Part shown: in pieces, positions 1 to 45,811 of the stretch
Numbering within the stretch: position 1 is the stretch's first letter
How the letters are laid out: each line of letters begins with the position of its first letter
Program-made: the position numbers and the translations under genes
The notes under the pieces: generated by a model
What the model was told of the DNA's origin: nothing
The model's database searches: none
The model's input: the letters and a program-made list of their open reading frames with translations, nothing else
DNA from: a virus
Taxonomy: Duplodnaviria; Caudoviricetes
Direction: 5' to 3' (one strand)
Virus record (IMG/VR): IMGVR_UViG_3300048881_000514
Span: 1 to 45,811 of that record
Length of the DNA: 45,811 nucleotides

Positions 1-2
1 GC

Positions 3-230
3 AGAAGCAGAAGCAGAAGCAAGAAAGAGCTACCTATGGAGGAGGTTATTAAGGATTATGAATCGGGTATATCCTTATATAAATTAAAGGACAAATATAA
101 AGTTAGTAGGAGGACATTAAGAAGAAGGCTTGTAGAAAGTGGTAAGGTTTTGCGTGGGGGGGTGGATATAAAGAAAGAGATACTTAAATATATTGAAGAG
201 AATCCTTTAACAATCCCAACAGGAAAATAG
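3..230 (+). CDS. HTH DNA-binding protein, 5'-truncated by the window edge
   Basis: The frame is open from position 3 (RSRSRSKKELPMEEVIKDY...). The HTH-like segment LPMEEVIKDYESGISLYKLKDKYKVSRRTLRRRL resembles the C-terminus of 10954..11361. Its stop TAG lies inside the 40-bp repeat. Confidence 0.7.
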   Translation, partial: RSRSRSKKELPMEEVIKDYESGISLYKLKDKYKVSRRTLRRRLVESGKVLRGGVDIKKEILKYIEENPLTIPTGK

Positions 231-260
231 GGTGTGAAACAAGATCCCTATATAAGAGTG
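221..260 (+). promoter_or_regulatory. ~40-bp dispersed repeat, copy 1 (putative phage early promoter/cassette boundary)
   Basis: AGGAAAATAGGGTGTGAAACAAGATCCCTATATAAGAGTG; identical to copy 3; lies ~45 nt upstream of an ATG. Confidence 0.8.
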
Positions 261-281
261 AGGGGGGTAATTTTAACAATC

Positions 282-300
282 AGAACTCGAAGGGAGTTTT
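282..300 (+). promoter_or_regulatory. Pentaloop hairpin overlapping the SD (AGAACTC-GAAGG-GAGTTTT)
   Basis: Inverted repeat directly before ATG 304; recurs before many genes in 1-12 kb. Confidence 0.65.
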
Positions 301-303
301 ATT

Positions 304-987
304 ATGGGAGCAAAGAAAGAAGTTTTTGAGCGTATGCGACTATGCGAACAGCCAATCTTGTGGGTCAATCCGTTATCAATCCCTTTTGTCAGAGCAAATT
401 GGGAAGATGTTCCTCTTGGTGTCGCAGAAGGTGATAGTAGAGTCTTCATCTTAAATGGGGATAACTCTTTCAAGATTACGAACACATCATATAGTTCAAA
501 TAAACTGAGTAATCTCAGATCAGAGGAGGTGATCCGCAAAGTCATCTTAAAAGACTTCGTGGGGAGTGAAACCTACTTCATGGAGGACTTCATCTATAAG
601 AATCGTGATGAGTGGGGTTCATGGGATCTCCAAGACATTTATGATCGTTCTTGTCGAGCATATTGGTTTGACAAAAGAAGAACGGCTGACATTCACGAGA
701 TTGCAAAAAAGTATGGCTTATCGGGTATGCGTCCAAAATATTTCTTTCAGGACAATCTTAAATATCTTGTAGGAAAGAACGCACACATTAAGATTAACAA
801 CAACTACAATGACCCTGTGGGAGAAAGTTATCTTGGTCAAACTTGTACGATTGAGTATGAGAGATTTGGGATTGACAATAAGCCTCTCTCTTATACTTTT
901 GCGGGTGCTACAAACATAGTAGCGACTTTCTCAGACGGTACAGTTATTGAGAGGTTTCCCGAAATGTACTTACAACCTATTATTTAA
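304..987 (+). CDS. hypothetical protein
   Basis: 227-aa ORF with GGAG SD, downstream of the repeat element. Confidence 0.75.
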   Translation: MGAKKEVFERMRLCEQPILWVNPLSIPFVRANWEDVPLGVAEGDSRVFILNGDNSFKITNTSYSSNKLSNLRSEEVIRKVILKDFVGSETYFMEDFIYKNRDEWGSWDLQDIYDRSCRAYWFDKRRTADIHEIAKKYGLSGMRPKYFFQDNLKYLVGKNAHIKINNNYNDPVGESYLGQTCTIEYERFGIDNKPLSYTFAGATNIVATFSDGTVIERFPEMYLQPII

Positions 988-993
988 GGAGTC

Positions 994-1329
994 GTGATAG
1001 TTATGATATGTTTATCTGATTGGAATTTATCTAATGTAGATTGGTCGGAAATGGATTTATCTAATGTAGATTTATCAGGGGTGAACTTTGAGAACTCTAA
1101 TCTCAGGGGATGTAAGTTCGATGGGGCTGACCTTACAAATGTTAGCTTCAGAAATGCAAACTTAGCTGGAGCTGATTTCAGTAGAGCGAACCTTGAAGGA
1201 GCTGATTTCAAGGGAGCTACTCTGTGGGGAGTGGATTTTAGAGAGACATCATGTCTTAACAACATGAAAGGAATCATACATAATTATTCGCAAGCGTGGT
1301 GGCCCGCCCACCCTAACCCACCATACTAA
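994..1329 (+). CDS. pentapeptide repeat protein
   Basis: A(D/N)LxG-type repeats: SNLRGCKFDGADLTNVSFRNANLAGADFSRANLEGADFKGA; AAGGAG SD. Confidence 0.9.
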   Translation: MIVMICLSDWNLSNVDWSEMDLSNVDLSGVNFENSNLRGCKFDGADLTNVSFRNANLAGADFSRANLEGADFKGATLWGVDFRETSCLNNMKGIIHNYSQAWWPAHPNPPY

Positions 1330-1342
1330 GGGAGTTTAGATT

Positions 1343-1804
1343 ATGAGAGATATTATGGATGTTATTTTTGACTCCATTGGGTCTTACTCTTTCTGTTGGG
1401 ATGAAGATCTATTAACAGTAGAAGCAAAGAAAGTTAAGTTTAATAACCCTTACCTTAATCATTCTTTCTTCAACATTTCAGTTTACTATCAAAACCCAAA
1501 AGACCACCCCCATTACCACGATAAGACTTGGGTGTATGGGGTGGACTTATTTAAAGCAGGAAAGAACATGACTGAGGGTCAAGTGCTGAAAGAGTATGGG
1601 GGTCTGATCAAGAAAGAATGCCTAAAGAAAACAGAAAGAAGAGTTTTAGAATTAGTCGCACGAGCTGATTTTCAAGGCAAACGGGATGGGGTTCTTGAGT
1701 TAGAGGGTAACCTAGAAATAGTAGAGATTTCTGCGACTGCTAGTTTCGGATTTTTTACGAAGAGCGGAAAGCATTATTTATATGATGATCTGATTGCTCA
1801 ATAG
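1343..1804 (+). CDS. hypothetical protein
   Basis: 153-aa ORF with GGGAG SD. Confidence 0.7.
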   Translation: MRDIMDVIFDSIGSYSFCWDEDLLTVEAKKVKFNNPYLNHSFFNISVYYQNPKDHPHYHDKTWVYGVDLFKAGKNMTEGQVLKEYGGLIKKECLKKTERRVLELVARADFQGKRDGVLELEGNLEIVEISATASFGFFTKSGKHYLYDDLIAQ

Positions 1805-1841
1805 TGATTTCTATACGGAGATTTTCGATTAATGTGAAATA

Positions 1842-1882
1842 AGGAAAATAGGGGATGTAACAAGATTCCTATATAAGAATGT
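1842..1882 (+). promoter_or_regulatory. ~40-bp dispersed repeat, copy 2
   Basis: AGGAAAATAGGGGATGTAACAAGATTCCTATATAAGAATGT. Confidence 0.8.
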
Positions 1883-1916
1883 AAGTCTAACAAAAAGCTC
1901 GAAGGGGGCAAACAAC

Positions 1917-3353
1917 ATGAGACGAATAATTAAAACATCAAAGACACCCGAAGATTCTTTCTTCCGTATAATACAGTCGAGTGTACGGATGAAGGGGATC
2001 GTTGACTTTCAAAAAAAGGCAATTAAGAAGTGGAAGGGCATACCACATCTTACGAACCGCATTGCAGAAGCGATGGAAAGAAGTTGGTCGGACTCAGCTT
2101 TGAGAGGGGAGTGGATGATCGAATGCTGTGGTTTTTTGATGGGTTCTATTAGAACAGAACATGGGGTTGAAGCTCTTAATGCTCTTTATCTTAATGAACA
2201 AGAGGGGTTTTTAGAAGATGAAGTAGACGCTCCAAATTTAATAGTCGGAGACAACAAATACAGTCTTAGACAAATATCTTTAGCTATGCTGTTGTCGAAC
2301 ACTGTGTGTGACCCACTTGTTTCGTATTATTCGCTGTGGGGTGCGAAAGAGCTGTCTCCCTCACATCAGCTTCTTGAAGAGTTTACTATTTTAGAGAGCG
2401 GGTATGACTTTGAGAATCTTCCTTTTCTGAGTTGGGTGAACTTGAAAGGTTTTGGTCTAAAATCAAGCACTCACTCATGTATTATAGACTATGGTCAGAT
2501 AGACTATACAATCACTGAAGATATTATAGGTGTGATGGTCGTCAATCTCAATGAAGTGTATAAGAAGAATAAATTACTCATAAATCCGCTAAGATTGTGG
2601 GATGAAGTTGCTTATACCTTCAATCAAGAAGAGTACATCCAAGAAGCATACAAAGATCATGTGATGTTCTGTGTATTTACTACTAAGAAAACAAACCCTG
2701 ATACTGATGTTGTTCTGAATGGAACATTTATTTGTCATTTCGATCAAGTGGAAGAACAAATCTGTCTTATAAGTGAAGGATTGGGGGAGAGCCTTTCTGC
2801 GATGTTCATGCCTGGCTGTGGTCGTAGGGTGGGTATTGAAGAGGGGGTGTCTTCAGGTCAAGATCTCTCAGATTATGGGTTGGCTTTTGATCTTGCACTG
2901 AAGACTATCAAGTACAGCCAAGACGCAGAGAAAGTCTCCACTTCAAGTAGCTATCCACATCCGATTCAAATGTATTCAAATCAAAGTCCGAAAAGTCAGA
3001 GAAAGAAAAAAGGCAAGAAAGTAAAGAACAGGACAAAGTACTTTCAGATTGAGTATTTGAAGAAGCCTTCCACTGATAACTTGCCTCAGTGGTTCAAGAA
3101 AGATAATAAGCCTTCAACTCCGAGAGCAAAGTCTTGCGACCCTCGCTTCATGAGCAGTCATTATCGTAGGATTTGGGTTACTGATTCTTATATTGAGAAG
3201 AAAGAAATCCCCGAAGAGCAAATTCTTGCAATAGACGAGAGCCGACCTCGCTATAACAAACATGGGGTTTTGATTTACAAGAAGCGAAGTCTTGTTGCGA
3301 TCAAGATCGACACAGGGCATGAGCCTCTCGCCACCGTAACACGCATGAGCTAA
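1917..3353 (+). CDS. hypothetical protein (basic C-terminal region)
   Basis: 478-aa ORF after repeat copy 2; K/R-rich C-terminus; no family recognised. Confidence 0.8.
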   Translation: MRRIIKTSKTPEDSFFRIIQSSVRMKGIVDFQKKAIKKWKGIPHLTNRIAEAMERSWSDSALRGEWMIECCGFLMGSIRTEHGVEALNALYLNEQEGFLEDEVDAPNLIVGDNKYSLRQISLAMLLSNTVCDPLVSYYSLWGAKELSPSHQLLEEFTILESGYDFENLPFLSWVNLKGFGLKSSTHSCIIDYGQIDYTITEDIIGVMVVNLNEVYKKNKLLINPLRLWDEVAYTFNQEEYIQEAYKDHVMFCVFTTKKTNPDTDVVLNGTFICHFDQVEEQICLISEGLGESLSAMFMPGCGRRVGIEEGVSSGQDLSDYGLAFDLALKTIKYSQDAEKVSTSSSYPHPIQMYSNQSPKSQRKKKGKKVKNRTKYFQIEYLKKPSTDNLPQWFKKDNKPSTPRAKSCDPRFMSSHYRRIWVTDSYIEKKEIPEEQILAIDESRPRYNKHGVLIYKKRSLVAIKIDTGHEPLATVTRMS

Positions 3354-3375
3354 GAGTAGGGGTGAAAGGAATGAT

Positions 3376-3415
3376 AGGAAAATAGGGTGTGAAACAAGAT
3401 CCCTATATAAGAGTG
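3376..3415 (+). promoter_or_regulatory. ~40-bp dispersed repeat, copy 3
   Basis: Identical to copy 1 over 40 bp. Confidence 0.8.
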
Positions 3416-3443
3416 ATCCTATCAACACACACTTGGAGAGAAG

Positions 3444-4040
3444 ATGGATTTTTCAACATACATACAAAGCTGTGGTGGCAAGCCTGATTGTCTTCACCAA
3501 TTTCCGTACACGAAGTCTTGCTTCGATAATCTTTCTGAAGAAGAGAAGTCTCTTTTGACATTGGATGCAACCAATCTTTCATCAACTGACATTCATTTTT
3601 CTAACTTCATCTTCTTAGATGAAGCAAGTCCCGATCTTGTTATCTTGTGGTCGCTTAAAGCTCTTTCAGAGATGGGTGGGAGAATTCATGAAGATGATGT
3701 TAAAACTGCTGAAGAGAATGATTGCTACTATGTCTGCATTATCTTTGAGGGAGTGAAAGACGGGGTGTTTTACATCGAGATAAAGAAAGAAGAGAAGGGG
3801 GTGCGATATAAAGTTTGGGGTAGCTACTCAGATGAGAGGCATGAACAAATCTCAAACAAGTACAAAGGCAAGATCAAGGAAGACCCCTCTCTTTTTGTTA
3901 AGTGGATTATGGAGAGCGTACCTAAGATTAAAAATCAAGAGGGTGTTATCACTTATGATGATTTCGGCTATGATTCAGATGACATTTTGGTCGGTCTGAG
4001 AAAGTCAGTTCAGAGCTTTAAGGAGATAGAATTTGGATAA
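3444..4040 (+). CDS. hypothetical protein
   Basis: 198-aa ORF with GGAG SD, after repeat copy 3. Confidence 0.75.
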   Translation: MDFSTYIQSCGGKPDCLHQFPYTKSCFDNLSEEEKSLLTLDATNLSSTDIHFSNFIFLDEASPDLVILWSLKALSEMGGRIHEDDVKTAEENDCYYVCIIFEGVKDGVFYIEIKKEEKGVRYKVWGSYSDERHEQISNKYKGKIKEDPSLFVKWIMESVPKIKNQEGVITYDDFGYDSDDILVGLRKSVQSFKEIEFG

Positions 4041-4069
4041 CTAACTAGCTAACTCGAAAGGAGTTTAAG

Positions 4070-4609
4070 ATGAAGATTACTAATAGACAATATGCTCACT
4101 TAGCGTGGCTCTTTGAGTCTCCATTCCCTCGTTATTTTAGAGAAAGATATTGTAGAGGGAACTCTTATAATTCTATGAAAAAAGTACAAGACAATCTCGT
4201 AAAGAAAGGTCTTGTTAAGATTATTAGGTTTAACAACGAATACTATAATCGTTGCCTTGAAGAATATAACAAAAACAACAACAGATATACAAAAGAGGAT
4301 CTTCAAGAGGATTATGAGTATTGTTATCACAATGTAGACAAAGTTTGGGCTTATAGAAAGTGGATGACTCACGAAGAAGTCGTGTTGGAAAAGCACCCTC
4401 CATATGTAAGAGATTGGAGACATAAACCTTACAATTGTGAGTACCCAAGTCTTACTGAGGAAGGTGTAGTAGCCGTTATCAGAAAGTTTGGTATGAAATC
4501 AGATAGCAAACTGTGGGTTTATGTTCCCTTTAGTTTTGCACATAATAGAGATTACCCCTGCGTTGATTATGATGACAAATGGCGAATTGAATGGATGACA
4601 AATGAATAA
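4070..4609 (+). CDS. tandem paralog 1 of 4, putative winged-helix protein
   Basis: MKITxRQY.HL.WLFE...KVQDNLV.KGLVKI...KVWAYR.WMTH...YPSLTEEG; LxxKGLV...LTxxG is a wHTH signature. Confidence 0.8.
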   Translation: MKITNRQYAHLAWLFESPFPRYFRERYCRGNSYNSMKKVQDNLVKKGLVKIIRFNNEYYNRCLEEYNKNNNRYTKEDLQEDYEYCYHNVDKVWAYRKWMTHEEVVLEKHPPYVRDWRHKPYNCEYPSLTEEGVVAVIRKFGMKSDSKLWVYVPFSFAHNRDYPCVDYDDKWRIEWMTNE

Positions 4610-4626
4610 CTCGAAAGGAGTTTAAG

Positions 4627-5175
4627 ATGAAGATTACGACAAGACAATATACCCATTTAGTTTGGCTCTTTGAGTCTCCCTTTCCTCGTTATTTTAATGA
4701 TGAGCAAACATTAAATAACTTCAATAAGACGCAAAAAGTACAAGACAATCTCGTAGAGAAAGGTCTTGTTAAGATAGTTAAGAATGACAGTTGGGCTTGG
4801 AATTTTTACCTTGAGAAATATAACAAAGGCACAGAAGAACATGAGAGAACACTTAAAAGGAAATATGAATATTGTTATCAGAATACAGATAAGGTGTGGG
4901 CATACCGACAGTGGATGACCCACAAAGAAATCGCCTCGAAGAAACACCCCCATCCATATATAGATCGACAGCGGGAGGAGAGAGGGGGGAGTTTTGAATA
5001 CCCAAGTCTTACTGAGGAAGGGGTGGTGGCTGTTCTCAGAAAGTTTGGATTGCGTTCAGATAGCAAACTTGTTCCTTTTGTCCCTGTTCGTCATAGAAAT
5101 ATTAAGCAAGCCGAAGATTACCACTACGTTAATGATGATGACAAATGGCGAATTGAGTGGGTAGAAACTAACTAA
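4627..5175 (+). CDS. tandem paralog 2 of 4, putative winged-helix protein
   Basis: Same conserved blocks and the same AACTCGAAAGGAGTTTAAGATG leader. Confidence 0.8.
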   Translation: MKITTRQYTHLVWLFESPFPRYFNDEQTLNNFNKTQKVQDNLVEKGLVKIVKNDSWAWNFYLEKYNKGTEEHERTLKRKYEYCYQNTDKVWAYRQWMTHKEIASKKHPHPYIDRQREERGGSFEYPSLTEEGVVAVLRKFGLRSDSKLVPFVPVRHRNIKQAEDYHYVNDDDKWRIEWVETN

Positions 5176-5192
5176 CTCGAAAGGAGTTTAAG

Positions 5193-5771
5193 ATGAAGAT
5201 TACTATGAGGCAATATGCCCATTTAGCTTGGCTCTTTGAGTCTCCCTTTCCTCGTTATTTTAAAGATAGATGGTATGGGGGGAAATCTTTTGCTTCTATG
5301 CAAAAAGTACAAGACAATCTCGTAGAGAAAGGTCTTGTTAAGATAGTTAAGTATGACAACTTTCAATATAATTATTGTCTTGAGGAGTATAAGAAAGGCA
5401 ATGATACAAAAGAGGAGCTTCAAGAGTGGAAGGAATATTGTTATCACAATGTAGACAAAGTGTGGGCATACCGACAGTGGATGACTCACGAAGAATATGC
5501 ATCGAGAAATCTTAAAGAATTAAGGGAAGAACTAAACACGTTTTTCTGTCGCTATCAGTTTCAGACACCCTTTCCACTACCTGCATCTCTAGTAAGTTTT
5601 GAGGATAGAAGTCACGACCATTGGAATATGGCACATGAATGTGAGTACCCAAGTCTTACTGAGGATGGGGTGGTAGCTGTTCTCAGAAAGTTTGGATTGC
5701 GTTCAGATAGCAAACTTGAGGTATCTGCTCCCGAACCCAAATGGAGAGTTGAATGGAAAGAAAATAAATAA
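5193..5771 (+). CDS. tandem paralog 3 of 4, putative winged-helix protein
   Basis: Same conserved blocks and leader. Confidence 0.8.
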   Translation: MKITMRQYAHLAWLFESPFPRYFKDRWYGGKSFASMQKVQDNLVEKGLVKIVKYDNFQYNYCLEEYKKGNDTKEELQEWKEYCYHNVDKVWAYRQWMTHEEYASRNLKELREELNTFFCRYQFQTPFPLPASLVSFEDRSHDHWNMAHECEYPSLTEDGVVAVLRKFGLRSDSKLEVSAPEPKWRVEWKENK

Positions 5772-5798
5772 ATAACTAACTCGAAAGGAGTTTTTAAG

Positions 5799-6323
5799 AT
5801 GAAGATTACTATGAGGCAATATGCCTACCTTGCGTGGCTCTTTGAGTACCCCGTTGATTACCAACACTGTACTTTCTCTTTTCGTCATTCGGGTCATGCT
5901 CGAAAGGTAGAGAAAGCTCTCGTAGAGAAAGGTCTTGTTAAGATTGTTGAGTATAACAGAAGATTATACAAATTGTATTTAGTAGAATACAAGGAAGGAA
6001 AGATAACAAAAGAGGAGCTTAAAGATTATAAGGAAGGATGCTTTCAAAATACAGAGAAAGTGTGGGCTTATAGACAGTGGATGACTCACGAAGAAATCGT
6101 ATCGAGGAATCAAGACCAACACAGAATATCTACCAGACATAGTACGAATAAAGATAGGGTGATATACCCAAGTCTTACCGAGGAAGGTGTGGTAGCTGTT
6201 CTCAGAAAGTTTGGTTTAAAAGCAGATAGCAAACTTGAGGTGTATGCTCCCCAACCCTACGTCCCAAAAGCTAGTCATAGAGCTAAATGGCGAGTTGAAT
6301 GGAAAGAAGCAACAGATATATAA
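5799..6323 (+). CDS. tandem paralog 4 of 4, putative winged-helix protein
   Basis: Same conserved blocks and near-identical leader. Confidence 0.8.
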   Translation: MKITMRQYAYLAWLFEYPVDYQHCTFSFRHSGHARKVEKALVEKGLVKIVEYNRRLYKLYLVEYKEGKITKEELKDYKEGCFQNTEKVWAYRQWMTHEEIVSRNQDQHRISTRHSTNKDRVIYPSLTEEGVVAVLRKFGLKADSKLEVYAPQPYVPKASHRAKWRVEWKEATDI

Positions 6324-6335
6324 GGAGATAAGATT

Positions 6336-6500
6336 ATGACACCGATTGTTCATGTACCGAGTGAATGGATTCTTGCTTATTGGTTAGGCATTGGAGTGCT
6401 TCTTTACTTAGCCAATAAGAATGTGAGGGTGATCGCTTTTGCAGGAGTCTTTGCTTACTTTCTAGGACTCACCATTGGATTGAGGGTTTATTATGGGTGA
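6336..6500 (+). CDS. small membrane protein (54 aa, not in ORF track)
   Basis: TAAGGAG SD; MTPIVHVPSEWILAYWLGIGVLLYLANKNVRVIAFAGVFAYFLGLTIGLRVYYG has two hydrophobic segments. Confidence 0.65.
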   Translation: MTPIVHVPSEWILAYWLGIGVLLYLANKNVRVIAFAGVFAYFLGLTIGLRVYYG

Positions 6501-6510
6501 TCTACACAAC

Positions 6511-6550
6511 AGGAAAATAGGGTATGAAACAAGATTCCTATATAGAATGT
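6511..6550 (+). promoter_or_regulatory. ~40-bp dispersed repeat, copy 4
   Basis: AGGAAAATAGGGTATGAAACAAGATTCCTATATAGAATGT. Confidence 0.8.
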
Positions 6551-6576
6551 AAAGACCTCTAAACTTAAAAGGAGAT

Positions 6577-7167
6577 ATGATGGTTACTTTTAATTGTGTC
6601 AAAAGCGAAGACTTGAACACCTTTGAGATTAACGTAGGGTGGTCAGACTCACCTCTCGGCTCTATTACTGTATGTAGTGATAATAGAGCTGTGCTTGAGC
6701 TACAGGCTGGCATTTCGTTTTATAATCTTTTCCACTTCGCTTCTTTCTCTGAAGCTAAAGATTTCGTCCTTAAGAACTTTGTCAGCTTGGAATCATCGGT
6801 AAGAGGTCTTACTCAAAAAAGGTTGTTGAGTTTTAGTGAGGATAAAATTCCTTGCCTTGCTTATCACGACTCTAAGTATAATTTCAAACGGACGAAGGGT
6901 GGGTGGTTCATTCAAAACTTTGATGACCATCTGCAACTAGAGGGAACTGTAGGTTCAATCAGTCGAGGTAAATACGGGGCGAGGTATTGGCTATGGATTG
7001 GTGGTCTGATCGTCTACTCTGACCCTGACTTACCAAACATCAAGAAAGTTGCCATTGAACTGCTCAATGGTAAGAAAGATCTTTATGACAGTATGTACGC
7101 CTGGCAGAGTAAATATTATCGTCAGTGTATTCTGCTTGGGGCGAAAGGACTGACGAAACGAAAATAG
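6577..7167 (+). CDS. hypothetical protein, paralog of 7229..7825
   Basis: Shares LKNFVS, GGWFIQN, VGSISRGKYGA and DLPNIKKVA.ELLNGKKDL..YAWQSKY with the next gene. Confidence 0.8.
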   Translation: MMVTFNCVKSEDLNTFEINVGWSDSPLGSITVCSDNRAVLELQAGISFYNLFHFASFSEAKDFVLKNFVSLESSVRGLTQKRLLSFSEDKIPCLAYHDSKYNFKRTKGGWFIQNFDDHLQLEGTVGSISRGKYGARYWLWIGGLIVYSDPDLPNIKKVAIELLNGKKDLYDSMYAWQSKYYRQCILLGAKGLTKRK

Positions 7168-7197
7168 GGGGTGTAACAAGATTCCTATATAGAATGT
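7158..7197 (+). promoter_or_regulatory. ~40-bp dispersed repeat, copy 5
   Basis: ACGAAAATAGGGGGTGTAACAAGATTCCTATATAGAATGT; supplies the stop codon of 6577..7167. Confidence 0.8.
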
Positions 7198-7228
7198 AAA
7201 GACCACTAAACTTAAAAGGAAAGATAAG

Positions 7229-7825
7229 ATGGTTGAGTTAATAGAGATAGAAGACCGCTTTGATATTAAAGTGGGGTGGACGGATTTACTACAAGCTAAA
7301 CTACTCAAAGCTGAAGTTAAAATATCCATTACCGCTAAAAATGAATATCATAGAGAAATACTCATCCCTTTCAATGATCTCTCTGAGGCGAAAGAATTCA
7401 CCCTTAAGAACTTTGTCAGCATGGAAGCATTGGTACGAGGTATTACTCTCAAAACGATAGCGGATAAACTTAATGAGAGTGCTATTCCTTGTCTCGGTTA
7501 TTACGACTCTAAATATGTCTTTGACCGTACAAGGGGTGGGTGGTTCATTCAAAACCCTGCTAACCATGTAGACGGAAATTATAACCCTGTAGGGTCAATC
7601 AGTCGAGGTAAATACGGTGCGTGGTATTGGCTACGACTCGGTGGTCTGATTGTTTCTTCAGATTCCGATCTGCCAAACATCAAGAAAGTTGCCGTTGAGC
7701 TACTCAACGGTAAGAAAGATCTCCACGACACTGTGTACGCTTGGCAGAGTAAATATTTGCGTCAGCAACTAGCTTACCTCAATCAAACACTCACTCATGA
7801 ACAGCAAAGCCCTCCCAAAGTCTAA
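7229..7825 (+). CDS. hypothetical protein, paralog of 6577..7167
   Basis: C-terminal half highly similar to the preceding gene. Confidence 0.8.
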   Translation: MVELIEIEDRFDIKVGWTDLLQAKLLKAEVKISITAKNEYHREILIPFNDLSEAKEFTLKNFVSMEALVRGITLKTIADKLNESAIPCLGYYDSKYVFDRTRGGWFIQNPANHVDGNYNPVGSISRGKYGAWYWLRLGGLIVSSDSDLPNIKKVAVELLNGKKDLHDTVYAWQSKYLRQQLAYLNQTLTHEQQSPPKV

Positions 7826-7855
7826 AACAAAAAATATCGGAAGGATCACATCAAA

Positions 7856-8359
7856 ATGTCTTACATTCAGATTACACGAACAGACCTCGAAACTTGGCTC
7901 GACTCACTCCCATTTGATTGGGAACGTGTTGCAGGTAAAGAGGGTATTTATCACATTAACTGTAGCGACATGGTTGCTATCAAACTTTCTTCAACTCAGA
8001 CTCAACATGATGAGGCAATGGGTAATGGTCATGCAAGCATGAATCTGAGCCTTGTGTCTAAACTCAATGGTTGGGCTTTGAACAAGAAAGCGAGAGATCG
8101 CAAGCACTTCAAGAGAACGGACAATTGGAAGGATACTTGGGCTGATGGTGTCTTCCATTGGATTTCAGAGTATTCCTCAAAGGCTTCGTTCTACGAGAAG
8201 ATAGCTGACAGAGAGTCTTACAAGGCGAAGTGGCTTGCGATTATCGGAGCTTCACCCAACAGCGTTTCTAATCCTACCCTCAGACGCTTACATGAGAAGC
8301 TGATGGAAGGTGGGGTTTTGTGGGATAATGAAGAAGCCAAGATCCGAAGTTTAGTCTGA
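7856..8359 (+). CDS. hypothetical protein
   Basis: 167-aa ORF with AAGGA SD. Confidence 0.75.
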   Translation: MSYIQITRTDLETWLDSLPFDWERVAGKEGIYHINCSDMVAIKLSSTQTQHDEAMGNGHASMNLSLVSKLNGWALNKKARDRKHFKRTDNWKDTWADGVFHWISEYSSKASFYEKIADRESYKAKWLAIIGASPNSVSNPTLRRLHEKLMEGGVLWDNEEAKIRSLV

Positions 8360-8471
8360 GACTAACATACAAGGATTACCTGAACGTCTTCAACTACGGG
8401 AAAGCATCCATCTAAGAGTTGCAAGAATGTCTCTTAGTTTGAACGGTACTAATTTCAAAGGAAATGAGATT

Positions 8472-8861
8472 ATGAAGATTAAAGAATTGAAAGCAAAGAT
8501 TGAAGAGGTTTTGAGCCTCAATCCGAAGTTGACCTATGAGGGCTTCGCACTCCCTCAATCACGAGGAAGACCCTCACAACGCCAAGAGCGTCTACAGGCT
8601 CTCCGAGATAAGCTCCTCTCCCCCGAAGGGGTACACGAGGTCAAAGTGGTCGTGAAGTGGCTTCAGACTTCAAAGAGAGCAAGACGAACGAAGTTGATGA
8701 ATACTCGCTATTCGTCATTCGGCTTAAAGACTTACGTTGAGACTGACACAGGGTCTTACATTAGCAACGGTTCTTTCATCGTTGGAGCTATGCTTTGTGG
8801 ATGTCGAGCCGAGCAAGTCAGCACGAGCGAGAACGCAATCCTTAACCTAAGAATCCGATAG
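8472..8861 (+). CDS. hypothetical protein with SS(Y/F)GLK..VE...Y.SNG motif
   Basis: Start moved to the ATG after AAAGGA; motif YSSFGLKTYVE...YISNGSFI. Confidence 0.7.
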   Translation: MKIKELKAKIEEVLSLNPKLTYEGFALPQSRGRPSQRQERLQALRDKLLSPEGVHEVKVVVKWLQTSKRARRTKLMNTRYSSFGLKTYVETDTGSYISNGSFIVGAMLCGCRAEQVSTSENAILNLRIR

Positions 8862-8870
8862 GAGCAAAGC

Positions 8871-9125
8871 ATGAGTAGAGGAAGAAATAAGACCCCGGCT
8901 GAGAGAGCCTTAGAAGCCATCTGTACTATGGCAGGAGTACCATTCAAAGAGTTTGAAGAGCTACTTGAGAAGTCTCAAGGAAATAAAGCTACTGAGAGAG
9001 AGTTTCCTGAGTCATCATACGAGATGGTGAGGGACTCTTATTTCAAGAACTCGTCTGTCAGTGAATCTCAATGGAAAGAGCTTTATCAACACATCAAATC
9101 ACCTAAGACTAACTTTGGAGGTTAA
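8871..9125 (+). CDS. hypothetical protein
   Basis: 84 aa with AGGAG SD. Confidence 0.7.
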   Translation: MSRGRNKTPAERALEAICTMAGVPFKEFEELLEKSQGNKATEREFPESSYEMVRDSYFKNSSVSESQWKELYQHIKSPKTNFGG

Positions 9126-9128
9126 CTA

Positions 9129-9494
9129 ATGAGTAAAAAAACAAAAAAAACAAAAACAAAAACGATTAAGCGTCAAGCGTCACTTATCTTTAATATCATG
9201 GATAGAATTTATCTCAAACATCAAGACACGAAGCCCATGTGCGAGGATTTTTATAATAACTTTAAAATGGTGTGTGGGCTTGAGTCATATCTCTATAAGA
9301 TAAGGGATTATGGGGAAACAAAAAATGATCGTCAGTTACCTCAAAAGCCAGCCAAGAGAATGAAAGAATATAAAAGCTCACCCCGAATGTTTAGGATCAC
9401 ACCAAAAATTATGTATCTGGTTGCGGATTTGTTTATGAAAGACGCTTATGAGACTCTCGCAAAAGACAACCTACACAGGAAGAAAACTAAGTGA
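9129..9494 (+). CDS. hypothetical basic protein
   Basis: 121 aa with GGAGG SD. Confidence 0.7.
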   Translation: MSKKTKKTKTKTIKRQASLIFNIMDRIYLKHQDTKPMCEDFYNNFKMVCGLESYLYKIRDYGETKNDRQLPQKPAKRMKEYKSSPRMFRITPKIMYLVADLFMKDAYETLAKDNLHRKKTK

Positions 9495-9548
9495 AGCTCA
9501 CTGACCTTCCTACCAACCATAACAAACAACTCGAAAGGAGTTTAGCCA

Positions 9549-9899
9549 ATGAAAAAAGTTAAGATCAAACGAACTAAAGCTGAAAATATTGAGATTATAC
9601 TTTCTCTTTTAAAAGATTTTTCTCCAGATTTGGAGGGTCGAAATGCAGAAGCCTATCTCAATTCTGTTGAAGAAGTTAAAGAGTCTTTGGAGTCTGCAAA
9701 CACTTTATCTCTTTACGTCCCAAATAGAGAATACATGGACTCTCAAAAGAAATTGAGGCTGAAAAAAGTTAAGATTGAGAAAGCCACAATCAAGCAACTT
9801 TATAGTTTCGCTGTTCGTACCTCACGAGAAATTAGAAACCTGCATTTTACGGAAATCACAAAGCAACAAGCTATAATGCTTGATGTGGCAGGAAAATAG
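9549..9899 (+). CDS. hypothetical protein
   Basis: 116 aa; SD hairpin at 9528-9542; ends AGK* inside repeat copy 6. Confidence 0.7.
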   Translation: MKKVKIKRTKAENIEIILSLLKDFSPDLEGRNAEAYLNSVEEVKESLESANTLSLYVPNREYMDSQKKLRLKKVKIEKATIKQLYSFAVRTSREIRNLHFTEITKQQAIMLDVAGK

Positions 9900-9930
9900 G
9901 GGGTGAAACAAGATTCCTATATAAGAATGT
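9890..9930 (+). promoter_or_regulatory. ~40-bp dispersed repeat, copy 6
   Basis: AGGAAAATAGGGGGTGAAACAAGATTCCTATATAAGAATGT. Confidence 0.8.
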
Positions 9931-9973
9931 AGGGTGTATTTTTTAACACAAGAACTCGAAGGGAGTTTAACTT

Positions 9974-10576
9974 ATGAAAGAATATTTACAAATGATGGCG
10001 ATGAGTCAAGCCCCTCATATCCCACAGTCTATGATCTCGAAAGAGCAGTACATTCTTGACAATGGTCGAGCCATGTCTTCAGAACCATTGGACGAAGAGC
10101 AGAGAAGCATTATAGATACCTTCACTAATCAGTTTGAACCACAGGTAAAAGAATGCTTCTTTAACGCTATGTTTATGTGCATGGTGGCTCAGTGGAGGGA
10201 TGATCTACACCCTCGCATTAAGTATTGTGAAGGATTTGCACAGAGTATTTCTCTCTTTCCTGTCCACCACGCTTGGATAACACTAGATGGTAAAGTGGTT
10301 GATTTAACTCTAACAACCAATAAGTACACATTGGAACAACTGACCGCATTTATGCATGAAGGTGTTGAGCTTCCAAGAAACGAAGATTTGAGTGATCGAA
10401 TCTTAGGTGAGATCCCTGAAGATTGGCAATACTTTGGGGTGGAGTTTGAATCCAAGAAAGTAGCTCGTCAATTTATGGAACGTGAGTCTTCTTTCTCAAT
10501 GATTGATGATTGGGAAAGACAGTGGCCTCTTCTTCAAAAAAATGATCAGACCCAAGATCAAATCTTATATAAGTAG
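9974..10576 (+). CDS. papain/transglutaminase-fold Cys-His-Asp protein (putative)
   Basis: ECFFNA...YCEGFA...HHAWIT.DGKVVDLT, a C...HxW...D pattern. Confidence 0.6.
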   Translation: MKEYLQMMAMSQAPHIPQSMISKEQYILDNGRAMSSEPLDEEQRSIIDTFTNQFEPQVKECFFNAMFMCMVAQWRDDLHPRIKYCEGFAQSISLFPVHHAWITLDGKVVDLTLTTNKYTLEQLTAFMHEGVELPRNEDLSDRILGEIPEDWQYFGVEFESKKVARQFMERESSFSMIDDWERQWPLLQKNDQTQDQILYK

Positions 10577-10614
10577 TAAGTATTGCCCTTCACAACCAAA
10601 CAAGGAGATTTAAA

Positions 10615-10881
10615 ATGAAGGTACGTTTATATCAACACAATAAACCGATGGAGAGCCGAGAGGTAACGACATTTGAAGAGATCCAAGAACTCGTTGGTGG
10701 GTGGATCGAACTTCTCAAGTTCAACCACCTTAACAACGAGTCTTTCTTAGGCGATGAGGAAGGTCTTGTCAAGAGTCTGCCCCGTAACCAACATTTCCCA
10801 CAATATGTAGGAAACATCGTTGTTTGCGAAGATGACACATGGCATAACCTCCCCTACTCTAAAAGTGAAGGGAAGGTGTGA
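10615..10881 (+). CDS. DUF3846-like small phage protein
   Basis: FEEIQELVGGWIE...DEEG...LPRN...VGNIVV pattern. Confidence 0.7.
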   Translation: MKVRLYQHNKPMESREVTTFEEIQELVGGWIELLKFNHLNNESFLGDEEGLVKSLPRNQHFPQYVGNIVVCEDDTWHNLPYSKSEGKV

Positions 10882-10882
10882 G

Positions 10883-10957
10883 ATGGACGCTATCTTTGTC
10901 GCACTTCTGTGCTTTGTTTTCATGACAGCAATCTTCTACTTTAAGGACAAGTCATGA
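10883..10957 (+). CDS. 24-aa single-TM peptide (not in ORF track)
   Basis: MDAIFVALLCFVFMTAIFYFKDKS; fills the gap and has an ATGA overlap with 10954. Confidence 0.5.
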   Translation: MDAIFVALLCFVFMTAIFYFKDKS

Positions 10958-11361
10958 GTGTGGAGAAAGCCGTTTGGTTAAGCAGTCAATCTGAGCAAGT
11001 ATTAAACGAGATCCGAGATGGTTTAACTGAAGGTCAAAAGGATTTCCTAGAAAGAAACTTCCATGATGATCAAATGATTGGTCGAGGGGGTTCAAAGTAC
11101 AAGAAGTACATTCTTTCTCAGGCTGTTGAAATCGGACTCCTATCTCTTAAGAGGGATTATTCAATCGAGCGAGATTTAACAGTTGATGAGCAAGTTCCAT
11201 CAGTTGAGCCAATCCACCCCAATGAGAAACCCCTACCTATGGGTGAGATTATTAAAGATTATCTTTCGGGCATGGGCTTTGTGGAGCTAGGGGCTAAGTA
11301 TAAGATCGCTCATTCGACAGCATATAGACGCATTAGGAAAGCAGGAATCCAACGGAGATAA
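10954..11361 (+). CDS. protein with C-terminal HTH
   Basis: LPMGEIIKDYLSGMGFVELGAKYKIAHSTAYRRIRKAG. Confidence 0.7.
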   Translation: MSVEKAVWLSSQSEQVLNEIRDGLTEGQKDFLERNFHDDQMIGRGGSKYKKYILSQAVEIGLLSLKRDYSIERDLTVDEQVPSVEPIHPNEKPLPMGEIIKDYLSGMGFVELGAKYKIAHSTAYRRIRKAGIQRR

Positions 11362-11430
11362 ACTCTAACCAATGATCGAGAGGATCAAATTATTAATTTT
11401 AAAACAGAGATTGAAGATAAGATTATAGAG

Positions 11431-11778
11431 GTGAAGAAAGTCATCTTAGAGAAGTACCCCAACCATTGTCGTTCATGTAATGGTAGAGGTGGGGTTGTGG
11501 TTCCTTGGTACAGTGGGTGTACGAAGTTCAGGGTGTGTAGTGAGTGTGTAGGTAAAGGAAGTGATCCTTTAGACCCTAGTCTGAAGTTAATCCCTCCAAA
11601 GGAATCCCTAGAAGACGAACCCGAAAGTTGGGTGTCACCGACTCTGAATAGAGAACTTAACTCAAGTTGGGGTGATAGTTGGGCTGATACTCCAATGGGT
11701 CAAGTTGTGGGTCTTCAAGATATGATTAAGAATCTCAATTCTCTCCGAAAAGACTTTGATATTTTAATAGGAAAATAG
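11431..11778 (+). CDS. zinc-finger (CxxCxGxG x2) protein
   Basis: CRSCNGRG...CSECVGKG; ends IGK* inside repeat copy 7; start uncertain. Confidence 0.6.
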   Translation: MKKVILEKYPNHCRSCNGRGGVVVPWYSGCTKFRVCSECVGKGSDPLDPSLKLIPPKESLEDEPESWVSPTLNRELNSSWGDSWADTPMGQVVGLQDMIKNLNSLRKDFDILIGK

Positions 11779-11809
11779 GGAACGTAACAGGATTCCTATA
11801 TAAGAATGT
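11769..11809 (+). promoter_or_regulatory. ~40-bp dispersed repeat, copy 7
   Basis: AGGAAAATAGGGAACGTAACAGGATTCCTATATAAGAATGT. Confidence 0.8.
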
Positions 11810-11858
11810 AGGGGTTGTATTTTTAACAAAACAAACAGATCGAAAGGATTCTACTACG

Positions 11859-12389
11859 ATGAAAATTACATATATTGGTGGACAAGGTATTAGAGATTCT
11901 GAAATGGAACGTAATACGAGAGGGACAATGGAACTTACTGTTGAACTTGTACCCCAATCATCGTGGGGGAATAACTTACGAACTGAAGCCAACATACCCA
12001 AGTCTGAATGGGATAAGTTGAGGAAGTCATCATACAAGAAAGCTAACTACAAATGTGAGATCTGTAGTGGCAAAGGAAAGAAGTGGCCTGTGGAGTGCCA
12101 TGAGATTTGGGAGTATGATGACAAGACTCACACTCAAACTCTGAAGGGCTTGATCTCTCTCTGCCCTACTTGCCACAAGGCAAAGCATTTAGGACGTACT
12201 CTCTCTGTTGAACCTCAACACATTAAGGATGAAGTCTTACTCAAGATGGTTGAGTTGAATAACATGACCCCTAATGAGCTTGAGGATTACATTGTAGAGG
12301 TTTTTGAGACTTGGCAGAGGCGATCTCAACACAAGTGGACTCTCGACCTCTCATGGCTTGATAAGGCTAGGGGAGGGGCAGATGATTGA
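11859..12389 (+). CDS. HNH endonuclease-like protein
   Basis: W..LRK...KCEIC...VECHEIW...LISLCPTCHKAKH. Confidence 0.85.
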   Translation: MKITYIGGQGIRDSEMERNTRGTMELTVELVPQSSWGNNLRTEANIPKSEWDKLRKSSYKKANYKCEICSGKGKKWPVECHEIWEYDDKTHTQTLKGLISLCPTCHKAKHLGRTLSVEPQHIKDEVLLKMVELNNMTPNELEDYIVEVFETWQRRSQHKWTLDLSWLDKARGGADD

Positions 12390-12798
12390 CTATTTATCGG
12401 AGTTTAATTTTGGAGGGGTACACACCACTCGATATCTAATAACGCTTCCCGAATACTTAAGTTCTGACGATCTGTATAAGATTGTAAAAGACGTAGAAAA
12501 TTGGATTGAAGAAGCCCCTAGAAAGAGTAGAAAGCGTTGTGTTTTTTTTGAGGGGGTTTATCTTGAGCTACTCCCTATGTATAATCATACACCACAGGCT
12601 AAGTTCGGACTGAATCTTTACCATAAAGTGATCAAGAGAAGAAGTTATGTTAAAATACCCGACATAGTTGATGAGTTGAAGGGTCGGGTAGAAAGTAGAA
12701 AGCCGATTGTGCTGTTTAAACACAGTGAAGCATTTATAGACTCATTTTTAAGATATTGCGAAGGGCAACAACATGGAGAACATGACAGGCATACTTGA
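12382..12798 (+). CDS. hypothetical protein
   Basis: Start moved to ATG 12382 after a GGAGG SD, overlapping the end of the HNH gene. Confidence 0.6.
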   Translation: MIDYLSEFNFGGVHTTRYLITLPEYLSSDDLYKIVKDVENWIEEAPRKSRKRCVFFEGVYLELLPMYNHTPQAKFGLNLYHKVIKRRSYVKIPDIVDELKGRVESRKPIVLFKHSEAFIDSFLRYCEGQQHGEHDRHT

Positions 12799-12837
12799 AG
12801 AACTTGTTGAAATAGACTGTATCTAAGGAGATGAAAG

Positions 12838-13218
12838 ATGATATTTTCTTATAATGAACTAGGAGATAGAAGAAAAGAGTTAAGCAATAAAGGTTTTGAT
12901 TACTTAACCAACACTAAGAATATCCCTGATGGGGTACTCCTGTATCACAAGTGTCTAGGTCATTGGAATGATGACCCAAAGATCCTAGAACACGCTTGTG
13001 TCTTCTTAACTTCAATCCCGACAACTACTACAGTATATGGAAGTACGGTATATTACTTCAGAGCTTACAAGACTAAGAATGTACCTCAATTTTTAGAGAA
13101 AAATGGACATAACATTTATAATAACAAAGACTTTACTTGGGGTATGTCTTGGCGAAAGGCTCTCAACTACGAGATTGATAAAAACAGGATCAGTAATGAT
13201 CCATCTTTAAAGATTTGA
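12838..13218 (+). CDS. hypothetical protein
   Basis: 126 aa with TAAGGAG SD. Confidence 0.7.
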   Translation: MIFSYNELGDRRKELSNKGFDYLTNTKNIPDGVLLYHKCLGHWNDDPKILEHACVFLTSIPTTTTVYGSTVYYFRAYKTKNVPQFLEKNGHNIYNNKDFTWGMSWRKALNYEIDKNRISNDPSLKI

Positions 13219-13274
13219 GTTTGCGAGATGACGCAACATATAATAAGATTTTAATGTAAGAAAGGGTCACCGTT

Positions 13275-13430
13275 ATGTATGGAGAAATCATTGTTGAAAA
13301 GAGAAGAAGACAAGAGCGATTGAGAGAAGAAGATAGAAGACTATATCTAGAGATACCCCCGCCCCCTCCCCCCCCTCTTAAGAAGGAGCAGGTGAGAGAG
13401 CCAAAAAGGGTGATCGAAATTGAGCTATAG
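13275..13430 (+). CDS. 51-aa Arg-rich/polyproline protein (not in ORF track)
   Basis: MYGEIIVEKRRRQERLREEDRRLYLEIPPPPPPPLKKEQVREPKRVIEIEL; AAAGGG upstream; fills the intergenic gap. Confidence 0.65.
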   Translation: MYGEIIVEKRRRQERLREEDRRLYLEIPPPPPPPLKKEQVREPKRVIEIEL

Positions 13431-13483
13431 TCGGTAGTATAGTTATATAGTCTCTTTTAAAAACTTTACAAGTAGAGGCTGAA

Positions 13484-13699
13484 ATGAGTGATGAAGAGAG
13501 TGATGAAGAGAGCGAATACTTCATAATAATCAATAAAGATGGTGATGTGGTACTTATATCTACAAATGAAAACGGACTGACACAAAAGCAGTTCAAGATG
13601 TTAGAGAAGGTGGTTGCCATTTCAGATCCTTCCTTCATTCTCTTAATAATTCTTTACATTGAAGTGTTTTTCAACCGACTAATAGATAAAATAAAATAA
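13484..13699 (+). CDS. small protein with C-terminal hydrophobic helix
   Basis: 71 aa with GAGG SD; FILLIILYIEVFF. Confidence 0.55.
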   Translation: MSDEESDEESEYFIIINKDGDVVLISTNENGLTQKQFKMLEKVVAISDPSFILLIILYIEVFFNRLIDKIK

Positions 13700-13717
13700 A
13701 TAACTTTGGAGGGGAAA

Positions 13718-14311
13718 ATGAAATTACTGATCTTAATACGGGGTTTAAGTGGGTCAGGTAAGACTGAACACGCAGATTTAATTGTGGGGGAACACGAAGA
13801 TCGAGCAGAGATCACCGTTGATCGTTTTTTTGAAGATGATGAAGGGCATTACAGCTTTGAGTTTACTCGGATCAAAGAAGCATATGAGTGGTGTAAGAGC
13901 GAGACAAAGCAACTCTTAGAAGATGACTATGAGGTTGTGGTTGTTCACAATTCATTTACAAGGAAGTGGGAAGCAGAGCCTTACTTCAACCTAGCTAAAG
14001 AGCATGGGTATGAAGTTCAAGTCATTAGCCTTTATGATGGAGGTATGAATGATAAGGATCTTTCTGAAAGATCCTTACATGGATTAAGCTCTCATCAGAT
14101 TTCAGAGCAGAGAAAGAGATGGGACTTAAATGTACATCCTCACAGGGGAAACAGACCTCGTAATAATGATACGAGATATCCTCACCCTTACCACCCTCAC
14201 CCTTACCACCCTCACCCTATGTATGGAGGATACCCCCCTCCTCAGAATCATGGGACACCTTACAATAACAGAAGGAAAAGAAAGTGGTCAGGGTCGGACA
14301 GAGAATACTGA
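13718..14311 (+). CDS. P-loop kinase (AAA_33 / polynucleotide-kinase-like) with low-complexity tail
   Basis: LIRGLSGSGKT Walker A; VVVHNSFTRKWE..PY; HG motif; GGAGG SD before ATG 13718. Confidence 0.85.
   Translation: MKLLILIRGLSGSGKTEHADLIVGEHEDRAEITVDRFFEDDEGHYSFEFTRIKEAYEWCKSETKQLLEDDYEVVVVHNSFTRKWEAEPYFNLAKEHGYEVQVISLYDGGMNDKDLSERSLHGLSSHQISEQRKRWDLNVHPHRGNRPRNNDTRYPHPYHPHPYHPHPMYGGYPPPQNHGTPYNNRRKRKWSGSDREY
14180..14218 (+). repeat. 15-bp coding tandem repeat (CCTCACCCTTACCAC, about 2.6 copies)
   Basis: Encodes PHPYH repeats. Confidence 0.9.
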
Positions 14312-14691
14312 CCACAAGTTTACAAATAGCTGTTGTTCTTCAGATCGAGAGCAGTTGCTATTTGACTTTGTGCGAAGGTAAAAAAACGAAAATCAAGTTC
14401 ACAGATGTTTTTAATATTCTTGAAGGTCCTGTTAATCCTGAGACAGAAGATGTGCCTTACACGACAATAAGAGTCGGTGTGGAAGATAGAACACCAAGGG
14501 GTGTTACTCTCTCTATTGGCACAGAGGTACAATGGGAAGTTGAACTTAATGGGGCGACTTTAGAGGTGAACGGGATCGTTCTTAAAAGCGACCCTTATAC
14601 GTCAACTTTAAGTGAATGGGGGGTAGGGGTGTCTGAACGCTATTGGGTCGTTCCTACGAGCATTCTACGTCCTGTGTTTATAAAGAACTGA
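14284..14691 (+). CDS. hypothetical protein
   Basis: 135 aa with GTG start; converges on 14665..15591. Confidence 0.55.
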   Translation: MVRVGQRILTTSLQIAVVLQIESSCYLTLCEGKKTKIKFTDVFNILEGPVNPETEDVPYTTIRVGVEDRTPRGVTLSIGTEVQWEVELNGATLEVNGIVLKSDPYTSTLSEWGVGVSERYWVVPTSILRPVFIKN

Positions 14692-15591
14692 TAGGAGATA
14701 GTCATTAAATTTAATGGCTATCTCCTTAAACTCATTTTCAGAGTAATTTTTTTCAGAGGGGCTGACAGCTTCTGTTTTGTCGCCTTTTGAATCTCTGCCT
14801 AAAACTTCTTTTAAGAAAGATATACAAGAAAAATCAGAGAGAGTATTAGCAACACTCACCTTAATGTTTTTCCATTTCTCATTGTACGAAATAACACCTA
14901 TCCCCTTTATCCCATCAGGGTTTGAGCAGAGGTGATTACATTCTTCCCCTTTAGTTTTTCTCACGATTAAAGAAAGGTGGGTCATAGAAACAAAAGTGTC
15001 GAGGTTCAATTCTAACTCTTCTTGTACGGCCAGAACACCACGGTTAAAGTTCTCGCCGCGGTCTGTGGTTCGCAAAGCAACTGAAATGTAGTCGCTGACT
15101 GTTTCTACATAATCCGTTAGTTCAGAGTTCCGATCTTGAGGGTAATCTTCTTTCGTTTCTGAGATGTACTTGATGATCCCTCTGAGACATAAGTAATAAG
15201 GGTGTTCTTCTTCGAGCAACTGTGTACCACAAACATCACTTTCCTCAACCAAATCCCAAAAAGAATCGTGTTCAGAAAATAAATCTGAATGTTTCCCTGA
15301 AGCTCTCATCAGACCACCAACCGTAGAAACATCTACCGTTGAGATAATGGCAACCTCTTCTTCAGAAAGGACTGGTATGTTTTCATCATTGCAAGGGGCA
15401 GGTCTTCCATTAGCCCAATCAAGATTCCTCCCAACATACTCTGATCCAACAGGTTGGTTATGAGCTGAAGTGTATTTAGCCCCCACAAGGACAAAAGCTC
15501 CATATTCGGCTTTAATGGAAAGAGTGGGTGGGGGGGTTAAACTTAAAGTCTCTGAAGCTAACTGTGCTGTAGGTGAAAGAATTACGATCAT
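14665..15591 (-). CDS. hypothetical protein
   Basis: 308-aa ORF with AAGGA SD; AEYG...AH...PAPC motifs; function unknown. Confidence 0.75.
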   Translation of the reverse strand: MIVILSPTAQLASETLSLTPPPTLSIKAEYGAFVLVGAKYTSAHNQPVGSEYVGRNLDWANGRPAPCNDENIPVLSEEEVAIISTVDVSTVGGLMRASGKHSDLFSEHDSFWDLVEESDVCGTQLLEEEHPYYLCLRGIIKYISETKEDYPQDRNSELTDYVETVSDYISVALRTTDRGENFNRGVLAVQEELELNLDTFVSMTHLSLIVRKTKGEECNHLCSNPDGIKGIGVISYNEKWKNIKVSVANTLSDFSCISFLKEVLGRDSKGDKTEAVSPSEKNYSENEFKEIAIKFNDYLLSVLYKHRT

Positions 15592-15661
15592 TTTTTTGTA
15601 TTTCCTTTATGTCTTGTATTGGGTGTAGTCTTTTTACCTTACCGATCATGAGAGGTTAATT

Positions 15662-16315
15662 ATGAATAGAGGTCAACTGATAAGAGTCGCACATCAAAAT
15701 CCAAAGTATAGGAAGAAACTTATTTCGGTTCTTCAAGCACATGATAAAGTTTCTAGGATGGTGAAAGAAGCAGGTAGAGGACTACCTTTATCTAAAATTC
15801 AAAAGTATGCTGAAACAGGTGTTCTTATTATCTCAGCTTACAGAGGAAAGTATTCTTTAGCTGAGAACAAAAAAAGAAATGAATCACTTAGACAAGATAT
15901 TCTTTCTATGGGTGTTCGTCCAAATCAAATTGTAAAACTTGATTCTTCTTGGACAGAGTTTGATTCGGGAAAGATCGAACTAGAGAAAAGCTTTGCGGTT
16001 CTTAGACCTCTACCTTTTAAGATTTGCATGGGCATTTCAAATAGGTATGACCAAGACGCATTTATTTGGTCTAGTGAAATTAACCCTTTGGCTATGTATT
16101 CAACGACAGGGAAAGCTACTTTCGCAGTTGATAGAAGTTTGGCTCTTGTTATCGTTAAAGCTGAACATAATGAAGAGTTTAGTAAAGGAAGAGGCGGTGC
16201 TTCTTTCACTCTAGGGTTTAATTGGAACAAACCTGTTGATTGGGATCGTAGGAATCCGATCACTAACGAAGATATCTTAGCTAGATTAGATCTTGCTGAA
16301 GTACCTCAAGACTAA
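15662..16315 (+). CDS. DUF3293-like protein with N-terminal extension
   Basis: IISAYRG...EN..RN..L..DI...EKSFAV...YDQDAFIW. Confidence 0.6.
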   Translation: MNRGQLIRVAHQNPKYRKKLISVLQAHDKVSRMVKEAGRGLPLSKIQKYAETGVLIISAYRGKYSLAENKKRNESLRQDILSMGVRPNQIVKLDSSWTEFDSGKIELEKSFAVLRPLPFKICMGISNRYDQDAFIWSSEINPLAMYSTTGKATFAVDRSLALVIVKAEHNEEFSKGRGGASFTLGFNWNKPVDWDRRNPITNEDILARLDLAEVPQD

Positions 16316-16333
16316 CAAACACAAGGATATAAA

Positions 16334-19300
16334 ATGGATACCAAGCAAGCCAATCAACAAGACCACTTAGAGTCTTTCTTACATAAGTTAGATGAATATA
16401 ACGATACTTTCCCAAGGGATAAAGAAACTTATGATTCTTTGCGAGAACTAGAGGATGATGTTCTAAGAAAAAGATTAAAATTGAATAAGAAAGAACTACA
16501 AGTTTGGAAAAAGAACCAAAACTCTTTCCAAACAATGACCGAGAAACAACAAAAGAATATACTTGTTCTTTGTAAAGCCCTTATAGTTCTTAAAAGCTTA
16601 GTTAATATCTACAAAGAATCTAAAGACGCAAATATTCTTAAGAAAGCTCAAGATATCATACTGAAGATTAAAGCACTTGATTCAAACGAACACGTCTTCA
16701 TGAGTATTAGAAATGAGTTGGTTTTACATATAAATGACGCAAAACAAAAAGCGGTAAAGAGGGTTTTAAAGAGAGTTAGTGGTGATCTAACTAGTACAAG
16801 AGAAATCGCTTATGCTTCTCAATCTATAATGGTAATGATGGGTTTGATAACCACCACAGACATCCAAGAAATGAAAGACGTACTCGAAGGTGTGGCCTTC
16901 AGAGAGTTTAAAAAGCTCGTGAAGAATTTTAAAAATTCTGAACAACATGGTGATTATGAAATCATTAAGCAGGTGGGTGCTTCTAAAATAACAGGTGCTA
17001 AATCAATACCGCTACATATAAAGGTTGTTCAAGCTGTAAAGCATTTAGGCGGAACGAAACACATAAACGCATCCGAGGCAACAAACTTAGCGACAGGTCT
17101 TGCTGACATTGCAAACGACATAAATAAATCTGCTTCTGAGAAGATAAGAGAGAGAAGTCTACTTATTGATAAAGAGCTTGTAGACGTTCAAACCGAGTTT
17201 GAACAAGGCGAGATGACCAATGAACAAAGAGAAGAAAAACTAGACTCTATCAAAGTCATTAAGGCGATGGCAGAAGCAGAGATTCTTATTAAGCCGAGTG
17301 AAAAACAAACCGAAATCGGGAAAGAGCTTGGTCTTACTCAAGAACAAGAACAAGCTATGCTTTCTGTGGGTAAGACAATTATCTCAGCAGGTGCGGGTTC
17401 AGGTAAGACTCGTGTTCTTTCTGCGAAGGTTGCTCATCTTCTTAATGATGAAGATAATGATGTATCTCCGTTCAACATCATGGCAGTTTCTTTCTCAAGA
17501 AAGTCAGCTAAAGACCTTCAAGATAAGATTAAACTTAATGCGGGAAGTAAGATCCCTAACATTGAAGTTACAGCTTTAGGTAAGACAACTCACAGTATAG
17601 CTATTGAGTTTATCAATCGTTTTGACCCCGAAGCTACTAAAACAATTGTAGCAGATAAGTTCATGCAAGATAATCTAGTGAAGGAAGCGATAAAGTTAGC
17701 TTCTAATACTGAATCAGGTGAGTTAGAACCTGAACCTGATACTTTCTTTGGTAAAAAGATTGATAGTTTAGGGGGTACTAACAAGCAAGTCGATATGAGA
17801 ATCTTAAACTTACTAACTTCTTCTCAAAGATGGTTAGAAGGTCGTGGGTTCAGTAAAGGCGTAACCGTTGACCTTCAAAGGATCACAAAAACTTATATGG
17901 AGTCCAATGAAGTTAGTCAGAAAAATATAGATGAAGTTAATCGGATTCTTGGCTACAATAGAGGTTGGAGAGCAAAACTTAAAGCCTTTGGAGGAGATGA
18001 AAAGAAGGCTAAGAACTACACCTTCCCTTCATATAAGGGGGCTGATAAAATTGCTTCTCAGAACTCTGCTAATTGGTGGGGTATTCAAGAACTCGCTGGC
18101 GGTGGTGAAAAGATCCCTAGTATCAAAGCTTGTAAGCTATTCATCACTAAAGCTAAGTCTCAAATGATGACACCACAAGAAGCTTTTGATAAAGTTAAAG
18201 CGAGCGGTGCTGAGTATGTGATCAAAGCCAAAATCTATGGGGCTTATCAGCATCTATTGAAAGAAGAAGGAAGAATGGACTTTGATGATGTACTTATCAA
18301 GGGCGTTCAAGTTCTTAATAACGCTACGAACCTCAACCAAGTGCAGAAACAATACAAGCACATCATTGTGGACGAGGCTCAAGACTTAAACCCTGTCCAA
18401 CACGCTTTCTTTGGTTTGATCGCAGGTACTCATAAAAGTGGAGGGAGAAATCAACCTCCACATGAGCTACCTGCTGATGAGCAAACTATGGAAGGAAAGA
18501 GCTTTACTTTAGTTGGTGATGAGAACCAAAGTATTTATGGTTTTCGTGGAGCTACTCAGAAAGAGTTTTCTTCTAAAGCAGGAAAAGGAGGTTTCACTCT
18601 GAAACAAATCGGAATCAACTTCCGTTCAGGTGAGAACATTGTTAATGCTGCGAACAAACTTGTCGAGGCTGATTCTGAAGATTCTTTAGGTCTACAATGT
18701 GTTGCGTCTTTCAAAGATCAGAAAGATACGATTAAGCATGAAATCCATGACAATGTAGGTAAGGCTTCTAGGGGAGTTGCGGATCACATAAAAGCAATGA
18801 CAGACTCTGAAGGTACATTTACAGATTCTCCTTCAGACTTCGGTATTGCCTGTAGAACTAACGCTGAGATCATCCCTTATGCTCTCGCTCTACTTGAAAA
18901 AGGAGTTCCTTTTAAGAGTGGTGTGAATCCTTTTGCTCATCGAAGCACTAAAGCGATTATCAGAGTTTTAGGATTCTGCACGAATGACCCTTCTCTTCAA
19001 ATGAGTGCTTTATATAACTTCCATAAAGACCTTGAAATGCCCATTTCAAGATTTGACGGGTTCATGGATAAATGTAAAGAACTCTTAACTGATAAAGTAA
19101 GTGATGCGAGAACTCTCGCTGAGAGTGTCAAAACAGCTCTAGTACATTGGAAGCAAAATAAATTAGAGAACGAGGACTTGGTGGAATTTCTCCAAGGTGA
19201 AGATGACGATGACGCAAAACGTATTATTTCGATTTATTTTTATTTGGATATGTTGTTAGGATTAAGACAGGTAGGGGAAAGAACTCCTGTAGAAGCCTTT

Positions 19301-20068
19301 GACGTTGCTTTGGGCTATAAACCTTACACTTCAAGTGGGTCGGAAAAGTTCATTGGAAATCAAGAAGGAAAGAAGCTCCACGAAATACTTGGAAGTTATG
19401 TAAGTAAGTCTGACACAAGTTCTCTTTCACCAATTGGAGAACAAGACATAGACTCTGAAGTAGAGGGTGAAGCCGAAGATCAAGAAGAGATGTCCTCATC
19501 GGAGCAGGAAGAATGGAATCTTGCCCCGTTGCCTGCTTTAAGACAAATGTTCTTAAAAGCCGACAAAAATAAAGGTGGGTTCTACAAGATCTTTGACAAG
19601 ATAAGTGAGATGAAAAGAAATGCAGATTCACAAGGTCTAGTTAAAGATGACGATGACGTTGTTGTGCTTGACACTGTTCATGGTTGGAAAGGACTTGAGG
19701 TTAAGAATCTTTATGTTCCAATGGTAGAGGGTACTTTCCCATCAAGTCGATCTACTTTTGATCCACTCATACATGAGAGTCAAGAGGAAGCTGAAGCTGA
19801 AAGGCTAGATCAAGAAAAGAAGCTCGCTTACGTTGCAATTACTCGTGGTATGAGCAACGTAAATATTCTTTCTTATAAGACTAGCACAGCAGGGAAAGAG
19901 GTTGAGCCTTCACAATTCATTTCTCAAATGGGGGTTTGTCCTACTTCAAATAAAAGTGCAAGTCAGAGACGCTTGGCGACAGCACTTGACATTCTTTCAG
20001 AGTATTCTGCCTCTGAAGATGACGACATGACTGACGCTGAGTTTGAAGAAGCGACAAGGGGTCTTTAA
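16334..20068 (+). CDS. uvrD: UvrD/PcrA-family SF1 helicase with long N-terminal extension
   Basis: AGAGSGKT, VSFSRKSA, DFDD, IVDEAQD, VGDENQSIYGFRGA, NFRS, RTN, TVHGWKGLE, LAYVAITRG. Confidence 0.95.
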   Translation: MDTKQANQQDHLESFLHKLDEYNDTFPRDKETYDSLRELEDDVLRKRLKLNKKELQVWKKNQNSFQTMTEKQQKNILVLCKALIVLKSLVNIYKESKDANILKKAQDIILKIKALDSNEHVFMSIRNELVLHINDAKQKAVKRVLKRVSGDLTSTREIAYASQSIMVMMGLITTTDIQEMKDVLEGVAFREFKKLVKNFKNSEQHGDYEIIKQVGASKITGAKSIPLHIKVVQAVKHLGGTKHINASEATNLATGLADIANDINKSASEKIRERSLLIDKELVDVQTEFEQGEMTNEQREEKLDSIKVIKAMAEAEILIKPSEKQTEIGKELGLTQEQEQAMLSVGKTIISAGAGSGKTRVLSAKVAHLLNDEDNDVSPFNIMAVSFSRKSAKDLQDKIKLNAGSKIPNIEVTALGKTTHSIAIEFINRFDPEATKTIVADKFMQDNLVKEAIKLASNTESGELEPEPDTFFGKKIDSLGGTNKQVDMRILNLLTSSQRWLEGRGFSKGVTVDLQRITKTYMESNEVSQKNIDEVNRILGYNRGWRAKLKAFGGDEKKAKNYTFPSYKGADKIASQNSANWWGIQELAGGGEKIPSIKACKLFITKAKSQMMTPQEAFDKVKASGAEYVIKAKIYGAYQHLLKEEGRMDFDDVLIKGVQVLNNATNLNQVQKQYKHIIVDEAQDLNPVQHAFFGLIAGTHKSGGRNQPPHELPADEQTMEGKSFTLVGDENQSIYGFRGATQKEFSSKAGKGGFTLKQIGINFRSGENIVNAANKLVEADSEDSLGLQCVASFKDQKDTIKHEIHDNVGKASRGVADHIKAMTDSEGTFTDSPSDFGIACRTNAEIIPYALALLEKGVPFKSGVNPFAHRSTKAIIRVLGFCTNDPSLQMSALYNFHKDLEMPISRFDGFMDKCKELLTDKVSDARTLAESVKTALVHWKQNKLENEDLVEFLQGEDDDDAKRIISIYFYLDMLLGLRQVGERTPVEAFDVALGYKPYTSSGSEKFIGNQEGKKLHEILGSYVSKSDTSSLSPIGEQDIDSEVEGEAEDQEEMSSSEQEEWNLAPLPALRQMFLKADKNKGGFYKIFDKISEMKRNADSQGLVKDDDDVVVLDTVHGWKGLEVKNLYVPMVEGTFPSSRSTFDPLIHESQEEAEAERLDQEKKLAYVAITRGMSNVNILSYKTSTAGKEVEPSQFISQMGVCPTSNKSASQRRLATALDILSEYSASEDDDMTDAEFEEATRGL

Positions 20069-20416
20069 CTAACGGTTATCGCCCGACCCACCGATAACGC
20101 CCCTTGCCTTGCGATCTAAGAGTTTATCCATATTCTCTTGTGCGATTTGAGAGAGGTCAAGCCCAAGCTCATCTGCAAGTCTCGCACAATACCACAGGAC
20201 ATCTCCTATTTCTGAGGACATGGTTTGAACCCACTTTTCTTTAGCCTCCTCTCTTTCAATCTCCCAAAGTTTGGAATCATCTCTGATCCATTTCTTCATT
20301 TTACCTGCCACCTCTCCCGCTTCAGAGGCTATGCCGAGAGAGAGATATTCTAAGGCTTGTGAGGGTGGGTATTTAGCCGTTTTTATAGTTAGTTGTTGGT
20401 ACTCTTTGAAGTTCAT
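20069..20416 (-). CDS. mazG: MazG-like NTP pyrophosphohydrolase
   Basis: LGIASEAGEVAGKMKK...EIGDVLWY...N..KL.DR..RGVIGGSGDNR. Confidence 0.9.
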   Translation of the reverse strand: MNFKEYQQLTIKTAKYPPSQALEYLSLGIASEAGEVAGKMKKWIRDDSKLWEIEREEAKEKWVQTMSSEIGDVLWYCARLADELGLDLSQIAQENMDKLLDRKARGVIGGSGDNR

Positions 20417-20418
20417 TA

Positions 20419-20877
20419 CTAATCTCCCAAAATGTCAACTTGAGATGATTCTTGGCCTTCTTCTTCTGCGGGTGTGAGATCGGGTCGCCAATGTCCGTTT
20501 CTTTCTACCTCAGATGAGAAGTAGTAAATATCGGGGACATTCAGAAAATACTTCATCTCACCTGACTTATCATCTTCCTCACCCCCAATGAAGCAGAGTT
20601 GATGATCAAGAAGTGCAGTACGCTCTTTCTCTGAGAGTTGATTCCAAGTATCAGCACCGAGTTCAATAACGAACTGATAATCACGCTCACCGAGTAAGGT
20701 GATTAGTGAAGGGGCTTTTGAGGTCTTTCCGAGTTGGGGTTTGCCACCTTTACGGGAAGCCTTCTCTTTAAAGATAACGATAATATCATCGCAAATCGCA
20801 CCAAGATGAGGGTGGGCTTCTCCGATTAGAGTCTTAAGTTGACTTTGAATTTCTTCGCCTGATTTCCATCTATCCAT
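20419..20877 (-). CDS. phage metallopeptidase-like protein (HExxH degenerate)
   Basis: HPHL...F.I.L..DTW..LS...R.ALLDHQLCF...PD...F..EV.R.G.W pattern of the putative phage metallopeptidase family. Confidence 0.7.
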   Translation of the reverse strand: MDRWKSGEEIQSQLKTLIGEAHPHLGAICDDIIVIFKEKASRKGGKPQLGKTSKAPSLITLLGERDYQFVIELGADTWNQLSEKERTALLDHQLCFIGGEEDDKSGEMKYFLNVPDIYYFSSEVERNGHWRPDLTPAEEEGQESSQVDILGD

Positions 20878-21362
20878 TATTGGTTTTCTCCTGTTGGTTT
20901 TGAGAGGAAAGTTATCCCCCTCGAAGGGTTATGAATGAGGGGGTATTTCTTATCCCCGATGATAATAATGCAACCTAATAGAGAGGGGTCTTTAGGAACT
21001 ACCATATCTTCAACTTTCCTTGTTTCAGATATACCTACGGACATCATTCTTTGCTCGGCTGTGTTTGTATATATATGAATTAAGTCCCACCCTTCCTGTT
21101 TTCCTCTTATTTTTATGGTTTTTTTCATCTCAGAAATACAGTCTTCTACTGAGCAATCTTGACCCCAAGAAAGAACAGTACCTCTAGCAGAAGGGGTTTC
21201 CACCCAAGTCAGCACCCCCCCCTCTTTCTTAGGGTTACCTACAAGATAGGGGAAAGACTTTTCGGGGACGGGTACTTCTAACATGAGAGGAGACTTATCC
21301 TTCTTCATGTGAATGATCTCAAGTATCGGTGGACTCATCTTCTTCACTTTCTTCAGAATCAA
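20877..21362 (-). CDS. hypothetical protein
   Basis: ORF within the tightly coupled minus-strand operon; true start may be the second Met. Confidence 0.7.
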   Translation of the reverse strand: MILKKVKKMSPPILEIIHMKKDKSPLMLEVPVPEKSFPYLVGNPKKEGGVLTWVETPSARGTVLSWGQDCSVEDCISEMKKTIKIRGKQEGWDLIHIYTNTAEQRMMSVGISETRKVEDMVVPKDPSLLGCIIIIGDKKYPLIHNPSRGITFLSKPTGENQ

Positions 21363-21720
21363 CCCCTGCGAGAACCCATAAAAGTGCGGCGATGTCGGGG
21401 TACTTTGAAGCTATCTTACCCATGTCCCCACTATTAAGAACCTCTTCCACTTCGGAAGTTATTTCTTCTTTGCTCTTTCGTGGTGTAAAGAAGGGGCAAG
21501 TATTAGGAACAGAAGCGTCACAGATCATACCTTCCCATTCATCGGGTTTATCTGCATCCATCAAACAAACATGAAACAAGGGTTCTGAAGCGTGTCCTCT
21601 GACAACACCACTGTATACACAATTACAGGGTTTTTTAGAAGTAGCTTTCCTACCCTCTTTCTTTATAACTCTGTGCTTAACTTGTTTTATCTTGTGTTTA
21701 ACTTTTCCTTCAGATCTCAT
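21319..21720 (-). CDS. Cys-rich hypothetical protein
   Basis: PCNC...C...CD...CPFF; GAGG SD. Confidence 0.7.
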   Translation of the reverse strand: MRSEGKVKHKIKQVKHRVIKKEGRKATSKKPCNCVYSGVVRGHASEPLFHVCLMDADKPDEWEGMICDASVPNTCPFFTPRKSKEEITSEVEEVLNSGDMGKIASKYPDIAALLWVLAGVDSEESEEDESTDT

Positions 21721-21730
21721 TTTTTCTACC

Positions 21731-22348
21731 TCAACTTATTTTGGTGAAAGTAGCCCCGTTTTTAGTAGCCTTTACACGGTAAGCAAGATCAGCACTTTCT
21801 GCTATAGAGGAGTTATGTGAAACACACAAAATATTCATATCTAGCTTTTTACATAGTGCTTTAAGAAATTCTACAAGTAGTTCTGTTCTGTTCTCATCTA
21901 CCGCAGGGAAAGTCTCATCTAAAACGAGGACAGGGCGAAGCTCTCTCTTTAACAGAAGGGAGACTCTTAATAGAAGGCTCTGTACGGTACTCACAGCCCC
22001 CCCAAAAGTATCTAACCCCTCACCCTCAACCTCGACCCCATCTTTGCCTTTAACCACTGTTTTAAGACGTACAGAGACTTTGCCTCTGACTTTAGTTATC
22101 TCAGCAGTTTGGCTTATGTCTTGTTCGGGGAAGATAGCTTTAAGTCCTTGGTCAAGAAGGGAGATATAAGTTTTAACCCCTTCTTCAACTTCTTTCTCTA
22201 TAAGTAGACCAAGTACACCTTGAGCCTGTTGCTTTACGTCTAAGTCCGACTCAAGCAACGCTATTTCTAGGTCAAGATCATTGACCCTTTTTTCTTCAGT
22301 CTCTTTCAGAGTTTGAATTTTTAAATAGCGTTCCTTGAGTTTGTTCAT
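21731..22348 (-). CDS. sbcC: SbcC/Rad50 C-terminal half (signature, Walker B, H-loop)
   Basis: Coiled coil, then TFGGA (signature variant), LVLDETF and CVSHN; no Walker A. Confidence 0.8.
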   Translation of the reverse strand: MNKLKERYLKIQTLKETEEKRVNDLDLEIALLESDLDVKQQAQGVLGLLIEKEVEEGVKTYISLLDQGLKAIFPEQDISQTAEITKVRGKVSVRLKTVVKGKDGVEVEGEGLDTFGGAVSTVQSLLLRVSLLLKRELRPVLVLDETFPAVDENRTELLVEFLKALCKKLDMNILCVSHNSSIAESADLAYRVKATKNGATFTKIS

Positions 22349-23632
22349 TTAGACCATCCATCCCAAGACTGAAAGAATGGTAGCACCACTATCAGTCTGT
22401 TGTTTAAAGATCATATACCCTCTCTTCTCATCTTCACGATTACAACCAAAAGTAATGTGTTCTGAATGATTCGCAACAAGGCTTCTTTTCATATATCCGA
22501 TATTAAAAGAGAAGGACTCAATATCATCACCCTCAGTCTCACCTTTTTTATCTGCTAACATACGAGAAGCATATAGACGCTCACCTAAGTCTTCAATAGT
22601 ATTGAGATCAAAGTCCTCGGTTAGCTCAACACTTAACTCAGCAGGGTCAAGACTATACGTCTGTACGTTATTTCCTACAGAGAGCATTTCAAGACGAGGT
22701 GGAGAAAAAGTCTCTGATTCAGAATCAATGAGTGTAACCTTAAGGTTGGACTCATCAGCTCCCGAAGACAAGAAATCAAGAGAGTTGTTAAACTCCTCTT
22801 TCTCAATACGCCACACACGTCTTGGAACCCAATCAAAAGCGTCAATATAGCGAGATGTGATCGCTTTAGGCATATCGAACGGCAATTCCATCATACCAAA
22901 AACACCCCCGTCTTCAGATTGAAGGAAAGTTGCTTTTGTTGAATCCAACACCTTAATACTATGCCCATCATACGACTTCAAAAACTTACACGCAGGAGAG
23001 ATGTCTTTAAGATGGAACTTAGCTTCTAAGTCTTTAAAGCTATCTGACTTAGACATACAAAGACCGAAGGAATCACACGAAAAAGCCATCCCATCTGTGA
23101 ACAAAACCTGAGCGAGTTCAGGTCTGCGTACTTCATCACTATTCGCATAAGGCTTAGAGATACTCAAAGTGTCATGCATTACATTTGCAGGGACATTAGT
23201 CATAAGAGTGGAAGCAGAAAGAAGCTCTCTCCAAGGAGGGAAGACCGTAGGGTCGAGAGAAGACAGCTCAAGAGTACCTTTATCTGAGGTGATACTCACA
23301 GACCCACTATCTACTTCGATAGTCAGTAAGCCATTTACAGCATTGATTGCCTTAAGAATACGCTTCCCTTCTAATGTAAAGGATTGGAAAGCGTCTTTCT
23401 TTTCAGTGGCTTCTCCGTTTTCCTCTTCACCCTCAACAGGTTTGATTTCGTCAATCTTACACCCTTTCAGAGGAATAGAAGAATAGATACGAGGAGGGTT
23501 GCAAGCAGACACAAACACTTCATCTCCAACTTTCTCAAATAAGAAATGAGAAGTAATGTCTGGGCCATTACCAAGCGTTGCTTGGGCGATTGAAAGAGTT
23601 TCTTTGAGGTCGTTTTTGCTGATTTTCATCAT
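22349..23632 (-). CDS. dnaN: DNA polymerase III beta sliding clamp-like protein
   Basis: MKISKNDL...L; ..DP..FP; D..RRPEL..V; CDSF.L; FN..Y: the beta-clamp pattern, with insertions. Confidence 0.75.
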   Translation of the reverse strand: MMKISKNDLKETLSIAQATLGNGPDITSHFLFEKVGDEVFVSACNPPRIYSSIPLKGCKIDEIKPVEGEEENGEATEKKDAFQSFTLEGKRILKAINAVNGLLTIEVDSGSVSITSDKGTLELSSLDPTVFPPWRELLSASTLMTNVPANVMHDTLSISKPYANSDEVRRPELAQVLFTDGMAFSCDSFGLCMSKSDSFKDLEAKFHLKDISPACKFLKSYDGHSIKVLDSTKATFLQSEDGGVFGMMELPFDMPKAITSRYIDAFDWVPRRVWRIEKEEFNNSLDFLSSGADESNLKVTLIDSESETFSPPRLEMLSVGNNVQTYSLDPAELSVELTEDFDLNTIEDLGERLYASRMLADKKGETEGDDIESFSFNIGYMKRSLVANHSEHITFGCNREDEKRGYMIFKQQTDSGATILSVLGWMV

Positions 23633-23913
23633 AGAGTTTTAATCCTGTTTTCAATGGTTGTGATAACTTGCTCTGCTTCATTTAAAGCAGTTGTGAAATT
23701 GTTGATGGCTATTTGTCTTTCTCTTTTTAACCGAGAAATCTCTAATTCTAAGTCATTAGGGTTAAGACCCATTTCTTTTAGTTGATTGTCGATCTCAGAA
23801 AGAGATGACTTCGCCGCTTCAAGTTTACCCGTAAGTTTGGCTTTACGGTTTTCAAGCGACTCTCTTTTCTTTGCGAGGTCTTCTATAGAGTCATCCAAAG
23901 CTGATCCTTTCAT
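23629..23913 (-). CDS. small coiled-coil protein
   Basis: 94 aa with a heptad pattern throughout. Confidence 0.7.
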   Translation of the reverse strand: MKGSALDDSIEDLAKKRESLENRKAKLTGKLEAAKSSLSEIDNQLKEMGLNPNDLELEISRLKRERQIAINNFTTALNEAEQVITTIENRIKTL

Positions 23914-23952
23914 TAGTAAAAAACATGGATACTCTTCTATATCAGAATTAGT

Positions 23953-24945
23953 TTAAAGGTTGTCTTTTTTACCCATCGAAAATTCCAAAAAACCATCAGC
24001 CCCCTCAACAGGGTTGGGTACTTTAGCTCTTCTTAATCCTCGTTTTGCCGCATTTCTTGATTTTTGAGCCTGTCTTTCTTCACACACAGACTCGAAGTTG
24101 CACATTGAACAGTGTTTAGGTATCGGATTAGGTTCAAACACACCTCTGTTAATGGCTTTAGAAGTCTGAATAGCTTCGTTAGCGAGTCTTTTGATGTCAG
24201 TGGCATCAATGGGGACTTCTACATAACCTGTCCAATTCTCTCGGTACTTTTCATCAATGAACTTAAGCTCTGATGGAGGATTATCGCTAGGGTATCGAAA
24301 GTAATAAAAGCCGACACTTTCAGGGAGTTGGTTATGCTGTAATCTGAAGCACAGAGCATACCATCGCAGTTGATCGGGGTCTTCATATTTGCCTGGTGTG
24401 GTTGCGTTCTTTCCATCAAGGATATGTATTTTATCTTGTCGATCTCTATAAACGAGGTCAGCTATACCGCAAGCATTAAAGTATTTGTTGACGGAGGGAG
24501 TCATTCTATATTCGGGGTGGTTTGATCGACCCAAGAACTTATTTTCATGGACAATCTTAAGAAAGTTTTGAATACCCGATACGCAAAGTTCAATACAGTC
24601 TTCACGAGTCATATAGTTCCATAAGCAATATCTTTTTTGTTCTTGAAAGACGAATTCCTTTCTAACTTTTTCCTCTAGCTCTAAAGCTAGGGGTTTATCA
24701 AAACCTTTCCGCCAAAGTTCGTGTTTGTAGAAATCTTCTGAAACGGAAGCTAGGACAGAACCCATTAATATATGGTGTTCAGACTTCCTGTCTTTTTCAG
24801 GAGGTAAGGACTTAGGGCTTCCATGACCATTACCTAAATCATGTTGAGGATGTCCTTTAGTCCATAGGAATTTCTGAGGACACTCTCTCATCATTTTAAT
24901 GTGCGACCAATAAATGTTCTTCATATTACTCTCGTCTTGCTCCAC
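23953..24945 (-). CDS. PD-(D/E)XK nuclease (Cas4/AddB/RecB-like, Fe-S motif)
   Basis: CPQKF...G..D...ILDGK...QL.WY...CSMCNFESVC. Confidence 0.85.
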   Translation of the reverse strand: MEQDESNMKNIYWSHIKMMRECPQKFLWTKGHPQHDLGNGHGSPKSLPPEKDRKSEHHILMGSVLASVSEDFYKHELWRKGFDKPLALELEEKVRKEFVFQEQKRYCLWNYMTREDCIELCVSGIQNFLKIVHENKFLGRSNHPEYRMTPSVNKYFNACGIADLVYRDRQDKIHILDGKNATTPGKYEDPDQLRWYALCFRLQHNQLPESVGFYYFRYPSDNPPSELKFIDEKYRENWTGYVEVPIDATDIKRLANEAIQTSKAINRGVFEPNPIPKHCSMCNFESVCEERQAQKSRNAAKRGLRRAKVPNPVEGADGFLEFSMGKKDNL

Positions 24946-24996
24946 AGTTCACCTCCTACAGTACCGAAGCTAAGACTATATATAGGATTTTTTTGG

Positions 24997-25971
24997 CTAT
25001 AGGGTGCTTTCGAGGTAAAAAATTACTTGTTCTTTCACTTCATTAGGTAAAGGCATTTCTTTCACTCTACTTGTTAAGTTTAAACCACCCCAACTTCCAC
25101 CTGATACAGTTTTCATCTTCTCAACTATTTCTAACATACGATCTGAATCTTCTTTCTCCCTTACTGCTTCTTCTATTTTGAAGGCACTTTCTGAAGGTCG
25201 GATAGGTACGTTATGGCGAGTAAAAACTATACCGTCTTCTGCGGTCAGTTTAACTTCAACTATACAAGGATTCCTATCTAAGTCATCAAGGTGAAGTGAT
25301 CCTCTTGTTAAAGACCCTACGTTCACTACAGTCGCCCCGTTTTTAAGTTTTTTGATTCCTTGGTCTTTATGCCAATGCCCAAAGAACCAACCATCTACTT
25401 GAGGGATACTATTAAGAAAGTCATAACCTATAATGTCTTCCCCTTCAAACATTGAGCCTATCTTTCCTTTTCTAGCTAACAAATGGCAAGCTACTAGGAG
25501 GTAATCTTCATCTTTCTTGGTTAAGTTAGAAAGACGATCAAAATCATATTCTACACCATGATAAGGTATCCCAACTATTCTAACTTTAACCCCATCACCC
25601 TCTAACATGATTTCTTTCTCTCCTCCAAACTGCTGAAATACTTTAGAAGCAAACATAACTCCTAAAGGCTGTTCGGGGAGGTACTCTATGTTTCCATATT
25701 TAACATCATGGTTACCTACAAGCACATGGACAGGGCAAGGGTACTCTGAATGTGCTTCGCAACTCTTTCTCACAAGATCATGTGTGTTTTTAGTGGGGGA
25801 CTTAACATCAAAAAAATCACCCCCATCAAGCACAACATCAGCGTTTAGATCTTTCGCCTTTTTCCCAACCCATTTGAGTTTCTTAATCACATCCTCCGAC
25901 CAAACCCCTGTCCTTCTTTTAGGTGTTCGATCTCCCATATGAACATCTGTTCTCCATATTAATCGTGGCAT
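24997..25971 (-). CDS. sbcD: SbcD/Mre11 metallophosphoesterase nuclease
   Basis: TDVH, GGDFFD, GNHD, H, GHWH, NVGS. Confidence 0.9.
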   Translation of the reverse strand: MPRLIWRTDVHMGDRTPKRRTGVWSEDVIKKLKWVGKKAKDLNADVVLDGGDFFDVKSPTKNTHDLVRKSCEAHSEYPCPVHVLVGNHDVKYGNIEYLPEQPLGVMFASKVFQQFGGEKEIMLEGDGVKVRIVGIPYHGVEYDFDRLSNLTKKDEDYLLVACHLLARKGKIGSMFEGEDIIGYDFLNSIPQVDGWFFGHWHKDQGIKKLKNGATVVNVGSLTRGSLHLDDLDRNPCIVEVKLTAEDGIVFTRHNVPIRPSESAFKIEEAVREKEDSDRMLEIVEKMKTVSGGSWGGLNLTSRVKEMPLPNEVKEQVIFYLESTL

Positions 25972-27092
25972 TTATCAACTCCTTTTCTTAAACATATTGG
26001 ACACTCTTCTTCTAAAATCAAGTTTTGAATGCCTTTAAGTTCTTTAGTTATCTTGTTTATTTCCTTTTCAGCGAGGGAAACCCCCCACTGAAGCTTCTGT
26101 CTTTTTTCCATCCTTTTTATTAAATCTAAGTTGTCTTGGTAATCTTCGATTTCTTCAAGCTTTTGGACAGACTCTAAAAGCAAGATTTCGACCACTACCT
26201 TCTTTCTTTTTTTCAATAACTCTTCAAGTTGAGTTATGTCATTCACTTTTGGTACTTCAGGTAGGTGGTAACTCTCTAAACCAACCTCTATCATACCTGT
26301 TGCCATTTGAAGTTTTATTTTCCTCTTCTTTATTCTTACGGCTTCATCTATTTGACTAAACTTGTCAAAGTTAGGTGTGGGGATTTCAACATCTCTTACA
26401 GGAGAAAGAAATTTCTCTGCTACTGATAGTATTCTTTTCTTGCGTTCTAAAACCTCAACTTCTTGAAGCGTTTTCTCAATAGCTTCTTTCTTACTTTTCT
26501 CTCGCTCATATACTTCAAGTTTTGAATAGTCAAAACCTTCATATAATTGGAGATTAGTTTGAGCTGTTTCTAAGTCTTCTCTTTTAATCTTTGTTCGAGA
26601 CTTAATATCTCTTACTTCCGACCTTGCATGAGTAGAGGCTTTTTCAAGTTGTTGGATAACGTCTACATCAGATAACGCAGAGGATAAAGCACTTGGGGGT
26701 AAGTCGATTAGAAATATACTCTTAAACTGTTTGGCTATTTGTGGGTAAAGTTCTCGACCATCAACTTCAACAGATCTCACACCTAGATCTTTAACTTCAT
26801 CGGGAACACCACTACCTACCTTTGATATTTCTTTCCCATTCACTAAATACTTATTTACTTTTTTACCCTTATCCCATTGGACTTCATTTCCGTCTTCAAA
26901 CACCACAGAAACGCTTGAGTGAGTCTCGCCATTACGGACATGGGCATTGCCTCTAAGATTAGTAAAAACTCCGCTAAAAGCACGAGCAAGGGCTGACTTG
27001 CCAATACTGTTTTCTCCTGTGATAACCGTAAGACCTTTCACTTCTACTTCAGCTTGTTTTATAGACTGAAAGTTCTGCACTTTTACCCACAT
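25959..27092 (-). CDS. sbcC: SbcC/Rad50 N-terminal half (Walker A, coiled coil, zinc hook)
   Basis: VQNFQSI...GLTVITGENSIGKS; Q-loop; coiled coil ending CPIC. Confidence 0.85.
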   Translation of the reverse strand: MWVKVQNFQSIKQAEVEVKGLTVITGENSIGKSALARAFSGVFTNLRGNAHVRNGETHSSVSVVFEDGNEVQWDKGKKVNKYLVNGKEISKVGSGVPDEVKDLGVRSVEVDGRELYPQIAKQFKSIFLIDLPPSALSSALSDVDVIQQLEKASTHARSEVRDIKSRTKIKREDLETAQTNLQLYEGFDYSKLEVYEREKSKKEAIEKTLQEVEVLERKKRILSVAEKFLSPVRDVEIPTPNFDKFSQIDEAVRIKKRKIKLQMATGMIEVGLESYHLPEVPKVNDITQLEELLKKRKKVVVEILLLESVQKLEEIEDYQDNLDLIKRMEKRQKLQWGVSLAEKEINKITKELKGIQNLILEEECPICLRKGVDKCHD

Positions 27093-27103
27093 TTTACTCC
27101 CCT

Positions 27104-27382
27104 TTAGAATATTGACATATTGCGGTGCTTAAGTCTTTCTCTAACTAAAAACCAACTTTGAGCCGTCATTTTTTTAGGGCGACAAGACTTCTCTTCCATT
27201 ATACCTAACTTAAGTATGATGTTGTTAAAGTCTTCCTTTTCACCCATAAAAAACAGTCTCTCTTTTAAATCCTTACAAACATAAATCATGATATGTTTGT
27301 CGGGCTTCTCATGGTTTAATTCGTAAAAAACAAATGAGACAAAGAAGATTAAAAGAAGAAGGGAAGCTCGACAATTACCCAT
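27104..27382 (-). CDS. small protein with N-terminal TM/signal segment
   Basis: LLLLIFFVSFVFY; coupled to the recA stop. Confidence 0.6.
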   Translation of the reverse strand: MGNCRASLLLLIFFVSFVFYELNHEKPDKHIMIYVCKDLKERLFFMGEKEDFNNIILKLGIMEEKSCRPKKMTAQSWFLVRERLKHRNMSIF

Positions 27383-28560
27383 TAAATATCCCCTAGAATA
27401 TCTTCCATGTCCTCTAAATCACCAAGAGCGACTTCAGCTAAGTTAGGCTTCTCTTCTTCGTTCTTGCTCTTAGGGTCAATTAAGAAAGGCTTTACTAGAG
27501 CAAAGATCTGAGAAACGTGTTCTTCACTCAATGCTACTTTAAAGCTATTAAGACCTTGGGCTCTTATCTCCCCCTCGTTGCTATTCCAAGAATACCATGC
27601 ACCTTTTTTACTCACAATACCTGTCTTAATCGCAAGCTCAAGAACCGTTCGGACGTTATCCACACCCTCACCACTGATAAGGTAAAAGTCAACTTCTCTG
27701 TGAGCTGAATCTGAGACTTTGCATTTATCAAGTTTGGCTCGGACACAAGTACCTAAAACGGAGTCTACTGCTTTACCTTGCATACCGTCCCATACCTTCC
27801 CTTTTTCTTTCCCTACAACACGAAGCATAATCTGAAGGGTAGAATAGAAAGACCAAGCCTTCCCACCTTGAGGGATCTTTTTAGGTCCTGCGAAAGAAGT
27901 CATCCCCCCGATTGATTCACGAAGCTGTGAAATGCCGATAACCGCTGTCTCACTACCTTTGATTTTTGATTTAATCTTAGGCAGATACGCAGACCACAAT
28001 CGAGCATTGAGTCCAACAGGGGCGGGGCCTTCATCTTGTTTCTCAAAGAACGCTTTAGGAACTGCGGCCCCTACGGAGTCGATTACAATAAGGTCAACTC
28101 CTGCTTGTGCCATCGTGAAAATATAACGCAGACCTGCCTCAAGAGTATCGGGTTGGATTAAGAGGAACTTTGAAGTGTCGGTGATAGGTACTCCAAGAGC
28201 CTGTGCGTATCTGTGATCAACCTCATGCTCCCAATCTATGTACACACAAGTCCCACCATCAGAACAAGTCTGAGCAGCAGTTTGAAGGGCAATCGTGGTC
28301 TTTCCTGCTCCTGCCAACCCATACAAATTGGTGATGTTTCCTTTAGGGATTCCAGGACAAGGGCGAATCCCTTGGTCATTCTCTTTACCTCCAATGAGGT
28401 AGTCAAGAGCAACTGACCCTGTTGAAATGTGAGGACGACTTTCTTTAAGACTGTTGGGGTCAAGAGTCACAACATGGTCTTCTTTCAAGACACCTGCTAC
28501 CGCTTTTGCGGCCGACATTAAATCTGTTTTTCTTTTCAGTGGCTTTTTTGCTTTTGCCAT
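27382..28560 (-). CDS. recA: RecA recombinase
   Basis: ISTGS..LD, GIPKG.IT..YG..GAGKTT, YIDWEH, QPD, IVIDSV, ISQLR, GGKAW.FYS, KKGAWY; start at MAKAKK after AAAGGA. Confidence 0.95.
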   Translation of the reverse strand: MAKAKKPLKRKTDLMSAAKAVAGVLKEDHVVTLDPNSLKESRPHISTGSVALDYLIGGKENDQGIRPCPGIPKGNITNLYGLAGAGKTTIALQTAAQTCSDGGTCVYIDWEHEVDHRYAQALGVPITDTSKFLLIQPDTLEAGLRYIFTMAQAGVDLIVIDSVGAAVPKAFFEKQDEGPAPVGLNARLWSAYLPKIKSKIKGSETAVIGISQLRESIGGMTSFAGPKKIPQGGKAWSFYSTLQIMLRVVGKEKGKVWDGMQGKAVDSVLGTCVRAKLDKCKVSDSAHREVDFYLISGEGVDNVRTVLELAIKTGIVSKKGAWYSWNSNEGEIRAQGLNSFKVALSEEHVSQIFALVKPFLIDPKSKNEEEKPNLAEVALGDLEDMEDILGDI

Positions 28561-28639
28561 CTTTATTCCTTTCAAGTGAATGAGGAGAGGACACCTCTTT
28601 ATATATAAGATTAAAGCCAAATCCGATCTGTTTTTTACA

Positions 28640-29290
28640 CTAATTTTCTGACCATTTGAAGAACCTGTCGTTTTCCTTATACGTTATGCCTTTTCTTTTT
28701 ACTTTGCCTGCCTTCTTTCCTCTCACAAACTTCTCATAAGCTGTGAAATGTTTCGCTTCTAACTCTGATAAGTCAGCCACTTCAATTGTACCTTCGATAA
28801 GTTGCCAAAATCTCCCAGCTGTTCTACCGACCCAATAAGCGTCAGCTTGATGGTGATTCCATCTCTTCGCCCCTTGACCTTCAGTGGCTTGCTTCACTGC
28901 ATCGACCATATCTCCTTTGACCATCTTCCAACCCTTTGGGCGATTAAGAAATACGGAGGCATGGGCTTTGACTTGGTTAGGGGAAAGATAAACTGTATCG
29001 ATTCTTTCAAGCATTAAAGCTTCGTTCGAGTATAGGAATAAGCCATACATACCCTCTGAATAAAGATCATTAAAGATAGGCGATTCGATACCTACTCTTA
29101 GTGTTTTATCAGGGTGGTCAGCTCTGACTTTCTGTATGATTTCTCTAAGACCATCTCTTAGGTATATGTATCTTTTAATAAAAACCATATCTGCTTTAGT
29201 AGACATCATTCCTTTATCTAAGAAAGTGCCGTCATCTTCCATCAGTACCCAACCAAAGTTTCTGAGAGAAGGGTCTAGTCCTAATATCAT
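28640..29290 (-). CDS. ruvC: RuvC-like Holliday junction resolvase
   Basis: ILGLDPSLRNFGW, IESP, SP.QVK, K.DMV, HQADAY. Confidence 0.85.
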   Translation of the reverse strand: MILGLDPSLRNFGWVLMEDDGTFLDKGMMSTKADMVFIKRYIYLRDGLREIIQKVRADHPDKTLRVGIESPIFNDLYSEGMYGLFLYSNEALMLERIDTVYLSPNQVKAHASVFLNRPKGWKMVKGDMVDAVKQATEGQGAKRWNHHQADAYWVGRTAGRFWQLIEGTIEVADLSELEAKHFTAYEKFVRGKKAGKVKRKGITYKENDRFFKWSEN

Positions 29291-29352
29291 GTGTTATCCT
29301 TTTATGGTCTTCGAGTTGTAAATATATATATACAAGAAAAGGAGACACTCTT

Positions 29353-29796
29353 ATGAAATTATCGGAAGTAATAGCGGATCGTTATTTAGAGAACTTGGAA
29401 ATCTTTGATGAGTTGCCCAAGAAGAAATTACGAGTAAGACCCTCTGAAATGAAGAAACTTGCGTCAGCTTTTGGAGACTGTTATCAAGTAAATGGTAAAT
29501 ACTTTTTAGACCATGCTTATCGAAATCCTAATCTCAGACTTGTTCATGGAGAAGTTATGGGTCAAGGTGAACTACAAGGTATTTCTTACGGACATTGTTG
29601 GTGTGAAGAGGGTGGAGAAGTTCTTGATTTCTCTAATGGTCGAGACATAAAAATCGACAAACGAGTCTATTATGCTTTAGGTCAAATAGATCGCTTCAAT
29701 AACACCTATGTATATGATCAACCGACTTTCTCAGAAATGATCTCAAAATATGAGCATTGGGGCCCTTGGGAACTGAAAACTAAAACAGGTTTATAA
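29353..29796 (+). CDS. papain/transglutaminase-fold Cys-His-Asp protein (putative)
   Basis: GDCYQ...LVHG...GHCWCE...VLDFS. Confidence 0.6.
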   Translation: MKLSEVIADRYLENLEIFDELPKKKLRVRPSEMKKLASAFGDCYQVNGKYFLDHAYRNPNLRLVHGEVMGQGELQGISYGHCWCEEGGEVLDFSNGRDIKIDKRVYYALGQIDRFNNTYVYDQPTFSEMISKYEHWGPWELKTKTGL

Positions 29797-29896
29797 TTAC
29801 GTTGTTGCTTCTAATTTTAATCTTAACTTTAACGTGGTTTATTCCTGTTCCAATAGAAGACCCTAACCACAAGAAAGAGCGTTGGTACGAGAAGTA

Positions 29897-30607
29897 TTAA
29901 AATAAATCAAAGATGGAAATAGTATCTCCTTCTTGAGCTTCTTTCTTCCCTACTTCTGCTTCAGATTCAATCTCTGTCCCAATCGGCATCCAATGTCTAA
30001 TACGGGCTTCACAGATTTCTGCATATTCGGGCTGAAGTTCAACACCTACAAAGTCATAACCTAAACGGCTCATGGCTATACCTGTAGTGCCTGAACCTAA
30101 GAATGGATCTACGACTTTTGAGTTAGGTTTTATATCTCTAGCACACCATTCCATGATTTCTATGGGTTTCACTGTCGGATGTGCATTTGCTCTACCCTCT
30201 TCTTTCTCTTCAAGACCTGCTTCTCTTTCTGAACGGCTTGCTTTTGAGGTGTAATAAAAGGTGTCGGGTTCTTCTGCTACAAAGATAGCGTCTCTCACTT
30301 CAAACCCTTTATCTTCAAGAGCAATCACACCCTTATATCCAATATCTTTGGGGATAAGAATACAGTGCCCACCAGGTTTTAGGATTTGATGGATCTGTTT
30401 CGCCTCTTCTTCGGTTGGTTCACCTAGTAAAATAACCCCATGAACAGTTGGTCTTTTTGAGGGTACAACCGCACCACTTGCAAACCCTTGAGTGTCGTCT
30501 TCAAGGTGGGACTCGAAGTCTATTTCTGAAGGCTTTGCTACGAGAACTTTTGCGTCTTCTACGGGCGGAGTAATCATAGTTAAAAAGTAATCAATCATCT
30601 CTTTCAT
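29897..30607 (-). CDS. DNA methyltransferase part C: degenerate catalytic fold plus SAM-binding motif I
   Basis: ILKPGGH...LEDKGFEVRD (no DPPY), FYYTSKASRSER, HPTVKP, VVDPFLGSGTTG, GVEL..EY.EI..ARI. Confidence 0.9.
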   Translation of the reverse strand: MKEMIDYFLTMITPPVEDAKVLVAKPSEIDFESHLEDDTQGFASGAVVPSKRPTVHGVILLGEPTEEEAKQIHQILKPGGHCILIPKDIGYKGVIALEDKGFEVRDAIFVAEEPDTFYYTSKASRSEREAGLEEKEEGRANAHPTVKPIEIMEWCARDIKPNSKVVDPFLGSGTTGIAMSRLGYDFVGVELQPEYAEICEARIRHWMPIGTEIESEAEVGKKEAQEGDTISIFDLF

Positions 30608-30608
30608 T

Positions 30609-31076
30609 TTAGTTTCTTTCTTGAGGTAAAGGTTTAATCTCAATATTATTATTTATGAGGTAGCTCAATCCTTCGTGGTGATCTCCTTCTTTATATATCG
30701 GAGAATACACTCTAACGATACCCGAATGATGGATTGCTTTTGCACACATCAAACAAGGGTCGCAGTTTACGATCAACCACTTCCCTAACGTAGACTGACC
30801 CACTCTTGTAGCATTGAGAATTGCATTCATTTCAGCATGGTGACACCCGACATCATTTCGATTGCCACTCTTTATTTTTTTAGTTTCTCTTTCACAAGCA
30901 ACCCCTCCGCAAAGGTCTTCTTTAGAACCTCTGGGAGTGCCATTATAACCCTCACTTATGACCACGTTATTCTCAGGGTCTACGATCAAACAGCCTACTT
31001 TTCTTCTTGGGCAGGGTGAGTTTGAAGCGATAAGGTTACATTGTTGAACTCGAACAGAAAGATGTTTAGGGTTCAT
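30609..31076 (-). CDS. dCMP deaminase
   Basis: SPC.RRKVGC, GYNG.PRG, HAEMNAI, PCLMCAK; start at MNPKHL. Confidence 0.92.
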   Translation of the reverse strand: MNPKHLSVRVQQCNLIASNSPCPRRKVGCLIVDPENNVVISEGYNGTPRGSKEDLCGGVACERETKKIKSGNRNDVGCHHAEMNAILNATRVGQSTLGKWLIVNCDPCLMCAKAIHHSGIVRVYSPIYKEGDHHEGLSYLINNNIEIKPLPQERN

Positions 31077-31512
31077 TTGGTTCTTCTTTCTTAAATTGTT
31101 TAAAGAACCTAGAAGCACCCCCTCCGTCTGAATATAGAGTTCCTTGTTTTTGATATGATCCTTGGTTCGGTCTGTACAGGCTTTGACTTTGAGCATTAGA
31201 AGGATAGTTCCCCGTAGAGGGTCGATTGCCACTTTGTACGTCAAGACTGATGACTGAGTTGTCCCCCATAAGAATGAAGTTAGCAGGCCATCTACCATTT
31301 GCAGGCACATAATTATTTAGATCTATTTGGTTCTCACCTGTAAAAGTCGCTACTCCTTGACTCCCTGACTGATTTCTTTCCCATTCTTTGAAGAAGCTTT
31401 CTTCATCTGTTTCTATTCTACTCTCATCAATATTTAAAGCCCCACAACCATGTTTAAGAGTGTTCTCAGCTACTGTACCCTCTAAGGGTTTTCTAAGAAT
31501 GGTGATGATCAT
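31066..31512 (-). CDS. DNA methyltransferase part B, copy 2 (middle/variable module)
   Basis: RKPLEGTVAEN.LKHG.GALNID..RI...GRWPAN...GGASRFF. Confidence 0.85.
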   Translation of the reverse strand: MIITILRKPLEGTVAENTLKHGCGALNIDESRIETDEESFFKEWERNQSGSQGVATFTGENQIDLNNYVPANGRWPANFILMGDNSVISLDVQSGNRPSTGNYPSNAQSQSLYRPNQGSYQKQGTLYSDGGGASRFFKQFKKEEPNEP

Positions 31513-32081
31513 TTTTTAATCCCAATACAAATACTTTCCCATGCGGGTTTAAGAGCCGTACCCCAACCCTCCCATTTAGATGTTCCTCTTGTAATTACCT
31601 CTTTACCGTAACCAAAGATTTTTTTGTTGTTCTGATTTGCAGGGTCTGCTGTATATCCTACTCTTTTTTTGATTGCTTCATCTACAGAACCTCTTTCTTT
31701 AACACCTAAAACTTCTCTTTCGGTCCCACATATCTTATCAATAGTTTTACCTAGATTATGAGATTTCGGGAATCCACTCCCATAAGTCCATGCTTCTATT
31801 CGTAAATCTGAGAAACCTATTTCTTCCATCATTGCTATTAAATGATGGAAAGTCCTCGATCCTGAGAAGGCTTTGATCACCCCATTAGGTTTTAAGATTC
31901 TATGGGCTTCTTTAAGCCAACCTCTATGCCATTCTCTTTGCTGACTTCCGTTTCCTATGTCATCCCAACCTTTTGACATAAACTTTAGTCCATAAGGTGG
32001 GTCGCAGATAACAGCGTCAACTGAGTTATCCTCTATCTCTTTTAATCGTTGGGTGCAATCACCTATTTTTATTTCTATCAT
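31509..32081 (-). CDS. DNA methyltransferase part A (DPPY catalytic half, N6A/N4C beta class)
   Basis: GDC...DNSVD..ICDPPYGL.FM..WD, RILKPNG, RTFH, YGSGFPKS, WEGWGTALKPAWE; lacks FxGxG. Confidence 0.92.
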   Translation of the reverse strand: MIEIKIGDCTQRLKEIEDNSVDAVICDPPYGLKFMSKGWDDIGNGSQQREWHRGWLKEAHRILKPNGVIKAFSGSRTFHHLIAMMEEIGFSDLRIEAWTYGSGFPKSHNLGKTIDKICGTEREVLGVKERGSVDEAIKKRVGYTADPANQNNKKIFGYGKEVITRGTSKWEGWGTALKPAWESICIGIKK

Positions 32082-32680
32082 TGATCATTCTCTTTCTTAA
32101 ATTGTTTGAAAAACCTAGAAGCCCCTCCCTCACTTGCAGGGTTTTGAACTCTCCGTTCATACATTTTCCCAAAGGTTGTATATTGACCTCCTTTAGCGAT
32201 ACTGTCCATTGCTCCGCTTTTCAGTACCCCACTCTGATCATCAAGATTCTTAACAGGGCAACCCTCTTCACAGATCCAATCAGATATAGTTTCTTCTCCT
32301 TGATATGGGTCATTTGCTCTTTTCTTCAGACCATCTTCATACAACCCTTTCTCACGAACTCCCCCTCCATTTTCTGTATATTTCTTTCCCACTTTAATCT
32401 CTTTCACCCCTTTTAACTCACAGCCCTTTTTATGAATAAGAATAAAGTTAGCTGGCCATCTACCATTAGGTTGCACATAATCTCCTGCATTTCCTCTCTC
32501 ATATCTCCAATTTTCTTTACCATCATGTCTTTCTATTGGGTTTTCAGCATAAGCTCCCCCATTAAGATTATCTGAGGTCGATATACGACAGGAGTCTATA
32601 TTTAAAGCCCCACAACCATGTTTCAGAGTATTCTCAGCGACTGTACCTTCTAAGTGTTTTCTAAGGATAGTGATGATCAT
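32078..32680 (-). CDS. DNA methyltransferase part B, copy 1 (middle/variable module)
   Basis: Same three conserved blocks as 31066..31512, with different intervening segments. Confidence 0.85.
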   Translation of the reverse strand: MIITILRKHLEGTVAENTLKHGCGALNIDSCRISTSDNLNGGAYAENPIERHDGKENWRYERGNAGDYVQPNGRWPANFILIHKKGCELKGVKEIKVGKKYTENGGGVREKGLYEDGLKKRANDPYQGEETISDWICEEGCPVKNLDDQSGVLKSGAMDSIAKGGQYTTFGKMYERRVQNPASEGGASRFFKQFKKENDQ

Positions 32681-34059
32681 TTTTTACTCCTGATTATTTT
32701 TGCCACTGAACACAAGGTAGTCGCTACTGAAAAGCTTGACCTCACAAGATATAAAAGTCTTTCTGTTGGGAAAGGCTCATATAGACATTTATAGGTGTTA
32801 AGTATAGTTTCTAAGTTGGCTATATTCTTGTTTATCCCCACTACCCTTAAAGGAGAAATAAGTGCTTTATCAATAATGGGGTGGATACCTTGTATGTTAG
32901 CTAATATCGGAATTGAACCATTAACGTATCCATTTTTTAACATAAGGTTCATATTTAACAGGGCTTTTTCAGTTCTTGATCTTTTCAATCTAGCTTCCCC
33001 TTCGGTAGCCCCACCCACTTTCACTCTTATTAAAGTACCACCCAACATTGAAGCTCTCTTTCTCCAAAGGTCTTGTGTGTGGTTATGTTGTGAGTTGTTC
33101 GCTTCATGTAGAAGTCGCTCTATCCTTTGACCTGTTACTTCTGCGTGATCATCGTAAGGGTCAATAATCAGCTCATTCTGTTTTAATGTTATTTCTCTAG
33201 CCGAACCGAAGAACTCAAGCTTAAACTCTGAATAAATATATGGGTCATATAAAGTCCCACCTGTGAAGGAAGCTACATCTTCTAACCAACCTTTACCCCA
33301 TGTAACTAAAGGTGCTTCTATTGCGTAGGCTTCTACTACACCTTCTTCTCTATTTCTTTTCAGAGTAGCTAGGGCTTCACCTCTCATCATAGGGCAAATG
33401 ATCACTAAAGGTCTGTTAGGGAAAGTCCCCATAAGCTCTAATGGGGATATTATATCTTCAAACTTAGATATGCGTTTTGGGATTAAGGCAACTATTGGAC
33501 CTTTCAGTGTGGTTTGTTCTTGGATGTGATGGTTTTTTGAGTCTGAATAAAAGCTCTCTGACTCTATAACCTCGCACCCAACCCCTTCGTATTTTTCAAG
33601 TGAGATATGAGATTCAGCTCCCGAAAGAAATACAGCGTCTGCGAGTTGATCAGCAAATTCTAAACCTTCCCCTACGTCTACTAGTTGTTCTTTTTGTGCT
33701 TCCTTAGATTGGGCTATTATTCGACTTTCTATCTCAGGTAAATAAGAAAGAATCTCTTTAGTGAGGTCAGGGTGTCCTCCATGTTTATGTTTCGCTAGGG
33801 ACCTCATCAGTGAAATCGTCATAAAACACCCTAACTTACCCCCATCCCCACTGCCCATAACGTCTAAAAAGCCTCTTTGGACTACTTTATGTTGGGGTTT
33901 CCATTGATTTAGAGTTGATTTCGCTGATAAATTAGTAAATACTTGATTATTTCTTGAGATTGCCACAGTTTTCCCGCTTGAAGCGTGAGAACATACCATT
34001 AGTTTGGATATTTCTTCTATATCTCTACTGAATTGTCTAAAGCTCATTTTGTCCCCCAT
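32677..34059 (-). CDS. divergent GroEL/Cpn60-like chaperonin
   Basis: GK.V.I, GDG, RPLVII, EALATL..N, AP..G...LED.A..TGG, G.A..I.......I, L.G....KVGGATE.E; ATPase motifs altered. Confidence 0.8.
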   Translation of the reverse strand: MGDKMSFRQFSRDIEEISKLMVCSHASSGKTVAISRNNQVFTNLSAKSTLNQWKPQHKVVQRGFLDVMGSGDGGKLGCFMTISLMRSLAKHKHGGHPDLTKEILSYLPEIESRIIAQSKEAQKEQLVDVGEGLEFADQLADAVFLSGAESHISLEKYEGVGCEVIESESFYSDSKNHHIQEQTTLKGPIVALIPKRISKFEDIISPLELMGTFPNRPLVIICPMMRGEALATLKRNREEGVVEAYAIEAPLVTWGKGWLEDVASFTGGTLYDPYIYSEFKLEFFGSAREITLKQNELIIDPYDDHAEVTGQRIERLLHEANNSQHNHTQDLWRKRASMLGGTLIRVKVGGATEGEARLKRSRTEKALLNMNLMLKNGYVNGSIPILANIQGIHPIIDKALISPLRVVGINKNIANLETILNTYKCLYEPFPTERLLYLVRSSFSVATTLCSVAKIIRSKK

Positions 34060-34075
34060 AAAGAAAGGCTAAGTT

Positions 34076-35026
34076 ATGTCAAGTATTGTGTCACAAACTA
34101 GAAGGAGTGCTTGTTCTTATAATAAGAAAGCGAGTCGGAGCGTAGGTTGGGGGGGTTGTATCCCTCAATCTGCTATAGATGTATATCCGAATTTAAACTC
34201 ACCTTATGATTCTAAAGACTTTGCACTTGCAGTCGAATCCTTCCAAGAAGACACATTCGGTGCAAGTTCTCAAGTTGATGGGAAGATGGGTCGGGGTACA
34301 TGGTCTGCTCTCCTTAAGAGATTTGACTTTGTAGATGATACCCAACCATTTTGGACATTAAACGACAGAAGGATCAATGTTGATATTGACCCCGATGTTG
34401 AAGTGGTAAACTTTGATCAAGACGGAGGGTTAGACCTTCACCGATTTGGTCATTTCTCAAGTAGGAAAGGGAGAAAGCCTACCTTTATTGTTGTGCATTG
34501 GGGGGGCTTAGATCCAGTTCATTGTCACAGGATATTCTCAAACCCCGACAGGAAAGTAAGCTCTCATGCAGGGGTTGGTCTTTCTCCCGATGGAGGTCCT
34601 ACAATTTATCAGTATCTCGACCTTTCCCATAAAAGCTGGCACGCAGGGTGGGCTAACTCTTACTCGGTGGGTATTGACATATGCCAACAGCCGAGCTTAA
34701 AATGGAAAGATCATTACACAAAGAAAGGCTACTCGATTTCTATTACTGATAATAACACAGGTAGAGGAGACAAAAGAGTCTTAACCATAGATCCTGATGT
34801 CGCTCTCGCTGTTAAAGAGGCGATTAAATCTTTGTGTGGTGTTCTTGATATACCTTATCAGTGTCCTAGAGGGTCTGACGGGCAATCTTTAGAAGGCGAC
34901 ATTTATCATGGTGTAGTTGATCGCTCTTATTTAGAGAACTCTTTCAGTGGTGTGATTGGACATCATCATATCACTAAGACTAAATGGGACTGTGCTTGTT
35001 GGTGGGATGAAATTTGGGAAGACTAG
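34076..35026 (+). CDS. N-acetylmuramoyl-L-alanine amidase (Amidase_2) with PG-binding domain; probable endolysin
   Basis: AV..FQ...VDG.MG..TW..L; IVVHW; SSH; IYQY.D...SWHAG.AN..SVGIDI; VIGHHH...K.D. Confidence 0.85.
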   Translation: MSSIVSQTRRSACSYNKKASRSVGWGGCIPQSAIDVYPNLNSPYDSKDFALAVESFQEDTFGASSQVDGKMGRGTWSALLKRFDFVDDTQPFWTLNDRRINVDIDPDVEVVNFDQDGGLDLHRFGHFSSRKGRKPTFIVVHWGGLDPVHCHRIFSNPDRKVSSHAGVGLSPDGGPTIYQYLDLSHKSWHAGWANSYSVGIDICQQPSLKWKDHYTKKGYSISITDNNTGRGDKRVLTIDPDVALAVKEAIKSLCGVLDIPYQCPRGSDGQSLEGDIYHGVVDRSYLENSFSGVIGHHHITKTKWDCACWWDEIWED

Positions 35027-35469
35027 ATTCAATTTCAATACAGGCTTACAGCCTTTATTCACAGGGGATGACTTACCGAGAAATAAGTCAGGCTCTTGGA
35101 CTCAAGAAAGATCAAGTTAAGTATAGAGTCGTAAAGTACGCTCGATTAACAGGATCTCCTTACCCTCTCCCTAAAAGAAAGTATAATGGGGGTTATCTAT
35201 ATGCTTTATACAAAAATGGGATGAATGTGAAGGATATATCCTCACTTATGAGTCTACATAAAGACAAAGTTTATCTTAGGGTTAAAAAATATTGTGAGAG
35301 CCAAGGGATACCAAATCCTTTTGTGGATCGTAGACCTGCTTTTGCATACAAATTAAGAACGGAGCGGAGATTAAGCTATCTAATCACCGCAAAAATTGCA
35401 GGGTTTAGTGATAGGAGTTCTTGTTATAGGGCGATTAAAAGGTATGAGGCGAAGTTAAAAAGTAAATAG
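35014..35469 (+). CDS. multi-HTH DNA-binding protein
   Basis: GMTYREISQALG, GMNVKDIS, LSY...AK.AG...SSCYRAI; start uncertain. Confidence 0.7.
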   Translation: MGRLDSISIQAYSLYSQGMTYREISQALGLKKDQVKYRVVKYARLTGSPYPLPKRKYNGGYLYALYKNGMNVKDISSLMSLHKDKVYLRVKKYCESQGIPNPFVDRRPAFAYKLRTERRLSYLITAKIAGFSDRSSCYRAIKRYEAKLKSK

Positions 35470-35513
35470 TATATCTATATCTTGCCCATTTAAAAGACCA
35501 TAGGAGTGAGGAA

Positions 35514-36491
35514 ATGAATCCAATAAAAGCAGATAAGATTCAATTTGGAAGTGCCGTAAACCTACCTAATATCCATAGAGGTACATCAAACGAACTTGTT
35601 CTTTACGATTCTGCGGTAGGCGATATTTCCTTATCTAATCTACTCTCAGAAAGAAGCATAACCAATGTTGTAACAGTCTCTAAAACTACACATGGTAGAG
35701 ACTTTAGTACCATACAAGAAGCCATAGACTTCCTCCCACAAGCAGGGGGCTTTATCGTTGTTTATGAAGGTACTTACTCTGAGTCTCTTTCCATTACTAA
35801 ACCTGTTGCTCTTTTAGGTAGAGGTTCTGTTGTTATAGAATCAACTGATGCACCCTGCATTTCTTTAACTTCTTTCGATTTAAAATGCTGTGGTTTGAAC
35901 TTCGTCTTAAAAGATTTGCTGGGTAATAATAACCCTGCGATTATTAATGTTTCTTCTACAGATACCTCGAAGAAAGTTTCTTTTTACGACTGTGCTTTTG
36001 ACAATACTGCTCACTTAACTTCTTCTTTCTTCTCAGTTCAGATTTCTTCTTTGTACCTCCACAGTAATCTATTTTTGGGGTCAGGTTTGATTGCGATTAG
36101 TGGGGCTAGTTCTTGTGTGATTGTGAGTGGGGATTTACCGAGTGTTAGTCTTTCTAATATGACTCAAAGATCCTATATCTCCACTGCTCAAGTCTTAGAG
36201 GTTACGCTTGTCGATTCACTTCTTTCTTTGACAGGTAACGCTAACTCTATTACAGGGGATGCAACGAGCAAGCTCATAAAAGAGAATGTGCGTGGTCAAG
36301 TTGTCTTTGATAACGAACTTGAGAAAGTTATTGAGTTTAGCTGTCCTCTTTCTTCAGACAGCTATTCGATTAACATAGAGCCTAATTCTCAAAGAATACT
36401 CCCTGTTATCTCTGCACGAACTTCTACAGGTTTTACTTTAACTTTCCAAAATAACTTGACCGAGACAATTCGTTGGTCAGTAGCTCAATAA
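35514..36491 (+). CDS. beta-helix (pectin-lyase-like) structural/tail-associated protein
   Basis: DFSTIQEAID...I.V..GTYSE.L.I.KPV.L.G; C-terminal domain shared with 39188..39601. Confidence 0.65.
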   Translation: MNPIKADKIQFGSAVNLPNIHRGTSNELVLYDSAVGDISLSNLLSERSITNVVTVSKTTHGRDFSTIQEAIDFLPQAGGFIVVYEGTYSESLSITKPVALLGRGSVVIESTDAPCISLTSFDLKCCGLNFVLKDLLGNNNPAIINVSSTDTSKKVSFYDCAFDNTAHLTSSFFSVQISSLYLHSNLFLGSGLIAISGASSCVIVSGDLPSVSLSNMTQRSYISTAQVLEVTLVDSLLSLTGNANSITGDATSKLIKENVRGQVVFDNELEKVIEFSCPLSSDSYSINIEPNSQRILPVISARTSTGFTLTFQNNLTETIRWSVAQ

Positions 36492-36538
36492 TCTTATATG
36501 TATAAGGGTGTATTAACCCAAATTATATAAGAGGTAAA

Positions 36539-37816
36539 ATGAGTTTAGATACAAAGTATAGACCCAAAAACTATGAAGATGTATTAGGTCAATCGGGTTC
36601 AATGAAGACCCTTAAAGGGATTGTCTCAGAGGGTGCAGGGTGGAAGCAGTCTTATCTTTTTGCAGGTCCTTTTGGTTCGGGTAAAACCACGCTTGGGAGA
36701 ATACTAGCAAGAGCTTTACTTTGTGAGAGTCCTATTGATGGAGAGCCTTGTAATAAGTGTTCAAGCTGTGAAAGTATGCTTTCGGGAGAGAGTGATGCTT
36801 TTATTGAAGTGGATGCAGCAACAAACAGTGGTAAAGATGATGTTAAGAAAGTCTTAAGTGAGATTGACTACAATGCTTTCTCAGGTCGAAGAAAACTTTA
36901 TCTTTTTGACGAATCACATCAACTCTCAACGTCTGCTTTAGACGCTCTTTTAAAACCTATGGAGGATAATCGGAAGGGTTCAGAAGAGAAGAGGCTTGTC
37001 TGCATTTTCTGTACAACAGAGCCTGAAAAAATGAGAGCCACTGTTCTTTCAAGATGTGCTCCTGCATTTATCATTCACCATGTTGACTCTGAAGAAATTG
37101 CTGATCGTCTTTCTTGGGTGTGTGATCAAGAAAGTTTTGAATATGACAGAGAATCTTTAGTTTTGATTGCAGACTTTACTGAGGGGCATATTCGGGATGC
37201 TTTAAAAGCTATTGAGGGTGTTGCTTCTTCTAATTCTAAGAAGGTCACATTAGAAGCAGTGCGTTCTTATCTTCATGTAGATAGAAACGACTTGATCTGT
37301 AAACTTTTAGTGAGTGAGGGGGCTGACATCCTCAGAATTTCCGATGAGGTTTTATCAAGCACTCCTGTTGGGGTTGCTTTTGACAGGCTTCTTTCTGCAA
37401 CGATGTTTTCGATTGGCCTTGGTCTTGGTGCAGGTACGCCACCTCCGTATTGGAATAAGGATATTCTTTCTGAAGCTTGGGAGAAGAAGGGAGAGGGTCT
37501 AATCCATTTAGCGGAAGCGATTTCTTCTAAGCCGAGGAAATCAACTGAAGCGTTATTTAAATGTGAACTCTTAAAGTGGTCAAAAGGGTCAAACTTTTTC
37601 TCTAACGGGATTATGGCGGGGGGGTCGGTCTCCCCTCAAGAAGAAAAAAAGAAAGAAAACAAAAAAAATAATGAGGTTGGAAATTCAACTCCTAGCCCTG
37701 TAAACAGAAAAAACGCACCCCCAAATAAAGAAACAATAGAAAATACTCAAGAAGTGTCGTTGATGTTGTTCGCATCTTGGGTAAAAAAGTATAAGGGTTC
37801 AAGCCAAAAAAAATAA
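36539..37816 (+). CDS. dnaX: DNA polymerase III gamma/tau clamp-loader subunit
   Basis: KYRP..Y.DV.GQ, YLF.GP.GSGKTT, C...PC.KC.SC, EVDAA, DESH.L, LLK.ME, TTEP.K...TV.SRC, G..RDAL. Confidence 0.93.
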   Translation: MSLDTKYRPKNYEDVLGQSGSMKTLKGIVSEGAGWKQSYLFAGPFGSGKTTLGRILARALLCESPIDGEPCNKCSSCESMLSGESDAFIEVDAATNSGKDDVKKVLSEIDYNAFSGRRKLYLFDESHQLSTSALDALLKPMEDNRKGSEEKRLVCIFCTTEPEKMRATVLSRCAPAFIIHHVDSEEIADRLSWVCDQESFEYDRESLVLIADFTEGHIRDALKAIEGVASSNSKKVTLEAVRSYLHVDRNDLICKLLVSEGADILRISDEVLSSTPVGVAFDRLLSATMFSIGLGLGAGTPPPYWNKDILSEAWEKKGEGLIHLAEAISSKPRKSTEALFKCELLKWSKGSNFFSNGIMAGGSVSPQEEKKKENKKNNEVGNSTPSPVNRKNAPPNKETIENTQEVSLMLFASWVKKYKGSSQKK

Positions 37817-37844
37817 CTTTCCCTTTCACGGAGGTATGCCGTAG

Positions 37845-38381
37845 ATGAGAAGAACTGTATCTTGGGTCGTCATGCAAACCTCCCTTAAAGGAGAAGAAGA
37901 AGCTAAACTTGGGTTGTTAGTTAAAAGACTCAGCTCGTTATCAAATATTAGCTCTCAAGACATTTATGTTCCAATTTTAAGAAGTGGCTCAACAAAAGCG
38001 ACTTTCTTGATTGAAGGGTATATTTTTGTTAAGTCGGGATACCCTTCAACTTCTTATTGGGATCTTGCGAGATCTTTATATATTGAGAAGATGATCAGTC
38101 AGTATGACAGCGTTAGTGATATGATCAGCCAAGGGACTATTTCAGATAGAAATCTGAAAGAAATGATCTCTGAGGCTTATAAGCTTGGGGGGAGTTATAA
38201 AGTCGGTGATAAAGTTGGGATAATAGAAGGGGACTTTAAAGGTTGTTCAGGGGTAGTCCAAACAATCATTAAAGAGAATGAGGGGTTAAACGGAGGTTTC
38301 TACACGATACTTCTGACTTTAAGAAGTGCAGAAGTTATTGTTACTATTGACGTTTTTTCTATAGGAGATCACAATGGATAG
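37845..38381 (+). CDS. nusG: NusG-family transcription factor
   Basis: W.V.QT..G.E...IYVP...L.EGYIFV (NGN domain); KVGDKV.I.EG.F.G..G.V (KOW). Confidence 0.8.
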   Translation: MRRTVSWVVMQTSLKGEEEAKLGLLVKRLSSLSNISSQDIYVPILRSGSTKATFLIEGYIFVKSGYPSTSYWDLARSLYIEKMISQYDSVSDMISQGTISDRNLKEMISEAYKLGGSYKVGDKVGIIEGDFKGCSGVVQTIIKENEGLNGGFYTILLTLRSAEVIVTIDVFSIGDHNG

Positions 38382-38943
38382 TCAGATAATGGAAAGAATC
38401 TTTTCCAATGCACACTCTTTAAGCAACTACCCCTCTTACCATAAAGAGATCGATGAAGAAATGACACAGAGACTTTCTAGTGTTGTTGATCATATGGGTA
38501 GGATCAGCCCTATAGAAGCGGATATGATTGACCTTCACATTCTTAAAGGTGTCCCACAGTCAGCATTGGGCAAAATCTTTGGGTACACACAACCCAACAT
38601 TCATTACAGAGTTAATAGGGCGATTGATAGGCTTAAAGTCTTATTAACAATACCGTTGTTCTCTGAACTCTTTTTAGAGGAAACACTTTCTCGATACTTT
38701 TCTGATAAGAAGGACATTAAGGTAATGGTACTTCTCTATCTCTATTCTAGTCAGAGTCATGCGGCTAGAATTATAGGAGAATCTCAAGGGAAAGTAAGGT
38801 ATAGGTTTTTAAGATGTCTAAACTCATTAGCGAAGATCGAAGAACTGTCCGAAGTTCATCAAGCTCTGAACACGGTCAACCTAAATCTAACCCTGCTGAG
38901 AAAGAGCGAAAAAAAGGAGAGCAAAAGGAAAGTTCTTCTATAA
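38374..38943 (+). CDS. sigma-70 region-4-like tandem HTH protein
   Basis: ISP.E...I.L....G..Q..LG...G.TQ..I..R..RA..RLK, plus a second SQS..AR.IG.SQ..V.YR HTH. Confidence 0.7.
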   Translation: MDSQIMERIFSNAHSLSNYPSYHKEIDEEMTQRLSSVVDHMGRISPIEADMIDLHILKGVPQSALGKIFGYTQPNIHYRVNRAIDRLKVLLTIPLFSELFLEETLSRYFSDKKDIKVMVLLYLYSSQSHAARIIGESQGKVRYRFLRCLNSLAKIEELSEVHQALNTVNLNLTLLRKSEKKESKRKVLL

Positions 38944-39188
38944 GCATTATCGGTAAGAAGTTAGCTGATAAGTGGATCTCAAAGATTATTCAGAAAGAGT
39001 ATTCGATCACTATCTACCCTAGATACGCTAACTTTACTGAGAGATTTTTAAGAACCATAAAAGATAAAGAGGATTGGGTCTGTATCGTTAAAGACAACAA
39101 ACTTATAGTGACCTCTAATGATCCTTTCAAAATCGTATCTCTCATGGCTTATCTTAAAGGTAAAGGCTACTTCGTGGAGGAAGGCTAA
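38940..39188 (+). CDS. small hypothetical protein (start uncertain: ATA at 38940 or ATG at 38814)
   Basis: Open frame filling the gap; stop coupled (TAATG) to 39188. Confidence 0.5.
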   Translation: MSIIGKKLADKWISKIIQKEYSITIYPRYANFTERFLRTIKDKEDWVCIVKDNKLIVTSNDPFKIVSLMAYLKGKGYFVEEG

Positions 39189-39601
39189 TGATATTACAAG
39201 AAACTTCTCTTTCTTATAATCACCCTACAACTCTAGGCTTTTTTAAGTTCTCTGTTAGTGCAAATAAATATGGCTCAATATCCGTATCTAACGTGTCAAA
39301 AGATAACCTCGCTTATTCGGGGAGTTATCCTTTAGCTGTGCAGAAAGCTATTAATGAAGCCGTTTCTAAATTGGAGTTTATTATGTCGAACATATCAACT
39401 TTAACAGGTTCTTTAACTTTAACTAATCAATCTGAAGCAAGCGTTAACTTCGACACACCGATGCCCAACACATCATATAGAGTAGTCTTCTCTGTGGATG
39501 ACTTTGTTTTTGTGCGGGTGAAGAGCCGAACTACTACAGGCTTTACGCTAGAGTTATCGACTGCTTTTACAGGGGACTTGAAGTACGATGTTATCGTATA
39601 A
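39188..39601 (+). CDS. structural/tail-associated small beta protein
   Basis: V.FDTPM..TSY.V...KSRTTTGFTL, similar to the C-terminus of 35514..36491. Confidence 0.65.
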   Translation: MILQETSLSYNHPTTLGFFKFSVSANKYGSISVSNVSKDNLAYSGSYPLAVQKAINEAVSKLEFIMSNISTLTGSLTLTNQSEASVNFDTPMPNTSYRVVFSVDDFVFVRVKSRTTTGFTLELSTAFTGDLKYDVIV

Positions 39602-39649
39602 AATCCCTTACCCTAAGTTTAAATAGCTATTTTTTCTTAGGGTAGTAGT

Positions 39650-40198
39650 TTGTTTATCTTTCAAAGCATTAAAGCCCACATGAAGGAGATAGTCATGAAT
39701 AAGTCTACGTTTGAAAAGATTAAGAAAATGTTTAACCAAGAGAATCTTTGGTGTACTTTTGACTTAAACAAAAAAATAATAACAGTTGAGATCTCTGAGG
39801 GATTAGAGTCAGCTAAGTCAGACGCTCTTTTGGAGGCTAGGAGAGAGGTAAAGAGATTAATTAAGAGTTTTAAGCTCACTGAGGAATCATTAGAGATCAT
39901 TGGTGCTGATACTTTAGTTGCAAACACCGTTGAGTTTACAGCTCTTGAGCTAAAAAACGCTTTCTCTAAGTCTAAATTAGAAGGGTTGATGGAAGCTACG
40001 GAAAGAGGACTAGAGGTCAACACTCAAGATTTTGGGCTTCCTTTAAAAACTAGATACAAAAGAGATATGAGTGCTAATGCAGACACCTATCGGAATACGT
40101 TAAGAAAAATAGTTGAAAAGGGTCTTATTGGAGAAGCCTTTAGTGATGAAGTGGTTATGAATGATGACGGGATGTTTTTCACTCTAAAATTTCTTTAA
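39650..40198 (+). CDS. hypothetical protein
   Basis: ORF; likely start is MNKSTF after AAGGAG. Confidence 0.65.
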   Translation: MFIFQSIKAHMKEIVMNKSTFEKIKKMFNQENLWCTFDLNKKIITVEISEGLESAKSDALLEARREVKRLIKSFKLTEESLEIIGADTLVANTVEFTALELKNAFSKSKLEGLMEATERGLEVNTQDFGLPLKTRYKRDMSANADTYRNTLRKIVEKGLIGEAFSDEVVMNDDGMFFTLKFL

Positions 40199-40214
40199 CT
40201 CAACGAAGATACCT

Positions 40215-40886
40215 TTAAGACACTTTCCTTTCATAATATTGACCCACTATCTTTCTAGCCTTAAGAGGGCTTAGTAAAATGGTACTCAAACTAAGATGGT
40301 CAGCTCCTGCTTCTTCATATCTTAAAAGTGTCTCAAGGTCATAAATGCCCCCTCCACCTATGACCTTGACGTGAGGGCGGAAAGATTTAACCTCTCTTAT
40401 TTTTTTTAAGTTCCTGAGTACGAGAGACGAACCTGAAATGCCCCCTCTTTCTGAAGGTCGGGTGTTTGAAATATGGAGAGTGTCTACTCCTAGATCTATG
40501 AGCCTCAAATAAAAACACAAAGATGCAAAATGTGGTGTTTTTACAATGACGTGTTCAAAGCATTCTTTCAGTTCAGACAAAGACTCAGAAGGAATCGCTT
40601 TTACTTGAGGGTTGAAGCAAGAAAGGTTCACCTCAACTCCAAGTATTTTCTCTTTCTTTTTCAGTTCGGAGATGATCGGTTTCCATTCGGACTGATCAAA
40701 GACACTTACAGAAATAATATCTTTAGAATTTGGTGCTGTTTCAACACCCCCATTTTTGAGGGTCGTTAAAACCCTCCATAGTCCTCTTCTTCTTTCTAAG
40801 GTGTAAGTCCCAAGTATACGAGTTGATTTCGGGGGGCTAAGAATCTTAAGGTTGCTGAAGGGTGGGGAAAGTATGATTTTTTCCAT
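40215..40886 (-). CDS. short dihydroorotate dehydrogenase-like FMN TIM-barrel protein
   Basis: EVNLSCFN, IVK, SNT, GGISG, IGGGGI, Y..AGAD. Confidence 0.75.
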   Translation of the reverse strand: MEKIILSPPFSNLKILSPPKSTRILGTYTLERRRGLWRVLTTLKNGGVETAPNSKDIISVSVFDQSEWKPIISELKKKEKILGVEVNLSCFNPQVKAIPSESLSELKECFEHVIVKTPHFASLCFYLRLIDLGVDTLHISNTRPSERGGISGSSLVLRNLKKIREVKSFRPHVKVIGGGGIYDLETLLRYEEAGADHLSLSTILLSPLKARKIVGQYYERKVS

Positions 40887-40960
40887 TCTATCTTCTTTGT
40901 TTGTTGATTGTTATTTTATATCCCCATTGAAGTAGAGATAAAAATTAAAGGAGTCCAACT

Positions 40961-43900
40961 ATGAGTTCTTTCGGCACAGGCACATCTAACACAGGTGGAT
41001 CAAGTATAGCTTTAACAGCATTTTCAGGAACTAATGGAGTTCAAGCTGGCACAGACGGTCTAGTTCCCGGCCCTTCTACCGATCAAAAAGGATATATTCT
41101 TGGTGCAGGGGGTGATTGGACTCTTACTTTAGGTACTTCAACTACCACTGTTGTTGTAGCTGGGGATCTCACTGTTCAAGGAGATACTACAACAGTAAAT
41201 ACTACCAATTTAGATGTAGAAGATACTGTTATCAGATTAAATAAAGGTGTCTCTGGTGGGGCTAACTCTAACGACATCGGATTGTTCTTTGAGCGTGGAA
41301 CAACAGGGGATAATGCTATTCTTTTTTGGGATGAAGGTGATGACATCTTCAAACTTGGCACTACCACTGATGCACACACTGCAACAGATTTTGGCGGAAA
41401 CCTCACCTTTGGAGAGTTGAAGCTATTAACCCTTACATCCACAGGTGCTGTTACTGTCGGCTCTACTTTAGGAGTTACAGGAGTTTCTAATCTAAATGGT
41501 GGAATCTCTGTGGGTACTGATAAGTTTACAGTCAGTGACGCAGGTGTGGTTGTTTCTAAGGGTGGTATTACCGACATTACTGCTGTTTCAGTTTTCAAAA
41601 CTGGGACGAAGATCGGAAATATTACTCTTTCTGACAATAAGATTGAAGCAACAAACGATACTCTTTCTCTCTCACAGACTATTACTTTAGGGGCAACCAC
41701 AGCTACAGCAACCACTATTAAAGCCCCCACACAAACCACAGCGAATGGAGATGGGGCTAGTCTTACGATTGCTTCTGGTGTCGCCCAAAGTAATCTAGGA
41801 GATGGTGGCTCGATTGTCTTCCAAACAGGGGGGGTTGATGGAGGAGCACTTGCTACTGTACTTACCCTAGATAATGAGAAGAAAGCAACTTTCGCAGGGG
41901 AAGTAGAAATAGCAGGTGTCTTCAGTGTTACAGGGAATCTAGCTGGGATAGACAATCTTGCATTAGACTCTATTTCTGCTGACGCAAATGACATCTCTAT
42001 TTCTTTAACTGATAATAGAGCTTCTTCCCTTGATATTACTGAAGCAGGTAATTCTTACCTTAAGTTTACAACTACTGATGATGGAGAGAAAGTAGTATTC
42101 GGTAAGATTTTTGAAGGTGTTACAGCTTCTAAGATTGGTGATGTTGAGATCAGCAATGGTCAGATCCAAACCACTAATGCAAATAATAACTTGTCATTCA
42201 ACGATAATAATTTATCTACCACAGGCACTTTAGGTGCAGGTGTCGCTACCTTAGCTTCGGGATCAAAAATAGGCGATTTAACCTTAGAGAATGGGTCTAT
42301 TTCCTCTGATGGGGTCGCTATTTCTTTCGGAGATGAGAATCTGAGTACCACAGGCACTTTAGGTGCAGGTGTCGCTACTCTCGCTTCTACTTCAACGGTT
42401 GGGGCTCTAACTTTAGCGGATGGATCTATCACGGATTCAAGCGGAGCTATTTCTTTCGGGAATGAAAATCTGAGTACCACAGGCACTTTAGGTGCAGGTG
42501 CAACTACTGTTACTTCTTTAAGTGCTACTGATGGAAATATCACTAATGTAGGGGATATTTCACTAGATTCTATCTCTGCTGACGCAAATGATATTTCTAT
42601 TTCTTTGACTGATAATAGAGCTTCTTCCCTTGATATCACCCAAGGAGCTAATTCTTATCTTAAATTCACTACTACAGATGGTGGAGAAAAAGCTGTTTTC
42701 GGTAAAATCTTTGAGGCTATAACTGCTTCTAAGATTGGGAATCTTACTCTCGCTAATGGATCTATAACAGATTCAAGCGGAGCTATTTCTTTCGGAGATG
42801 AGAATCTGAGTACCACAGGCACTTTAGGTGCAGGTGTCGCTACTCTCGCTTCTTCTTCAACTGTTGGGGCTCTAACTCTCGCTGATGGTTCTATAACTGA
42901 TAGTAGTGGAGCTATTTCTTTCGGAGATGAAAATCTTGTAACCACAGGCACTTTAGGTGCAGGTGCAACTACTGTTACTTCTTTGGATGCTTCAAGTGGT
43001 GGAGTTACCAATGCGGGTGCGATCAGTGGTGTTTCAAGCATCGCAGGTACTTCAATGGACATCACTTTAGCGAATGATGACGCTGATGCTCTTGAAATTA
43101 TGGGAGATGTTGGAGCAGGTGATGCAGGTGATCACGCTTATCTCTCTTTTGTCACTACAAATACCGCAGAAGAAGTTGTAGTTAATCAAGAGGGTGAAGA
43201 TATTGACTTCAGAGTTGAGGGAGATGGAGAGGCTAACTTAATCTTTGCTCGTGCGAGTGATGATAAAGTTGGCATCAAGACAGCAAACCCAGCTTTTGAT
43301 CTCGATATTACAGGCACATTGGGTGTGAGTGGTCTTGCAGATCTTAATGGGGGTATTGATGTTAATGGTTCTAAATTCACAGTAAGTACAGCAGGTGTGG
43401 TTGTTGCAGTAGGTGGACTCACAGGAGATGTTACAGGTAATGCCGATACCTCTACTGAAGCTACCAATGTTACAGCAGTTGCGAATAACGCAACTGATGA
43501 AACTGTTTATCTCACCTTTGTTGATGGTGCGACAGGAACTCAAGGAATTGAAACCGACACAGGTCTTAATTATAATCCAAGTACAGGAGTCTTAACGACA
43601 ACAAGTGTAACAGGAAACTTAACAGGGAATGTGACGGGTAATGCCGATACCTCTACTGAAGCTACTAATGTTACAGCAGTTGCAAATAATGCAGGTAATG
43701 AAACTGTTTACCTAACCTTTGTTGATGGGGCAACAGGAACTCAAGGGATTGAAACTGACACAGGTCTTAATTATAACCCAAGTACAGGAATCTTAGCGAC
43801 AACAAGTGTAACAGGTAATCTTACAGGGGATGTCACAGGTAACGCAGATACTTCTACCACAGTAACAGGTGCGGCTCAAGCTAATATCACTTCAGTAGGT

Positions 43901-45811
43901 ACTCTCACTTCTCTTGGGGTATCAGGAACAACAGGGCTTGATGGTGCAGTCGTTATTAATGATACGGGGGCAGATGTTGATTTCAGAGTAGAATCTGATG
44001 GCAATGCTAATATGTTAGTCGTTAATGGTGGGACTAATCGTATAGGTGTCGGCACAGACTCTCCAGGAACTATGCTTCAAGTCGAGGGTTCTGACGCTTA
44101 CCTCACTCTTAAAAATACTTCGGCTGAAAATGGTGAGGGAGGGGCTGAAACGAAGATCATATTTGAAGATCATGGTGATAACCCACTCGCTCAGATTGAG
44201 GCTTCTCATCATGGTGGTGTTGATGATGAGAAGGGCAAATTAATCTTATCTGTCAATGATGATGGAGGGTTAGAAACTGTATTAACTCTTGATTCTGCAC
44301 AGTTGGCTACTTTCGCAGGAAACATTGACTTCTCAGACGGAGCTGTTCTCGGTTCTTCCGTAGGAAATACCCACTCAATGACTCTTGGTGGACACGCAGG
44401 TTCGACTGTAATCACATCAGGTCATTTAAGAGTAACAAGTAACGTCATTCAAGCTTCTGATGGTGGAACTACTATCACTCTTGATGTGAATGACAATGTT
44501 TCCATAGGAAATAATCTTACTGTTGATGGAGGATTGGTCACTCTTTCTAATGGTTCAACGATTGACTCTGAAACTACAGCAGGAATATTACTTCTTACTG
44601 AGGACGTGGTTGCAACTTCAGCCGCTTTGAAAGTCATTGGAAATAGCATCCAAAACAGTGGAGGTGTCGCCTCTATTGGCTTAACAGTAGACAACGCAAC
44701 CACCACGATTACAGGAACAACTACTGTTCTTTCTAACAATCTTCAGATAAATGGTACTTCGATTGTTTCTGAAGCCGCGGGTGATGTTCTTACCTTATTT
44801 AATAATAATACGGGTGGGATCACACTTGGTGCTACAACAGGAACGACTACTCTCGGAGGATCTCTTACTGTAACTGACAACACCATTAACTTTGGTGCTG
44901 ACGATGACGCTACGATTGGTGGGGTTGTCTCAACAGCTACTAAGATTATCACCATTGGTGGTGGTGGTATCACTAAGACATCAGGTAAGTTAAGACTTGG
45001 TGGGGATGTAATCCAAGCCTCTGATGGTGCAGAGACTATTTCTATTAATGCGGTTAATGACCTTGTTACTTTCTTAGCTGACATTAAAGTTGGTGGAGAC
45101 ACTATTCAGAGTTCTACGGCTGACGCTATTGAACTTAGTGGTGCTAATGTAGCGGTCAAAGGCGATCTTACGGTTGAGGGTCAAGACCTTACTCTTGGTA
45201 CAGCTACAGCAGGTGCTACTACAATCAAAGTGCCTGATCAAACTACTGCAAATACCGCAGGTCATACACTCACTATTTCAGCAGGAGCAGGTAAGGGAGA
45301 TGGAGCAGGTGGTAGTCTTATCTTCCAAACGGCTCCAGCGGGGGCAGAAGATGCAGGTGCAGGTACGTTAGCGACTGCTCTGACAATCGATTCTACAAAG
45401 AAAGCCACTTTCGCAGGTGCTGTTCAGATTACAGGTAATCTTGAAGTAGACGGGACGACTACTCAGATCGACTCGACTATCTCTACTTACGCTGACCCTA
45501 TGATTCACCTGAATAAAGATGCGTTGGAGAACTCAGACTTGGGTGTTTATATGTCAGTTCATGCGAACGACAATAACCATCAAAATCTTGCTATGTATTG
45601 GGATGACGCTGAAGGATCATTTACTTTTGCAAGTACGACTGCTGATCTTGGAGATGGAGCAGGTGCTGTAAATCTTAGTGCAGGGGCTGATTATAGATTA
45701 GAGCCTGTTCTAGCGAAAGCACTTTCTCTTGATGGTGGGGCTTTCACTATTGAGAATGGAAATGATGACTTTACTATTTCTTCGGCAGGTGTTTTAACCT
45801 CTAATAATACA
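40961..45811 (+). CDS. giant tail-fibre/adhesin-like repeat protein, 3'-truncated (>1617 aa; not in ORF track)
   Basis: AAAGGAG SD; MSSFGTG...GDLTVQGDTTTVNTTNLDVED.VI.LN...DIGLFFERG...NA..FWDE; G/T/S/D-rich; same frame at the window end. Confidence 0.85.
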   Translation, partial: MSSFGTGTSNTGGSSIALTAFSGTNGVQAGTDGLVPGPSTDQKGYILGAGGDWTLTLGTSTTTVVVAGDLTVQGDTTTVNTTNLDVEDTVIRLNKGVSGGANSNDIGLFFERGTTGDNAILFWDEGDDIFKLGTTTDAHTATDFGGNLTFGELKLLTLTSTGAVTVGSTLGVTGVSNLNGGISVGTDKFTVSDAGVVVSKGGITDITAVSVFKTGTKIGNITLSDNKIEATNDTLSLSQTITLGATTATATTIKAPTQTTANGDGASLTIASGVAQSNLGDGGSIVFQTGGVDGGALATVLTLDNEKKATFAGEVEIAGVFSVTGNLAGIDNLALDSISADANDISISLTDNRASSLDITEAGNSYLKFTTTDDGEKVVFGKIFEGVTASKIGDVEISNGQIQTTNANNNLSFNDNNLSTTGTLGAGVATLASGSKIGDLTLENGSISSDGVAISFGDENLSTTGTLGAGVATLASTSTVGALTLADGSITDSSGAISFGNENLSTTGTLGAGATTVTSLSATDGNITNVGDISLDSISADANDISISLTDNRASSLDITQGANSYLKFTTTDGGEKAVFGKIFEAITASKIGNLTLANGSITDSSGAISFGDENLSTTGTLGAGVATLASSSTVGALTLADGSITDSSGAISFGDENLVTTGTLGAGATTVTSLDASSGGVTNAGAISGVSSIAGTSMDITLANDDADALEIMGDVGAGDAGDHAYLSFVTTNTAEEVVVNQEGEDIDFRVEGDGEANLIFARASDDKVGIKTANPAFDLDITGTLGVSGLADLNGGIDVNGSKFTVSTAGVVVAVGGLTGDVTGNADTSTEATNVTAVANNATDETVYLTFVDGATGTQGIETDTGLNYNPSTGVLTTTSVTGNLTGNVTGNADTSTEATNVTAVANNAGNETVYLTFVDGATGTQGIETDTGLNYNPSTGILATTSVTGNLTGDVTGNADTSTTVTGAAQANITSVGTLTSLGVSGTTGLDGAVVINDTGADVDFRVESDGNANMLVVNGGTNRIGVGTDSPGTMLQVEGSDAYLTLKNTSAENGEGGAETKIIFEDHGDNPLAQIEASHHGGVDDEKGKLILSVNDDGGLETVLTLDSAQLATFAGNIDFSDGAVLGSSVGNTHSMTLGGHAGSTVITSGHLRVTSNVIQASDGGTTITLDVNDNVSIGNNLTVDGGLVTLSNGSTIDSETTAGILLLTEDVVATSAALKVIGNSIQNSGGVASIGLTVDNATTTITGTTTVLSNNLQINGTSIVSEAAGDVLTLFNNNTGGITLGATTGTTTLGGSLTVTDNTINFGADDDATIGGVVSTATKIITIGGGGITKTSGKLRLGGDVIQASDGAETISINAVNDLVTFLADIKVGGDTIQSSTADAIELSGANVAVKGDLTVEGQDLTLGTATAGATTIKVPDQTTANTAGHTLTISAGAGKGDGAGGSLIFQTAPAGAEDAGAGTLATALTIDSTKKATFAGAVQITGNLEVDGTTTQIDSTISTYADPMIHLNKDALENSDLGVYMSVHANDNNHQNLAMYWDDAEGSFTFASTTADLGDGAGAVNLSAGADYRLEPVLAKALSLDGGAFTIENGNDDFTISSAGVLTSNNT
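41963..42970 (+). repeat. nested coding repeats: 129-bp unit x5 within a ~600-bp duplication
   Basis: ACCACAGGCACTTTAGGTGCAGGTG at 42218, 42347, 42476, 42812 and 42941; LDSISADANDISISLTDNRASSLDIT at 41963 and 42563. Confidence 0.9.
43436..43858 (+). repeat. 201-bp coding tandem repeat (67 aa), two copies plus a partial third
   Basis: GNADTST at 43436, 43637 and 43838; ETVYLTFVDGATGTQGIETDTGLNYNPSTG occurs twice. Confidence 0.9.

Follow-up and report, generated by a model that had tools for sequence, protein, structure and literature searches.

The three kinds of polypeptide described here, A, B and C, are direct homologs of the single-chain phage beta-class N6A/N4C methyltransferases (MTases) with a GRWPAN insert (PF01555; phrog_67, phrog_3008), examples of which are mycobacteriophage 'DNA methylase' genes and the huge phage LR745208. 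Our search found no specificity data for this family. The best PDB sequence matches of A and C are homodimeric beta-class MTases (M.BceJIV, CcrM, M.EcoP15I Mod2, M1.HpyAVI and M.RsrI), in which, according to excerpts of PMC7544214 and PMC11380664, one subunit methylates while its partner contributes the DNA-binding domain. DNA is read in M.BceJIV through loop-45 and loop-6F of the catalytic monomer and through the TRD of the other monomer, and the dimer interface is formed by helix C, strands 4-6 and loop-45 (PMC11380664, in excerpt). Heteromers of an active subunit and a subunit with an eroded motif IV are exemplified by METTL3-METTL14 and MTA1-MTA9 (excerpts of PMC7544214). In the C5 class, M.AquI and M.EcoHK31I are naturally split into two polypeptides that complement each other (PMC3404938, in excerpt), and MTase gene flow among phages is documented in PMC10333322, in the excerpts of which no split form appears. 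Our literature search found no paper on a three-chain split MTase layout. The multispecific C5-MTases of Bacillus phages, reportedly the subject of work by Trautner in 1996 and Walter in 1992, are said to gain, lose and swap short modular recognition units.

Beta-class MTases need two subunits, a reader and a methylator, and in a marine phage this split is apparently written into three genes. The window, that is, the whole stretch of DNA analyzed, is one 45.8-kb contig (G000) of a genome that is probably much larger. The ORF coordinates confirmed the proposal of the first-pass annotation that B1, A, B2, a dCMP deaminase and C are separate, packed or overlapping genes; all are intact, coupled and on the minus strand.

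32677..34059, minus strand: GroEL-like ORF (context); its stop overlaps the B1 start
32078..32680, minus strand: B1, 200 aa, subunit with strand 7 and the target-recognition region and with three inserts, V1, V2 and V3
32468-32581, 32261-32419 and 32129-32227, minus strand: inserts V1, V2 and V3 of B1, respectively
31509..32081, minus strand: A, 190 aa, catalytic half with strands 3-7
31587..31733, minus strand: A-V, variable module of A, in the loop equivalent to loop-45 of CcrM/M.BceJIV (excerpts of PMC6787082 and PMC11380664)
31066..31512, minus strand: B2, second B subunit, 148 aa, with V1 (31300-31413) and V3 (31123-31227) and without V2
30609..31076, minus strand: dCMP deaminase, 155 aa
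29897..30607, minus strand: C, 236 aa
30272..30607, minus strand: Cn (C residues 1-112), dead, circularly permuted MTase domain
29897..30271, minus strand: Cc (C residues 113-236), SAM-binding half with HPTVKP and with DPFLGSG at about 30089-30109

ATGA overlaps join B1 to A and A to B2, the B2-deaminase overlap is 11 nt, and C starts 1 nt past the deaminase stop; its homologs begin at 30607, despite an upstream TTG at 30643. The DPPY of A lies at about 31992-32003 and A ends exactly after strand 7, while V2 of B1 sits inside an H..C/CxxxCP motif. Across the clade the GroEL-like ORF is the usual upstream neighbor of the cassette. The dCMP deaminase is probably a passenger; it belongs to the cassette here, but in relatives it occupies other positions or is absent from the vicinity of the cassette. 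The surroundings of the cassette contain replication and recombination genes (RecA, RuvC-like, SbcCD-like, clamp loader). The window also carries, at 15662-16315, a SAM-lyase-like gene, whose co-expression would drain the methyl donor, a point against the explanation favored below.

A matches PF01555 at positions 1-97 and C at positions 149-219; neither matches MT-A70, and their motifs are those of amino-MTases, not of C5 enzymes. B1 and B2 matched no family in the Pfam search, and both match phrog_3008. The B profile had no match among solved structures (best E 0.65); 15,253 representatives match it at E up to 0.001. Aligned to a profile of 40 single-chain sequences, a comparison with intact homologs that the annotation had suggested, the pieces follow one another along its length (A 3-184, B 179-312, C 307-422). 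Neighboring pieces overlap by 6 positions at each junction, so that strand 7 occurs twice, in A and again in B, as does the 'FFY' strand, in B and again in C. The earlier assignment of DPPY to A and FxGxG to C held throughout the homologs, with DPPY in 34/34 A and [DE]PFxGSG, preceded by HPTxKP, in 93/93 C, the window C itself having DPFLGSG. Motif IV was found in 0/93 C and 0/40 B homologs. Not one of 50,697 annotated phage records reaches 80% coverage of C.

The N-terminal half of C re-matches the catalytic half (profile positions 46-91) without DPPY. In hhalign, the head of Cn aligned with single-chain residues 365-377 (E 1e-4) and its body with residues 45-92 (E 1e-14), that is, late residues before early ones, which indicates a permuted order. 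Cn runs from the motif-X helix and strand 1 to strands 4-6, lacks loop-45 and strand 7, and has its motif IV eroded to HGxILLxEP. The first-pass annotation had described a decayed catalytic half; DPPY is indeed absent, but the domain is no relic, being permuted, dead and under selection (dN/dS 0.09). With motif IV eroded in all 93 homologs and selection maintained, Cn resembles a METTL14-type partner. METTL3-METTL14 and MTA1-MTA9 are, however, eukaryotic MT-A70 enzymes of two whole chains, whereas three partial chains are found here, with the dead domain permuted, carried on one chain with the SAM half of the active domain and, as predicted, completed by an exchangeable subunit. The most likely origin of C would be permutation by duplication: a tandem duplication with fusion and trimming.

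We found 15 natural B-C fusion proteins, the B-B-B-C proteins P0130 and P0253, and six C-A fusions, four of which join the last Cc helix to the first A strand via a short linker. The PF01555 MTase is organized here as three ORFs, with natural fusions in the B-C and C-A orders; these fusions follow the model in which A pairs with Cc and Cn with B. No in-clade A-B fusion was present among the best 120 longer A homologs (at least 334 aa; 8000 candidates scored). A distant A-B chain, P0301, stops at the B/C junction and has just one strand 7; it counts against the two-slot model, which leaves it unexplained.

Structure prediction suggested that A and Cc fold into one complete catalytic domain in the natural C-A fusions. 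The model of the C-A fusion P0192 (pLDDT 80.5, pTM 0.75) resembled class I MTase domains over residues about 101-414 (Z 19.4, rmsd 2.3 A over 177 residues). In the B-C fusion P0058, Cn alone resembled a Rossmann MTase domain in motif I-to-IV order, with a modest Z of 6.0 (rmsd 2.4-3.1 A, 91-97 residues); this model was weak as a whole (pLDDT 50.9, and below 50 in the B inserts). In a DNA-free prediction of A + C + B2, the only B copy scored, B2 reached 0.90, and the best control, with C replaced, 0.37; the mark used was reached by 116/157 solved complexes and 2/215 mismatched pairs and is rough for the present case. Contact agreement between runs was at least 76% and partner pLDDT at least 61. 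B was placed in the dead domain of C, touching A, and in the contacts of lowest error B2 residues 3-6 lie between C 81-85 and C 102-109, which is the strand-7 slot of Cn. As beta-class dimers have already been solved, the score may partly reflect memory of them. B is thus predicted to dock on C as an exchangeable subunit, and with its strand in the Cn slot and A joined to Cc, A:B:C likely rebuilds the division-of-labor dimer from three chains.

Whether the pieces are genuine genes was addressed with relatives and with contigs of sequencing runs. In all 31 loci found with B2, they are separate ORFs or a B-C fusion. The split and the B duplication, for which the annotation had suggested looking in related phages, recur across a clade of large phages in several gene orders (B-A-C, C-A-B and B-C-A, also with inserted genes), with intergenic gaps in loci L091, L094 and L042; C stays single, while A reaches six and B four copies. 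A contig search (2 of 64 parts; 80 loci among the matches listed) returned 24-52% identity, mostly to the SAM half only. Breakpoints are identical across the clade, and among pairs with dS 0.05-1.2 the median dN/dS was 0.10 for the A core (40 pairs), 0.13 for the B anchors (247 pairs), 0.09 for Cn (15 pairs) and 0.06 for Cc (13 pairs); for B1 versus B2, dN was 0.07 and dS 0.75. Contigs of run X3 bridge B1|A, A|B2 and B2|deaminase, those of run X4 bridge deaminase|C, and no other letters occur, neither run being flagged as a possible source, so the split is not an artefact; strain variation was judged from four runs and the collected loci. The argument from intact ORFs against simple decay was borne out, as every piece lies far below a dN/dS of 1 (0.06-0.13).

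That the pieces are misassembled or decaying pseudogene fragments is therefore a negligible possibility. One related locus (L031/L065/L098) has A in two pieces and a B remnant, but constant breakpoints and purifying selection refute this reading, against which the independently bridged junctions and the inteins or intein-like inserts within conserved motifs of A and C in relatives also speak. It is only slightly less improbable that the pieces are joined in translation into a single chain, by read-through or by a -1 frameshift at the A-rich ATGA overlaps, although A ends in an A run overlapping the B2 start, where a slip of -1 would stay in frame. However, this A-rich overlap is also seen between the GroEL-like gene and B1, and the reordered pieces, gaps and inserted genes in relatives, together with the strand 7 duplicated at the junction, led us to reject frameshift fusion.

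Consistent with the earlier description of common anchors with differing segments between them, B1 and B2 have three blocks, D1-D3, that are 87-91% identical in DNA, whereas their inserts are only 21% (V1) and 20% (V3) identical. A-V of the window is 82% identical to the module of the single-chain MTase P0166 and at most 25% to that of any other split A. Clustering gave 14 A-V clusters among 37 split sequences, 18 V1 clusters among 61 and 17 V3 clusters among 39, and 52 V1/V2/V3 patterns were recorded among 63 B sequences; V2 alleles were not separated because the search pattern included the anchors, V3 was missed in some B proteins, and one of the C-V clusters arose as an artefact of the pattern. 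For every slot there are cassettes that leave it empty; C-V is empty in 92/153 C, including that of the window (30188-30211, in Cc). The modules in the DNA-contact loop of A and the B inserts are 30-55 residues long, under selection (within-allele dN/dS 0.01-0.32), shuffled between phages and common to the single-chain MTases, which share insert alleles with the split pieces and lack the dead permuted domain. Of the 150 top representatives, 16 are single chains carrying two to three tandem B modules. The closest relative, L224, has a 95% identical flank and a near-identical B2 but a different A-V allele. Cross-slot local scores topped out at 37-42, with no sign of module movement between different slots. 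As in the Bacillus phage C5-MTases, modules are gained, lost and shuffled (allele clusters, empty slots, tandem B repeats); those enzymes, however, are single chains of C5 chemistry with proven multiple specificities, whereas we infer the specificities here.

These observations lead us to favor, as a fairly probable explanation, an A:B:C beta-class amino-MTase whose alternative A and B copies give several specificities, likely protecting phage DNA. In the predicted A:B:C assembly of the three chain kinds, A and the C-terminal half of C would form the sole active domain, and B and the dead Cn a partner that likely reads DNA, the first strand of B filling the strand-7 slot of Cn. Judged from solved beta-class dimers, each half would retain only the parts its role requires: A + Cc keep DPPY, loop-45, loop-6 and FxGxG without the target-recognition region, and Cn + B would retain the target-recognition region along with the helix and strands of the dimer interface, having lost both catalytic motifs and both loops. 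The known homodimers consist of two identical full chains, whereas here three different chains have one predicted active site and unused parts deleted; M.AquI and M.EcoHK31I differ in being two-piece C5 enzymes of fixed specificity without a dead domain or alternative subunits. With one strand-7 slot per C, B1 and B2 would be alternatives. The first-pass annotation had proposed a hetero-oligomeric MTase with swappable B; a conserved, selected multi-chain enzyme with predicted docking of B on C agrees with this, but A is equally multi-copy and variable, and specificity is therefore probably set by A x B combinations rather than by B alone. Its likeness to Type I HsdS exchange holds in function only: in both, the target would be set by a separate subunit that can be exchanged. 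B is no HsdS homolog, having no Pfam match, and would complete the fold by strand donation; no HsdS, HsdM or HsdR family match occurred among the ORFs scanned in the contig.

More tentatively, the cassette may be a combinatorial multispecific kit in which the hub C accepts any of several A and B, with modules acquired from other phages' methylases by recombination; n A and m B genes would then yield up to n x m enzymes (two here, 18 in L255). This would make the cassette the first multispecific m6A/m4C methylase system. Were the modules to set specificity, phages could outrun restriction-rich hosts without a whole methylase per site. The locus would also present a natural permutation-by-duplication intermediate retained as a working part, a scaffold for reprogramming DNA methylation, and a first handle on recognition by a very large, uncharacterized family of phage methylases.

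Alternative A and B copies would likely shield phage DNA from host restriction by providing several methylation specificities, and such a role is plausible given strong site avoidance. In the window, six-base palindromes reach 0.55 of their expected number, and the per-locus median was 0.40 in 21 split-clade loci versus 0.705 in 26 loci with single-chain MTases, the loci being related to each other. GCGC occurs 0 times (66 expected) and CCAG 30 times (221 expected), while GTAC, TTAA, GATC, TGCA and AGCT are left unavoided, which is not attributable to the A/B/C enzyme. Site avoidance shows restriction pressure and is not proof that this enzyme counters it.

It is also conceivable, though unlikely, that the three-chain enzyme is real and its inserts do not read bases, making it a broad or non-specific adenine methylase like M.EcoGII, a non-specific beta-class MTase of phage origin (excerpts of PMC7544214). 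In that case the marks left with B1 and with B2 would be identical, and insert variation would serve evasion of host sensors or binding to other partners. The inserts are Gly/Ser/Lys-rich, of low complexity, unstructured in the models and similar to no known TRD, each slot can be empty, and the phage still avoids many sites. Yet the slots fall within the loops and the region with which CcrM and M.BceJIV read bases, the alleles travel as units under purifying selection, and A and B copies multiply while C stays single. Less likely still, the architecture and multiple specificities hold and serve phage/host DNA discrimination or the control of replication or transcription. The cassette does lie among replication and recombination genes, and its closest solved structures by sequence, CcrM and M.BceJIV, are regulatory MTases; between close phages, however, modules and copy number change quickly, which suits an arms race better than housekeeping, and site avoidance is strong.

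The open reading frames that the first-pass annotation had proposed for a split beta-class amino-MTase and a dCMP deaminase were all found as claimed:

32078-32680, minus strand, B1, target-recognition-region (TRD) subunit
31509-32081, minus strand, A, catalytic half with DPPY
31066-31512, minus strand, B2, second TRD subunit
30609-31076, minus strand, dCMP deaminase
29897-30607, minus strand, C, with a dead MTase domain (Cn, residues 1-112) and the SAM-binding half (Cc, 113-236)

ATGA overlaps join B1 to A and A to B2. A and C match the N-terminal and C-terminal parts of PF01555, respectively, and the sole match of B1 and B2 in Pfam and phrog searches is phrog_3008. The anchor blocks described as common to B1 and B2 correspond to three stretches of DNA, 96, 46 and 38 nt long, with 87-91% identity. 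All four junctions are bridged with identical letters by contigs of X3 and X4, sequencing runs not flagged as possible sources; the runs used are labelled hydrothermal-vent and marine metagenomes. The cassette is surrounded by phage replication, recombination and lysis genes, and related contigs are up to 375 kb long. Its usual upstream neighbour encodes a divergent GroEL-like protein of 460 aa (32677-34059, minus strand; phrog_5725, no Pfam match), whose gene is joined to that of B1 through an ATGA overlap.

The same split recurs in related phages, with separate ORFs or a B-C fusion in 31/31 IMG/VR loci found with B2. No intact single chain was seen in the 39 metagenome loci mapped, the best of 58 (L224-L262, many of them duplicate IMG/VR records); one of the 39, L255, carries six copies of A, three of B and a single C. 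The related loci L032-L142 were sorted on residues 1-60 of C into 22 groups, a rough division in which one group mixes two types and another mixes partial loci. C never exceeds one copy in any group, and the copy numbers of A and B vary: the orders are A-B-C, B-A-C, A-A-B-C, B-A-B-C, A-B-B-A-B-B-C and B-A-B-A-A-B-A-C, with C-A-B and B-C-A in distant members. Complete stand-alone B proteins account for 46 of the best 150 50%-level representatives matching the B profile. In a catalytic-core tree (79 rows, 105 columns), one branch with support 100/99, surrounded by single-chain homologs, unites 33 of the 34 split A proteins with five C-A fusions; the remaining one, from L066, sits on a long branch with single-chain enzymes. 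The median dN/dS is 0.06-0.13 for all pieces, including the dead half of C, which indicates purifying selection and bears out the view that they are not decaying. L031, which has one A in two pieces and a remnant of B, counts against the split as a clade trait. The three-chain layout is real, conserved and selected.

Two further forms of B were observed. A B protein in L071 (2143-2652) ends in a copy of the last 27 residues of A, a sign of recombination at shared anchors. A short B of 103-108 aa with the V1 module only recurs in L082, L097, L100, L073, L042 and L071, and is the only B of the L082 cassette.

When the chains are aligned to a profile of 40 single-chain homologs, A spans profile positions 3-184, B 179-312 and C 307-422; because these ranges overlap, the junction strands are duplicated. 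The first 15 residues of C resemble the helix usually found after HPTVKP (E 1e-4, weak on its own), residues 63-109 correspond to the catalytic half (E 1e-14), and DPPY is eroded in 93/93 C sequences. Cn is thus circularly permuted: motif X/I comes ahead of motifs IV-VII. Natural fusions agree with this anatomy as read from sequence: in 15 B-C proteins the end of B passes into the post-HPTVKP helix, the same join as in the parent chain, and in six C-A proteins the end of C leads on to the first strand of A. The internal order of C is the intermediate predicted by permutation by duplication, an origin model set out in PMC3320104. P0301, an A-B chain in which strand 7 occurs only once, does not fit the three-chain model neatly.

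P0289 is a chain that lacks the SAM half and carries B, tandem V3 repeats and an A-like half that is dead (no DPPY); it may be an independent subunit of this family that acts as a reader only. Inserts occur in A between YG and SGFP, with weak or no Pfam match, and in C between HP and TVKP, with LAGLIDADG matches:

L097:5998-7767; P0132-P0134, P0203; L066:1639-3528; P0129, P0131, P0122, inteins or intein-like inserts in A or C

B1 carries an H..C plus CxxxCP motif flanking V2 (32261-32430), a possible zinc site, absent from B2. The motif is present in 26/40 B proteins and in the single-chain enzyme encoded by huge phage LR745208; CxxxCP occurs in just 1/40 close single-chain homologs.

Predicted folds were obtained for two fusions. 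In the C-A fusion P0192 (pLDDT 80.5), Cc and A together build a single complete class I MTase domain (Z 19.4, rmsd 2.3 Å over 177 residues); its top structure matches are tRNA MTases, which we attribute to a common order of motifs. The B-C fusion P0058 folded poorly overall (pLDDT 50.9) with a confident Cn part, which resembles a Rossmann MTase domain with motif order I-to-IV (Z 6.0). That the first strand of B completes Cn was predicted in advance of complex modelling. When A, C and B2 of the window were modelled together, B2 obtained a score of 0.90 versus 0.37 for the best control, passing a mark reached by 116/157 solved complexes and 2/215 mismatched pairs; at least 76% of contacts agree between runs, with a partner pLDDT of 61 or higher. 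In the contacts predicted with most certainty, residues 3-6 of B2 lie between C 81-85 and C 102-109. B2 additionally contacts A 95-117 and 170-183. This pass, a predicted docking rather than binding, may owe part to likeness with already solved beta-class dimers.

According to PMC11380664, the methylating monomer of M.BceJIV reads DNA via loop-45 and loop-6F and its partner via the TRD, and the dimer interface comprises helix C, strands 4-6 and loop-45; base reading by CcrM likewise uses loops 2B, 45 and 6E (PMC6787082). The variable insert of A (A-V, 31587-31733) begins at GFPK, aligned to the start of CcrM loop-45 with an inferred 8-residue numbering offset, that of C (C-V) lies in loop-6 just before HPTVKP, and B takes the TRD position. 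With these placements, A and Cc would keep exactly the working parts of the catalytic subunit, and Cn and B those of its partner. We infer that A, B and C would form a three-chain version of the beta-class dimer with a single active site, B1 and B2 competing for one slot. This full mechanism is somewhat favored, and the layout itself is held with much higher confidence. It is a new architecture inside a known enzyme class. Full-text literature searches, with most subscription journals outside their coverage, returned no description of a three-gene or multispecific amino-MTase, and no annotated phage record covered at least 80% of C.

The inserts form discrete alleles. Clustering gave 14 groups of A-V in 37 split sequences, 18 of V1 in 61, 17 of V3 in 39 and 17 of C-V in 153 (92 with an empty slot), counting the empty class. 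Alleles are shuffled, V3 allele a being found in seven proteins, each with a different V1 allele, and dN/dS inside alleles is 0.01-0.32. By sequence comparison, the window's A is a mosaic. Its core shares 89-91% identity with the nearest split A proteins, whose inserts are no more than 25% identical to its own. The insert is instead 82% identical to the one in single-chain P0166, while the P0166 core reaches 32% by the same measure. The same A-V allele is common to 92/115 single-chain homologs, a share biased by retrieval with the window's A as query. L224 is 95% identical in the flank and near-identical in B2, yet has a different A-V allele, and B inserts differ within the close pairs L074/L076 (>99% identical) and L077/L087 (about 98.6%). 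Four joints in run X5 bracket A-V, V1 and V2 or connect B1 to B2, weak observations from single contigs with short sides and 85% likeness. Tandem B also occurs in single-chain members, as 14 A-B-B-C and two A-B-B-B-C among the best 150 representatives. The insert pattern resembles that of multispecific Bacillus phage C5-MTases, which reportedly carry modular TRDs. Position and selection suggest that the modules read bases.

The whole window is depleted of many short sites: GCGC (0 versus 66 expected), CCAG (30 versus 221), GCAGC (3 versus 38) and CGACG (0 versus 22), with CCGG and CGCG absent or nearly so. Among 45 testable six-base palindromes, 20 are below one quarter of expectation and 16 are absent. 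The median observed/expected ratio of such palindromes is 0.40 in the split clade versus 0.705 in phages with a single-chain enzyme, the loci being related. Such strong avoidance points to hosts rich in restriction systems, so that anti-restriction is the likeliest role of the cassette on this circumstantial evidence. A 217-aa protein (15662-16315, plus strand) matches Pfam S-AdoMet_lyase weakly (25 bits versus a cutoff of 28, E 1.9e-5) and has an Atlas feature score of 0.92 to viral clusters in which 48% carry this family. This putative SAM lyase would be a second anti-restriction device, and a SAM-destroying enzyme beside a SAM-using methylase in one phage would raise a question of timing.
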